Assembly: GCA_053919585.1 (NCBI GenBank)
Contig: CM132783.1
From: Euprymna scolopes
Lineage: Eukaryota
Strand: one strand, 5' to 3'
Length of the DNA stretch: 64,000 nt
Position 1 is the stretch's first letter; each line of letters starts with the position of its first letter. Positions 1 through 64,000 of the stretch are shown piece by piece. The position numbers were made by a program, and so were the translations under genes. The notes under the pieces were generated by a model. That model saw only the letters and a program-made list of their open reading frames with translations. It did not search any database and was not told the origin of the DNA.

Positions 1-292
1 CAGATCATTATTTTTATAATTATAAGTGAAAAATTATTCCTAAAAATAGTAACACCGCATTTTGCTGAGAATATAAAAAAAAACGAATTTCAGGATTAAG
101 GCAGTCTTAAATTATTTACAAGCATATTTTTGATATTTACGAAAAAAAAAGTGAAAACATCTTTTTCTGTAGCGAAGCGAATTGGTCAAAGGTTCGAAAT
201 CTTATGCTTGGTAAAAAGAAAATATGGATCTGGTTGCATTAAAGCATTTATTTCATGGACGATTACAGGCTTAAATAAACTGTTTTGAAGGA

Positions 293-1050
293 GTGAAAGA
301 AAACCATGCTGATGATAGCAAAGAATTCAAAACAGGGTCTGGAAATACCCTTTCTAGATATACGATATCTAGACGAACAAAAGGTGTGCAAATAAGGCAT
401 GTTTATCTTAGAAGAGCATCAATGATAGAAATAGATTTTTCTGGTATTATGGCAAGAAAGATACAGACTGGTTCAGGAAAGTTTTCTGGTCAGATAAAGC
501 AAGATTTTGACTTGTTATTGATGCTTCCGATGCTCCTAAAGAGTGAAATCTAAGGACTAGAGAAAGATATCAGCAAGTTGCATAAACAGGACAGTAAAAC
601 CCCTGAATGGATCGATAATGATATGGGGAACTTTTACTGCTTCAGGAGTTGGGGAACGTATAAGATGTGAGAAACCAATCGATGCAAAGGAATAGATTCG
701 AATATTAGAAACACGACTGTTACCAAATATCCAGAAGCTGGGATTTTATCAGAACATTATTTTCAACATGATACTGCCCCTTCACACACTGCTGAAGTAA
801 AAAAAATGGTTTTCTAATAATTCAATTAATGTGATATTTTGGCCATGGCACAGGTCTGATTTTAGCACAAGCGAAAATATTTGGTCCTTAATATCCCGTG
901 CATTGGATGGAAGAACTTTTCGAGCAATGACAAACTGTGGGAAGCTGTGCAAAGCGTATGGAATAGCATCTACTCTTCACAGTATTCCACTTTGGTTCAG
1001 AACATGCTTGAAAGTATTGATCTTTTAAGGAAATCTAAATGGAATGCGAT
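293..1050 (+). mobile_element. Tc1/mariner transposase remnant (DDE domain, frameshifted)
   Basis: Motif pieces in different frames: VFWSDKARF (481-507, first Asp), FQHDTAPSHT (761-790, second Asp) and WPWHRSDFSTSENIW (ORF 831-1028; cf. Tc1 WPxxSPDLNPIENLW). Confidence 0.8.
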
Positions 1051-1349
1051 TGCATCATAAGCATTTATTAAAGTTAAATGTCTTGTTCTGTGCTATTATT
1101 CGCGTTGAAGTTTCTTTGTTCAATTATTATTTGTTCAATGTAGCAATTAGTACGATAAAATGTACAAAATTTGTTTGNNNNNNNNNNNNNNNNNNNNNNN
1201 NNNNNNNNNNNNNNNNNNNNNNNNNNNNNNNNNNNNNNNNNNNNNNNNNNNNNNNNNNNNNNNNNNNNNNNNNNNNNNNNNNNNNNNNNNNNNNNNNNNN
1301 NNNNNNNNNNNNNNNNNNNNNNNNNNNNNNNNNNNNNNNNNATCATTTC

Positions 1350-1630
1350 TAGTGTTCAACGACTATATAACAGGTGCCACTTAGAGGGGAATCCTTGGAC
1401 ATTTATTTTTGCTAATATTTAAAATTAACTCTCTATAAAAGTGTTCTGTAATGGATATATTTGCTGATGAAACCACACTGTAACAGGGACGAGGGGAAAC
1501 AAATAACATATATCTTAGGAAGTGGCAAAAACATTCGAGAAATACTTTTTATCTTTAGTGAAATGGTGACAACATTTAATGTTTCCAAGACTAAGCTTGT
1601 TTTCTACAATAATTTTAAGAACCTGCTCAA
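1350..1630 (+). mobile_element. Decayed CR1-group LINE RT fragment
   Basis: A GGILGHLFLLIF-like segment (cf. QGSILGPLLFLI) and VTTFNVSKTKLV (cf. WLVTFNASKTKL in the LINE at 9111-12539). Confidence 0.5.
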
Positions 1631-2157
1631 CATTAATAGCTACTAGATTAGTCATATTTTAGCTGAACCTCTAACACATTCCTAACAATTATTTGTTAAC
1701 TCACACTGTAAGCACGATTAAAATCTCTGTTAAAAAAAATAAAAGTTACCCAAAATAAGCCTCGGCGAAACGGGTCAACGGCCACCATCTTTCAGCCATC
1801 TTTCAAACTTTTGGACGCTTAAGTAAAATGCGATAACACGCGAAAAAAGAAACCGAATTATGGAAAATACCAATTAGCGTTTCATAAATTGCTCGAAATC
1901 TCGGCCTTGTAGTCTTTTTTGTTAGATCGCCACAACTGATATATCGGTCTTTCAGAGTTCAAAGTGGTAAAATCCAACTTACATTTGAATGCTGACGTTA
2001 AATGCAATAACTATACATAATTAAGAAAAATTCCCAAGTACCATATCAGCAAAGACTGGAATACTGGCCGTATCGTCTGTTTCGCTAGTTTGGCAATACC
2101 TTTAAGGGTCCAAAGATTTTAAATTCAACTTAATTATATAAAAAGTCCGAGAACTTT

Positions 2158-2159
<2 letters not shown>

Positions 2160-2222
<63 letters not shown>
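2160..2222. repeat. (TA)n microsatellite
   Basis: Direct reading. Similar tracts at ~7132-7181, 7565-7625, 7726-7759, 16128-16187, 20374-20446, 24629-24698, 26788-26838, 40988-41058 and 62446-62508. Confidence 0.98.
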
Positions 2223-2231
<9 letters not shown>

Positions 2232-2649
2232 CGATTATTTTTTACAATTTCCGACAGAAATAAACCTTTATCAAATTAAAATTATTCTTTTGCATGAAAT
2301 TTCACACAGGACACATTGCAAGTCAGGTTGATATTTCCTTGGTTATTTAAATTGTTATGATAAGGAGTTATAGACTAACACCAGAAAATAGCTATGCCCT
2401 GCCATTTTCCAGTCTTTTCTTCGTCACACAAATATAAATATAAAAGTTATAATAACAGACAAAGTAGCCGCCTTCAAGGCAACGATTTTCACATTACCTC
2501 CTGAAATTTTATTAGAAAGGTTAAAAAAGAAGTACAATTTATTTAAAGAAATGGTCAGTTAGTGGAATGTCGTTGAAAGGTTCTTTCATAACCAACACAG
2601 AACAAGTTTATAAATGGAACAAAGAATATTTCTGGTAAAGCACTACTCA

Positions 2650-3710
2650 AACGTAATTTCCTCATCATCAAGATATGGCTATTGTAAATTGGTGCACTGG
2701 ATGTTTTTTAAATTCCCACCCAAGGTTGGACACTAAATTCCATGTTTTCCCCAACGGCATTCTTGCCGTAATACAATTTGAAGTACATCTATCTCTATTT
2801 ATAGCCGACAAATTTGTAGGAGCATGTTACAAGTCAGTCTTAATTTTTTTTGTAATTGACCATCTGAAAGTTCCCATCCTCACTCGTCAGGTTTTAGCTG
2901 GTTACTATGTTTCAATTCTTGAATTTGGAAGAAAACTCGATGGCTGTGGAATTCCGTAGCTTCTGTTGTTGGTGTCAATGATTATTCAATGACTTGGCCA
3001 GAACATACTTTGAGCTCTTCGCAACCTTTTCGTTAAAGCGTCTCAGTCGGAGATGATTGGTGTTTTCCTCCATCATTTCCATTGTACAAGCACACTAAAG
3101 CCTTTTCCTAGATTAAATTACCTATAATCCACTGCTATACCTTGCCAAACACTTTTGCCAGTTTGAGGAGTTTTCTATTGCTCATCAGCTTTCGAAGGGA
3201 TACGTCCTCCAAAATTCCGTGAACACTGGATGCAGGCTCTCAACCCAGTTAATCATGACTGAAAAAATGTTGGAATAGAGAACATCTCCCAAAGATTCCC
3301 TCATCAATTTCTGATAAAGATTTAAGCTCTTGCTTCACCAGATTGATTGTGGCGTGAAATTGTTGTTACTATGATCTCTTTTGGCATGTTTACATATAAG
3401 GTCAGTGGTAGTTACTATAACAATGGTTTCTCCTTTCTGTGCAAGTTATAGAGCAGTCTTCACAATCAATACGTCAGCGTGTCCGAATGCATGGAATCCT
3501 TCATACTATGCTTCATTTAAACTATTTCTCATCAAGTTGATGACCAATTGTTTGTTTTCTTGAATAGCAAAAAAAACCAAACTCTTTCCTTTAATTGGAA
3601 CACGATGCAAGGAGTCAGTAACACATTAACATCAACAAAGCACATTGCTCGGCGTCGCTGAGTAGCTAAACATTCACAGGTAACATGACTTGGAACAGAT
3701 ACATTGAGAG
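2650..3710 (-). mobile_element. Academ-like DNA transposon remnant (XPG/FEN-like nuclease region plus Cys-rich C-terminus)
   Basis: Manual minus-strand translation with stops and frameshifts gives HADVLIVKTAL..ETIVIVTTTDL (PIN/XPG-like), ALVCLYNG..LRLRRF, TPTTEATEFHSHRVFFQIQELKHSNQLKPDE*GWELSDGQL, KTDL*HAP, and a Cys-rich tail (CTSNCITAR..KHGI*C..CTN). This order matches AcademX-type proteins. Family call is from motif recognition. Confidence 0.6.
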
Positions 3711-3769
3711 CATTCCATGACCGCTGTGAGGAATGCAGGTTCTCTTTGCCCTGCTAGATAGATACTTAC

Positions 3770-4300
3770 GCCTGAATGTATTATGTACCTCTACAATTCA
3801 CCCGTGTATGAAGAAGTGTTAGCACATTCTACCTGATGCTCCCAATATTCGCCTCTCCTTCATGCACATATTTTAAAGGAGAGTCGCCTACCTGCTATGT
3901 CCCGAACACTTATCCAACCTTTTTCAAAACGACATCAAGTGGCATCCCTCTGCTTGTTCTACAAGTATGCTAATGGTAGATGCACGAATGAACGACAAGC
4001 CTTTGTACCCCACTCGACCTAAATAACCCCGGCAAACCCGTAAATCAGCAAAATCCGACCTTTACACTGTAGAGGTCCATAAATGTACGAAGGCCTTCTA
4101 CGCTACTATATTCTTCAACAGAAAAAGCAAACATTGGAAGTCCTGTTTCCCCAAGAGCACTTTGATGCAGAAGTTCAAGTGAAATGTGAAAAATAATCTT
4201 GCTTCTCAATTTCTTACATACTATTCCTGCAACTTATGTCCTTGATAAAAGCCTTTACCAAGGTGGCATTGTGCCTTTTACGGTAAAAATGAAATGAAAA
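3770..4300 (+). mobile_element. CR1-group LINE family B, 3' fragment
   Basis: Homologous by eye to 22330-22900, 28740-29445 and 59975-60600 (QPFSKRHQVASLCLFYKY; shared 3' end aggtggcattgtgcct...aaa). Confidence 0.7.
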
Positions 4301-4456
4301 AAGGTGTATATATAGTCTATTTCTAAAACAAACATTAATTTTTACATATGTGCATATATGCTTCAATGGAATCCTAATTCAAAGGGATCAATTACACAGA
4401 CAAGAAAAAGCTGATATTATAACGAGAGTCAAGATTACATTCTTTTTTTATAAAAT

Positions 4457-4487
4457 ACTAGCAGGCCGCCCGGCAATACGAGGTCGA
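4457..4487 (-). mobile_element. Helitron-like 3' terminus
   Basis: Minus strand reads gacctcgtattgccgggcggcctg-CTAG-T: an imperfect GC-rich hairpin a few nt upstream of a terminal CTAG followed by T. Confidence 0.45.
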
Positions 4488-5265
4488 ATAATACAGTTGC
4501 ATATGATATTTCCATTAATTAAGATTTCGCTTTTATTATAATACTAGACTACTTGTGACACGTTGGGTCAGTATATTATATAAGTTATGGAATTAATTTA
4601 TGAGCTTGACACTTGTGGCGTAAAGAAAATAGTTTTTTGTGACATAACAGAAACATTTCTATGAAAGTGTATAAAAAGGAAAAAAGAATATAGATAGATT
4701 TCTATAAGTAGTTATGTTTATAATTGTGTATTTTTGAAAATAATCCCGCAAAGTCATTGAATTATACTTATAAGTAAATGTGCACTGAACAGATACCGTA
4801 ATACTTAATGATAAAATCAAATTTTTATATATCATTTAATTTAAACGCGAAAAACGAACAATAAAGAACCTGAAAACGTACACAGTAAAAACACCCGTTT
4901 TATTGTGGCGTGGATTATTTATTTGTAACGCAAATAAAAACATATTTTCAGGGTTATTTATTCATGTTAGTAGGGTAGAAGAAAATGTATGAATGTTTTT
5001 TTTAAATGTTGTATACAAATGGAGAATAATTTTTAAAAAACAAAGGAAGGCGGTGGGTATATAGCCTTTGTAAAATGCCCTTATACTTCTCAATATGCAA
5101 AAGTAGATTCATTTGTAAGAAAATTGCGTTAAAATACTTAAACGTAATACGGAAATGAACGATGTGAAAAATGCAGAATGTATAAAGAATTGTTTTTTGG
5201 GGTAATTTAAACACAATAAAAAAACGATTGAGACGCTTAAACCTCACAAAGTAAAAGAAAAATTG

Positions 5266-5344
5266 TTATTGTCGCGTTGATTATTTATTTGTAAGTATGT
5301 TTTTTTTAGTTTACGTTACAAATAAATAATCAACGCGACAATAA
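5266..5344. repeat. Perfect 29-bp inverted repeat (21-nt loop)
   Basis: ttattgtcgcgttgattatttatttgtaa (5266-5294) and its exact reverse complement (5316-5344). A diverged third arm lies at ~4872-4940. Confidence 0.9.
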
Positions 5345-7133
5345 AACGTATTTTTTACTGTGTACGTTTTCTACGTACCAATTTTTCACGTTTTAATGGT
5401 CCAAATAAACAATTGTTAATATTTTTGCTTTTTTACATCGTTTATCTCCATATTACGTTATGCGTTCATGTTTATGTACGCATGCGCAATCGGAAGTCGA
5501 AACTGGATGTTGGGTTACAGCACCCGTTACAAGGTCATTTGCATTTTATGTTAAAATAGATTGTATTGTACCAAAAGTTAAAAAAAATAATCGTACACCA
5601 CTACCCAGACTCGAAACAAATACGTTTATCTTACGATTTAATTTTTGGTGTTTAAGCATGAGCTATGAGTATATGTTGCTTCAAGGCTAAAAATTAAAAC
5701 ATGAAAAAATAGTTATTACGTTACTCATCTATATTCGTAATGCCGCCGTTCGACATTAGACTGACAAGTTCCATTTTTTTTTTTAGGTTTCATATATTTT
5801 TACTGATTTTCCTCGCTTAAAACACAAATATCAAATCATGTATAGGTTGGATTACACTTTGTATTAAGGGGGATGTGTGAAAAAGGAGTTCATTATGAAA
5901 AGTGTTTAAATGAATATCTATACGCATACATAAATATATATGGAAAACATTGTGTTTACTGTAAACTGTTACCGCATATATTACGCTAGGATAAATCACG
6001 TGGAATATCTGCATGATTATAATTGCAGGTAATATTGACTTTTATTTGGAATGTTGATATATACCTACAAGAAATATTTTCGATTGGCAGCATTAGATAA
6101 GCAAACACACAACACGATTTATCCCAAATTCTTACAAAGCGCTATAACTAAAGCGCTTTGGGAACATAATGTGCAACAAATATAGAAAATGCATGTCATT
6201 GTGTACCTGTTTGCATATGTATGGTCTTGAAAACTTTCGTCTATAACAAACCCTATAAACTTATGAAATATCAAGCATTGAGAAAAAAGATAAATAACCT
6301 AAATGCAAGAATAGAAATAAAAAGAAATACGTTTATTCATAGATATAACACTTTTCCTATGCACTTCATTTAGACACTACGGTTGTGTGGAAAATATAAC
6401 TCCCAGTATATCAAATTCATTTTCCTCACATAAATAAGTCTGTATATTCGTTTATTGATTAATATTGAAACAATATATATCTTATAAATAAAGAAATGAA
6501 TAATATAATTAATTAAAAAACGTAAAACAAATAAACGAATAATAAAACAGGAACTAAAATAAATAAGAAACAACAACTTACCAATCAAATAGATGAATAA
6601 TTAAGTCGCAACCAGAAATGTATACCTATGTAATGACCTATAGTACGGAAGCAGGCAAAATAATAGTTTAATATTACTTCATATCAAGGACAAAATGAAC
6701 GCCAATAAAAACCGCCAAGTAAAAATAATGCAGCGCACTCAACGCTGTGACAGTTTGACCATAGAGTATCAACATTTACGTTTTTTTTCTTTTACCTACT
6801 CCTTTTTCTTCTTCACACCTTCCTTCAAAACCGTTCACGTTCACAAAATATACCTCTACTTTCATTCAGAGCGTAAGCCACACACGAATATAAAAATAAT
6901 TTTAATCTTGACGGTTGTTTCCATATCGCCCTTTTTGCCCGAATGATGTGGTCTTGTGAAATGTATTTCAGATGAAAACGCATACTTATATGTAACGAGT
7001 TATGTTTGTATAGAAAAAAAAATAAAAAAGTATATGGCGGCCCTGCACATTATTGTAAACTCATAATAGATCACGCGGATTTCAGTGGAATTAAATCTAG
7101 CAAATGAATGTATATACCCATTCTGAATGTACA

Positions 7134-7185
<52 letters not shown>

Positions 7186-7561
7186 AGGTTAATATAGCAT
7201 CTAAAAAATAAATTACTGGAAGCTTATTTTATTAACCCGTAATACGGATACCATATATTGCCTTAGCAACATTTAGGGCTTAGATATATTTGTTTTTTTA
7301 ATACAAAATTTCAACAATTTTAAAAATTTAAACCACAAAGAATTATAAAGAACAACAGGCTGTTGCTTGCTATGTTCATAGATAGCTTACGCTGAATTAA
7401 TTTTCGTTTTTTTACGAATTATGACAATAGATTATTAATTTTCGCTTAATTTAATGCAAATTTATAGAAACATACCAATGGTATCGTACTTTTATCAATT
7501 AAACTCACTGACACCAATCTTCTCTATAAATAAATGATTCAATTATATTTACATAAACTCA

Positions 7562-7630
<69 letters not shown>

Positions 7631-7718
7631 CTATATATATATGGGTTTATAACATACATATGTGTACGTATGCCTCTCTTTATACATGCAGATATACACA
7701 TGCATATACTGATATATG

Positions 7719-7764
<46 letters not shown>

Positions 7765-8393
7765 ATATATATATATGTATGTGTATTTTGTGTATCACAT
7801 CAACAAAAAAGGCAACAAAGGGCAATACCAAAACCACGACAATTCAGAACATGTGCCATTTTATTTTAATGCTAACAGAACACGTTAAACGGTTTTGCCT
7901 AGAGGAAACCAACCTCACTTTGCAAAAGCGTAAATTACGGTTGTTTTTTTTTGTAGTGCTACATCCGCTCCTGAACAAATGCGAACTGAAATGAAATAGT
8001 TTGTGTGTCACTGGCGAGTACTTATGGTTTTGATCGATAATATGCATGTAGTGTCTTATTTTAAGAAAAAAAGCAATGAAGGAAATTCTTAAATCAGCAG
8101 GAATAAATAAAGTTCGAAATATCGTCCATTACAATAATAATAATAATAGAAAGTATAAGCAGAAGTGTAAGGGTTTATCAATCTACACTACATATGGACT
8201 ATAAAGAGTTATCAAGATGAGTGCAAGCAATTCTATCCGGTTACGTTTGTTGTTCAAGTGTTCTGATTCTATTCAACTGTTCCACTAATTGTAGTAAATA
8301 AAATTCCAGTTTAATATTTAAAACGAAAGATTCACGACTTTTATCATGTTGAGAAGCTTGTTCCCGTACTTTCGAAAATATAAATAGCACCAC

Positions 8394-9110
8394 CTACTCT
8401 CGATAATGCATCGACAACAATGTTTCACGTCCGAGACGGTGTTTTACGTCGTATGACAACAGGGGAAGTTCCATTTTCCACCGTATAATTTTATAATTTT
8501 TTTTTATTTTTCCGCGGTTAGTAGGTGTAAACATAAAATATACGACTTGCTGGTCTGTTACAATTGTACAGTGCTTCCCAGTAAGGAGATCCCTCAATTT
8601 TCGGACGCACTCGACTATGGCATAAGACTTTTTCTCGACTATTTGAAGTCGTATTTCATATGGGTTTATCGATCGAGAAAAGAACGCTACAGGCCTCTCA
8701 GCCTGGAAGAGCGTGCCTCCGATAACCTTGTCTGAGGCATCGTATTCAATAGTAAATGGTAATTCATCATCAATAACTTTTACAGAGGATTCAGCAACGT
8801 CTTCTTTAGTTTTTCAAAGTAATTGATAACTATAGGGGCATGGGAAATTGTTTATGTTCCACCAGTGGAAAAAAATTGTATGAATAGTTAGGCATCTATT
8901 TCGCGTAGTGCAAACACATTCCAAGACTTCTCTTTAAAGAATCTGGATGGGAAGGAGGAAGCATTTGTAAAAGGGGTTTCAAATGGAATGAAGTGAAAAC
9001 TTTGATTTTTCTCGGTTTAGTTCGAGTTTATATGTCGAGGTGGCCTTAAAAAACAGTCCAAATTAACATCATATTCCTCATACGTTTTATCGCAAACAGT
9101 AATAGCATCT
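8394..9110 (-). mobile_element. Gypsy/Ty3 pol fragment (RT C-terminal part and RNase H)
   Basis: DAITVCDKTYEEYDVNL, YKLELNREKS, LKRSLGMCLHYAK, PFTIEYDASDKVIGGTLFQAERPVAFFSR and LLTGKHCTIVTDQQ..KIIRWKMEL (ORF 8394-8597). Confidence 0.85.
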
Positions 9111-12100
9111 TAAGCTGCTTAAAGGTCGGTACTACTTGGTGACCAGTAGTCTGAGATGTCGGAAATTCTTCTGTCTCTGTCTGTCCTTGTGGCCATGTCA
9201 CTAGTAAGGGTGCTGGAGGTAAACGTTTTGTCTGGGCTGACGTTATCCGCCTGATAGTCAGGGACCCGAACCTTGGATTAACCACTAAGGAGGCTGTCCT
9301 ATCAGCAGGCGCAAAGTACTGGGACTGCTGTATTGTCATTTGGTGAGTGGATCTGGGCCATGCAGTAGTCTCTGGTGGGGCCTCTCGATACCACACTAGT
9401 GGGTAATTGTTACGGCTTTACCTTTTCGTGTGCTACAAATAAAAAAAAAAATTCCTGTCTTTTTCTCTCTTACTTTCCCTCTCTGTACTGCTCTAACCAA
9501 GTATGCCGACCTATTCCACATATCCCAAAACCTCAACATGAAATATCTCCAGAATAAAAACTCGATTAAACCTAGAACCCCATCTTCCAGCGTAGACCCC
9601 TACTACGAGGTCTCCTTCTCCAATATCAGGGGTCTACGTTCCAACCTTCCAGAAGTTGAAACCCAATTACAGGAGACGAAACCGGACATATTATTTCTAA
9701 GTGAAACTGGAATAGGGCCGACCACTTCCCTAGATGAGTTCATAATTAATATATACTCCAATTTAACAGCTAAATCTGACACCCAAGATCGCCATGGGCA
9801 TGGAATATGTGCCTACATTAAGGATGGCTTCCCATGTGGCAGGGATATCTCTAGAGAAGATCCTAATTTACCTTATATGTGCACTTGCTTACACCACTGC
9901 ATTTATATTTGCCCTCTATAGGTCCCACAACAGCGGAGTTACTAAGAGCATATCTGAGAAAATAGACCACATACTGTCTTCACATCCTTCGGCTAACATC
10001 CACATCTGTGGTGACTTCAACGTCCATAACGTGGAATGGCTGACCCATTCAAATAAGACAGATGATGAGGGGAGGTTTTGTCATGATTTTGCCATTGCTT
10101 ATGACCTCACTCAGATAGTTCGCGAACCCACCCGTGTGCCCGATACACCCAATCAATATGCAAGCATCTTAGACCTTTTTCTCTCAACGTCCCCTGAGCT
10201 ATGTTCATGTACCGTTCATTCTCCTCTAGGATCCTCCGACCACTCCGTCGTATCAGTTAAGATAAAAAACGAAATGTAAGAAGCCCCCAGACGTACCCCT
10301 CCACCGTACTGTATACCAATACTCTATGGCTGACTGGGATAGCTTCCGTACATTCATATCTGATTTACCTCTGCATTCCATGTTTAAAAAGGAAGTGTCC
10401 TCTATAGTATCAGATCTGACCGAATGGTTAATTGTAGGCATTGACCAATTCATACCATCTAAAAAATTCCAACAAAAACCTGCCATGGTTCTCCCCAGAA
10501 TGTGCTGCTGCTATCGCGCACAGAAATCACTTTTTCCATAGCTACCAACGTAATAGATGCACTGAGACTAAAGCTGCTTTCAGGACTGCCAGCAACCACT
10601 GTAAAAGAGTTAAAAAAAATGCAAGAGAGCTATATGCCCAGTCTGTTAAATCCAAGGTAGCTGATCAGCGGCTTGATTCTCACCAGTGTTGGCAAATAAC
10701 AAATAGGATCCTGAACAGAAGTGTGCGTTCTATCCCAACCATTATCAATGGACCAGAGGTCATCTCGTCAGCGTCAGACAAGGCCAAACTATTTGCAAAG
10801 AACTTTGCAGCTAATTCTACCCTATGCGACGAAGGCCATCAACTCCCCATATTTCCTCCTATAACACAGACCAAGCTAGGTAACATACAAATATCCGTGC
10901 ATGAGGTCGCCAAGCTAATAAAAAACCTAGATTCCAGTAAAGCAACTGGCCCTGATGGCATCCCAATTATAGTGTTAAAAAAGCTTCAGCCAGAACTTGC
11001 TCCCATACTTACGAAACTATTTAAGCGCTGCCTTAAGGAGAAGTGCTTTCCGACCCCTGGAAGACCTCATCAGTTTGCCCTGTATTTAAGAATTCAGGTG
11101 ATAAGTCATCTCCCTCTCAGTACAGACCAATAAGTCTTCTCTGTGTTATGAGTAAGTTGCTGGAATCAATATTAAATAGACAAATAGTCAACCACCTCAG
11201 CAGGAATAACCTTCTTAGTGACACACAATATGGTTTCCGCTCTGCAAGATCTACCGCAGATGTGCTGACGGTTATATCCCAGAGGATTAGTGAATCTCTT
11301 GACAAAGGCTTCCTTTCTAGGGCAATTGCTCTTGACATATCAAAGGCCTTCCACAAGGTATGGCATAATGGTCTACTTCACAAGATTTCCAGCTACGGTA
11401 TAACTGGAAATGTTTTCTCAATCAATTAATCATTTCTCTCCGATAGGCTCATAAGAGTAGTGGTAGATGGACAAAAATCAGAGGCCTGCAATTTAAATGC
11501 TGGGGTCCCTCAGGGGTCAATCCTGGGCCCAACTCTCTTCCTGATCTACATCAATGACCTCCCTAAACACATACTTAAATCATTCGTTGACATCTATGCT
11601 GATGACACGACCATCTACAACAACACACCAAAGGCTGTAAATGACAAAGTTCTCTCGGATTCTCTCTCCTCTGATCTCGAGCGCGTGGTTCAGTGGGGGA
11701 AGATGTGGCTAGTTACCTTTAATGCATCCAAAACCAAACTCCTATCCTTACATCATCAACGCTCTGATCCCCATCTGGCATCAATTGTGATCGATGGCTC
11801 TCGTCTGGGTGAGGCCCCGATGTTTTGACAAGCTTCTGGGTTTGACCTTTACTCCTGATCTGAAATGGAACACGTACATCAAGTCTGTTGCCAAGGTCGC
11901 TGGAAAGATGGTGGGATCCTTCTACCGCTCCAGAAGATATCTCACTACTGATGCAATTCTCTATCTATATAAAAGCCAAGTACGTCCAAGGATGGAATGC
12001 TGTTGCCATATCTGGGCAGGAGCTGCCAAAAACAGCCTATCATGCCTGGACAGAATACAAAATAGACTTCGTGGCTTAGTGGGGGATGCCCTTTTCTCTA

Positions 12101-12539
12101 CCCTGCAACCCCTCTCTCACAGAAGAGACGTTGCGAGCCTATCCTTGTTTTATCGTTATTTTCATGGCAGGTGCTCGTCTGAACTACAATCCCTGGTCCC
12201 CCCTCGCCAATCTTTCACGAAAAACACCCGTCTAGCTGAATCCACTGTGAAAAATTTCCCCCACTCTATATCTGTGCCTAAATCAAAACGCGGATTCCAT
12301 GAACAAAGCTTCTTTCTTAGAACTGCACGCCTGTGGAACTCTGTTCCGTCTGCCTGCTTCCCTCCGGACTACAACTTGGATGTCTTCAAGTCTAATGTTA
12401 ACAAATTCCTAATGAACCGCCCCCTTAAGTAAACACTCCATCAAATCTCCACACTAACGTAATGCACTTGCAATAACCCTTATCCCTGAGTGGCTTCCGG
12501 GCCTTGATATGTGGTGATCACTGTGTAAATAAAAAAAAA
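9111..12539 (+). mobile_element. CR1-group LINE family A, near full-length copy (3.4 kb)
   Basis: APE endonuclease and RT coding region, 3' UTR and poly(A) (12531-12540). ATCT is duplicated at 9107-9110 and 12540-12543. The copy interrupts the Gypsy RT. Confidence 0.92.
9538..12432 (+). pseudogene. APE-endonuclease/reverse transcriptase ORF of LINE family A (several frameshifts and a stop)
   Basis: FSNIRGL..LFLSET, ICGDFNVHN, LDLFL, LGSSDH (APE); KATGPDG, QYRPISLL, QYGFR, LDISKAF, GVPQGSILGP, YADD, FNASKT (RT); spread over ORFs 9430-12432. Confidence 0.9.
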
Positions 12540-14283
12540 ATCTACACATGAAAAAGGTCCAGATAATTGTTGTCAGAAATGAAAGAATTAATAAACCGTT
12601 AAAAAGCAATAACTCGATTAGTGACACCCATGGGCATTCGTTTGCAAACGATTTCCAGCTCCAAAGGCCGTGTAGGGCCGATCTTCGGCACAAATTACGA
12701 TCTGGTAGTGCGCTTTCGATGAGTCAATTGTACTAAATATACGATATTGAGCTATTTGCTACACGAGATCCTCAATCCGGACACAGGGTATACACCAATT
12801 AAAATGAAGCCATTTATAGTTTTGGATGAATCAACTACTAACCGTTATTATTAGGCGACGAAGTCAACACAATTTGAGCACGCCATGGTGAATAACTTGT
12901 TTCAATTGCATTATCCTCAAGCAGTTGTAGAATTTCCTTTTCAATGAATCGAGCATCTTCCGCACGGTATGTTCGGGATTTAGTAGCAATAGGTTTGCAA
13001 TCAGTGATTAATTTTCGAAACAATTCCACAGGGACACAGCCGATCTTAATTTCGGTGCAGATTTTTAGAATAACTTGAGGTCTACAAAAAGAAATAGTGA
13101 ACCCTGATCTAATTTTACAAAAGCCCTCACAGTATAATATCGATACAGGTATCAGGATGCACTGTAAAGCCAACTTCTTTATACTCGCAACCATTGGATA
13201 ACATGTTCTCCGTGCAATATACGGATAGTTTGAGGGAAACGGCGGATGATGCCATGAAAATTAGGGAATTACGTATTGAAGTAGACAGCTTCATTGTTTT
13301 AACAATACGAGCACTGATAAAGTTATCAGTACTGCCGGTGTCTATGAGAGCAGTTGCTTTTTTTCCTCTAAATTCAACAATTTTAGTAATGGGGGGCAAC
13401 TATCACCACCTTTAGTATGCACTACAATAATAGCAGAAGTAGACCGTGAAGGTGTCGGCATAGTAGAACGGCACACTTTGGAGAAATGACCGAGTTTACC
13501 ACAGTTTCGATATACCTTATTGCGCACAGGGCAATGGCGGTGATCATCCTTAAAATGGCGTCTCCCCCCAGAGCTGTAACACTTGCCATGGGCAGGAATA
13601 GCAGCGGAACATTGTACAGAATCACACTCCATACGAGAACCAATAGAATCATAAATGTTAGTAATAGTGACCTCCTAGGCAGGATCAGTAGACACAGTTT
13701 TAGTTATAATAGAAGCAGTAGTAGTAGTAGCAGCGACTGATATAATAAAGAAAGCGTATGATTCCGTACGGAATTGAGCTTGTTCTAAAGTCCTAGCAAT
13801 CTCTTTTAGTAGCCACTTTCAGAGTTAACGTATCAGTTTAAAGTAGTCTAGTACGTATTACTGAGGACCGGAGATCACGTATAAACGCATGACGGGCAGA
13901 TTCACCCCGGTAAGTAGTAGCAGTAACGCCTTTAAAGTAACAGTCAGGGGAAAGTCGATTCAAGACCTGAATATATTGGTGGGCAGCTTTGTTTTCTTGT
14001 TGCAGACGCGTGGAAAACAGATGTCTAGCATGTATAACGGATGGAGACTTGTCGCAAACACCTTTCAGTAATCCGAAGAGTATTCACATCCTTAACAATA
14101 CTCGATAATGTCAGCAACGGTGGGTCTGATATTTAAATAAAGAACTTCGAGCTTATCAGGGTTTAACGAAGCAATAGTTGATAAATAGTAATTAAAGTTA
14201 CGATATATTTCTATCCAAAACTTGCTAGCCTAACGGCCTGCCGGGGAAATGTCAGATTTGTCCAGACGAATGATATTCTACAT
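12540..14283 (-). mobile_element. Gypsy/Ty3 gag-protease-RT fragment
   Basis: Zinc knuckle-like CYSSGG..H...CPVRNKVYRNCGKLGHFSKVC (ORF 13342-13632), aspartic protease LIDTGS (ORF 13127-13399), KPIATKSRTY..SYSPWRAQIV (ORF 12838-13194), RPYTAF..RMPMGVTN. The gag start codon is at 14283. Confidence 0.88.
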
Positions 14284-14311
14284 GAGGGAAATAGAATTTT
14301 GTTCAATAAAT

Positions 14312-14532
14312 TGTAGTGTTTTAAGTAAATGAAGACGGAAATCAAAAACTCTTTCCAAACATTTATTGAACAAAATTAACAGCTATAAATGCAAGAGAGA
14401 AAGAACAGTAGCAAAATCATGTGGGAAGAAACTGAATTTGCACATGTACTTTTTAAAATAGTAAGAATAAAACAATTTAAATGAAAATATTTTAAACAGT
14501 AAGAACAAAACAATTTAAATGAAAATATAACA
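14312..14532 (-). repeat. Putative 5' LTR of the Gypsy element
   Basis: Minus strand runs TGTTAT...AATAAA...ACTACA and ends just upstream of the primer-site position and the gag ATG. The outer boundary (14532) is uncertain and no partner LTR was found. Confidence 0.55.
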
Positions 14533-14862
14533 CAGGCGTACTTTAAAATGAACTGATTTATATTCGGCAATTGTGTTAAAAATTCGTCATTACAGGAGTT
14601 TCTGTGCCATACCTCTGGAAAAAATGTTTTACACTTTCTCGAGTAGCGATACGCATATAGAACTATATAATTTTTATGACTGATAGAAGAAATGATAATA
14701 TTACCGTGATTTCTAATATATTAAGTCTTTTCTTTAGTTCCGTGATTAGAACCCCATTTAAACATTATTTCTACACATGTTACACATGGAAATAATGCGT
14801 TTAAAAATATAGAACAAGGAGCTGTATTACCAAGTATTCATTAGAACCTCGTTATATGCTTT

Positions 14863-14863
14863 T

Positions 14864-14945
<82 letters not shown>
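14863..14945. repeat. (TTC)n(TTA)n compound microsatellite
   Basis: Direct reading. Other (TTA)n tracts at 19422-19491, 47848-47915 and 58376-58435. Confidence 0.95.
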
Positions 14946-14946
<1 letters not shown>

Positions 14947-16125
14947 TTTTCGAATAATATCACGAATAAAGAAATAAATAACGGGTATGTAATATTGGTA
15001 TAAGTAAATAAGCATGTAATGAAATATTTAAACTCTATGACTGATACTCTGTTTGGATTGATGCTGTTATTTATCAATGCTGAAAGGCTACTCGAGGATG
15101 AGGTTTAATCTATCTCTTTTTATAATCATTAACTGCAGTTAACCTATTTTGAAAAACTGTTTGTACATTTAGAAACATTCTCGGCTTTCACTTATTTTAT
15201 CTTTATGTGTTATTCACTTAGTTTGCCATCTTATCTAAATGTTTCCGAAGTGGGGAGGTTTATTTATTTATTTATTTTGCATTTTATTCCTTGGGTGTAT
15301 TTTTAGTCATTTTCTCTTGCATTATGACACTTTCTAGCTGTTCACCTATTGTCTCATTACCTTATTTTTCTCTATTAGCTCCTCCGTCAGTCGTACGCAT
15401 CACTCATTAATAACTTCATCCAATTATCGAGGTTCCGTTAAATGCATAAACAAACATCTTCGCTTGCCGTTCCTTTCGCTTCCTTCGTCCAATCCTTCGG
15501 TTCTTACAATTATTTTATTTTTTTTATTTTTCTCATTTTCTCTTCTCCATTGACGCCATCTCTGTCGGCCTCTCTAGGACTACTTTTGAAGTATTACAGT
15601 TGGAAGGCGTTCAAACCATGGCTTTAGTCTCACACAACAATAATCAAAGAGCTGCCATCATAGTACGACCGCGGGCTGTGTTGTGTTCGCTCTTAATTGG
15701 AGAGAACAGGACGCCATTTTAGTATAAAATTGAAGCGGTGGAAAATGGGGAAGCAATGTCTTATTATTATGTTTCCTTTTTATGTTGCTTAGAGAGAAAA
15801 GTAGAAAGTCTCTTTCATAGCATTACAAACGAAAGCCGGTGAAATAATAAAGACGATTTATTTACACAGTTGTATTAAGATTTGTTTCATGAGAAAATAT
15901 CGATGGCTCATTTAATTGGATTTATTCGTAACTGCCATATGGATAAGTTACTCGGTTTGGAATTCTCATCCTGCACTTTTAATCATGATTTGTTAAAAAT
16001 AGAAAATGTACGGTTCTTAACAGGCCGTATCAACGTGAAATATTTGGTTAATATCCTATAGTTCCTTCTTTAATTATTTCTTTCCGTTACTGAAATTATC
16101 GTACGGATCCAGATACCAAATTTAT

Positions 16126-16191
<66 letters not shown>

Positions 16192-16439
16192 TCCTTGTGT
16201 ATTAGTTCGTTTTTTTAACAATACAAACTCCGTCTTACACGTTGCACTTCTGGTAGAACGAGATAATACAATGAATATATATGTTATCAACCCTAGAACT
16301 TTATCGTGCTTGATTAATTGTCAGTGTATCATGAGTCGGACTGCTTTTCAACGATTCCTAAATTGCTTTTGTAAACAATAAGGACGATGCAGTCTTCCTA
16401 AAAAAGATCCAGTTCTAGAAAGTAAATTAAAAATATAAA

Positions 16440-17261
16440 AACACTTCATAATTCATTTCACAAAGTTTTGCTCTCGATAACATTTGAACCATACAAGAAA
16501 ACATTTAACTTCTTAAATATTTTACTAAATCTTTACTCTGAAACTTANNNNNNNNNNNNNNNNNNNNNNNNNNNNNNNNNNNNNNNNNNNNNNNNNNNNN
16601 NNNNNNNNNNNNNNNNNNNNNNNNNNNNNNNNNNNNNNNNNNNNNNNNNNNNNNNNNNNNNNNNNNNNNNNNNNNNNNNNNNNNNNNNNNNNNNNNNNNN
16701 NNNNNNNNNNNNNNNNNNNNNNNNNNNNNNNNNNNNNNTTTTCTGACTATTATTCTATTCTTAAATCCGTAATGCCATCAATTTGTACTGGTATTTCAAA
16801 GCTCTTTGCAAACTTAATGTAAAAAGCTAAGAATATACTGAGAAGAGAAAATGCAATTATGTACTCCCTTTTCATTTAAACCAATTTTGAAATTGACAAA
16901 AAACAGTAAATGCCCTCTCGATAACACATGACTACATACGAATATGATATATTCATAGACTTTGACTGATACCTTCTGAACCCACTTAATATACACAACT
17001 AATTTTCTCTAACGTCAATTTTCTCTAACTTCAAATCGTCAAAAAAGTTAATAATGTGCTTGAGCTTTTTTATACTAATAAACTTTCAAAATTACCATAA
17101 AAATAGGGATTGCTTTTTTGCCAGGCACTTCTCATAATTGCAATTTTGAAGATCTGATCCACAAATATATCCCTCATAATTCATGCACTTCTCAACCTGA
17201 TTATGCCAACTATATATTTGAAAACTCCACCAGCAATAATCAAATTGCACTCAAGACATAA
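16440..17261 (+). mobile_element. Penelope-like element remnant (RT thumb/linker), spans an assembly gap
   Basis: ITFEPYKKTFNFLNILLNLYSET (cf. PLE ITxExNxKxVNFLDVTLNL) and NSKCPLDN (Cys linker before GIY-YIG). Confidence 0.55.
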
Positions 17262-18325
17262 TGTTACAAATATGTGGAAAAAATATATAATTTGAGACAA
17301 TAATTACTTTTAATATTATAAATTATAAAAAAAAGGGGTCGAGAGAGAGAAAATTATGTTTTTATCGCGTTTTATATTATCGTCTGCTCTCAGTGAATTT
17401 GTAAACATCCGGAAAAAGAAAAGAAGAGAGAGAGAGAGAACATATGAAAATACAGCGAGGGGACGCCTATAAACTATAAAGAAAAAGAGAGAGGAGGAGA
17501 GAGAAGATATGAAACTAGAGAGAGGGAAAGCCGCAGGCATCCGCGTCGCGTATTATTGAGCGAGTCACGCGAGAGCGATGCAGGTACATGCAGCGAGAGA
17601 GGGGACGCCAAAGAGAGAGAGAAAGGTATACTATTAGAGAGAGGGAAAGGAGCGGCGCAGGGTGGCGAGTTAGTGACGATATATCAGTCGAAGAGCTGGG
17701 TTAAGCGACAGTGTCGGCGATGGTGACAACGTTTTATGATGCTAACGACAGCGAAGAAATGAACGAGATATTTTGACGACAGAGAAAACGAAAAAGGGCG
17801 ATAATTAGAAAGGATAATGTATTCAATATAGACGAAGGAATGAAATTGTTTAAAAAGAAAAGAATGCGATAGAAATATTTAAAACCCGACGCTGAGTGAG
17901 TCTATTGTTTATTTTTCTCTCTATATCTCTCTCTCATATATGAAAACAATAACAAAAACAAAAACACAAAAATGTTGTCCTTCCATTTTGGAGTTACAAG
18001 CAGACGACAGGATATGAACTTTTTTTTTTCTTTTGCGCGGAAATTCTCTCTCGAATCTATTTCAAGTTTGTTCATCTAGTTACATATTCTCTTTCATTTT
18101 CGTTACAATATATTTTTATATATGTAAATAAAATTGTGTTAATTTTTCCATTGGCCTCGGTATTATTACTTGGATGTGTTTTTCCTGTCTTGTGTTTATA
18201 AATGTCTTTCGAGAAAATGGATATATCCCTCCCATATCTAAAAACCCGGGAAAACTAATTTATTTTAAATAATGTTTTATATTTAGTGTTACGACTTTTA
18301 CCCCTAGACATTCCGGGTCGTAACA
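17262..18325 (+). mobile_element. Putative solo LTR inserted in the Penelope remnant
   Basis: TGTTAC...GTAACA termini, a GA/CpG-rich interior and AATAAA at ~18128. Penelope-like coding remnants resume directly after 18325. No clean TSD. Confidence 0.45.
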
Positions 18326-18620
18326 ATGTACATACACTGGATCCTCTTCGACTTTACTCTATTTGAGATATCAATTACCATATAATTTGATAATATAAAA
18401 TTTTATACCAACCATCGAACTTCTTAAACAACGTTATTGTTTGATCTACGAATATCCGTTTTTCAATTAATTCGAATGTTATATATTTAATCTACACAAT
18501 ATATATTTGCTTGCCTAAGGTTGTTAAAATAAGAAATTCCCTAAAAGCCAATGATGTAATTAATACAAAAAGCGAACTGATTTCGTCAAAATACAAATTC
18601 AGCAATTTTAAATTCACTTA
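18326..18620 (+). mobile_element. Penelope-like GIY-YIG/C-terminal remnant
   Basis: TYTGSSST..RY and INTKSELISSKYKFSNF (cf. YIG..FKxRY and LNKRSELISKCRHxNKF). Confidence 0.55.
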
Positions 18621-19421
18621 GCCCCCGTTAAAACATATTTTCTGACTCATTACTATCTTAGCATTATTACATCTCTGAGATAATCGTATTTTCTCTTGAA
18701 TAATATAGTGCCTCTCTGTTATAGTAGATTCTTTCTTCTTTGCTGCAATTAGTACGGTTCCCAGCTCTTTAAAGGGATTACATTACGGCATGTCATTTAC
18801 ACTCAAGTTCCTTTGAAGTAATAATAATCATAAACTTATTTACATTTTCTAGTGTTAAGTTTGTTCTTCTTATAACAAAATTTCCTTTATAATCTATCCG
18901 TATATTTTTAACAGGTTTCGTAACACGTTGTCATAATTAGCATTGTTGTTGTTATTTGTGCTATAGCGAATATTGGTATCCTGCCAATGGCGCTACTATA
19001 TTTATACTTCAGCATCAAGATTTAATCTACATGCCATTCAAACATCCCTATTTAAATAATGATCACAACATTGATTATCATTATAATTATAATAGATGTT
19101 TTTTTTTTCATTTTTATCTGTGTTATTTTTAGTAGCATGATAATTATTTAATTAGTATTATAAGTTCACTATTTTCTTATTAATTCTAGTTATTTTAGTA
19201 AATAACAACATCCAGAATTTCTACCACTATCAAGATAAATCGAAGTGCTTCTATAGGCACTAATGACGTTGTTGTTTATCTATTAGCATTATTGGTCTCT
19301 TATTCTTTCTTTCCTAATCTTTGGTATTCTGATATTTTTTATAAACGTAAATGCTACTATTATCCTCATTTATCATCTTCATTTAATCAATTAATCCAAC
19401 CTTTACTACTGCATCTTTATA

Positions 19422-19481
<60 letters not shown>

Positions 19482-20370
19482 ATTATTATTAGTGGTGGTG
19501 TTATTGCTTTTATTGCTATTGTTTGGTATTGTTTTACTAGTATTATTACTACACTGATATTATTATACTTTTCATTCTTTTTTCTCGTTAATGTTAGAAT
19601 TACAATAGCTGTATGATTTTTTTCAGTCAGTTGGCACCATGTATTTTCTTATTGTAAAAGCGTATCTCCGATTAACTTGGTTTCATAGATTTTTCCAGTG
19701 TATCCACTATTTACCATTGAGAAATGTACAGAAGTGGAGAAACATTTATCTCGTAAGCCTTCAGTGATATTATACTTATGATTTAACCAATACGGTTTTC
19801 TTTTGTCGGTTTATTCAGAGGAATGCGGATTTGTACAGGTGATCTATTTTCAAGCGAAATTGTGTTGTTTACATTCTGGGATTACCGGGTTTGTTTATAA
19901 AAATTCAGACAAAAAAAAACAAAAAAACATTTACACGTTCTTGAATTCTCCATCACATTTTTGCTCATACTAGAATACTGTATTAATGTAGTTTCTCATT
20001 TCTTACAAGATTTATAGATATAAACTTCTTAAAATTGCATTTCATAGCAAACTACAAAAAGGTGTTGTTTAATTTTATGCCGTAAAGTAATATAAGCATA
20101 TTGCTAAGATCTTTTTTTCCGTCTCAAAAAGAATAGTATTTTTGGAAACTTCGCGGATTAATCATTTCATAATATTTTTTTCTGTCGAACTATAAGTTTC
20201 TGTGTAAACATTTACTTCAAAGTTTGGATGTACTCTTCTATGACAATCTCTACTTACTATTGTGATGGTATCGAACTTTTATCTTGCTGGAATTACTACA
20301 AAAATAATAATATTTATATAAATTTTAAGTTTCAATTTTTGGGTCCGGAGAAATGTTCATTCTTATGCAT

Positions 20371-20448
<78 letters not shown>

Positions 20449-22329
20449 GCAATAAACGCACTTGGGTTTATGACATTTTGTTCACTATGGAACAAACACG
20501 AATGAGTTGTTTATTTGTATTCGAGTGTTCTGATCGGAATAACTCCTGTTTGTCATACTTATCTTCAATAGAAAAATCTCATAAACAATACCTGCAACGT
20601 CTACACATTTATACCTCCAAATATTTCTAGTGAATTAGGCTAGTAGTATAAACGAATAAGTAGAACTCGTTGGTGTTAATCGAAAGTATGCTTCGTGAAA
20701 AGACAACTATAATAATTGAAGTGTGTATATTAGAAATTAATCAAAGTCGTTATGTAAAATAAAATCTTAAATATATAGTACGTTCTTCACAGATCAACGG
20801 AGAATAAAGTGTATTTTAACCTTCATAATTTCGGAGAGACTGAATGATGAATTCCCGATTAGGTCAATATATTTGATTGTCAAATGTGTGAGTTTACCGA
20901 TGTAGATGACAGAAATCGGGCATTATTTGTTTGTTTTCATTTAATCGCAGATAACGTTAGGTTTCTTTGCTAGTATGCCTATATACAGAATTAATGCAAG
21001 TAAAGTGCAATAAATTCTAAATTCCCTCTGAAAAACGGAAAATAACAAAAAACGTGTGTATTTCCATTTCATCTATAAAAATGTTCAAATAGTTCAGGGA
21101 AAATGTAATTACATTATTTGCATCTACTGAACATAACTACACATAGAACATTTTTAGAAGATATTTTTCATCTATTTACAGACGATCTTATTAAATTTTC
21201 TTATGATAAATCGATATCTGGTTAAGGTACGGTCTGAAATATTGGCCTATTTCCCTCATCAATTATTAAGAAAATTTAATTTACATAAAACACACACTTT
21301 ACAATTTTTTTATCTTGTTTATGAACGATTGATTCCTATTGTAATCACCTCAATGTCCCTGTTATGACATTACCATTATTTAATTACTTATTGTAGGAGA
21401 AATACATTATACTAAAAAATTATAATTTTTTTTAGGTATAAATTAATGCTTCCCTAAAATATATATTAATTTAGACGTAGTTTGCATTTGGTATGTTTTT
21501 TTTCTGCAGGGGCACAATTGTTATCATTTATCCTTAAAAATTAAAAACCATGCTAGAAAGAATATACAGACATGAATAAAATAAGACAGGGTCAATAATT
21601 TCTGAGTACTTTCATATTGCTTGGCATCTAGCCTATTTAGTGGTTCTTATTGTCTTTCATTTAGATCATATGACGTTTAAAAATTGTTGATGAAATTGGT
21701 GTCGATGTTGTTTAATTTGCAATTTTAGGTATTTCCAATTCGAGCACCATATTCGAGTTCAAAACACGACGCCGCTACTCTTATAGCCCCGTTAAATATT
21801 GTAAAGAAAAATAGAACGCCAAAATAAACTAACAACATGTATTACAAACCATACATGCGTTGTCTGTCGTAACCGACGAATATTTAGGGAGAGCATACGG
21901 ATATTTACTGTTATTTTTCGGCTCAGGATTTTGGAATTTATTTACATTGGATATGTCTTTTATTAGGAAACATAGGTTACTTCAACAACTAACAGCACAT
22001 GAGCAGTTTGTCAATTTAGTATTCGTGCTGATTAAGAAAATATACACAGAATAAGTACTATTGTTTCTCACGGTAAAGCGCATTAACTTCTATGAGAATT
22101 GAATTAGTTGGGCTGTAAAAATAAACATATCCAAATGTAATCCATATGTTTATGGTGCTAATTGATTTGTGACAACTATTATTTTTTTAATAAATCATGC
22201 CCTTCACCTCTTGCTATGTGGTTTTTTCTTTTTATTTTCTCCACTTTATTTATAATTTACTTTTATCATATTTTCGATTTTATTTTTTACGTTTTTTTTT
22301 TTCGTAACTTGTCTTTTTATTACATTTTC

Positions 22330-22900
22330 ACCTCAAACAAGGCACATTGCCACTTTGGTGTAGGAGGTTAATATCAGGGACAAAAACTACTGGGGAGTTG
22401 GGCAGTAAGATGTCGGTTCACATTACACTGTAAATTCTGTATATCAGTACAGTTCGGAAGCAGGAAGCCTGAATGGAATTCCAAAATCTAGCGACTCTGG
22501 GGTAGACACCACTAGAGTAGAAAACTCTCTTTCATATAGGGATCTCCACTGTGTAGAAGTAGGAGTACTCTGTTTGTCCAGGGTATTTGCGTCGGTGGGG
22601 GGCACAAGTGCTTGCAGTTTTTTAGAGCATTCACCATTAAAATACTTATAGAAGAAGCAGAGTGACGAAACATTTCGTTGTTGGAGCAGAGGCTGCAGCT
22701 CAGATGACAGTTCAGGACCTATCAGGTTGGAGCTTCTCTTTTGAACCTTGTCTAGGAGTGAGAGATTAGTAGCAGATGCACCAGCCCAAATATGACAACA
22801 ATACTCCGTACATGGGCGAAGGGTGGCCTTATAGAAGTACAGGATTCTTTCGGGCGTAAATAGTATTCTAGCACGGTAGAGAGAACCTACCCGTTTCGCA
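22330..22900 (-). mobile_element. CR1-group LINE family B, 3' fragment
   Basis: ORF 22444-23136 contains VGSLYRARILFTPERILYFYKATLRPCTEYCCHIWAGA..LQPLLQQRNVSSLCFFYKY. Confidence 0.85.
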
Positions 22901-23760
22901 GCTGTAATGTTTATTTTATTCCCACCATTTGTATCTTGCGTCGAAACTGTTTCTGATGCATTCGACATTATGAAACTTATGTAAATCTGAATTTTGTGCC
23001 GTGTATTGCACACTAAGTAATGTCTGAAGTCTAAACAAACAAAGTCTGTAACGGAGTCAGAATGTCGGTAATGTTTTCTTTTTAAAAACGTACAGATTTT
23101 TGTCCAAGGTGACCATGTTTTATTTATAATCGCCATTCGACTTTTTATATAAAATTCGATCTTTCCGTAAGTTTACAAATTGTTTTACGAAATATAAAGA
23201 AAAACAAATGAATTTCATTATTTATTAGTTCTCTCAATGGTAAAACAATGACTATTGTGTAAAAAGATTATACAGGAGTTAACTCGTTTAAAAGTTACCC
23301 TTTTCATTCGAAAGCAGACCGTTTTCTACTTTACATCAAACAAAAATATTCTGCAAATATATATGCATCTTTGTGTAAATATGCACTTTAAATTAGAAGT
23401 GTACTACGACCACTTTGTTTTTTTTGGTCTNNNNNNNNNNNNNNNNNNNNNNNNNNNNNNNNNNNNNNNNNNNNNNNNNNNNNNNNNNNNNNNNNNNNNN
23501 NNNNNNNNNNNNNNNNNNNNNNNNNNNNNNNNNNNNNNNNNNNNNNNNNNNNNNNNNNNNNNNNNNNNNNNNNNNNNNNNNNNNNNNNNNNNNNNNNNNN
23601 NNNATTATTAAAAACGTGGAAGAAATTGCTCAATACTATTGCAGAGTAAATATGTATATTTTATTAACGGTTTATCTGCTTTGTTACATATATTTCGGTT
23701 ACCAAATCCTTACAACGACCCGGTAACTGCATCATCCTTTACAGAAATGTTTATTATTTG

Positions 23761-24545
23761 TAGTAAAACGATATTCGAGGAAGCACAAGAAACGGTGGGG
23801 AAAAGAATTGTAATTCTAATTCGACAGCAGTTAAGTTTTAAGATTTAAGAAACATTAGAAGGTGCTAAGGGTTGAAGTTGGGTTTAAAATATTCAACAAG
23901 ACACGGATGGAAATAGAAGGAGGGGGAGAGAGTTAAAGGGGGGAAAAGAAGGGTGTAAGATGGTAAAACTTGCAAGGCGGATGAAGGGGAAAAGAGAATG
24001 AAAAGTACTAAAACAAGCAGTTAAGGATGTGGCGCTAACTAGTGGACTGTCGCGGTTATTTGCCATAGGGAAATCGATAATTTATAGTCAATGCATTTAA
24101 ATAGATGAATGCACTTAAGTTGGATGTAACTAAGTTTGCTTTGAGAGAATGCATCTTAGTTATTGCAAAATACGCCTCCTCAAACACGCTCCCCTCATAA
24201 ACCGCATAGATTTATTACGTGTAAAATTCCTCATGACATGTACCCACAACTAACCCGTCAGTCCACAAGTAAGCACCAAATCCTTAACTTGTAATTCTCC
24301 TTCTCCTTGTAGTTCTTATCTCTCCCTTTCTCCCCATTTCCGCCTTTTCAGTTTTACCCATCTTATAGCCTTCTTTTCCACCCTTTTTCACTCTCCTCTT
24401 CTTCATTCCTATGTGTCTACTAGAATATTTTTACCCCCTCGCTTCTTATCACCTTTCAATGTTTCTTAAAATATTAAACCTTAACTGTTGTCGAATTAGA
24501 ATTTAAATCCTCCCTTTTTGTGTTTCCTTAAATATAGTTTAGCTA
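23761..24545. mobile_element. Foldback/MITE-like element with ~300-bp diverged inverted arms
   Basis: aattctaattcgacagcagttaag (~23812) pairs with cttaactgttgtcgaattagaatt (~24480). The complementarity continues inward to gtggactg (~24042) / cagtccac (~24259). Confidence 0.8.
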
Positions 24546-24626
24546 ATCATAATTACCATTTCTGTAAAGTATGATGAATTTACTGGATCGTTGAACAGAA
24601 CCTGTGTAACTAAGCAGATAAAATCG

Positions 24627-24701
<75 letters not shown>

Positions 24702-24919
24702 GATACTTCCGTTCAGTCTACAAAAGAAAAAGACACTGTGGATGCAGCTATGGCAGCACAACGAAGGCCTTAAATTACTAAGTTTTTTTTTCTTATTATC
24801 TCCCCTCTGATGTTGAGCATGTGGTACAATCTGGAAAACGTAGCTAGTAATTTTTAAATCAATCTAAAACCAAGCTTTATATTATTCCGCCATCAATTGA
24901 ATTGAATAGCTCCTCCCTT

Positions 24920-25430
24920 GGTGGGGTTAGATGTTTTGGACCAGCATCTGAGCTTGACATTTGATCCTTACCTGAAATGAAATACGTACACAATATCCTT
25001 CTAGCCATCAAGTAGATATCTATCTGGTGAAAAAATTATCCGCCTATATAAAAGCCCAAGCATGGGGTATTGCTGTCACACCTGTGCACGAGCTACTAGG
25101 AATACCATATTCTGCTTTGACAGAGTTCAGCATAGACTTCGAATGCATTTCCCCTTCCCTTAAAGTTCTATCTCATAGAAGAGACGATTAGAGCATGCCC
25201 CTGTTTATCGTTTTTTTCATGGCCAGTGTTCGTCTGAGCTCTAATCTATTTTTCCTCTCGCCAAACTCTCACAAGTAAACGCTATCAATAATTTCCCCAA
25301 CTATTTATATGTGCCTAAACCTAAACGTAAATTCCAAGAACAAGGATTCTTAGAAATGCCCACCTGTATAATTTTCTTCCGTTTAACTGCTTTCCAGCTG
25401 ACTACAATATGGCTGACTGCAATTCCAAGT
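24920..25430 (+). mobile_element. Decayed LINE family A 3' fragment
   Basis: Aligns by eye to 11820-12390 (gatgttttg..cctgaaatgaaatacgtaca, tctcatagaagagacg, tgtgcctaaa, gactacaa). Confidence 0.75.
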
Positions 25431-26503
25431 GGTTTCTGGGGTTTGATAAGTGGTGGGCGTTTATAAAAAAAATACGTATTTCAGTGTATAATAAATTAAT
25501 TATTCTGCATTAATCAAATATATATTATCTCTGGGTGATGCCGACCGGCTGACCGGATTGCGAGTATATCTTTAAATATGATAATTTGTATTAGAAAGAG
25601 CACATCTGAACATAGGTACTCAAGTCATTTTTAATCGACGTATGATATATTTAGTATATGTATACATATATGTGGACAAATTTTGGATAAGTGTTCATCT
25701 CTATACTTGGGTTAGTTCTGGGTCAAAATTGAAGAAAATGACACTAAGGAGTCAACTGTTTTTCAACTGCTTACGTATGACAGCTGACCTATGGTCAGAA
25801 CAATAATTTTGAAAAGTCATTAAAATCGTAGCAATCTTGCCGATGAGTTGTCGTACACAAATCTTTGTCTTTAGGTTTTAGATTTATAACATAATAGTCA
25901 ATTGCATGTTTTATATTTTACCTTTTTGCTTCATTATTTTAAAGAAATTCAACGTTACGTTAAATACCGGGCATCTCCGTGTACACATGCTTGTATATGT
26001 ATATATATATATACTGATTTTAGTTACGTTAATGGTTTGGTGAAATTAGCTGAACATTATTATTTACTGAAACAAGGTTTTTAAAAGAACTAATGCCGAC
26101 GATGCAGAAGAATACAGAACCGTTTGGATAATATATCTTAGCTTTGTGTGTGTTTATAGCCAGCACATATTTTTTTTTTAAATAAAATCAGAGATTCTTT
26201 ATTCGGTAGTGGTTTTATTTGCATATGGGATTTACTTGCATGCTTAAGGGATTTATTTATTTATTTTTAAATTAAAACATGGCACATATATTGTGCTAAA
26301 GCGGTAGCATTCCATACAGTTAAATAAACTATACTCCCATAATATATATAAAAATGATATAAACCNNNNNNNNNNNNNNNNNNNNNNNNNNNNNNNNNNN
26401 NNNNNNNNNNNNNNNNNNNNNNNNNNNNNNNNNNNNNNNNNNNNNNNNNNNNNNNNNNNNNNNNNNNNNNNNNNNNNNNNNNNNNNNNNNNNNNNNNNNN
26501 NNN

Positions 26504-26773
26504 NTGTTTAAGCACCCCACTCTTTGGGTAGAGAACTGTCATAAAACATCTCAGCGCTATTTAATTGGCTGAAAAAGTCGATGCTCGCTTGTAACCAGGC
26601 GGTTTGAGCACTGTAATAGTGATGGACGAATGTTCATGAAGGTCACTTACGGTCGATGCGGAGAACTGCCGTTTAAAAATGTGATCGTTCTAGGTTAAAT
26701 CCTCGGCTTGGGAGTGGGCTAGTCTGCATAACTGATGAGTTGAGATACAAGAAAATACTGTATATGGATGACT
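26504..26773 (+). mobile_element. Degenerate SINE/retrozyme-like element ending in a hammerhead-like motif
   Basis: GC-elevated island with B-box-like ggttaaatcc (~26692), followed by cataa-CTGATGA-GTTG-AGATA-CAA-GAAA-atactg-TA-tatgga (26727-26768). Confidence 0.5.
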
Positions 26774-26842
<69 letters not shown>

Positions 26843-26950
26843 ATTTACTTGCCATATTACTTACTATGTATATTTACTTGCCATATTACTATATATATAT
26901 ATATATATATATATAGTAATATGGCAAGTAAATTACACAGAACATATATA

Positions 26951-27013
<63 letters not shown>

Positions 27014-28049
27014 ATGTATGAATATTATCTTTATTTTATTTTAATTTCATTTTTTATTTATTTATTATGCTTTATTTATTTTTATGTTTTTTTGCACTAA
27101 GTATGGATAGAACACTGTTGAAATAAATACTGGGTATCTACACATAAAATATATCTTGCTATTTNNNNNNNNNNNNNNNNNNNNNNNNNNNNNNNNNNNN
27201 NNNNNNNNNNNNNNNNNNNNNNNNNNNNNNNNNNNNNNNNNNNNNNNNNNNNNNNNNNNNNNNNNNNNNNNNNNNNNNNNNNNNNNNNNNNNNNNNNNNN
27301 NNNNNNNNNNNNNNNNNNNNNNNNNAAATAACTTTTTAAAGAAACAAAAATATATTCTGTTAGAATTGCTAAATTCAAATCATACAAAAGAAATCAAGGA
27401 AGGTTAACAAAATACCCCATAAAAATATTGAAAAAATTATGCATTTAAAAAAATTGACAAATTACAATGCCAATTTGTAAACAAAATATTTACATCCCAC
27501 AAAGAAAAGCAATGGTAAAAACTGCCAAATTATTTAGGAAAATAATTGATTTTCGAAACTAATCAAAACAAATTTAAAACTATCATAAGATATATGGAAT
27601 TGTAATTAGGAATAGTATAAATTTTAGCACCATATATTTGAATAATCGATCTCATTTAAAACGAATGTACGTTTATAATGCAAACGTTGTGTTGCAGTAC
27701 GACACGAAATAGAAGGTGCACACAGTTTACTCCAAATCAAATATTACAGTTTCGATTATTAGATAAAATCTTTTAAAAAAAATGTGAGTGTATGTGATAA
27801 CTTAATGCCAGGTGTATTTTCCGATTACGCAATGGAAACATTTATGGTGTTTGTAATATGTAGATATTATTACTATGGAACTGTATGATTAAAGACGTGT
27901 ATTAATACTACTAATGTTTATTTAACTACTACAGCAACTATTACTATTAATATAATAATTATAAGTAACTAAATGTACTAGAACGGCCACACGTTACCGT
28001 TGCTGCATTTCTGGAGGAAAGTATTATACTGATTTGTAACTGAGAGATC

Positions 28050-28265
28050 ACGAACACATACACACACACACACACACACGCGCGCACACACACACATGCA
28101 AACTTACACGGAGGGGCAAACACACACACACAAAAAAAACAACAACTCACACGATAAAAAACACATACGCGCACATAAAATAATACACCAACACACAAAG
28201 AAACACACACAAACACACGAACACAAACGCAAGCACACACGGAATCAGACACCAAAAACACACAA
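28050..28265. repeat. Degenerate (CA)n/(ACAC)-rich simple repeat
   Basis: Direct reading. Confidence 0.85.
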
Positions 28266-28739
28266 AGGCAAGGATATTGTGAAGTACATAATATATCAAT
28301 TTACATTTATGGAAAAATTTTAGAGTAAATAATAATAAAATACAAAACAGCATAACAAAATACAATTAATTTAGTGCCCCATAGCAGACATGGTCGTCGA
28401 AAGCATGACAAAACCTCCAATGCGAACGAAGCTGGACAAGTTTCAAAAGTTTCTATTCGGTACGTAAACTGATACATCTCTGCTCTCACATATATTGATA
28501 TTTTGTAAAGAAAAAAAATAATATGCTAAGAGCAAGGTGGAGTTTAAAGTAAGTACGATAACTTTTATTATAGACCCTTTTATGATTACCTCTCTTTTAC
28601 ATTGTAATACCATAACCCCTGTTCTCCCCCCCGCTTTCTGTTCCTGTCTCAAATAAAATATATTTCTCTTAATACCCGTCACACACGTGTTCCTATAATC
28701 TTTCAAATATTCGCTCCAGTTCCCTTTCTCTTTTGTGTA

Positions 28740-29445
28740 TTACATTTTCACCCAAAACAAGATACATTACCACTTTGTTGCTGGGAGCTACTATCAGGGA
28801 TATAAGCATCAGCGGTACTGTGTAGGGTGTTGGGCAGCAAGATGTCGGTTCACGTTGCACTTGAAATTCTGCATGTAGGTACAGTCGGGGAAGCAGGGAT
28901 CCGGAAGGGAATTCCAAAGCCTAGCTGTTCTGGGGAAGAAACTACTGAAGTAGAAGGCTACGTCGAGGCGGTACAAGTGCTTGTAGATCCTCAGAGCATT
29001 CGCCGTTAATGTACTTGTAGAAACGGCAGAAGGATGCAACATTTCGTCGATGTGACAGAGGCTTAAATTTAGCTGACAGTTCAGGGCATATCTGATTGGC
29101 GACTCTCTTTTGAACCTTTACTAGGAGCGAGAGACTAGTGGCAGATGCACTAGCTTAAATATGAAAACAATACTCCATACATGGGCGAATGGTGACCTTA
29201 TAGAGGTATAGAGTACTTTCAGCCGTTAATAGCTTTCCAACACGGTAGAGAGAACCTACCTTCGCAGCGGTCCTGGCAATGTTCTTTATGTAATTGTACT
29301 AATGTTTCCTTTGAACGTTAGGCCTAGGAGTGTAAAATAGGTGTTTTCAGATAAAGAGTCATTGACCATTGCTATTGCCGGTAGGGAAGGTTTCTTTTAA
29401 TTATTGAAGGAAACAAGTTTAGTCTTGGCAGCATTGAAGGTGACC
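28740..29445 (-). mobile_element. CR1-group LINE family B, 3' fragment
   Basis: FYFSSFFPRTARLWNSLPDPCFP..NFKCNVNRHL (ORF 28809-29042), with VTFNAAKTKLV at the upstream end. Confidence 0.85.
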
Positions 29446-29679
29446 ATTTCACTGAAATTAAACTCGCAACAAACAGTAAAACGTTTTGGTATGCTTATGT
29501 GTGTGCAGAATTCTAATGTTCTAAGTAAATATTAATAAGTCATTTGAACCGTTTTATTAATGGAAAGTAGACAACGCAATGTGGATGCGCTATCGGCAGC
29601 TCTCGTTACTCTCGCTTCTCCCTATTTGTTCCTCAGTCCTCATTTCCAATGAGTGACTTTTCTGACAAAGGTGAAGAAA

Positions 29680-32600
29680 AATCTGCTTTCCAGGTCGGCA
29701 GTACTTTGTGAACAGTAGCCTGAGATGTTGAAAATGTTCTGGTTCTATGCCTATCCTTGTGGTCATGTCACAAGTTAGGGGGCTGCAGGTAAACGTTACA
29801 TCTGGACTAATATTATCCGCCTAATAGTCCGGGCCCAAAACTTGGATTAACTACTAATAATGCACTCCTATCACAAGGTGCAAAGTACTGGTTCTGCTGT
29901 ATTGCTATCTCGTGACTGGATTCTGGACCATGCAGTAGTGTCGGGTTGGGCCTTTCGATGCCATACTAGTGGGTACTTGTTACCTTATTATGTGCTGCAA
30001 AAAATAAATACAAACATATCCTGTATTTTTCGTTCTTACTTTCCCTCTCTGTCCTCCTCTTACTAAGTCTGCCAACCTCTTCAATAAATCTCAAATCCTA
30101 AACATTAAATATCTAAAAAAAACAAAAAACAAAAAGCACGAATAAACCTAGAACCCCATCCTCCAACGTAGACCCCTACTACCAAGTCTCCTTCTCCAAC
30201 ATGAGGGGTCTACGTTCCAAATTTCCAGAGCTTGAAATCCAATTACAGGAGACGAACTGCACATATTCTTCCTAAGCGAAACTGGCATAGGGCTGACCAC
30301 TTCCCTAGACGAGTTCATAATTAAATAGTTACTCTAACTTAACATCTAAATTTGCCCCCCATGATCGCAATGGGCATGGAATATGTCTCTGCAATGAAGT
30401 TTGCTTTCCGTGTTGCGTAGATATCTCGAGTGAAGACCATAATTTACCTTATATGTGCACTTGCTTACACTACTGCATGTATATTTGCCCTCTATCGCCC
30501 CCAGAACAGCGGAGTCTCTATATATAAGAGAATATATGAGAAAATGTACAACATCCTGCCTATTAAACTTTCGGCTAACATTTGCGGTGATTTCAATGCC
30601 AACGATATGAAATGGCTGACCAAGACAGCTGATGAAGGGATGTTCTGTCATGATTTCGCCATTGCCTATTACCTCACCAAGATTGTTCACGAACCCACCC
30701 GTGTGCACGATACTTCCGGTCAGTACGCTAGTCTTCTAGACATTTTCCTCACAAATCACCTGAGCTATGTTCATGTTCCATTCTGTCTCCTCTGGGATCT
30801 TCTGACTACTCGGGTGTATTAGTTAAGATAAACACGAAATGCAATAAGTCTCCAGACGTACCTCTCCACCATCCTGTATATCGATACTCTACGGCTGACT
30901 GGTATAGCTTCCGTACATTTATATCTGATCTACCCATGCATCCCATGTTTAAAAAGGATTTGTCCTCTATAGTATCAGACCTGACAGAATGGTTAATTTT
31001 AGGCATACGCCCATACATGCCATCACAAAATTCTAACGAAAACCTAAAAGCCAGCCATTGTTCTCCCCAGAATGTGCTGCTTCCCTCGCGCACAGAAATC
31101 ACTTCTATCCATAGCTACCAACATATAGATACACTGAGACTAAAGCTACTTTCAGGAGCGCTACCAACCACTGTAAAAGAATAATGGAAAATGCAAGAAA
31201 GTTATAAGCTCTTTCTGTTAAATCCAAAGTAGCCGAGCAGGATTTAGTTCCCACCAGTTTGGCAAATAGCAAACAGGATCCTAAACACAAGCATGCGTTC
31301 TCTCTTAACCATCAACAATAGTCTTTAGGAAGTCTCGTCAGCATCAGACAAGCCAAATTATTTGCAAAGAAATTTGCAGCTAATTCTACCCTATGCGACG
31401 AAGGGTATCAAATTGCCGTATTTCCTCCCATAACAGACACGCTATGCCACATGCAAATATCTGTGCGTGAGGTCGCCAAGCTAATCAAGGAGCTTGATTT
31501 TAGTAAAGCAACTGGCCCTGATTGCATTCCAATTATTGTTCTGAAAAAGCTTCAACTAGAACATGCGCCCATACTTACAAAACTGTATAAGCGTTGCCTT
31601 ACGAAGAAGTGCTCCCCAATTACCTGGAAACCCTCAGCTGTATGTCCTGTATTTAAGACTTCAGGAGATAAGCCGTCTCCCTCTCAGTACAGACCAATAC
31701 GTCTCCTGTGTGTCATCAGTAAGCTGCTGGAATCCATATTACATAAAGAAGTAGTCAACCACCTCAGCAGAAATAACCTTCTTAGTGGCATGCAATATGG
31801 TTTCCGTTCTGCCATATCTACAGCATATGGCGTAACGGTGATATCTCATAGGATTGATGAATCTATCGGCAAAGGCTAAATTTCTAGGCCAATTGCTCTT
31901 GACATATCAAAGATCTACGATAAGCTATGACATAACCGCCTACTTCACAAGATTTCAAGCTACGGTATGTCTGGACATGTTTTCTCAATTATTAAACCAT
32001 TTATCTCTGATAGACTCATGAAAGTAGTGGTTGATGGACATAAATCGCAGGCCCAGAGTATTATAGCTGGAGTCTCTCAGGGGTCCATCCTGGGCCCAAC
32101 TCTCTTCCTGATCTGCATCTATGATCTCCCAAAACACATAATTAAATCATTTTTGGCATCGATGCTGATGACACGACCATCTATGGCAACAGAAGAAAGA
32201 CCGTAAATTACAAAGTCCTCTCTGATTCTATCTCCTCTGATCTTCAGCGCTTGGTACAGTGGAGGAATCGTGGTTGGTTACGTTTAATGCATCTAAAACA
32301 AAGTTCATATATTTACATCATCTACAATCTGATCCCAATCTGGCATCAAATGAAATTAATGGCTTTAATCTAGGGGAATATCTATGTTTTGATAAGCTTC
32401 TGGGCTTGAGCTGTATTCGTGATCTGAAATGGAACACGTTGTCAGTTGCCAAGGTCGCTGGAAAATCGTAGGATCCTTCTACAACTCCAGAAGATATCTC
32501 ACTGCGGACGCAATTATCTATCTATATAAAGGCAAGTACGTCCAATGATGGAGTACTGCTGCCACATCTGGGCCAAACAGCCTATCCTGCCTTGACAGAG

Positions 32601-33068
32601 TACAAAATAAGATTCGTGTCTTAGTGGGGGATGCCCTTTTCTCCTCCCTGCAACCTCTCTCTCACAGAAGAGGCGTTGCGAACCTGTCTTTGTTTCATCG
32701 TTATTTCCAAGGCAAGTGCTCATTTGAGCTCCAATTTTTAGGCCCCCCTCGCCAGTCTTGCACCAAACCCTCTGTCTAACTGAAACCACTGTCAAAAGTT
32801 TTCCCCACTCTTTATATGTGCCAATACCAAAAGTGCACGCCTATTGAACTATGTTCTCTTTGCCTGTTTCACACCTAAATACAACCTGGGCTTCTTCAAG
32901 CCCAACATAAACAAATTCCTGATGAATAGCCCCCTTAAGTAAATACTTATCAAATTTCCATTGGTAATGATTACTACGACACAATCCCATTGATTTCGGC
33001 ACACGCAATGACCCTTATCACCGAGTGGTTTCGGGACCTTGATACGTGGTGACTGCCTTGTAAAAAAC
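29680..33068 (+). mobile_element. LINE family A, older full-length decayed copy
   Basis: Colinear with 9111-12539 from the 5' end (ctgctt..aggtcgg) to the tail (gtaaaaaa). Many stops and frameshifts. Confidence 0.9.
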
Positions 33069-36000
33069 ATGTAGTTACCTGTTTTAAGAAAAGAATCAAT
33101 GCTAACTGTAAATATTATTTTTTTTCAGGCATTGTATTCTTTACGCGTCTGATAATAGTTGCAAGTAAAAATTTAAAAATAAAACCGGAAAGTGAACTCC
33201 TCGTTTCAGAACAACCTAAAATAATAATACCCCAACACCAAAAAACATACTTCATTCTTTGGTTCGTAGAAACAAATAAAAATGCTAACTGTTAATTATC
33301 TTTGTACTCGGGATGTTTTTAGTTAGTTTTTTTTTTATGTTGACAATGTCTGAGTAGGAAACGGTAACGTAAAATTACTATTAGTAGCACTAAATATATT
33401 TTATAGGTTGTTTAATATTAATAAAACGATTGTTTCTTATAGAGAGGCACTCCATGTTTGTGACCAAATTTGTCTAAAAAACGGGTTCTAAACTTGCATA
33501 AATATTGGCCATCAATCTGACATAATAAATGTGTATGTGGCATATGTCGCTGCAAATCTATGATATTTTCGTCCAGAAACGGAATTTCTGCAATCATTTT
33601 ATTATATAGTTGATAATAACGTGTCTTCTTGTTGCCATATGGAAATAGGGATAATCTGTTCCCCTGTACATTACTCTTTAGGCATGCCCAAACCTTTAGC
33701 ACTGAAACCATAGTCATATCCCTAGCCTCTTCGCGGAACCTATACACTTAAATCGATGGGTAGGTGTTATTTACAGAATTCGGTGCATCAGCTGAAGAAC
33801 TGGCGCTTTAACACCAGTAACATTGAGTAGGTGGTGCTGGGCAGCTTTGCAAGGCCAACAATCTATGAGAAGAAAAACATTTTATTTCAAACCAGAAGAT
33901 TTTGTGTCTAGAGAAAAACATAGATGCTGTGGTGTAACCTAAAATGCACTTTATTTGATTCCAATGTGAATCAGATTATTCATACTAACAGTGTAAGAGG
34001 GCAGAAAATAAAACTATCTTGAAACAACAACGAGAGCCTACTCCTTATGCTGCAAATTCTAGAATGAATTAGAGTAATAAGGACATCATGGGCTGCTTCT
34101 TTAACATAAACCTTATGAAAATTAATAGTATTTTATACATCACACATGCGTTCGCTTGGCGAATGGAGAATTCGAAAACATCGCAGTCAACAAAACAACG
34201 CGTTTGGTAATGTTTAATAGCAATACGTACAGAGAATAAAGTGAAAAAAAATGCCGATTAGCGGCAGAATATAGAGGTAAATTATTGATGAGGTTAATTG
34301 TGGTAATAAGGTAACTGATAATACATTTCTGTAGAAGAACTTAAGAAGAGAGAGGCATAGTTGGATAAATGAATAAGATCAAGGTCAAAAGAGAAAGGGC
34401 GCGATGAAATCGGGTTTTAATAAACTAGACATCATGAGGAATGTACGGCAATCACAAATACAAATAAATTGATCATAGCAGGATATATTCAGATTACGAA
34501 AGCATTCGGAGTGAAAAGAGGTGAGCGCCAGATTAGAAAACAACGGAAGGGTAAAAGGATAATGGAACAAAAATCGATAAAAAATTGTAGCTTGCTTTAA
34601 AATAGGTTTTAAAAAATTGGGAGCCTATAAGACAGAGCAATTCGAACAGGCGAATAAAAAAAGATAAAGAATTATAAATGGTCTGGATGAAATGAAAAAA
34701 AAAACGAATCTTAACACAAACAGCAAAGTCAAAAATTATTAAGAAAAAAGTTAATCGATCAGATAGCATATGTTGTTAAAACTGGAACAGAAAAAAGTCT
34801 ACAAATGACGTAATAATCGCATTACGTAAATGAAATACAAAAATCCAAAGTGTTCACACTGTCAAAACTGCAGGATTGTAGAAAGGTCGCCATACTAAAA
34901 GTTGTTTTCTTATTTATACAACCTTGGTCTTTTGAAGACTAAGGTTAATCATAATTTCGTGTTGTTACGAGATTCAACCCATTACACCAAGTGATATTCT
35001 GGCTAGCTGTAGTCGTTGACCAGAAAAATTACAATATTACGCTTCATTAAGTCGTTCGTTATCTTTAAACATTCCCTTATGCGTTTCCAATGGGTAATGA
35101 TAAAATCAGTTAAACTCAGTGTATTTCTCCCGGTTATTTTTGATTAATAGCAGTAATATTTAATTTACAAAATAGGGGCAATGCTTCCAGACATGGCGTA
35201 ATGTTTTTAGCTTCAAAATATTCGAGCGATAATTGTAATATTTTACATGCTCTTCTATAATTGTTACTTTTTTGTACACCTAAATATATAGTCCATGTAA
35301 TACTTCATTTATGAATAAAGAAACTATTGCAACTTACTGAATAGTAAAGAATCATTACATAATAGTTCATTATATTGAATTATTTCTCTTTTTCATGGTC
35401 GTTTAGACTCAATTATTTGCCTAATTGATCTTAACATCGGACTATTATTAATAATTATACGACATTCTATTGTTTGCTATTTTTACTATGAATTTCCTAT
35501 TTTTTCTAATAAATCAATAGTGTTATTTAAACTTTGATTATTATAAATACATTTGGTTGCTGCATCGAGACATTGAAAAGATATTCAGTTGAAGCTTAAA
35601 TCGAAAACTTGTATTACTCCATTCGAGTATTAACTCTGGGTACGTAAATCGAGCAGTCTCACAATTAACATGTTCACTGTTGACTGTTTAAATATTCATA
35701 CATTACAAAATGTAGTCATGTCAAATTTTTAATATAGAATCTGAAATAAGCAGCATTTTACTTCATGTTATTGATTGCATATTATATACCCTTGCTTCTT
35801 AGCTGTTTGTCGAGTATAAAGTGTCGCATTCGTAAATATATTATATTCACATAATGTATTCCAACACCTTTCATCTATGCAGGTATTAATATGCTGAAAC
35901 GTGACAAACTGCCATTGTACTGGTGAAAATGTATATATCAACGCCAAAAGATCGCTGCATATTTTAATCTTTCAACTATACCTTTGCATAAATGCAACTT

Positions 36001-36163
36001 CATATTAATACACACATCCTTACTAAAACATCTTAAATTCTTAACAAATTATTGATTTGTAATCATCGGCTCTGAAAAGCACGTTTATGTAAAACATTTC
36101 GTGAATCTTGTAGTACTTTCAGTAGCACTGGTAACACTTAATGCCTAATATTTTTGTTCGGAA

Positions 36164-36230
<67 letters not shown>

Positions 36231-36249
36231 TCTATAATAATAACTTTAG

Positions 36250-39200
36250 TAATAATGAGCAAGAAATATCCCCCAATGAAATTTCACGTAGACAAACCCC
36301 ACAAGTTGAAGGTCCACAAGTAAAAACACGAATGGCGGAGAACCTACGGAGACCGAACTCTACAAACGTGGAAACACATAACAATGAAAGAGACATGACA
36401 GAGAATGAAGCCGATCAGATAAATAAAATAATACAGTTCATGAATGAGGGGAAAAAAGATCCGATCGTTAACGAATCAAGAGCAGAATACTTTAAAACGG
36501 AAACAGAGAATGTTAATGAGCTCCTTCTACACATCCCAACATATACACTCACATACTTAAACAACTTGATTTACCCAGGCGCCAAAATGGTATGTATGAA
36601 TTTCAAATCAGAAAATCCACCGGGGAAAAGTGAACCGACAAAACCTGGATTAAAAATGAGACTAGAAACTCAAATACACAACCATAAAAAAGAAATCGAA
36701 ATGATCAACAGGAGGAAAACAATGTGGATCAGATGGAATAGTGGAAAAGAGACTGGCATAGAGAAACTACACAAGAAATATTAAGAACTGGACCAAAAAT
36801 AAAATCAAAAGAAGCGAGATTAAGACGATATGATAATGTAAACAAAACAGTACACTTAAAAATAATGAAAGCCAATTCAACTAAAATGTGAACGGAAGAA
36901 AACGAAAACGGAACAACCAAACCCGACAGAACCAAAACTCTACTGGAGTAAAATATAGGAAGAACTACGAGATCACAATAGAAATATCAAATGGTTGAAA
37001 GCCATGAAGGAAGAATGACAACAAATAGAAGAATGATCAGTGAATGAAATCAGCCAGGAAACCCTAACGAAAACCATAGGAAAAATGGCAAACTGGAGGA
37101 ACAGGGCACGAGGGTATAGATGCATACTAGTTCCAAATATTTACAAACTTACACGAAAGTCTACCAGAAAACAGGGAGCAAGCGTGCCAGATTGGATGAC
37201 AAAAGGTAGAACTACACTACTAAAGAAAGACACAGAGAAAAGAAACAATCCCCGGAAACGATGGTCCGATCATGTGCTTACAAACTATGTTGAAAATACT
37301 CATTATGTTGAAAATACTCAAAGCGCAACTGATGGAACAAAGCTACCACTCCCTGATTAATTGTGGACTCCTCCCCGAGGAACAGAAAGGATGACAAAAA
37401 GGAAAAAAATAAGAACACATGATCTGCTCTTCCAAAGGAAGGAAAAAGGAAGGAGAAATCATTTAGCCATGCCATGGATCGACTACAAAAAAAGCGTACG
37501 ACAGGTTCACCCAAGCATGGATAATGGAATGCTAAAAAATGTATACAATACAAAGCGGAATCATCAACGTAATAGAAAATGCAATGAGAACATGGAGACT
37601 GGAACTGACAACTGATGGAGAACAGATAACAGAAATTAACATACAAAGAAGCATCTTCCAAGAAGACTCCCGATCACCATTACTGTTCATCATAGCCATA
37701 ATGTCTCTGAACAGTATTCTGAGAAAGTGCCAAGCCGGACAAAAATTCTGTAATACATATTAAAAATGCACCAGTTGTTGCACATGTACGATTAGAAACT
37801 TTTTCTAAGGATCGAAAAGGGGCTAGAGACACTACTTTACACTACCCAGTATTCAGCCAGGATATCAAATTGGAATTTGGAATGGATAAGTGCGCAGTAC
37901 TAGTTATAAGACAGGGAAAACTGGAAACGAGAGAATGCATGGAACTACCCAACCAAACAGAGATAAGTCCACTAGAAAACAAGACGACTATAAAAACTTG
38001 GAAATTCTGCAAGTAAGTTACCATCAAAAAAACAAAAATGAAAGAAAGAATTGGAAAGGAATACCTCAGGAGGACAAGAAAACTCCTGGAAACGAAATTG
38101 TATAAAATTATATTTTTATATATTATAAAAGGTATAAACAAATGGGCATTATCACTAGTAATGAACTCTAGACCGTTTATAGGGATGCCAAAAGATGAGC
38201 AAAATGAACACACTTGGACATGGATGCGAAAAGGGCATGTAAACCGAGAAACTGAATCATTTATAACTTCAGTACAAGATAATTCGATAAAAAACAACCA
38301 TATCAAAGCAAAGATCAGCAAAACACAAGAACCCAGCAAATGCAGACTCTGTGGACAAAAAGACGAAATGATAAATCATATAGTAAGTGAATGCAGCAAA
38401 CTGACCCAAAAGACATAAAAACAGGCACGAGCAAGTGGGGAGGGCAGTACACTGGGAAGTATCCAAACACCTGCATCACTAACGTACAGAAAAATGATAT
38501 AAACTGAAGCCCGAAACATTACTTGAAACTAGAACCACTACATCCTATCGGACATGGACATGCAGACGGATAAACCCATCCAAGTAAGAAGATAAGATGT
38601 CCTAATAATTAGCAATAAATAAAAATTATGTCAAATTATTGATTTTGCTATCCCAGATTACCACAGAATGAGTATGAAAGAAAAAGAAGAAACGGAGCAA
38701 ATACACAAAGCTAGCCAGAGACGTAAAATGGATTTGACGATGAAGACATTCAAAATAACATTTATACTATTAGATACACTAGAAACAATTCCGAAAAACT
38801 TTATAAAAAGAATGTGAGAAATTGGAATCAGAGTAATGTCTGCAAAGATACAACGAATAACGATAATTAAAACGACTGAAATCTTAAGGAAAACACTTGA
38901 AAGCGGAGAACAATGCACATGAACAACATGTGTGGGCCAAACAATGCATGTGACCAACATGTGTGAGCCAGACAAACTGCTGCAGAGGCAAAACAGGAAA
39001 ATGCCTCACAGAGAACATTGAAGCTGCATAACAACAAAATAAAAATCCAACTTACAAATTCCCTCCCATTGATTGATTAGCCGAGAAGTGTCAAGAAGGA
39101 TGGAAATACCGAAGAGAGAGCGATAACCAGATCTCAAATTCCAATGTACACCAATGGCCGCTACCAGCAAGAAATCATTGGTGAGAGCCTGTTGCGATAA

Positions 39201-39323
39201 CGCAAATTTACTTGCAAATGCTATCGAAGGAGGTGAAGAGTCTTGGTCGTCTGGGGAGACTTGTTTTTACTCAGCTTTCAGGGAACATTGCAGGTTCTTA
39301 ATCAGATTTTTGATGACTTGTAT
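36250..39323 (+). mobile_element. R4/Dong-clade (RLE) non-LTR retrotransposon, family C, decayed
   Basis: WMTKGRTTLLKKD, LAMPWIDYKK, IFQEDSRSPLLF, KEYLRRTRKLLETKL, ETESFITSVQD..CRLCGQKDEMINHIVSEC (CCHC) and IIDFAIP (RLE). It follows an (ATT)n/(AAT)n tract, and its 3' end runs into an N gap. Confidence 0.85.
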
Positions 39324-40984
39324 NNNNNNNNNNNNNNNNNNNNNNNNNNNNNNNNNNNNNNNNNNNNNNNNNNNNNNNNNNNNNNNNNNNNNNNNNNNNN
39401 NNNNNNNNNNNNNNNNNNNNNNNNNNNNNNNNNNNNNNNNNNNNNNNNNNNNNNNNNNNNNNNNNNNNNNNNNNNNNNNNNNNNNNNNNNNNNNNNNNNN
39501 NNNNNNNNNNNNNNNNNNNNNNNNNNNNNNNNNNNNNNNNNNNNNNNNNNNNNNNNNNNNNNNNNNNTGTATTGTACAGTTTGTTATCACGCAAGATTTT
39601 TACACCAAGAATCAATTAGATGGAAAACAACTAGGGCAAGCTGTTTGTTATGCGAAGAAAAACCGACTGCTAGAGTACTGCTGTGCCTTATTTCCAATGA
39701 GTTTATGTTGTTATTATTATTATTTTTCTTTATAGCGTGACCTGTTGAAATTCTAAAGGGGAGTTCTTTATGTGTAATATATTGTTGGTGGCATTCTGTA
39801 GATGCTCGGCGTAAATGGAGACGTTCTGATATTAGTGTAACGCTTTAGTCTAGAATGCAAATTATTTATCTACACAAAGAGGGATGCCCGGCATAGCCTG
39901 ATCGTAGGTTATGCTTAAATGTGATATTTTTATTTCTTACAGGTGTCATATATGTTATTATAGAGTTCCTGTTTTATCTATTTTGATATATTATAAAGTT
40001 ACGATTTCAAAGCAAACAAACAAACATAACTATATGGTGTAAGTGCATTAGCTTGAATCGAAACTTTGACAAAAAAACATATAATCAAATATATTAATAC
40101 CTCTCCATTCAAATAAATGCAACTTTGTCCCTTGCATCAATGATAGAAAAACTGGCCGAAAACATTCTACTCTGATTAAGTTGATAGCGTGTGTTTTTTT
40201 TGTTTTTGTTTTTTTTTTTTTTTTACATGACGTGGTCTCTGGGTACAAACTCCCCAATAACCTTCTCAATCTTTTCATTAATTGCAAAGAATATAAGAAT
40301 ACTTTCAAATTTACTTGATTTTCTTTTTTCTTTTTTTTTTCTTTTTTTTTTTGCATGGCGTGCTATGTCGGTTCAAACCCCGCACGTACATTTCTTTTTC
40401 CTTGTTTTCGTTAAATTGAAATAAATAAATATGAAATATATAATATGAAAGGGCAACGTTTGTTTAAAAGTATACACTTTTGTAGATCAGCCTAAAATTT
40501 TCGATAGAGGCAATATATTTTAACTATATCGGTATCGTTGTCGAGTTCGACCTGTTGGATTAATATATCAAAATATATACCAAAGACATAACTTCCTTCA
40601 CACTCAAGGTGACACTTTTCTACAGAGAGGGGTAATTTTTTCGGAAGTCAGTCCCCTTCCCGAGTTTTAGTTGTTTTTCTCTTTCCCGGTACGGATTTGA
40701 GCTTGCGTACCTACTACCGAATGTTTTTTTGTTTTTTTTTGGCTTAACACACTCCTTCAAACACCCGGGAAACGTCGGGCATCAAGGCTTGTAATTTTAT
40801 TATAAAAAACTCTAGATTTTCTAGATTGCAATGAAAAAAAAACATCTTTTTTACTAAGTCACTGCATGAAGGCATGTGAGGCGTCCTCCCTACAGATTTA
40901 AATATTTTCGATGACTATATAGATATTAGAGTGTGAAATATTCGTTGATCACCATTCTATTGCGGGCAACGTTGAATCTCCCTG

Positions 40985-41062
<78 letters not shown>

Positions 41063-41689
41063 TTCATTCAGCACCGAGACAAAACTTATGAAGAATTCTT
41101 GGTAAAACTATTTATCACATAAATTGAAGTCCATAACATTTAAACGCCAGTAACTCGTCTTACACACAAAATAAATAACACCCACGCTATCCTATTAATA
41201 TATATAGATNNNNNNNNNNNNNNNNNNNNNNNNNNNNNNNNNNNNNNNNNNNNNNNNNNNNNNNNNNNNNNNNNNNNNNNNNNNNNNNNNNNNNNNNNNN
41301 NNNNNNNNNNNNNNNNNNNNNNNNNNNNNNNNNNNNNNNNNNNNNNNNNNNNNNNNNNNNNNNNNNNNNNNNNNNNNNTCAGAAGACGTAAAGCAAAACA
41401 GAGTTTGCATGAATTTTGTCTATTTCAATATTGAAGGTTGTTTGCCGGTTGTGAGTAGAAAGCCTCCTTCGAAATAACAAAATAAAAACATCAATAACAA
41501 GAACAACGACAGTAAAACCAAAAGTAATTATTTCTGTTGAATTTTTCGTTTTAACGTTCAATGCTTCGATGAATGAAGACGTCTGTTGCTGCATAGAACG
41601 ATTCATTTATTATCATAGTTTTTATTTTTTATTAATTTTATTATTATAATTATTTATATTGTCATTTTGCTGTTATTATGTTTTTCTGT

Positions 41690-41807
41690 GCAATTTTTTA
41701 ATGTGCATTATCGCAGCAGCTGCTTGCCATTGATATTTCGTTGGCCGCAGCTATTATTCTTTGCTGTGATTTGAGTCACAATCAACTTCCCCATGGTTCC
41801 AGTTCTC
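41690..41807 (-). mobile_element. Family C 3' UTR piece (distal part of a split copy)
   Basis: Aligns by eye with 48095-48205. The same copy continues at 43972-44035 and 47673-47830. Confidence 0.65.
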
Positions 41808-41810
41808 TTT

Positions 41811-43970
41811 TTTTTTTACACAGTGATCACCACTTATCAAGGCCCGGAAGCCACTCAGGGATAAGGGTTATTGCAAGTACATTACGTTAGTGAGGTTAAC
41901 ATTTGACTTGAAGACATCCAAGTTGTAGTCCGGAGGGAAGCAGGCAGACGGAACAGAGTTCCACAGGCGTGCAGTTCTAAGAAAGAAGCTTTGCTCATGA
42001 AATCCGCGTTTTGATTTAGGCACAGATATAGAGTGGGGAAAATTTTTCACAGTGGATTCAGCTAGACGGGTGTTTTTCGTGAAAGATTGGCGAGGGGGAC
42101 CAGGGATTGGAGTTCAGACGAGCACCTGCCATGAAAATAACGATAAAACAAGGATAGGCTCGCAACGTCTCTTCTGTGGGAGAGGGGTTGCAGGGTAGAG
42201 AAAAGGGCATCCCCCACTAAACCACGAAGTCCATTTTGTACTCTGTCAAGGCATGATAGGCTGATTTTGGCAGCTCCTGCCCAGATATGGCAACGGTATT
42301 CCATCCTTGGCCGTACTTGGCTTTTATATAGATAGAGAATTGCATCAATAGTGAGATATCTTCTGGAGCGGTAGAAGGATCCCACCATCTTTCCGGCGAC
42401 CTTGGCAACAGACTTGATGTACGTGTTCCATTTCAGATCAGGAGTAAAGGTCAAACCCAGAAGCTTGTCAAAACACGGGGCCTCACCCAGACGAGAGCCA
42501 TCCATCACAATTGATACAAGATGGGGATCAGAGCGTTGATGATGTAAGGATAGGAGTTTGGTTTTGGATGCATTAAAGGTAACTAGCCACATCTTCCCCC
42601 ACTGAACCACGCGCTCGAGATCAGAGGAGAGAGAATCCGAGAGAACTTCGTCATTTACAGCCTTTGATGTGTTGCCGTAGATGGTCATGTCATCAGCATA
42701 GATGTCAACGAATAATTTAAGTATGTGTTTAGGGAGGTCATTGATGTAGATCAGGAAGAGAGTTGGGTCCAGTATTGACCCCTGAGGGACTCCAGCATTT
42801 ATATTGCAGGCCTCCGATTTTTGTCAATCTACCACTACTCTTATGAGCCTATCGGAAAGAAATGATTTAATGATTGAGAAAACATTTCCAGTTATACCGT
42901 AGCTGGAAATCTTGTGAAGTAGACCCTTATGCCATACTTTGTCAAAGGCCTTTGATATGTCAAGAGCAATTGCCCTAGAAAGGAAGCCTTTGTCAAGAGA
43001 TTCACTAATCCTCTGGGATATAACCGTCAGCACATCTGCGGTAGATCTTGCAGAGCGGAAACCATATTGTGTGTTACTAAGAAGGTTATTCCTGGTGAGG
43101 TGGTTGAATATTTCTCTATTTAATATTGATTCCAGCAACTTACTCATAACACAGAGAAGACTTATTGGTCTGTACTGAGAGGGAGATGACTTATCACCTG
43201 AATTCTTAAATAAAGAGCAACTGATTAGGTCTTCCAGGGGGTCGGAAAGCACTTCTCCTTAAGGCAACGCTTAAATAGTTTCGTAAGTATGGGAGCAAGT
43301 TCTGGTTGAAGCTTTTTTAACACTATAATTGGGATGCCATCAGGGCCAGTTGCTTTACTGGAATCTAGGTGTTTTTATTAGCTTGGCGACCTCATGCACG
43401 GATATTTGTATGTTACCTAGCTTGTTCTGTGTTATAGGAGGAAATATGGGGAGTTGATGGCCTTCGTCGCATAGGGTAGAATTAGCTGCAAAGTTCTTTG
43501 CAAATAGTTTGGCCTTGTCTGACGCTGACGAGATAACCTCTGGTCCATTGATAATTGTTGGGATAGAACGCACACTTCTGTTCAGGATCCTATTTGTTAT
43601 TTGCCAACACTGGTGGGAACCAAGCCGCTGATCAGCTACCTTGGATTTAACAGACTGGGCATATAGCTCTCTTGCATTTTTATTACTCTTTTACAGTGGT
43701 TGCTCGCAGTCCTGAAAGCAGCTTTAGTGTCAGTGCATCTATTACGTTGGTAGCTATGGAAAAAGTGATTTCTGTGCGCGATAGCAGCAGCACATTCAGG
43801 GGAGAACCATGGCTGGCTGTTAGGTTTTTGTTTAAATTTTTTAGATGGTATGAATTGGTCTATGCCTACAATTAACCATTCGGTCAGATCTGATACTATA
43901 GAGGACACTTCCTTTTTAAATATGGAGTGCAGAGGTAAATCAGATATGAATGTACGGAAGCTATCCCAGT
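41811..43970 (-). mobile_element. LINE family A, young 5'-truncated copy
   Basis: Highly similar to 10330-12539, with poly(T) at 41808-41817. CTTT is duplicated at 41807-41810 and 43971-43974. A ~45-bp deletion removes the ORF stop region. Confidence 0.92.
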
Positions 43971-44035
43971 CTTTGCGCATATCTGGCTAAGGTCTGGCCA
44001 TTTCATTGGTATTTACTTCCTCTTTCACTCTACTG

Positions 44036-47000
44036 CAAGCATATTTAACTCAGAGCCTCTCGGGGCCAAAATAATTGGTTTTTGGTGTCATGAGGACCGC
44101 ATGTCTACAATATTAATGAAAGTCCTTAAATAAAAATCATTGCTGAATATGTTTCTCTTACCGGTAATTTAGAAGCATTCAAAAGTTTAATCATATTCAA
44201 TAATTCAAATTAAAAGTACTTGTAGGTTAACAAAATAATATGACAATGTACATTAACCCGCCATAGAAATATGTTCTTTATTTCAATATATCCAACTTTT
44301 AAAATGTTACATACATAGCCGACATGCATTTGAATGCAACAAGTGCAATGCACATAGATTCTAATAATTCTTAATTAAAGTTTATTATCAAGTACTCAAA
44401 CATGTTTCGTGTTTTCTCCTGGGGTGTTGCCCTCTTGTTCTTAACAAGATTTGTATATACCTGACTGAAGTTTCTGTGTATTTTCCAGCTTTACACGAGA
44501 AGATAAGTGTTATTCAGTCGACCTTGTGCTCTGAGGAGTATTTATTTCTGTCATGTAGGAAATAATTGTTCGCACAGATAGATGGAACGAATCATTGTTA
44601 CAATCCGTGTGCCAAACCTTCTGAAATTTATAAACCTTTTCGGCATGTATTAAATCAGATATTCCCACTTCAAAATACTTTGCTCTGAAGAAAGAATCCG
44701 ATTGCATTTCTAACAGTTCCATTTTTAAGCTTTCGTCTGCCTTATTAATATCAAAAGTAAATGGCGCTATTAATAATGCAAACTTTTGCTTAAAATGTGA
44801 AAAATCACGAAATCTTTTTGGAAACTCCTTTGACAATAATTCCAGGTGACTGGCATACTAAACAAAACTTAGTGATGAATTAGTACTATTTTTTCAGCTC
44901 TTTGCACCAAGAAAAATGAATTAAATTTTCATTTGACATTTGTGACTTCCATAATTGCAACTTTGTAGTGAAGCATTTGACGTCATCATATAACTGAGTC
45001 ATGGGTTTGTTTTTACCTTGTAATTCCAAATGGAGATCGTTTAATTGTGGTGTAATGTCCCCGCCAACATTCATCTGTTATTTTATCAGTGTTTCCAGCT
45101 TTCATCTCCAAAACAGTGATTATTTCTTGTCTTAACAAATACAATCTTTTCAACAGTTGGTGACAGGATAACCAGCGTACACCTGTGTAGAATAGAACGT
45201 TGGTGAACTGATCATCCATATCTTCTAACAACTAGTTGAATTGAGAGTGGTTGAGAGAACGACGTCTTATATAGTTCACTTCTTTATGACAAAAATAAGC
45301 ACATGGTCCAATTTAAAAATCTTTGAACACAAATTTTGTTGATATATAATACAGTGGGAACGTGTTAATGAAAATACGGATGTAAATTCTTCATTTGTGC
45401 TTGTAACTTGGCAGCAACATCATTATGCTTGCCAACCATATTTGCTGAACCGTCAGTAGACGAGCATACAAGCTTGCTCAAATCTGAATCAAATTCATTC
45501 AGAACCCGTTCCACGTTCTCAAATATGGCCTAGCTCGTTGCAGTGTCATGCATAGGGATTACTTCAATCAGTTCGTCATACATGTTGAATTTATTGTCAC
45601 AGGCCCTTATAAAGACCGGAAGCTGAGTTATCCCAGTGATATCAACATCCCCATCAATTGCAATTTAAAACTGTTCAAATCTTAATGATACAGCTTTCAA
45701 CTGGTGCTTCAAATCACTTGTCATTTCATCAATCCGCTCAGCAACAGTATTCCTAGTGAGGGAAATATTTTGGAACAAGTGTGTTTTTTTCCGGACACAA
45801 AACTTCGGCCGTTTTTATAAGGCATTGTATTAAAATATATCCTTCGGTGTAGGCTTCCCCATGCATTGCTATCAATCGACTGTTCATAGCTTCCAGTAAC
45901 GGAAGCGACATTTACTTTCTGACTTTTGTTGCTGTGTCAAGTTAACCCTTAATACTTTGAGCATTGAATCATGCATAGCCCCTTCATATTTATTATAAGA
46001 CAGATAATTCGTTTCATAATGTATTTGCAGGTTATACGCCTTAGGCGTAGAAATATTGTTATTTCAAATTCACTTCTGTGCAAAAATACTGTAGTTCCCG
46101 TTTTTCTTAGAACTCTCACTCTTCGCCATTTATATTCCATATTCCTTAGTCGCAGAAGCACTAGCCATTTTGAAAATAAGGCACAACGTGGAAAATTAAA
46201 AAGTCCAAATAAAATCAATCACAACGAAAAATATTTATAAAATTTCCATAAAAGCAGTTATTACAAAACAATCTGACCACTGCATAGTATTACCCGATTC
46301 ATATTTTAGTTATAAAATCAATTTTAATAACCATTACCCAATAGTAAAAAGGCAATATAGATATAGGACCTACATCGCAGGAAACATAAAATTACATAAA
46401 ATAAATACAGAATAAAAGGTGTCTTCGAAGAATAGTAACACTTTCTTATCTATCCTTGCTTTAAGGAATTTATTCTTTATATTGAAATCATCAATCAAAG
46501 GCTTAGAACGTCACGGGCACAACGTTTTTTTTTTCATTTATCACTTTATGAAGACAATTTGCTTATTGGCAGGTTTATTGAAACTAGAAGAAGGAAAAAA
46601 ACTGGAAAGGAAAGACAAAAGAAATACAGTGAAAGTGTGACAAGTTGGTTAGAGAGGGGAGCAGCACACGCTTAAAAGTCAATGACAATGAAAATAATGA
46701 TGTGAAGAAACTGAAACTCAATAAACTCTGTAAAAAAAAAACAGGTAATTGTTTCTTTGAGGACCCACTGAAGCTAATTTACCGGTGATATAGCAAAACG
46801 CTTGCCCCTTCGAAAAATTGAATTTTCTGCTGGTGTTGTGTCTTGTAAAATTACGTTTTGTCGGTTTTTACGGGTGCAACTCGAAAAAGATACAACAAAT
46901 CTAACGAAACCAATGCAATGAAATAAGTTTTTATTAATTTTAAATAATAAAAAAAAACGAATCAAAAATTTACAAATAAAACGAAAAAATTAAAACTAAA

Positions 47001-47672
47001 TCAAATGTAACGGATTAAAAATATAAAAACAATAACAATTTTGAATTTTAAAAGAAAAAATAATATTGTAGCTGGAATTGCTTTTTTTACTGTCTTTGTT
47101 GCTGTTATTTTTCTGATTAATGCCTAACAAATTTATTTTTGAAAAATAAAATAAATTCAACTGTGTAAGCAGAACAATTTATAATTTTAATTGCATCACA
47201 CTTAATTTTACAAAGCCCACAACGAGTAGGAGATTAGGTTTTTATCTTATTACCGGTAATTAAGCTTAAGTGTGTCCTCAGAGAAACAAATATCGAGTGA
47301 AAAAAGATAAGCTACCGCTGGGTAAGTATGTTGGCGGGCAGGTGAAAAGGAAGTTAATGACACCGCAGGAAGTTGGTTTAGGGCTAGGAAAGTACCCTAA
47401 GTAATAAAGAGTAAGTAAGGGAAGTAATGGGAAGTCGTGCTAGTTGTGTTTGTGACGTTGTAAGCTTTCGATATGTGGTCACAGTATAAAAAAATACTTT
47501 CCTAATGCGAGGATAGCAAAGAATATTTAGCTACTTTTCGAACTTACCTCTTATTTTGATCTTTTCTTTTTTCTCCTTGATTTTTCTTAGTTGCTTAAAA
47601 TTGTCTATGGGGCCGCAATTCTGCTTCATGCAGGCCGCATGCGTCCCGCAGGCAGAATCTCTCCCATGCCTG
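44036..47672 (-). mobile_element. hAT (Charlie/SPIN-type) DNA transposon with both ends, decayed transposase
   Basis: Ends CAAGCAT.../...ATGCCTG, subterminal gcaggccgcatgcgtcccgcaggc, and 8-bp TSD ctctactg (44028-44035) / ctctactt (47673-47680). Transposase pieces: FYTGVRWLS..LKRLYLLRQEI, QLNDLHLELQGK, LKMELLEMQSD (44510-45231). Confidence 0.85.
46726..47299. mobile_element. MITE nested in the hAT element (possibly CACTA-like ends)
   Basis: ~42-bp subterminal inverted repeats at 46749-46790 and 47248-47289. Left end ctctgtaaaaaaa, right end ..gagtg. Confidence 0.6.
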
Positions 47673-47830
47673 CTCTACTTGGTTATTTGCTCTCGCTCTT
47701 TTGTGGGTGGGGGAAGTGATGTGTCAATTGGGGTAGGATTTTGTTAGAGGAATTATATATGCGGTTTCAGTGTTCTTGGCTCCATGTTGTGTTTCATGTT
47801 TTGCCTTTTAAGCAGTTTGTCTGGTACGCA
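47673..47830 (-). mobile_element. Family C 3' UTR piece (proximal part of a split copy)
   Basis: Aligns with 48262-48430 and with the reverse complement of 38965-39130. Confidence 0.7.
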
Positions 47831-47847
47831 TTTACAGCACCTGCGTT

Positions 47848-47872
47848 TATTATTATTATTATTATTATTATG

Positions 47873-47914
<42 letters not shown>

Positions 47915-50900
47915 GTTGTTGTTCTTGTTCTTCCTCGTCTCTTTCTTCTTCGTCTTCTATTTTTATCTTAGTCCTCACAATGGGTTTATCAGAGGTCATC
48001 AAAGATCTCTTCTTGAAAACAGCATTTGGCGTTCCCTGGAAGCAGACTGAAACAAGTCTCCTCAGGTTTTAATACTCTCCACCTCTTTCGATATTTTTTT
48101 TGCATTATCGCAACCACTGAATGCCATCGATTTTTCGTCCGCAGCGTCTATTGTTCTTCGCTGGAATTTGAGCGGCAATAAGCCTTCCCAAGGTCCCACT
48201 TCTCTTCGCACATATTCTGCTGGGGTCTGGTCAGTTAATCGGTCTTTCTTTCATCGTTGACTCCTCTTGGTTATTTCGTCTCGCTCTTTTTTTTTGGGGG
48301 GGGACAATGGTGTTGAAATGGACGGATGGGGTGAGAGTTGGGTTAGAGAAGTTATAGAAATGCGGTTTCAGTGTCTTTGTTTCAATGTAGCTTTAAATGT
48401 GTTGCTTTGCGGCAGTTTGTCTGGACCGTGCATGTTGCTCATGTCTGTTAATTTCCACATTCAAGGGGGTTTCTCTAATAGTTCAGCAATCATTTCTTTG
48501 ATTCCAATTTCTGACATTCTTTTATCAAAGTTTTTCGGGATTGTTCCTAGTGCTTCTACTATTATAAGTATTATTTTGATTTTCTTTATCTTCCATATGG
48601 CTTTCAACTCTCTGGCTAGCTCTGTGTATTTGCTCACTGTCTCCTTTTCTTTGATATTTACCCGGTAGTCAGCTGAAACTTAAACGTCTAAATTTTGACA
48701 GAAGTTCCTTTGCTGTTCATTATTACGACATCCGGCCATCTTGAATGGATGGGCTTATCAGTGTATATGCCCCTGTCTTTTAGGACTTTGTGATTCTAGT
48801 TGCTGGCTCATGTTTGTATCACTTGTCTGTGCGTTCGTGATGCAAATATTTGCATATTTCTCAGTATATGACACTTCCTACTTTGTTATGTTTGTTCTTG
48901 AATTACTTTTAGGCCAGTTGTCTGCATTCATTTATGATGTGGTTTATCGCCTTATCTCTTTGCCCACAAAGTCTGCATTTTCTGTTTTTTTATGTTTTGT
49001 CGAACTGTGTTTTAATGTGGGTAATTCCTATCAAGTTATTTTGTGCTGCAGTGATAAGGGGTTACGTTTTTCGACTGCTGTGTACTTTTTGCCTACATGT
49101 CGAAGTGTTTTTTTGTGAAACTTCAGTGTATTTTCTCACAAAGCTGTCATATAATGGTTTCTCTTCCCACTATTTTTCCTTTCTCTCATGCTTCGCCTTT
49201 CTATTTTCTTTTATGTCGATTTTTCCGTGTCCATCGCTGCTATGATCATTTTTAAGTTGTTTGACTTGTGCATTTGTATACTTCTTTTTGATGCTATTCA
49301 CACAGTCTTCTATATAAACCAGTCCCCTTCCACCCGCTTTCCTTTTTACGTAGAGTCCGTAAACAGTGTCCCTCGGATGTAGTGCGTTGTGCATAGTCAT
49401 AAGTTTCCTGATATACTGACAGAGCTGTCTAATTTCTTCTTTAGTCCACCCTATGATTGGTCCAGATTATCTTACTAGTGATGCTGCCCATGTATTTATG
49501 CCTTGTATAAGGTTTCTGGTATAAAGTTTGGTTTTCAGAATTTTTCTTGTTCTCCTGAGGTATTCTTTTCCAATTCTCTCATTTATTTCTGCTGCTTTGA
49601 TAGTGCCTGCTTCCAGTACTCCTAGGTATTTATAGGTGTCTAGTTCCACTGGTGCCTTCCTGTTCGTTTGGTTGGGTAGTTCGATGGCTTTTGTCATCTC
49701 TAATTTCCCCTTTCCTATAAGTAGTAGTGCGCACTTTTGCATACCAAGCCGGATTTGGATACCCTTGCTGAACATCCTGGATGTATTTATTAATGTCTCT
49801 AGTTCACTTTTGGTCCTTGCGAAAAGTGTCAGATCGTCTATGTACATCATATTGTTTATTTTTTCTTTCGTGTTAGAGAAATTGTTTACCAGTGCATTGT
49901 TTAGGGGCATCATGGCTATGATGTACATAAGGGTTAAAGTTAATCTCCTTGGAAGATACCGCTTTTGTATGTCAATTTCTCATATGCGTTGTCCATCAGC
50001 TGTCAGTTCCAGTCTCCATATCCTTACTCCGTTTTCAATCACGTTGATGACCCTGATTGATAGTGTATACATTTTAAGCATTCTATTATCCCTGCTGCAG
50101 GGATCTTGTCGTACCTCTTTTTTGTAGTCGATCATTGCCATAACTAAATTTTCTTCTTCTTTTAACCTATTTTAGGATCTTTTAGTCTCTATAAAACAAA
50201 CCACGTGTTCCTCTGTTTCCTTTCTGGCATCCTTTCTGTTCCTAGGGGAGAAGTCCACAATAATTCAGAGTCAGATAGCCTTTTTCCCTTAGTGGTGCTC
50301 TCAGTATTTGCCAAATAATGCGTTAGCACATGATAGGCATATAGTTGCTGAGGTCGGTTCCCTTCCCTGTACCCTTCTGCATCAACATAGTTCTGCCTTT
50401 TGTCATCCCAGCTGGTACGTTTTTTTTCCTGTATACATCTTTTGATGTATTGAGCTAGTCTTTCGTGTAGAATTGTATAATATTTTGAACCAGTATGTTT
50501 GTATTACTTTGCGATTTTTCCTATGGTTTTCTTTATGATTTCTTGGCTGATTTCACTCACTGCCCCTTCTTCGATTTCTACTAACTCTTCTTTCATGTCG
50601 TTAAGCCATTCGGCATTCCTGTTGTAGTCTTGTTGTTCTTTCTATATCTTACTCCAATAAATTTTTTTTCTTGGGTTTGGTCGTTCCGTTTTTGTTTTTC
50701 CTCTGTTTACGTATTGAAAGAATTGGCTTTCATTGTTTTCAAATGTCCTGTTTGGTTTGCATTGTTGAGATTTATATCTATATCGTCATTCCGTTCTTTG
50801 TTTTGCTACTATTTTTTTGCTTCAGATCTTAGTGTTTCTCATTTAGCCTTTTCATGCGAGTCACATGTCCAATTTAGAATTTGCTTTACGTCACTTACCT

Positions 50901-51660
50901 TCTGTTTATCGTGTTGACTTCTTTTTATGTTTGTTTATTTGGGTTCTAACCTTATTTCCTATCTAGGTTTTGTCTATGAATTTTTCCCCGGCAATTTTCA
51001 TCTGAGTTGAACTACATACTTACGATCTAGGCCCCTGCATCAATAAAATTGTTTAGTTCTGTGATTGTTTTTTTGTTGTGATGAGCTTGTTAATTTTACC
51101 TGCTACTGTTTTTTTTTTTAATTTCTCCTGTTCTTGATTTCTTAAAGATAGGAGTTTTATTTTTCCTCGTTCATGAACTGTATTATTTTTTTTTCATTGC
51201 TTCTTCTTCTGTTTTCTCTGTTATATTTTTCTCGGTTCCCTCATTAGTACGATCCAGCGTGCGCAGGTTCTCTGTCAGTGATGTTTCTTCTTGCGTGGTT
51301 TCTACACGTGCGGTTCCAGTGGGGGTAGCTCTATGCTTAATTCCCCCATTTACTTTTCGTTGTATTTCTGTTAGTTCCAGTTTTCAGAGCCGTCCTCTCT
51401 TTTGTATCAGTCTTGCTTGCTCTGCAAGTCTTTTTTCAGTTGTATGTAAAAACCGGACTTTCATGCGTTTCCAATAGTCTCTGTATTTATATGCATTATT
51501 GCTTCTATAAAAGAATTACATTACGAGGCTGTTCTCTATTTTTATCCATTTCTTCCTTTCTATTTTTTTCTTTTTTGATGGAAATCTTGTCTGTGCTTTG
51601 TTTTAGTTGTATCATTTTCATCCCTAAGAATACAGGTCATACTTACCTGTTCAGCGATTG
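47848..51660 (-). mobile_element. R4/Dong-clade family C copy with (AAT)n 3' tail/target
   Basis: ORF 49467-49928 has MMYIDDLTLF..YKYLGVLEA..KEYLRRTRKILKTKL..INTWA, and ORF 49170-49400 has HPRDTVYGLYVKRKAGGRGL. The 3' UTR is shared with 38960-39320. Confidence 0.85.
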
Positions 51661-52239
51661 TGTTATCTGTGTTTCTGAAATGAGTAAGTAGGACGATATT
51701 CGTAGGATAATGACCGGGTCTTCCCATGCTGGCATGTTAAGGAGACTCTACTGATCGTGCCACCCAGATATTTTTTCTGGGCCCAAATGNNNNNNNNNNN
51801 NNNNNNNNNNNNNNNNNNNNNNNNNNNNNNNNNNNNNNNNNNNNNNNNNNNNNNNNNNNNNNNNNNNNNNNNNNNNNNNNNNNNNNNNNNNNNNNNNNNN
51901 NNNNNNNNNNNNNNNNNNNNNNNNNNNNNNNNNNNNNNNNNNNNNNNAAGTATATCAACCATTGTCCAAATGCGTCTAAAAATTCGACTAAAGAGAACGT
52001 CAGGAAAAACATTTAACTTTGGTTGGTATCCCCCTTAAGGCTAATATTTGGATAACACTATCCATAGTGGTTAAACCTTAAAATATTAAAACCTATTTTT
52101 GGAAGTATATCTAATAAAACTGTTTAAAGATAACCACGTGAATAAGGCTGGGCCATATGAAGAAGGTCTAGCGTGCGGCAAGTGTCACACTGTTTAGCAG
52201 GGTGAGTACCGTCGTCAACATGCAACTGCATGAAATTCT

Positions 52240-54359
52240 AATGATGTTGCTTGATGTAAGGAAATGAGGATTTGCAGGCAGGGTTCCAGCACACGAAAGA
52301 AAGTTGGAACAGGAAAGTTTATAATAAACACTGCAGATGGTTAAAGAAGAGTGATGTGAATATGCTTTGTGAGGTGGAAGTACTAAACCTGGTTGAGTGA
52401 AGTTATAATGGGAATGTTGAAGAAGCGGAGCACGTTTCTAGCGAGTTTGTTATTTCAGTTAAAGTAGATTGAAAATCATGGCCTACTCATAATGATGAGA
52501 AAGGAGGAGATTTACCCGATGTTTAGGAATGAAAATAATATTGAAAGTAATATTGATGAAACTAGCGGTAACGAAACCATTAACAGTGCAGAAGGGCAAT
52601 GTAAGCGATTATGAGAGACAAGCCACTGACTAGTTATAAAATGATAAAGGAATGGTAACGTAGGATAAGACGTATAGAGGGTTAATGCAAACGAGGAATA
52701 TAACTATGAAACAACGTGGTTAGTAGATGGGGCAAATATATGGAGAAGTCGTGATAAAGTATGGGCACCGATTTTCGTAAAGGAAAAAGTACTTCAGAAG
52801 TTAAGAGAGTTTTTTTTTTGCTGGAGGCGAGATCATAGATATTCCAAACATGATGTGGAGTGAAATGTGGAAGGTTAAAGCCTAAGTAAAAACATCCCAA
52901 GACGTAATTCAAAACATCGTGAGAAATAATATATCTATTACGAGACTTAACAGACGCCTGTAAGCAGCGTCGTACGTTCTTGGGGATCGTCTTTGCTTGA
53001 TACAGAAGAAACAGAGAGAAGTGAAGGATAGAAGCCCATACTTGCAGAGGCGGCTTAAAGTAAGTATAAAACGGTGGCGAAAAGACATTAGTAGAATTGA
53101 AGACAAAAGAAAGAGAGTTAATAACAAAAATCCAAAGACAAGCTTGAAAGATAGATTGCTGGAAAATGGGGTAATAACAGTTCTAGCAACGTTAAAAAAG
53201 GAAGCCCGCGCAAGTGAAGTGAGAATTACGGAACTATCTTGGAGATTGTGTCTCGTTTCGACAAAAAAACATTTTCCGGAACAATCAGTCTCAGCTTACA
53301 AAAAAAATAAATGGTAGTAAACAGGCAGGATGAAACAGCACCCCAAACGCAGATGATGCCAGGAAGTTTGGTATGTTGTATGGCGACGTAATGAGAAGGC
53401 GATCTTGTTAGGAGAGATGAGAGCAAATGCTTAGGTAGGCAGAAGATAGAGAACGTTGTGATAAGCCTTGGCGACGTTAAGACTGGCATTCAAGCTTTAA
53501 CAAACTGGCAGGCACCTGGTCCAGTAAAAGGCTTCTGGTTTAAGCAGGTGAAATGCTTGCATTCCTTTATAGCTGCTTCTCTTCAAGGTGTCGTTGAGTC
53601 GGGTTATATCCCTGTTTGGATTGTTATAAGAAGGGTGGCATGATACTGTTGTATGATCCTGCTAGCAATTACACACCAATTACATGTCTACAACTAATAT
53701 GGAAACTGTTAAAAAGAATCTTTGCAGACAACATTTATGGACATCTTCTGGGTAATGGTGTTCTCCCTGATAAACAAAAATGGTGCCGGCACGACTCAAG
53801 AAGTACAAAGCATGAAATAATAATTGATAAGACAGTAATACAGGATACAAAGAGGAAGAAGCGGGGTTCGAGTGTAGCATGAGTCGATTACAGAAATGCT
53901 TACGACGTGGTCAACAATAATGGATCCGTGAAATTCTATCGATTATAAGGGTTTTGACAATGTGATAGGGTTTTACAGACAATCATGTCTCAATTGAAAA
54001 CGATGCTGTAGGGAAGCGAGAAGTGCTTCAGGGAGGTTTTCATTTGACGTGGAATATTGTAAGGAAGGTCCTTATCTCTACTTCCTTTTGCAACGGTTTA
54101 TGATGCCGCTGTGCATCCTCTTGGAGAGAGAGAGAAGCTGGGCCACAGCTATGGAGCTGGTGGTAGACGCCTCACTCATCTACTGTTTATAGATGATTTG
54201 AAGATATTTGGTAGAAATAATAAGTAATTGGAGAATTTTTTAGAGCTTGTAGACAAATGCTCAGAAAACATCGGGGTGGATTTTGGGATTAGTCAGTGTT
54301 TGGTGTTTGTTATAAAAAAGAAGAGTAAAGGCACATTAAAATGGAATAGTTTTATCAAA
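52240..54359 (+). mobile_element. Second R4/Dong-type RLE retrotransposon family (D), decayed
   Basis: LTNWQAPGPVKGFWFK, SNYTPITCLQLIWKLL, VDYRNAYDVV, THLLFIDDLKIF and SENIGVDFGISQC. Confidence 0.8.
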
Positions 54360-54595
54360 NNNNNNNNNNNNNNNNNNNNNNNNNNNNNNNNNNNNNNNNN
54401 NNNNNNNNNNNNNNNNNNNNNNNNNNNNNNNNNNNNNNNNNNNNNNNNNNNNNNNNNNNNNNNNNNNNNNNNNNNNNNNNNNNNNNNNNNNNNNNNNNNN
54501 NNNNNNNNNNNATGCAAAAATATGAGATTTGCATTGACAATAACACGTTCTGCTCCATGTGACAAGTCCGGTCATTTACATACAACAGAAAAAAG

Positions 54596-56293
54596 GTGGA
54601 AGGTTAAAGCCTAAGTAAAAACAGTGTAAGACGTAATTCAAAACATCGTGAGGAATAACATATCTATTACGAAACTTAACAGACGCCTGTAAGCAGCGTC
54701 GTATGTTCTTGCGGATCGTCTTGGCTATATACAGAAGAAACGGAGAGAAGTGAAGGATAGAATATCATACTGGCAGAGGCGGCTTAAAGTAAGTATAAAA
54801 CGGTGGCGAAAAGACATTAGTAGAATTGAAGACAGAAGAAAGAGAGTTTATAACAAAAATCAAAAGACAAGCTTGACAGATAGATTGCTGGAAAATGGGG
54901 TGATAACAGTTCTAGCAACGTTAAAAAAGAAAGCCCGCCCAGGTGAAGTGAGGATTACTGAACTATCTTGGAGATCGTATCTCGTTTCGACAGAAACACC
55001 TTTTCCGGAACAATCAGTCTCAGCTTTAAAAAACAGGCAGGAGGACACTGCACCCCAAACGCAGATGATGCCAGAAAGTTTGGTATGTTGTATGGCGACG
55101 TAATGAGAAGGCGATCTTATTGGAAGAAATAAGCGAAAATGCTTAGGAATGCAGAAGATAGAGAACGTTGTGATAAGCCTTGACGACGTTAAGACTGTCA
55201 TTCCAACTTTAACAAACTGGCAGGCACATGATCCAGATTGAGTAAAAGACTTCTACTTTAAGCAATTCAAATGCTTGCATTCCATTATAGCTGCTACCCT
55301 TCAAGGTTTCGTTGAGTCGGGTTATATCCCTGTTTGGCTTGTTATCAGACGGGTGGTATGATCATGTTGTATGATCCTGCAAAGGGAACAGCTGCTACCA
55401 ATTAAACACCGATTAAATATCTACAACTAATATGGAAACTGTTAAAAAGAATCTTTGCAGACAACATTTATGGACATCTTCTGGGTAAGGGTATTGTCCC
55501 TGATAAACAAAAATGGTGCCGGCGCGGCTGAAGAGATACCAAGCATGAAATAATAATTGATAAGACAGTAATGCAGGATACAAAGAGGAAGAAACGGGGT
55601 TCGAATGTAGCATGGATCGATTACCGAAAGGCTTACGACGTTGTCCACACTCATGGATTCGTGAAATTCTATCGATTATAAGGGTTTTGACAATGTGATC
55701 GGGTTTTACAGACAATCATGTCTCAATTGAAAACGGTGTTGTAGGGGAAGCGAGAGGTGCTTAAGGGAGGTTTTCATTTGACGTGGAATATTGTAAGGAA
55801 GGTCCTTATCTCTACTTCCTTTTGCAACGGTTAATGATGCCGCTGGAGAGAGAGAAGCTGGGCCACAACTATGGAGCTGGTGGTAGACGCCTCACTCATC
55901 TACTGTTTATAGATGATTTGAAGATATTTGGTAGAAATAATAAGTAATTGGAGAAATTTTTAGAGCTTGTAGACAAATACTCAGAAAACATCGGGATGGA
56001 TTTTGGGATTAGTCAGTGTTTGGTGTTTGTTATAAAAAAGAAGAGTAAAGGCATATTAAAACGGAATAGTTTTATCAAATGTAAAAGTTATGAGAGAAAT
56101 NNNNNNNNNNNNNNNNNNNNNNNNNNNNNNNNNNNNNNNNNNNNNNNNNNNNNNNNNNNNNNNNNNNNNNNNNNNNNNNNNNNNNNNNNNNNNNNNNNNN
56201 NNNNNNNNNNNNNNNNNNNNNNNNNNNNNNNNNNNNNNNNNNTTATGCAAAAATAAGAGATTTGCATTGACAATAACACGTTCTGCTCCATGT
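54596..56293 (+). repeat. Tandem duplicate of 52867-54560 (family D segment plus downstream flank)
   Basis: Colinear with an offset of ~1730 bp, including the post-gap flank atgcaaaaata.gagatttgcattgacaataacacgttctgctccatgt. Confidence 0.9.
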
Positions 56294-56349
56294 ATTCCGA
56301 ATTTCATACACTCTTTTTCATATTTCCATCACATAGAATACTTGTAAAG

Positions 56350-58370
56350 TATTTACGTTTTTAAACTATGTATTCCTCGATTAATACGACGGTGTATATT
56401 TTTTACTATGTCATTTTCAATAATCATGTCCAATGTCTAAGTTTGATTTGCAGCATATTTGGTGACGGTCTTACCAGTGGGAATTAACTAGATTTTTCGT
56501 TTAACACTAAAAACTATTCAGTTAAATATAAGTCAACATCAGTGCTATCAAATCGAGTTTCGATTTGGTTATTATTATGCGTCTTTATGTTGTATAGGGA
56601 CAATAATTCATGGCATATTTTTGCGTTTATGTTTTGGGTGGATTTATGTAGATATATTCTGTCAATACTTTTTGTTAAAATCTATATTATCAGGTAATGA
56701 TGTAAATTTTACAGTATTCTGTGTTACATTACAGCATTCGAGAATATTCCTTTTGGTTTCAGAAGTATTTTCTAATATCTCTGTTATATAATTCCAGCTT
56801 TACATTAAATCAAAATGCTTGCACGTGATTTTTCCTTATAATAAAGAGGGTTACTTCTACACTAATGCATGTGGTTTTCTATTGAAATTCGTCATGTTGC
56901 ATATTGTGTCATTCCGTTGCAAGCTTTATGTATACAGCGTTTTTTTATTGCTAACTTTATTTGTAGTATCCTCTATATTTTAGATCATTTCTGATTAATG
57001 ATTTTGATTATTGTGTTATTTGCATATTATCCGGTATATTATCTACCATGTACTGTCTGTTCTCTATGCATTTGTTTAGAATCTATTTGTGTGAGTAACC
57101 ATTTTACCATAAACGTGTAATACGGTAAAGTATTAGTTTTCTTCCTGCTTGTGTTTGTCATTTTTTTCCTGTTTGGCTGTGTTTGTTTTGTTACTGTCAA
57201 CAGTTTCATTGCCGACGGGAACATCTTTTCTTTGTAAATGTTATATTCTGCCATAAATTTTGTGACATGAAGTTATTCTTGTATGCTTTCCCATATGTAC
57301 TCATCTCTTTCACCTAGAGACATTATATTTACACTTTAGTATGAAACCAATTGTATATGATCATTTCCTTCAATTCTCTTGATCAAAATAAGGAAGTTTA
57401 TATTCTGATATACTGATGAATTGATAGTAAATGTATATATTTTTAAATTCTATTATAAGTTTCTACAAGATAGCTGCGTTTCCACTCAAATGTTCTTTTC
57501 CAATATTTGCATTAGATTTGATGATGTTAATATCCATATGTATGAAATATTGTATTTCCCAGTGTTTATTATTAAAATTATTTTCCTCTTTTATTGTATC
57601 CAAATCTTCCGCTGTCCATTTCTAACCGGAAACATTTTACTTTGATCATTTCGTATTCTAATATTCGTAAAAAAAGTTAAAATCCCAAATATACATGCTA
57701 TCGTTTATTGTTTCTTCTGTCGCTGTTAATTTGTAATAATCTATTACCTGAGACACTTAATAGGTGGAAAAGCATACCGTACACAGTGATTTCTTAATAA
57801 AGTATATTCTTGTGAAACATCCCATATATTTTTATTCAAATCCGGTGTTCTACCAGTCCATATGGTCTCATTAATAAGAGTGATAATCTCTTAGGGTGTT
57901 TGATATTTATTAAGCAATCACTTATTCATGCTTGGGGTATTGTATCTTTTAATTATTGTTCTAAGTCTATCCCAGAAGTACTTTTTTTTTGTTTCTTCTA
58001 TCCTCGAGGTTATATAAATCCATATATCCTAATAAGTTATGGCTTTATCTTTACTCTTTGCAATATTCTTGCCGTTTGTCATGTAGAAGCCCATGATCAT
58101 AAGAGATTAATGAATTTGTTTTCTAAGATTTTTAGTTTAGATATTTAAAAATGTTACTGGTCGGTAGTTAGTATATATTTCTATATTTTGAGGTATGTTT
58201 TTATTAATATAGCTGTATTTGCAGTAATATTATCCAATATATCCGTTTACTAGATATATGTTGTATTGTTTGCATAAACTTTATATCTACAGTAAGGATG
58301 TTTTTATTTTTTTAATATCCGTTCTAATTTTCCCAGGTTTTGAAGTAAGCTTTTTGCTGTAAGAGTTGTA
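56350..58370 (-). mobile_element. Highly decayed L1/Tx1-like LINE RT region
   Basis: Manual translation gives TNYRPVTFLN (~58170), ILENKF..QTARI, VLLGIDLEQ (~57970), PIKCL and Y*QNI..IHPKHK, in L1-type order. Confidence 0.5.
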
Positions 58371-58372
58371 TA

Positions 58373-58375
<3 letters not shown>

Positions 58376-58435
<60 letters not shown>

Positions 58436-59060
58436 TACTACTAGTAGTAGTAATAGTAGTTGAAGCAAGAACAAACCGTCATAAAAAAGTTGCTCTTTGA
58501 GACCAAACTGTAGTGTTCCCTGAAGTCTGAGTGACAACATCTTTCCCACCAGTACTTTTCGCCTCTTTTAATAACCTTTGCCAAAGAATTTGCATTATCG
58601 CAACAACATCTTATCATTTATTTCTCGTACCCTATTGTGGGATTATACTGGAATTTTGGTGGCAATACCGTCCCAGTCTGTTTTGCACTCAGCCGGAGAA
58701 AGTTTGTGTTAGTGGTTTCCCTCCTCGGTCTTTCCATCATCCTTGACACTCATTATTTGTGTGGCGCCCGTTTATTGTTACACTCACAAAAAAAAAAGAA
58801 ATTACAGAGCGGTATCTTTTACTTATACAGTGTCAGTGTTCATGATCCTATGTGATATGCCTTTATGTATTACATCCGTAGTCATTTCTGTGTCCAGGAT
58901 TGTTGCGGTTTATGTGGGGTGATATTCCCTACATTCAAGGAGTTTCCTTTTTATTTCTGCTGTTTTTTTTTATTCCAATCCGTTGTATTTTCTCTGCGAT
59001 CCATCTCATTCTAATCTCCCCCATACGTTTTTCCAAGTTTTTCGGTTTCCTCTCTGGCCC
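58376..59060 (-). mobile_element. Family C 3' end with (AAT)n tail
   Basis: Aligns with 38815-39290 and 48020-48120. The same copy probably continues at 59640-59960 (IRTDKLIEVRRPDII) and 60600-61060. Confidence 0.7.
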
Positions 59061-59064
59061 GCCA

Positions 59065-59290
59065 AGTATTATTATATTTATTTTTTACATAGGCGTCAAC
59101 ACTTATCAAGGCCGAGAGGCCACTCAAGGATTAGGGTTAAAGAGTGTACAGTAGTCAAAAGGGCAATGTAGTAATCGATAGTAATGGAAGTTCGGTAAAT
59201 TTGTTAACTTAAGTGGAACGGCTCATCAGAAACTTGTTCACGTTGGACTTAACAACAACCATATTATAGACAGCTGGAAAGCAGGAAAAC
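59065..59290 (-). mobile_element. LINE family A 3' end fragment
   Basis: cacttatcaaggccgagaggccactcaaggattagggtta matches 41831-41870. Confidence 0.75.
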
Positions 59291-59344
59291 GGAGGACAAT
59301 TTTTATTATCATTATTAGTGTTATCTTTACTTACTTCTTTTTTC

Positions 59345-59638
59345 CAGATCCATTCGGGTCCTGGATATGACCTTAAACTATATCCGATGGTGAGGCCCCA
59401 GCTTGCAGGTCTTAGGGAATGTGGAGCCCCCCTTTAATTGCCATTGCTCCCAGGCCCACTCTTATCCGGACTGGTAGCAGCTGTTAGGGTCCCAACTATG
59501 CGTTAAATAGAATACGACTTAAAAAAAACACATATACTATATTAAAATATCGTTCTTCCAAATCACCAGATTCGGCATTAAATAACCTGAAAAGGGTTGA
59601 TATGCCGTAAAACAAAACAACCAACCAACCAACCAAAC
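59345..59638 (+). mobile_element. SINE-like non-autonomous element with 3' stem-loop and (AACC)n tail
   Basis: GC-rich 5' block (59357-59500), terminal hairpin ggcat..aacc/ggtt..atgcc (59574-59606) and caaccaaccaacc tail. It is inserted between family C pieces. Confidence 0.55.
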
Positions 59639-59974
59639 AGATCCATTTGATCTCTATGATATCCGGTCTTCTAACTTCAATAAGTTTATCCGTTCGTATA
59701 ACCATATCTTCTAAGATCTTGTGATATCAATTTTCAGTACTGTTGCCGGTTTTGTTTTGTACAATCTGTGTGTGTTCAAGACGTAATTGTTATATAATAG
59801 CTAATGTAGTGCCTTCCTTGCTTGATCGCGTCTATTATATTCTTTTGGGACTAGTTTGCTGCATTCATTATTATCTGGTTTATTGTTTCGACTCTTTGTC
59901 CGTAGAGTCTGCATTTGTTGTTTTCTTGTGTATTTGTCGATCCTTGCTTTGACGTCGTTTGTGTTAATTTATTT

Positions 59975-60600
59975 TTTTATTACATTTTCAGCCCAAACAA
60001 GGTACATTGTGACTTTTACGTAAAAGGCTACTATTAGGGGTACAGGCTACAGGGATACTAGGTGGGGAGTTGGGCAGCAAGATGTCGGTTCACGTTACAC
60101 TTGAACTTCTGCATGTCAGTAAAGTTGGGGAAGCAAGAACCTGAGTTCCAAAGTCTAGCAGTTCTGGGGAAGAAACTACTGGAGTAGAAGTCTATCTTAC
60201 ATCTAAGGGTATCTACTGTGAAGGTGTGAGGTTACACTGCTTGTCGGGTTTGTCGGGGGTATTTACGTCAAGGGGGCACACGTGCTTGCAGTTCGTCAGA
60301 CCATCTACAATTTAAGTACTTGTAGAACAGGCACAGGGATGCAACATTTCGTCGATGTGACAGCGGCTGAAGTTTAGCTGACAGTTCAGGACCTATCAGA
60401 TTGGCGACTCTATTTTGAACCTTGTCTAGGAGCGAGATACTAGTAGCAGATGCACCACCGCAAATATGACAACAATACTTCATACATGGGCGAATGGTGG
60501 CCTTATAGATGTATAGGATACTTTCAGGCGTTAATAGCTTTCTAGCACGGTAGAGAGAGCCCACCTTCTTTGCAGCAGCCTTGGCAATAATCTCAGTGTA
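59975..60600 (-). mobile_element. CR1-group LINE family B, 3' fragment
   Basis: ORF 60268-60564: GSLYRARKLLTPESILYIYKATIRPCMKYCCHI..LQPLSHRRNVASLCLFYKY. Confidence 0.85.
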
Positions 60601-61060
60601 TATATTTTTCTAGCTATTTCCAAGTGTTTTCCTTAGTCTGTTCTTATTGTTATGAACCGTCCATATATCTAATTAATTTCCGATTTTTCCTTGTATTATT
60701 TCTCGCCAGTTTTAGATTTCGTTTGTTTCTTCCTCGACTCCTGCTGCAGCAATTATTCTTTTGATGTTCAGCACTATCAAATTTTCTAATACTTTTTGCA
60801 TTAAAAGAATCATCCTACGGGTGTAGTGCATTGTGCATGGTCGTGAATTTCCTAGTTCTTTGATCGAGATTCCTTACATCATCTTTGGTCCAGCTTACAA
60901 ACGATACAAAGTATTTTACTAGTGGAATTGTCCACGTGTTTATTCCTTTAATATGGTTAAGACTGTTTAGTTTAGTTTCGAGGAGTTTTGTTGTTCTTGT
61001 GAATTTTACATTTATTAGTTTCTTATTCATTTCTGTTGCTTTCATGGCGCCTGCTTCCAG
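60600..61060 (-). mobile_element. Family C RT C-terminal fragment
   Basis: ORF 60815-61126: TKLLETKLNSLNHIKGINTWTIPLVKY..LDQRTRKFTTMHNALHP. Confidence 0.8.
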
Positions 61061-62443
61061 CACTCTCAAGACGAATACTAAAAGTAAGATAAACATGTCA
61101 ACCACCTTAAATGTGAACAACTTCACGCTTAGAGATACTACCTTTGCCTTTAAAGTTATGCATGCTAGTAATGATTTTTTTAGTCTTCACTAATAATCAT
61201 TATGGCATTGATGCGATAAGAATAATCGCTCTCTTTTTAATAGTGCATATATATCCATCGAAAAAGTAAATGTTGAACAATAGGTGTGTTTTTACGAAGC
61301 TTATTTGGTGTCCAATTGAATGTATAATAATATTAATATAAATATATATTCTTAGAGATTTTGTTGTTATTACTATTTGTTTTATAGTTCGCGATGTGAT
61401 TTGTCAGATGGGAATTTCTAGTTTGTGTAGGGTAGTGTGGCGCAAATTATTGTAATATTGGTGCCTCTAAGTAAAAGAAGATGTATGTTTATGAGAAAAT
61501 ATCTTGTGTTTATGACTTTTGTTTATTTATCCTATAAAATAATTGTTTGAATTTTTACTTTACATTTATTATGAAATATGTAATGCATGGCAATTTTTCC
61601 AAACTGTTTGTGAACTATTTGAATTCTCCGTTCAGATATTCTGGAATGCAAATTCTGTATGCACGTAAGTAAAAACCAAATATCATATTTTTTTTTATAT
61701 TGTTATTATAGTGTGAGTAGATATGAATGTTATAATCTTTGTGGGTAGTTTTGCAGTTTACTATTGAATTTTATTAAACGTATCTACATAGGAAATATTT
61801 CATTGTTTTTCTGTTTTAGAAAATCATTTATCTATAAATTTGTAATTCCAATGGAACAATAAGATAAAGTAAACGTACCTACAAAAATCAGAAATAGGAC
61901 ATATCAAACAGTAGACGTACTTGAAAATCCGTAGGTGTCTTCAATTTCTGACCACCTTATAAAAACCCCGTCTTCTACAGCACATTTAGCACGAATACTT
62001 TTACAATCTTGAGTCGTGCTTACACACTATTACATTTAGAGATTATGGAGAGTGTTCACGTTCGGTTGAGAAGGCCTGTATTCTGCAAGCAGAAGTAATG
62101 ACTCTTAGTTTTGAGCGTGATTAGTCTATAGGATCTTCGAGTAACATAACGTTGTGTTTCAATTACCTTCCTTGATATTTCCCCATACATAACACAACGT
62201 TATTTTTATCTGTAAATACTTTTGATTCCCATTCATGTATTTTTCTCTCAAATCCCTCGATACAGCTTTGATAAAGCAAGTGAGAAAAGGGTCAGCTGAC
62301 GATTCAATTTTACGACTCTTTTATTCTCTTCACCCTGTTTAATTTATTTGAAACGTTGACTATATTTTTACGTTTTAATCATGACTTTTCGTATTCATTT
62401 CATGATTGCATCATCAATTGTATACACCTCAAAGAATGGTAAA

Positions 62444-62511
<68 letters not shown>

Positions 62512-63012
62512 GGGGTGTATAATCGTATATTTTACCGTATATGTATTTTCAAGTATCTAATCAGAGAATGTTTAATGTTTTTTAACATTGAAGCTTAAAT
62601 TGTTTATCTTATTATCAGTTTTGTAATTATTGCATGGCTTTTCTATACGCCGAATNNNNNNNNNNNNNNNNNNNNNNNNNNNNNNNNNNNNNNNNNNNNN
62701 NNNNNNNNNNNNNNNNNNNNNNNNNNNNNNNNNNNNNNNNNNNNNNNNNNNNNNNNNNNNNNNNNNNNNNNNNNNNNNNNNNNNNNNNNNNNNNNNNNNN
62801 NNNNNNNNNNNNNNCGAGAGAGAGCTCATCTTATAACGATTAGGTCACTGTCTGGCTGGTGTAAAGAACATTTAAACAAAAATTAAAACGATTAAATTCA
62901 ACGTTATTTATCGCAGTTAATGGTAGCCGAATGGATACGGTCTTTGCTAATCTAGCCAAAGAGGTCTCGTGTTGCCGAGTTCGACTTGTTCGACTGGTGT
63001 TAATCGTCACAC

Positions 63013-63059
63013 CCTGCAATGAAGATTCCCGAAAAGAATAAAACACTAGTGTACGTAGG
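63013..63059 (+). ncRNA. Type I hammerhead ribozyme, copy 1 (core mutated)
   Basis: cctgca-ATGAAGA-ttcccgaaaagaat-AAAAC-actagt-GTA-cgtagg, with C3>A and G12>A. Confidence 0.65.
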
Positions 63060-63358
63060 TATTTAATTATTATAGTAAAAAAATAATTATGACAGCCCCT
63101 TTAAGAAATCTGATTCTTATCATTTTACACTTTCAGTTAAATTAAACTCGGTCAATGTAGCTCTCATACATAGACCATCGTATAACGATTAGATCACTGT
63201 CTGACTTACGTAAAGAACATTTGAAAAATTAAAATGTTTAAATCCAATGTTATTTCACCCGGTTAATGTTAGCCCAATGGATACGGTCTTTGCTAATCGA
63301 GCCAGAGATTCCTCGTGTTGCCGAGATCGAATCCTTCGACTGGTGTTAATCGCGACAC

Positions 63359-63404
63359 CCTGCACTGAAGATTCCCGAAAGGATGACACAATAGTCTCTG
63401 TAGT
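63359..63404 (+). ncRNA. Type I hammerhead ribozyme, copy 2 (stem II intact, GAAA and stem III mutated)
   Basis: cctgca-CTGAAGA-t-tcc-cgaaa-gga-t-GACAC-aatagt-CTC-tgtagt. Confidence 0.65.
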
Positions 63405-63616
63405 TACTTAATTATTAGAGTAAAAAACACATTATGACAGCCCCTTTTAGAAATTCGTTTCCCATCGTTGAGCACGTTTAGTTGAATTAAAATCAGTCAA
63501 TTTAGCTCCTGTACTTGGATCATCGTTTAATTATTAGATAAGTGTCTGACTGACGTAAACAACGTTAAAAATAAATTAAAATATTCAAATTCAACGTTAT
63601 TTCACGCGGTTAATGG

Positions 63617-63681
63617 TAGCCGAATGGATACGGTATTTGCTAATCGAGCGAGAGATGGCTCGTGTTGCTGAGTTCGAATCC
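63617..63681 (+). promoter_or_regulatory. RNA polymerase III type 2 internal promoter (tRNA-Ser-like head) in unit 3
   Basis: A box TAGCCGAATGG (63617-63627) fits TRGCNNARYGG; B box GTTCGAATCC (63672-63681). Equivalents are at 62924/62979 and 63270/63325. Confidence 0.75.
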
Positions 63682-63705
63682 TTCGACTGGTTTTAATCGT
63701 GACAC

Positions 63706-63751
63706 CCTGCACTGAAGATTCCCGAAATGATGAAACACTAGTGTCTGTAGG
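63706..63751 (+). ncRNA. Type I hammerhead ribozyme, copy 3 (catalytic core intact)
   Basis: Stem I cctgca/tgtagg, core CTGAAGA (63712-63718), GAAA (63732-63735), stem III within palindrome ACACTAGTGT, and cleavage triplet GTC (63743-63745). Confidence 0.85.
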
Positions 63752-64000
63752 TATTTAATTATTAAAGTAAAAAAAAATAGGTATATATATACTAAAATCT
63801 AGAGTCTTAGATGTATTCAATCTTAATTCTTATTACGGATATTTCATCATGGATTTTGCTTATAAGTAAGTTACCATGCTGGCTTTTTTAATTATTCTAC
63901 CTTTTTGGGAGTTGTCTGGTATATGTTGCTTGTACGATATAACAAATTACATATCTTAATTTTAATTTTCTTCATTTGAAACTCAGCCACAGTCCTGCAA

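What the first reader, a model, noticed from the sequence alone, without database searches (positions are those of the whole stretch)
62815..63778. Tandem hammerhead-ribozyme array: a candidate retrozyme family producing ~346-nt self-cleaving, possibly circular, RNAs
Seen: three head-to-tail ~346-bp non-coding units, each carrying a type I hammerhead at the same position. The consensus is cctgca CUGAAGA u-ucc-cgaaa-gga-u GAAAC acuagu GUC/uguagg. Copy 3 keeps the whole catalytic core and a 6-bp stem I, with predicted cleavage after 63745. Established: animal non-LTR retrozymes, Schistosoma Sm-alpha and newt satellite 2 are tandem units of a few hundred bp with type I hammerheads, processed to monomer and circular RNAs. 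Inference: this is a genomic concatemer of such an element, probably an unannotated family in this host, mobilised in trans by an autonomous retroelement RT (LINE and Penelope remnants are abundant nearby).
Basis: partly seen in the sequence, partly recalled or inferred. Interest (0 to 1): 0.92.

Follow-up and report, generated by a model that had tools for sequence, protein, structure and literature searches.

The report
Decayed tRNA-headed hammerhead retroelement array
This is an old, silent 2.7-unit copy of a very abundant small mobile element of a large mollusc genome, which joins a tRNA-like promoter motif to a hammerhead-like self-cutting RNA motif; the kind is already known from blood flukes, newts and mussels.

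Summary
Window 62823-63784 is a head-to-tail array of 2.7 units of about 345 bp, and each unit has a hammerhead-like motif at the same place.

It belongs to a genome-wide family. The 34-nt motif occurs 24,645 times at up to 2 mismatches in this 5.9-Gb genome.

- Each unit has Pol III A- and B-box-like motifs just upstream of the ribozyme motif. This is the design of the schistosome Sm-alpha SINE.
- Every sampled insertion ends in the same 36-nt tail followed by (TA)n. The 5' ends vary, and many insertions exceed one unit. This is the insertion style of Penelope-like elements, not LINEs.
- The motif is not canonical. Positions 10.1/11.1 are U/U instead of G-C, stem II has 3 bp, and Rfam Hammerhead_1 scores 12-14 bits against a threshold of 34. 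It folds as a hammerhead only as a dimer.

In this array, copies 1 and 2 have broken cores and copy 3 has a weakened stem II. No locus-specific RNA was found. Self-cleavage, circles and Pol III transcription remain inferred.

Earlier notes of this scan describe the same kind of element on other DNA of this genome, including a 347-nt unit that is probably this family. Verdict: a new member of a known kind, of moderate interest.

The parts
62816..62823 (.). (GA)n run flanking the 5' end of the array. The masked N stretch 62656-62814 lies just upstream and was not filled.
62823..63053 (+). Copy 1: a 5'-truncated unit, starting near unit position 118
   Evidence: BLAST to the family unit; alignment
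62924..62934 (+). A-box-like motif of copy 1 (TAGCCGAATGG). The matching B-box-like motif at 62978-62988 has decayed.
63013..63059 (+). Hammerhead-like motif of copy 1, inactive by sequence: C3>A, G12>A, C17>A and an extra A in stem II
63054..63398 (+). Copy 2: a full unit, 0.92 identical to the family majority
63270..63334 (+). A-box-like (63270-63280) and B-box-like (63324-63334) motifs of copy 2
63359..63404 (+). Hammerhead-like motif of copy 2, inactive by sequence: GAAA>GACA and GUC>CUC
63399..63745 (+). Copy 3: a full unit framed from cut site to cut site (347 nt), 0.90 identical to the family majority
63607..63699 (+). tRNA-like head of copy 3: 7-bp acceptor-like pairing CGGUUAA/UUAAUCG, A box 63617-63627, UUGCUAA loop, B box 63671-63681. 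Neither ARAGORN nor Rfam calls it a tRNA.
63706..63751 (+). Hammerhead-like motif of copy 3. The core boxes are intact and the predicted cut is after C63745. Positions 10.1/11.1 are U/U, and a G>U change weakens stem II.
   Evidence: Rfam RF00163, 14.1 bits (gathering 34); variant count
63746..63784 (+). 3' tail: the first ~36 nt of the unit repeated after the last hammerhead motif. This is the fixed 3' end of all family insertions.
63782..63791 (.). Short (TA)n remnant directly after the tail

Best explanation
The array is one old insertion of a non-autonomous, non-coding retroelement of about 342 bp.

Each unit has four parts: an AT-rich 36-nt start, a body, a tRNA-like head with Pol III A and B boxes, and directly after the head a type-I-hammerhead-like motif.

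Shown here:
- The family is dispersed on all large scaffolds and the motif occurs tens of thousands of times.
- Every sampled insertion ends at the same point, 36 nt past the predicted cut site, followed by (TA)n.
- The 5' ends vary, and about half of the insertions run past one unit into a partial upstream unit. Some insertions have 2 to 9 units.
- Tail-to-tail inverted pairs occur.
- This is the partial-tandem, 'tail' and microsatellite-biased architecture described for Penelope-like elements. A very young Penelope-like element with the same (TA)n end is abundant in this genome.

Inferred:
- Longer-than-unit RNA is made, either by Pol III from the A/B boxes of an upstream unit or by read-through.
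- Two hammerhead motifs pair through their 10-nt palindrome into a double hammerhead and cut after GUC.
- The unit RNA may be circularised by a tRNA ligase.
- A Penelope-like reverse transcriptase/GIY-YIG nuclease primes on the AU-rich tail from a nicked (TA)n site and copies more than one unit.

The copy in the window diverged about 8-10% per unit after insertion. It has lost two of its three ribozyme cores and is not detectably transcribed.
For: Array and motif.

Family size and dispersal:
- 3,851 first-look candidates on many scaffolds.
- The 34-mer occurs 24,645 times at <=2 mismatches and 5,105 times exactly with any N7. The reversed control gives 0.

Architecture:
- About 50 of about 57 sampled elements end at unit position 29-37 followed by (AT)n. 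The 5' ends are spread over the unit, and 25 elements are longer than one unit plus tail.
- The features match published Penelope-like element traits: 5' truncation, partial tandems, a 30-40-bp tail and (TA)n bias (PMC8557442).
- A Penelope-like element with an 806-aa ORF and 98-99% identical copies is present in tandem and inverted copies. It ends in a hammerhead-like motif plus 60 nt plus (AT)n.

Promoter motifs: A box with 1 mismatch and B box with 1-2 mismatches, 43 nt apart. Only 6 of 5,000 shuffles match this.

Folding:
- The dimer is -29.0 kcal/mol against -17.4 for two monomers, with a 10-bp intermolecular stem III.
- The circular unit has MFE -79, z = -3.0.

Sister families: other families in the same genome keep the same design with different stem sequences, and canonical Hammerhead_1 arrays score 42-57 bits.

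Age: window units are 0.90-0.92 identical to the majority and 0.83 to each other.

Known design: the Sm-alpha SINE pairs a Pol III promoter with a hammerhead and needs tandem copies (PMC6765202; PMC2770079).
Against: - The motif is non-canonical. Rfam gives 11.7-14.1 bits against a gathering score of 34. Positions 10.1/11.1 are U/U, and no G-C version exists in the genome. The G10.1-C11.1 pair is reported as highly conserved even in minimal Penelope hammerheads (PMC4209133).
- The monomer hammerhead fold (-5.9) is less stable than a competing fold (-8.7).
- RNA-seq reads cover the family on both strands and mostly run on into unrelated sequence. There is no pile of ends and no dip at the clean cut site.
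- Insertion 5' ends do not cluster at the cut site. They cluster at AT-starting positions 7, 32-40 and 221.
- The tRNA-like head is not recognised by ARAGORN or Rfam.
- The abundant Penelope-like element has no sequence similarity to the element's tail, so the partner is unidentified.
- In decayed copies the hammerhead region is no better conserved than the body (0.949 against 0.963).
Confidence: 0.72

Rival explanations
1. The element is the same, but the hammerhead-like motif no longer cuts. It is kept only because the motif plus tail is the 3' module that the partner reverse transcriptase recognises, as with SINE tails. No unit-length or circular RNA is made.
For: - U/U at 10.1/11.1 in all 5,105 exact copies, and no G-C version.
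- A sub-threshold Rfam score.
- No read ends or dip at the cut site.
- Insertion ends lie 36 nt past the cut site rather than at it.
- The same motif-plus-tail module is joined to several different tRNA-like heads, as expected of a recognition module.
- Penelope hammerheads have low activity in vitro (PMC4209133).
Against: - All 13 invariant core nucleotides, the GUC triplet, a 6-bp stem I and a perfect 10-nt stem III palindrome are kept in the family majority.
- The dimer fold is strongly favoured.
- Position N7 varies freely between A and U, as the hammerhead model allows.
- Sister families keep the three-stem design with other sequences.
- The RNA libraries tested were poly(A) or cDNA libraries, which would lose cut or circular RNA.
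Confidence: 0.3
2. It is an ordinary tRNA-derived SINE mobilised by a LINE, which is the option the reader named first. The tandem form arose later by unequal crossing-over.
For: - LINE fragments lie in the window: an AP endonuclease at 9794-10279 and an RT fragment at 49467-49928.
- The tail is A-rich.
Against: - There is no poly(A) end. The 3' end is a fixed AU-rich tail plus (TA)n.
- About half of independent insertions carry a partial upstream unit.
- Tail-to-tail inverted pairs occur.
- Units of the window array differ from each other by about twice their distance to the family majority. This fits insertion as a multimer rather than later duplication.
Confidence: 0.1
3. It is a local satellite duplication, or the core boxes match a hammerhead by chance, with no mobile family behind it.
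For: None found.
Against: Thousands of dispersed copies exist on all scaffolds. The reversed pattern has 0 matches.
Confidence: 0.01

Closest known systems
Sm-alpha / Sj-alpha SINE-like elements of Schistosoma (Ferbeyre et al. 1998; Laha et al. 2000; as summarised in PMC6765202 and PMC2770079)
   Same: - Unit of about 335-347 bp.
- tRNA-derived Pol III promoter placed just upstream of a type I hammerhead, so that a cut monomer carries its promoter at the 3' end.
- Found both dispersed and in tandem, with more than 10,000 copies.
- Short palindromic stem III.
   Different: - No sequence homology was tested or seen, and the host phylum differs (mollusc rather than flatworm).
- Here the hammerhead has U/U at 10.1/11.1 and fails the Rfam threshold, whereas Sm-alpha is a fast canonical ribozyme.
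- Here the tRNA-like part is too decayed to be called a tRNA, whereas tRNAscan calls Sm-alpha as tRNA-Gln.
- Here every copy ends in a fixed tail plus (TA)n.
Animal non-LTR retrozymes (Cervera & de la Pena 2020, PMC7229834; Li et al. 2026 preprint 10.64898/2026.07.22.740005)
   Same: - Tandem non-coding repeats of a few hundred bp.
- GC below 45% (35-38% here).
- Type I hammerhead with a weak stem III that needs a dimer.
- Co-occurrence with Penelope-like elements.
   Different: - Circular RNA and self-cleavage are demonstrated for mussel, coral and axolotl but not here.
- Most copies here are 1.0-1.4 units rather than long arrays.
- A Pol III-type head is present.
Penelope-like elements and their minimal hammerheads (Cervera & de la Pena 2014, PMC4209133; Craig et al. 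2021, PMC8557442)
   Same: - 5' truncation, partial tandem (pseudo-LTR) and a 30-40-bp tail.
- Inverted neighbours and (TA)n insertion bias.
- Hammerhead near the element end that should act as a dimer.
   Different: - This element has no ORF.
- Its tail is unrelated in sequence to the one abundant Penelope-like element examined.
- Penelope hammerheads keep G10.1-C11.1.

Membership tests
Hammerhead ribozyme type I (Rfam RF00163) | Conserved boxes CUGANGA and GAAA, and an NUH cleavage triplet | tested here: met
   Met in copy 3 and in the family majority. Not met in copies 1 and 2.
Hammerhead ribozyme type I (Rfam RF00163) | Three helices in type I topology, including the G10.1-C11.1 pair at the base of helix II | tested here: not met
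   Stem I has 6 bp and stem III has 3 bp (10 bp as a dimer). Helix II is U.U plus 3 bp, or 2 bp in copy 3. No G-C variant occurs in the genome.
Hammerhead ribozyme type I (Rfam RF00163) | Score at or above the family gathering threshold (34 bits) | tested here: not met
   14.1 bits for copy 3 and 11.7 bits for a family-typical copy. No hit in normal scans. Other families in the same genome score 42-57 bits.
Hammerhead ribozyme type I (Rfam RF00163) | Site-specific self-cleavage | not testable with these tools
   RNA-seq shows no ends at the site, but the libraries are poly(A) or cDNA.
Animal non-LTR retrozyme | Non-coding tandem repeats of 170-400 bp, each with a type I hammerhead, and GC below 45% | tested here: met
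   The caveat is that the hammerhead is non-canonical.
Animal non-LTR retrozyme | Expression as unit-length linear and circular RNA | tested here: inconclusive
   Family reads are present on both strands but mostly embedded in other transcripts. This locus is silent. No total or RNase R RNA was available.
Sm-alpha-type Pol III hammerhead SINE | Internal Pol III A and B boxes upstream of the hammerhead | tested here: met
   A box with 1 mismatch and B box with 1-2 mismatches, spaced 43 nt apart; 6 of 5,000 shuffles match. It is not called a tRNA by ARAGORN or Rfam.
Sm-alpha-type Pol III hammerhead SINE | Transcription by RNA polymerase III | not testable with these tools
   39 of 52 units lack a T4 terminator, which would allow read-through. 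That is only compatible with Pol III transcription and does not show it.
Non-autonomous derivative of a Penelope-like element | Penelope-type insertion architecture: 5' truncation, partial tandem, 30-40-bp tail and microsatellite bias | tested here: met
   compared with PMC8557442.
Non-autonomous derivative of a Penelope-like element | Sequence similarity of its end to the end of an autonomous Penelope-like element | tested here: not met
   Only one abundant family (806-aa ORF) could be examined, and it showed no similarity. Other families could not be fetched.

The most novel reading that the evidence does not exclude
The U10.1/U11.1 hammerhead variant is a working dimer-only ribozyme, and the A/B-box head is a working Pol III promoter. 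The family would then be a self-transcribing, self-cutting element in a cephalopod-like mollusc that makes circular RNA and parasitises Penelope-like elements. [quoted passage not shown]
Probability: 0.3. Interest if true: 0.6.

Novelty: new member of a known kind. Interest (0 to 1): 0.38.

Why it matters
- The finding extends the Sm-alpha design (Pol III head plus hammerhead in one short retroelement) from flatworms to a mollusc with a 5.9-Gb genome, where the motif occurs more than 24,000 times.
- It gives an invertebrate case for the recent proposal that animal retrozymes depend on Penelope-like elements. The support comes from insertion architecture rather than sequence homology.
- The fixed U/U at 10.1/11.1 is a natural test of how far the hammerhead core context can drift in a proliferating element.
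- For genome annotation, standard Rfam scans miss this family entirely.
- The copy in the window itself is dead and has no functional importance.

Tried and rejected
- Rfam scans of the whole window, and at E<=10 on 1.2 kb, found no hammerhead. Only a 63-nt search did.
- ARAGORN and Rfam found no tRNA in the window, the unit or 10 loci. The claim that the head is tRNA-Ser(GCU)-derived therefore rests only on the A/B boxes, a UUGCUAA loop and a 7-bp acceptor-like pairing read by eye, and I keep it as 'tRNA-like'.
- I tested whether insertion 5' ends pile at the predicted cut site, which would record cleavage in vivo. They do not. The apparent starts at position 1 either continue upstream or are ambiguous, and the clusters at 7, 32-40 and 221 all begin with AT/TA next to (TA)n.
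- An 'end' signal at L004:1812 in one run (11 of 50) sits next to two mismatches of that copy and is absent at the clean upstream site, so I rejected it as evidence of cleavage.
- The search for the autonomous partner failed. A negative-coded pattern mostly returned variants of the same element. The abundant 806-aa Penelope-like element does not share the tail.
- Ferbeyre 1998 (PMC108972) is not held, so Sm-alpha is cited through reviews.
- The masked N stretch was not filled. One script output incidentally printed a few dozen letters of locus L001 that fall inside it. They were not used and are not reported.

Full report
**1. What is in the window**

Positions 62823-63784 hold 2.7 head-to-tail units of about 345 bp. 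Tandem Repeats Finder reports period 347, 2.7 copies and 82% matches, and the three units align at 83% mean column identity.

- The left end abuts a (GA)n run and then the masked N stretch 62656-62814, which I did not fill.
- The right end is an AT-rich 36-39-nt piece followed by a short (TA)n run.
- GC is 35-38%, and no ORF is shared between units.

Each unit carries a hammerhead-like motif at the same position:

| Copy | State of the motif |
|---|---|
| 3 | Reads CCUGCA CUGAAGA UUCC CGAAA UGAU GAAAC ACUAGU GUC / UGUAGG |
| 1 | Has lost C3, G12 and C17 |
| 2 | Has GACA for GAAA and CUC for GUC |

Rfam gives no hit at gathering threshold or at E<=10 on 1.2 kb. When only 63 nt are searched, Hammerhead_1 is the best family, at 14.1 bits (E 0.4) against a gathering score of 34.

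**2. It is a genome-wide family**

The window lies on scaffold C1 of a 5.9-Gb assembly. One unit finds copies on most large scaffolds, with 3,851 first-look candidates. Copies selected with a body-only query are 93-96% identical to the query. Fifty-two independent units are 0.926 identical pairwise (median).

Counts of the 34-nt motif CTGAAGATTCCCGAAAGGATGAAACACTAGTGTC:
- 24,645 matches at up to 2 mismatches, with none for the reversed control.
- 5,105 exact matches when N7 is free. N7 is A in about two thirds and U in about one third of the listed matches.

The family majority keeps CUGAAGA, GAAA, GUC, stem I and the stem III palindrome, and 33 of 52 sampled units keep all boxes.

The window units are 0.90-0.92 identical to the majority and 0.83 to each other. 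This means an old insertion whose units have diverged independently since.

**3.

(a) *A tRNA-like head.* Just upstream of the motif lie an A-box-like TAGCCGAATGG (1 mismatch to TRGCNNAGTGG) and, 43 nt later, a B-box-like AGTTCGAATCC/G (1-2 mismatches to GGTTCGANNCC).
- Only 6 of 5,000 shuffles give such a pair.
- A UUGCUAA loop and a 7-bp acceptor-like pairing can be read by eye.
- ARAGORN and Rfam do not call a tRNA, so 'tRNA-like' is as far as the evidence goes.

(b) *Insertion architecture.* I framed the unit from cut site to cut site.
- About 50 of about 57 sampled elements end at unit position 29-37. This is the same 36-nt tail after the last hammerhead motif, and (AT)n follows directly.
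- The 5' ends vary.
- About 29 elements are at most one unit plus tail, 20 carry a partial upstream unit, and 5 have 2 to 9 units.
- The 5' flank is also (TA)n in many elements.
- Several tail-to-tail inverted pairs occur across a (TA)n run.

Craig et al. 2021 describe exactly these traits for Penelope-like elements: strong 5' truncation, partial tandems forming pseudo-LTRs, a 30-40-bp tail, inverted neighbours and (TA)n bias (PMC8557442).

The genome also holds a very young, very abundant Penelope-like element:
- It has an 806-aa ORF with a C-terminal GIY-YIG domain.
- Its copies are 98-99% identical, and there are 15,396 first-look GIY-YIG candidates.
- It occurs in tandem and inverted copies.
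- It ends with a hammerhead-like motif, about 60 nt and then (AT)n.

Its end has no sequence similarity to the tail of the window family, so the partner is not identified.

(c) *The motif is not canonical.* The pair at 10.1/11.1 is U/U instead of G-C, which leaves 3 bp in helix II.
- The G-C version does not occur once in the genome.
- Copy 3 has a further G>U that opens the loop-closing pair. That variant is rare (138 exact copies), so it is probably a decay mutation.
- Cervera and de la Pena list G10.1-C11.1 as highly conserved even in minimal Penelope hammerheads, which themselves cut poorly in vitro (PMC4209133).

**4. How it would work**

Folding results:
- The hammerhead fold of a single motif (-5.9 kcal/mol) loses to another fold (-8.7).
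- Two motifs together reach -29.0 against -17.4 for two monomers. They form a 10-bp intermolecular stem III through the palindrome ACACUAGUGU while both stems I stay formed. This is the double-hammerhead arrangement known for newt, avocado sunblotch viroid and Penelope motifs.
- The circular unit folds to -79 kcal/mol (z = -3.0).

With the A/B boxes directly upstream of the ribozyme, a cut monomer would carry its promoter at its 3' end. Only tandem or partial-tandem copies can then give full-length RNA. The same logic is described for Sm-alpha (PMC6765202; tRNA-derived nature, PMC2770079). It fits the excess of insertions longer than one unit.

Other families in the same genome support the design:
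- One family has a B-box-like motif, a canonical hammerhead CUGAUGA GUCG UAGA CGAC GAAAC ACGU GUC, an AT-rich tail and (AT)n (L012:470-590).
- Arrays of about 410 bp score 42-57 bits on Hammerhead_1.
- The three-stem design is thus kept with unrelated stem sequences.
- The motif-plus-tail module of the window family is also found joined to other tRNA-like heads (loose ends; matches).

**5. What RNA data say**

Raw RNA-seq reads of the host label and of a second related label cover a family-typical copy on both strands about equally.
- 65-88% of laid reads continue into unrelated sequence.
- There is no pile of ends and no dip at the clean cut site.
- The one weak 'end' signal sits next to mismatches of the reference copy.
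- These libraries are oligo-dT or cDNA libraries and would lose cut or circular RNA. The result therefore argues only against efficient cleavage of the captured transcripts.

At 97% likeness nothing locus-specific lies on the window array. Only 37-60-nt family-shared pieces were laid, and depth was zero on the unit-specific stretches and the flank. I conclude that this array is not detectably transcribed in these runs.

**6. Comparison and verdict**

By design the element works like Sm-alpha/Sj-alpha. By form it is like animal non-LTR retrozymes (PMC7229834). By architecture it inserts like a Penelope-like element, in line with the 2026 preprint that derives animal retrozymes from Penelope-like elements (10.64898/2026.07.22.740005).

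Membership in the canonical hammerhead family is not established, because the threshold and the 10.1/11.1 pair both fail. Self-cleavage, circular RNA and Pol III transcription are all inferred.

I found no paper on hammerheads in cephalopods apart from a mention of Naiad elements. The host looks like a mollusc with at least 46 chromosome-scale scaffolds; that it is a cephalopod is my own guess.

Earlier notes of this scan describe tRNA-headed hammerhead arrays elsewhere in this genome, including a 347-nt unit with a tRNA-Ser-like head. They reach the same reading, which I had reached before consulting them.

The finding is real. It is a new member of a known kind, and the copy in the window is a dead one.

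Noticed in passing
G000:C8:10432194-10435515 and G000:C3:89840417-89842627 (loci L035-L042): Arrays of about 410-bp units with a canonical type I hammerhead (GUCUAA CUGAUGA GCCC AAAUA GGGC GAAAC UCGA GUC UUGGAC) score 48-57 bits on Rfam Hammerhead_1. This is a separate, canonical retrozyme family in the same genome.
   Followed up: partly
L012:470-590 (G000:C31, just upstream of a 9-unit array of the window family): A 5'-truncated copy of a sister family: B-box-like motif, canonical hammerhead with G10.1-C11.1, a 46-nt AT-rich tail and (AT)n. The design is the same but all stems have different sequences.
   Followed up: partly
L074-L078 (for example G000:C3:120036900-120045100): [quoted passage not shown] It occurs in partial tandem and inverted copies and ends in a hammerhead-like motif plus about 60 nt plus (AT)n. 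There are 15,396 first-look GIY-YIG candidates genome-wide.
   Followed up: partly
Unit position 221 (inside the A box), e.g. L004:1348, L008, L020, L030, L073; and unit positions 151-154 in three multi-unit arrays (C19:93433598, C29:112409571, C31:64792360): Recurrent 5' ends of independent insertions at the same unit positions. Position 221 begins with AT and may reflect microhomology with (TA)n, but two of the six have non-(TA)n flanks. Positions 151-154 have no such explanation.
   Followed up: no
L077:5234 and loose ends of run X22 at L004:1364: Another hammerhead-like motif (CUGACGA AUUCUC..GAGAAU GAAAC) is found joined to the tRNA-like head of the window family in RNA reads. Heads and ribozyme modules seem to be shuffled between families.
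   Followed up: no
window 62445-62509: A perfect (TA)32 microsatellite lies about 310 bp upstream of the array, separated from it by unique sequence and the masked stretch. (TA)n is the family's preferred insertion context.
   Followed up: no
window 9794-10279 (+) and 49467-49928 (-): LINE fragments: an AP-endonuclease domain (Exo_endo_phos_2, E 4.7e-15) and a weak RT fragment (RVT_1, 28.2 bits, just under the cut-off). I did not verify any Penelope remnant in the window.
   Followed up: partly

What the first reader, a model, noticed from the sequence alone, without database searches (positions are those of the whole stretch)
63611..63751. Each unit fuses a tRNA-Ser(GCT)-like Pol III head directly to the ribozyme
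Seen: GGTAGCCGAATGGATACGG..TGCTAATC..hairpin (consensus CGAGCCA-gaga-TGGCTCG)..GTTCGAATCC, ending ~25 nt before hammerhead stem I. A and B boxes are retained in all three units (B box weakest in unit 1). Established: eukaryotic tRNA-Ser(GCT) reads GGTGGCCGAGTGGTTAAGG..CTGCTAATC..long variable arm..GGTTCGAATCC, and Sm-alpha also pairs a tRNA-derived promoter with a hammerhead. Inference: this is a self-transcribing SINE-ribozyme chimera, possibly arising independently of Sm-alpha from a serine tRNA. The acceptor and anticodon stems do not fold, so it is not a functional tRNA.
Basis: partly seen in the sequence, partly recalled or inferred. Interest (0 to 1): 0.85.

Follow-up and report, generated by a model that had tools for sequence, protein, structure and literature searches.

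The report
tRNA-Ser-derived head on hammerhead retroelement
Each unit of this 346-bp tandem repeat carries a decayed copy of the host's serine tRNA(GCT) gene, promoter boxes intact, just upstream of a hammerhead ribozyme; it is one old copy of a several-thousand-copy mobile element built like the blood-fluke Sm-alpha SINE, so it is a new example of a known design.

Summary
All three units (window 62815-63777) carry a collinear A box, TGCTAATC anticodon loop, long-variable-arm hairpin and B box, ending about 22-31 nt before a type I hammerhead.

- **Origin:** the family consensus aligns to the host's own tRNA-Ser(GCT) at z 7.4 (0 of 1000 shuffles). It aligns worse to Ser(TGA), Ser(AGA) and Thr.
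- **Not a tRNA:** ARAGORN and the Rfam tRNA model are blank, and the head folds as a rod.
- **Family:** about 343 nt, young (about 95% identical to consensus). 1,787 genomic copies match all three motifs exactly. Copies are 3'-anchored, 5'-truncated partial tandems inside (TA)n microsatellites, a Penelope-like footprint.
- **For Pol III use:**
  - The box match and spacing fit.
  - The consensus has no TTTT run (p about 0.02).
  - Three template-switch-tagged RNA 5' ends lie 13 nt upstream of box A.
  - B box followed by hammerhead recurs 886 times in at least six families, some with other tRNA-like heads.
- **Against:**
  - Bulk RNA-seq depth is flat on both strands.
  - Genomic 5' ends show no start-site class.
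  - The head is internal, not at the 5' end.

Verdict: tRNA-Ser(GCT) derivation is solid; promoter function is likely but unproven. It is a new member of the Sm-alpha / animal retrozyme kind. This scan already noted the same family and sister families elsewhere in this genome.

The parts
62815..63172 (+). Unit 1 of the tandem array, 5'-truncated. It starts at about consensus 75-85, at the edge of the N block 62656-62814. Dead hammerhead: C3>A, and C17 lost.
   Evidence: TRF; alignment A1; about 89.5% identical to the family consensus.
63173..63518 (+). Unit 2, a full 346-bp unit. A box TAGCCCAATGG 63270-63280; B box AGATCGAATCC 63324-63334. The hammerhead GAAA has mutated to GACA.
   Evidence: about 90.6% identical to the consensus.
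63519..63777 (+). Unit 3, ending at the family's fixed 3' end (A-run), followed by a short (TA)n.
   Evidence: about 90% identical to the consensus.
63604..63604 (+). Predicted Pol III start (A of TTTC|ACGCGG; consensus position about 167), 13 nt upstream of box A.
   Evidence: Template-switch-oligo loose ends sit 'before' L011:1582 in 3 reads of the single-cell oligo-dT run X22, mapped by homology. This is an inference for this particular copy.
63609..63688 (+). tRNA-Ser(GCT)-derived module of unit 3, covering tRNA positions about 1-76.
   Evidence: Alignment to host tRNA-Ser(GCT) at z 5.6-7.4; weak host tRNA-Ser covariance-model hits fall only on family heads.
63617..63627 (+). A box TAGCCGAATGG (10 of 11 to TRGCNNAGTGG).
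   Evidence: Read directly. Invariant in the subfamily consensus sequences.
63638..63645 (+). Anticodon-loop relic TGCTAATC, with the GCT anticodon.
   Evidence: Identical 8-mer in the host tRNA-Ser(GCT).
63645..63662 (+). Variable-arm-like hairpin CGAGC-GAGAGATG-GCTCG.
   Evidence: Fold. One subfamily shows a paired G-C to A-U change in this stem.
63671..63681 (+). B box AGTTCGAATCC. The host tRNA-Ser(GCT) reads AGTTCGAATCT.
   Evidence: The core GTTCGAATC is kept in all subfamilies.
63691..63694 (+). A TTTT run private to some copies. It would act as a Pol III terminator between head and ribozyme in this copy.
   Evidence: The consensus reads GGTGTTAATCG and the whole consensus has no T4 run. 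4 of 38 sampled units carry this variant.
63705..63752 (+). Type I hammerhead of unit 3: stem I CCCTGCA / TGTAGGT, CTGAAGA, weakened stem II, GAA, palindromic stem III ACACTAGTGT, and the cut after C 63745.
   Evidence: Read directly. Rfam is blank on this copy but gives Hammerhead_1 at 20.3 bits, E 0.005, on the consensus-like copy L029:1677-1722.
62924..62988 (+). Unit 1 module: A box 62924-62934 intact; B box 62978-62988 degraded (AGTTCGACTTG).
   Evidence: host tRNA-Ser covariance-model hit at 62917-62993, 11.2 bits.

Best explanation
The stretch is an old, roughly 90%-identical 2.7-unit insertion of a young, several-thousand-copy, non-coding retroelement of a large mollusc genome (5.9 Gb).

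Each 343-nt unit has four parts:
- a 165-170-nt AT-rich 5' part;
- a module descended from the host tRNA-Ser(GCT) gene, which keeps box A, the anticodon loop, a variable-arm hairpin and box B but has lost the cloverleaf;
- a type I hammerhead with a palindromic helix III, about 22-31 nt downstream;
- an AT-rich tail ending in A7-TAATTAT.

Most likely mechanism, with each step marked:
1. The tRNA relic is an internal type-2 RNA polymerase III promoter. It starts transcription about 13 nt upstream of box A (weak direct support).
2. The unit has no TTTT run, so in a partial tandem the polymerase runs through two ribozymes (inferred).
3. Self-cleavage releases unit-length RNA that still contains its own promoter and may be circularised (inferred from the published retrozyme model).
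4. A Penelope-like reverse transcriptase copies this RNA into nicked (TA)n microsatellites from a fixed internal 3' site. That gives 3'-anchored, 5'-truncated partial tandems. The footprint is shown here; the enzyme is not identified.

The window copy itself is dead or nearly so.
For: tRNA origin:
- The consensus scores z 7.4 against host tRNA-Ser(GCT), against 3.4, 1.4 and 0.2 for Ser(TGA), Ser(AGA) and Thr. Every subfamily head gives z 4.9-6.2.
- One subfamily keeps GAGTTCGAATCTC exactly as in the tRNA. An old 81%-identical copy keeps GAGTGGTT and GAC..GGT, closer to the tRNA than the young consensus is.
- The host tRNA-Ser covariance model's only hits in 161 kb are on family heads.

Family and insertion mode:
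- There were 2,458-2,766 first-look candidates and 1,787 exact triple-motif copies against 0 in the control.
- Copies average 94.6% identity to the consensus.
- They have (TA)n on both flanks, a fixed 3' end and variable 5' ends, often 1.x-mers.
- Penelope-like elements are reported to form partial tandems and to prefer (TA)n (PMC8557442) and to start reverse transcription internally (PMC11167929).

Promoter use:
- Box A matches 10 of 11 positions and box B 10 of 11, at class II tRNA spacing.
- The consensus has 0 T4 runs despite nine TTT runs. Shuffles average 2.6, and 2.3% have none.
- Run X22 shows a 3-4-fold sense excess over the head, plus 3 template-switch-tagged 5' ends at consensus about 167 with no upstream GGG.
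- GGTTCGANNCC followed 8-38 nt later by CTGATGAG occurs 886 times against 0 in the control, in at least six families. Some of those have Ala(CGC)-like or GTC-anticodon-like heads.

Ribozyme: Hammerhead_1 at 20.3 bits on the consensus-like copy L029:1677-1722.
Against: - The RNA 5'-end evidence is only three reads in one single-cell library. A second tagged end at consensus 24 is equally supported.
- Bulk RNA-seq (X23, X24) covers the whole unit evenly in both orientations with no start or end pile-ups, as read-through transcription would.
- Genomic 5' junctions cluster at AT-containing microhomology sites. They are about 5.7 times commoner just upstream of the ribozyme than at the head's 5' edge (396 against 70 minus-strand loci), so no start-site-defined copy class is visible.
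- The module is internal, and the 165-170 nt upstream of it would not be in a transcript started there unless the template is a tandem or a circle.
- Boxes are no better conserved than their flanks among copies.
- The T4 avoidance is only p about 0.02.
- The hammerhead has a U-U closing pair in stem II and scores below Rfam's gathering threshold. No cleavage ends were seen.
- No Penelope-like partner was identified.
Confidence: 0.6

Rival explanations
1. The tRNA-Ser module is a fossil. It is a relic of the element's ancestry (an old tRNA-SINE or a captured tRNA pseudogene) that no longer drives transcription. RNA comes from read-through of host Pol II transcripts or from an unrecognised promoter elsewhere in the unit.
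For: - Flat, strand-symmetric bulk RNA-seq coverage with read-through into the flanking (TA)n.
- The module is internal.
- Abundant 5' classes start at consensus about 77 and about 1, not at the head.
- No excess conservation of the boxes among copies.
- Published animal retrozymes have no known promoter (PMC7761336).
Against: - Boxes A and B are invariant in every subfamily consensus, while diagnostic changes fall beside them.
- The consensus has no T4 run.
- Tagged 5' ends lie at the canonical distance from box A.
- The same B-box-then-hammerhead arrangement is kept in at least six families with different tRNA-like heads, which is hard to explain for a functionless relic.
Confidence: 0.22
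2. The tRNA-derived module is kept for an RNA-level role rather than as a promoter. Possible roles are a structured rod that stabilises the (circular) RNA, a handle for tRNA-processing or ligating enzymes, or a recognition element for the reverse transcriptase.
For: - The head folds into a long imperfect hairpin pairing the A-box half with the B-box half, capped by the variable-arm hairpin (z -1.5 to -2.2).
- The whole unit folded as a circle is somewhat more stable than shuffles (z -1.8).
- One subfamily shows a paired G-C to A-U change in the variable-arm stem.
- The tRNA ligase RtcB circularises animal retrozyme RNA in vitro (PMC7229834).
Against: - The folding z-scores are weak.
- The single paired change consists of two CpG transitions and counts as one event.
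- The cloverleaf that RNase P, RNase Z and ligase-associated factors read is gone.
- This role does not explain the T4 avoidance or the 5' ends.
- It is compatible with, rather than exclusive of, a promoter role.
Confidence: 0.13
3. The resemblance to tRNA-Ser is coincidental: short GC-richer motifs in an AT-rich repeat.
For: The Rfam tRNA model and ARAGORN find nothing. The host tRNA-Ser covariance model reaches only 9-14.5 bits.
Against: - A collinear match of four tRNA landmarks at the right spacing, z 7.4, 0 of 1000 shuffles, specific to Ser(GCT) among the tRNAs tested.
- Older and sister copies are more tRNA-like.
- All weak covariance-model hits in 161 kb fall on the heads.
Confidence: 0.03

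Closest known systems
Sm-alpha / Sj-alpha SINE-like elements of Schistosoma (Ferbeyre et al. 1998; Laha et al. 2000; summarised in PMC2770079 and PMC8490949)
   Same: A roughly 335-bp non-coding repeat, found both dispersed and in tandem, in thousands of copies. It combines a tRNA-related Pol III-type module with a type I hammerhead in the same unit.
   Different: - The parent tRNA differs: Sm-alpha copies are called tRNA-Gln(TTG)-like by tRNAscan (PMC2770079), whereas this one is Ser(GCT)-like and too decayed for any tRNA finder.
- The hammerhead here has a U-U closing pair in stem II and a short palindromic helix III (dimer type). The Sm-alpha ribozyme is a fast, tertiary-stabilised one.
- The host phylum differs.
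- That Sm-alpha carries A and B boxes is from my recollection of Ferbeyre 1998, which could not be opened.
Animal non-LTR retrozymes (Cervera & de la Pena 2020, PMC7229834; review PMC7761336)
   Same: Tandem units of 170-400 bp, each with a type I hammerhead, non-coding and in high copy number. Here the dimer-type helix III resembles the amphibian ones, and multimer-spanning RNA reads are present.
   Different: The published families are said to have no conserved motif pointing to a promoter or partner (PMC7761336). This one has a recognisable tRNA-derived A/B-box module and a strict (TA)n target. Circular RNA was not shown here.
Penelope-like elements and their non-autonomous derivatives (PMC4209133, PMC8557442, PMC11167929, bioRxiv 10.64898/2026.07.22.740005)
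   Same: A hammerhead near the element end, partial-tandem insertions with a 5'-truncated upstream copy, a microsatellite (TA)n target bias, and a fixed internal 3' start.
   Different: There is no ORF here. Penelope-like elements are not known to carry tRNA-derived promoters.
Classical tRNA-derived SINEs (type 2 Pol III internal promoter; overview in PMC10886601)
   Same: A tRNA-derived module with A and B boxes, decayed stems, and no T4 run in the body.
   Different: The module lies 170 nt inside the unit, not at the 5' end. There is no LINE-type tail, poly(A) or target-site duplication. Copies are tandem 1.x-mers in (TA)n.

Membership tests
Functional tRNA-Ser(GCT) gene | Cloverleaf with acceptor, D, anticodon and T stems plus a long variable arm, detectable by tRNA finders. 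| tested here: not met
   ARAGORN finds 0 genes in the window. Rfam RF00005 gives no hit at E<=10 on 2 kb or on a 105-nt slice. The host tRNA-Ser covariance model reaches 8.8-14.5 bits only. The minimum-energy fold is a rod.
tRNA-derived sequence (descent from tRNA-Ser(GCT)) | Significant collinear similarity to the host tRNA, best to that isoacceptor. | tested here: met
   z 7.4 and 0 of 1000 shuffles, against z 3.4, 1.4 and 0.2 for Ser(TGA), Ser(AGA) and Thr(TGT). All subfamilies give z 4.9-6.2. Only Ser isoacceptors and Thr were compared (Lys was sampled but not compared; Leu and others were not sampled).
tRNA-derived SINE | A and B boxes at tRNA spacing. | tested here: met
   TAGCCGAATGG and AGTTCGAATC(C/G/T) start 54 nt apart, as in a class II tRNA.
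tRNA-derived SINE | The tRNA-related head lies at the 5' end of the element, with copies starting at the Pol III start site. | tested here: not met
   The head is at consensus 172-255 of 343. The common 5' ends are at consensus about 77 and about 1. Junctions near consensus 162-170 exist but are few and coincide with TA microhomology.
tRNA-derived SINE | Transcribed by RNA polymerase III. | tested here: inconclusive
   For: three template-switch-tagged 5' ends 13 nt upstream of box A, a sense-strand excess in X22, and no T4 run in the consensus. Against: bulk RNA-seq is flat and strand-symmetric. Polymerase dependence cannot be tested with these tools.
tRNA-derived SINE | A LINE-derived or poly(A) 3' tail, and target-site duplications. 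| tested here: not met
   The 3' end is ..GTAAAAAAATAATTAT, abutting (TA)n. No duplications are discernible because the target is a microsatellite.
Animal non-LTR retrozyme | Tandem non-coding units of 170-400 bp, each with a type I hammerhead. | tested here: met
   Period 346-347. Hammerhead_1 at 20.3 bits, E 0.005, over the full model on L029. There were 982 first-look candidates for a junction-spanning query.
Animal non-LTR retrozyme | Expressed as self-cleaved, circular unit-length RNA. | tested here: inconclusive
   RNA reads span the unit junction in 4 runs, but that junction also exists in DNA. No pile-up of ends was seen at the cleavage site. Circularity needs RNase R treatment or 2D PAGE.
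Penelope-like-element-mobilised non-autonomous element | Partial-tandem insertions, a microsatellite target and a hammerhead near the end. | tested here: met
   (33 elements); compared with the descriptions in PMC8557442 and PMC11167929.
Penelope-like-element-mobilised non-autonomous element | Shares its 3' end or tail with an autonomous Penelope-like element in the same genome. | not tested
Sm-alpha family (homology) | Sequence homology to the Schistosoma Sm-alpha consensus. | not tested
The different parent tRNA (Gln-like, PMC2770079) argues against shared head ancestry.

The most novel reading that the evidence does not exclude
This genome (by its features a cephalopod) may hold a whole superfamily of retrozyme-type elements in which different host tRNA genes were repeatedly captured immediately upstream of a hammerhead. 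The heads seen are Ser(GCT), Ala(CGC)-like, a GTC-anticodon type and others. The result would be self-contained Pol III transcription units whose promoter rides inside the ribozyme-excised, possibly circular, RNA, mobilised by Penelope-type machinery into (TA)n. That would answer how animal retrozymes are transcribed and give the first promoter-plus-partner model for them.
Probability: 0.35. Interest if true: 0.65.

Novelty: new member of a known kind. Interest (0 to 1): 0.45.

Why it matters
Animal retrozymes and hammerhead satellites are abundant. Their promoter and their autonomous partner are still open questions: the 2020 review (PMC7761336) states that no conserved motif points to either.

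This family offers both handles in one element. It has a recognisable tRNA-derived Pol III promoter module placed so that it is carried inside the ribozyme-bounded RNA. It also has a strict (TA)n, partial-tandem insertion footprint that points to Penelope-like machinery.

The same B-box-then-hammerhead layout recurs in at least six families with different tRNA-like heads in this one genome. That makes the promoter hypothesis testable by comparison and at the bench.

The design was already known from Schistosoma Sm-alpha, so for a specialist this extends a known design to a new phylum rather than being a surprise.

Tried and rejected
- **Rfam on the window** (gathering threshold, and E<=10 on 2 kb and on 91-105-nt slices): no tRNA and no hammerhead hit. 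L011 also failed because its GAAA core is mutated. Only the consensus-like copy L029 gave Hammerhead_1.
I rejected this as uninformative because inserted copies decay neutrally. Subfamily-diagnostic sites avoid the box cores, but not significantly (about 1.2 expected, 0 seen).
- **Start-site class among genomic 5' ends:** about half of the listed junctions within 30 nt of the head lie at consensus 162-170. The control window upstream of the ribozyme has about 5.7 times more junctions, all at AT-containing sites. So this looks like microhomology plus 5' truncation, not a start site.
- **Poly(A) loose ends after the A-run in X22**: about 28 A followed by other letters fits the oligo-dT primer, so this is not evidence of polyadenylation.
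  - A Ser(NGA) pattern with one A too many gave a false zero; I corrected it.
An unbiased 5'-end sample and a search for the Penelope-like partner were therefore not possible.
  - A regex scan of the 326 kb already held found no other B-box-plus-hammerhead families. Genome-wide patterns did find them.
- **Ferbeyre 1998** (PMC108972) is not held in the library.
- **Masked letters:** a flank print overlapped the window's masked N block. Those letters are not used.
Full report
**1. What is in the window**

Window 62815-63777 (+) is a head-to-tail array with a period of 346-347 bp, 2.7 copies and 82% matches (TRF; alignment A1). It starts at the edge of a masked N block (62656-62814). It ends in an A-run followed by a short (TA)n.

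In unit 3 the parts are:
- A box TAGCCGAATGG, 63617-63627;
- TGCTAATC, 63638-63645;
- a hairpin, 63645-63662;
- B box AGTTCGAATCC, 63671-63681;
- 23 nt further on, a hammerhead-like motif: stem I CCCTGCA, CTGAAGA, stem II, GAA, the palindrome ACACTAGTGT, C, then TGTAGGT.

The A-box 19-mer occurs three times within 3 mismatches, against 0.01 expected. Units 1 and 2 carry mutated boxes and dead ribozyme cores. Unit 3 keeps all the cores but has a TTTT run (63691-63694) between head and ribozyme. ARAGORN finds no tRNA. Rfam finds neither a tRNA nor a hammerhead in the window, even on 91-105-nt slices.

**2. It is one copy of a large, young family**

The window belongs to a 5.9-Gb assembly. A 257-nt query gave 2,458 first-look candidates, with the scored hits 88-91% identical to this copy.

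From 30 loci I extracted 33 elements and 40 units and built a 343-nt consensus. Copies average 94.6% identity to the consensus (range 81-98%). The window's three units are about 90%.

An exact three-motif pattern (TGCTAATC, then GTTCGAATC, then CTGANGA) occurs 1,787 times in the genome and 0 times in the reversed control. At about 5% divergence per site, that implies several thousand head-bearing copies. Many more copies are 5'-truncated to ribozyme plus tail.

**3. Anatomy and insertion footprint**

The natural frame of the unit has these parts:
- It starts ATGACAGCCCC.
- The tRNA-like module is at consensus 172-255.
- The hammerhead is at 266-315, with cleavage after position 308.
- The unit ends ..GTAAAAAAATAATTAT.

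Nearly all elements are flanked on both sides by (TA)n. The 3' end is fixed. The 5' end varies, and many elements consist of a 5'-truncated unit followed by a full unit.

Recurrent 5' ends at consensus about 77 (TATGCATA) and about 1 (TAATTATGAC) lie at TA-like sites. The same is true of the junction hot spots found genome-wide. So the 5' ends look like truncation plus microhomology with the (TA)n target.

Partial tandems, (TA)n preference, a hammerhead near the end and an internal reverse-transcription start are the published signatures of Penelope-like elements (PMC8557442, PMC11167929, PMC4209133). A 2026 preprint argues that animal retrozymes are their non-autonomous derivatives (10.64898/2026.07.22.740005).

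**4. Is the head derived from tRNA-Ser(GCT)?**

The host carries hundreds of tRNA-Ser(GCT) genes (ARAGORN). I also recovered Ser(AGA), Ser(TGA), Thr and Lys genes.

| Host tRNA compared with the family consensus | Local alignment score | z against shuffles | Shuffles reaching the score (of 1000) |
|---|---|---|---|
| Ser(GCT) | 41 | 7.4 | 0 |
| Ser(TGA) | 31 | 3.4 | 3 |
| Ser(AGA) | 24 | 1.4 | 111 |
| Thr(TGT) | 20 | 0.2 | 406 |

The Ser(GCT) alignment runs collinearly through four landmarks:
- GGTAGCCGAATGGATACGG against GGTGGCCGAGTGGTTAAGG;
- TGCTAAT against TGCTAAT;
- the variable arm;
- GAGTTCGAATC against GAGTTCGAATC.

Heads of all subfamilies, and of window unit 3, give z 4.9-6.2.

Two further observations fit descent with decay. 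One subfamily reads GAGTTCGAATCTC.TCGAC, as in the tRNA's T arm and 3' acceptor. An old copy, 81% identical to the consensus, keeps GAGTGGTT and a GAC..GGT 5' end, where the young consensus has drifted.

A covariance model built from ten host serine tRNAs gives only 8.8-14.5 bits. However, all 11 hits in 161 kb lie exactly on family heads.

Conclusion: derivation from a class II serine tRNA, best fitting GCT, is well supported. Leu and other tRNAs were not sampled. It is not a working tRNA: the head's minimum-energy fold is an imperfect rod capped by the variable-arm hairpin.

**5. Is 'the ribozyme' real?**

On a consensus-like copy (L029:1677-1722), Rfam Hammerhead_1 aligns over its full length at 20.3 bits, E 0.005. 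That is below the gathering score of 34, and the alignment flags the U-U pair that closes stem II. Helix III is a 10-nt palindrome, as in the dimer-acting amphibian and Penelope-type hammerheads (PMC7229834, PMC7761336). A few older relatives in the genome carry the canonical CTGATGA. Activity was not tested.

**6. Does the head work as a Pol III promoter?**

Evidence for:
- (a) The boxes match 10 of 11 and 10 of 11 positions, at class II tRNA spacing.
- (b) The consensus has nine TTT runs but no TTTT. Dinucleotide shuffles average 2.6 T4 runs and only 2.3% have none. The A strand, by contrast, has three runs of four or more. Some decayed copies, including window unit 3, have gained a T4 run.
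- (c) RNA evidence comes from the single-cell oligo-dT library X22.
  - Sense-strand reads are 3-4 times commoner than antisense reads over the head.
  - Three reads carry the template-switch oligo directly before L011:1582. That is consensus position 167, the A of TTTC|ACGCGG, 13 nt upstream of box A and 5 nt upstream of tRNA position 1.
  - There is no upstream GGG that could explain strand invasion.
- (d) Comparative evidence:
  - A canonical B box followed 8-38 nt later by CTGATGAG occurs 886 times, against 0 in the control, in at least six sequence-distinct families.
  - Where an AGTGG lies upstream, the bodies carry different anticodon-loop relics..GCCTCGCATGC.. (Ala-CGC-like)..GACTGTCAAC.. 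and ..GGACTGAAAT...
  - The decayed element at window 26504-26773 belongs to the second of these families.
  - An architecture kept while the tRNA part changes argues that the tRNA part is functional.

Evidence against, or neutral:
- Bulk RNA-seq (X23, X24) covers the whole unit evenly in both orientations. It runs into the flanking (TA)n and shows no pile-ups of starts or ends.
- The tagged end at consensus 167 rests on three reads, and a second tagged end at consensus 24 has equal support.
- Genomic 5' ends give no start-site class.
- Box divergence among copies equals that of the flanks, as expected for dead copies.

**7. A mechanism that fits the layout**

A promoter 170 nt inside the unit makes sense only for tandem or circular templates. 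In a 1.5-mer, a start at position 167 lies upstream of ribozyme 1, and with no terminator the transcript reaches ribozyme 2. The excised 343-nt RNA then contains its own internal promoter, so every new tandem insertion is again a transcription unit.

This is the published retrozyme model (PMC7229834, PMC7761336) with a promoter added. It is inference, and neither cleavage nor circles were seen here. Folded as a circle, the unit is only modestly more stable than shuffles (z -1.8).

**8. Comparison and novelty**

The closest known thing is Sm-alpha/Sj-alpha of Schistosoma: a roughly 335-bp SINE-like repeat with a hammerhead, many copies of which tRNAscan calls tRNA-Gln(TTG)-like (PMC2770079, PMC8490949). 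The design is the same. The parent tRNA, the ribozyme type and the phylum differ.

Full-text searches found no description of such elements in cephalopods or other molluscs. One squid genome paper merely counts 235 Hammerhead_1 hits (PMC6962438).

This scan had already flagged the same 347-nt Ser family and several sister families elsewhere in this genome. I used those notes as leads and re-tested the key ones myself.

**Verdict**

- tRNA-Ser(GCT) ancestry is well supported.
- Pol III promoter function is likely, at about 0.6, but unproven.
- This is a new member of a known kind, and the window copy itself is a decayed one.

Noticed in passing
window 26504-26773 (+): A decayed copy of a second, sequence-unrelated family with a tRNA-like head and a hammerhead (..GGTTAAATCCTCGGCTTGGGAG..CTGATGAG), ending in (CA)n(TA)n. 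Intact genomic relatives read GGTTCGATCCCCGGCTTGGGAGAGGTGTTAGTCTAGCGGCACTGATGAG and carry a ..GACTGTCAAC.. anticodon-loop-like motif upstream.
   Followed up: partly
G000 genome-wide: A canonical B box followed 8-38 nt later by CTGATGAG occurs 886 times, against 0 in the reversed control, in at least six distinct families. Some heads look Ala(CGC)-like (..GCCTCGCATGC..) or carry ..GGACTGAAAT..
   Followed up: partly
G000:C29:87.57-87.64 Mb; loci L069-L072: A giant head-to-tail array of tRNA-Ser(GCT) genes. There are about 615 pattern hits genome-wide, most of them here, spaced about 213 bp apart, with occasional mutated copies.
   Followed up: no
G000:C11:1.68-2.16 Mb; loci L031-L060: Tandem arrays of tRNA-Thr genes spaced 144 bp apart. 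Some copies keep the Thr body but have anticodons changed to TTT (read as Lys) or ACT, so anticodon-shifted tRNA genes sit inside an array.
   Followed up: no
G000:C7:13.35-13.42 Mb; loci L077-L084: A tRNA-Ser(AGA) tandem array spaced about 284 bp apart, including one copy with anticodon ATA on a Ser body and several copies with broken stems.
   Followed up: no
genome-wide listing: One subfamily of the Ser-head family has a paired change in the variable-arm hairpin: CGAGCCA/TGGCTCG becomes CAAGCCA/TGGCTTG (G-C to A-U). About 18 of 23 listed copies with the first change also have the second, against about 3-4 of 75 without it. Both changes are CpG transitions, so this counts as one event only.
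   Followed up: partly
window: 11 N blocks of 139-244 bases (for example 62656-62814 and 26366-26504): The masked N blocks often abut repeats, and both hammerhead elements in the window begin right at an N-block edge. The letters were not looked up or used.
   Followed up: no
L011:1416-1758 laid with runs X22-X24 and X9: The family is present in RNA libraries labelled as two different organisms (A and B), with different subfamily-diagnostic letters in each. In organism B many reads diverge from the reference just at the 5' half of the hammerhead (loose ends at 1680 and 1696).
   Followed up: no
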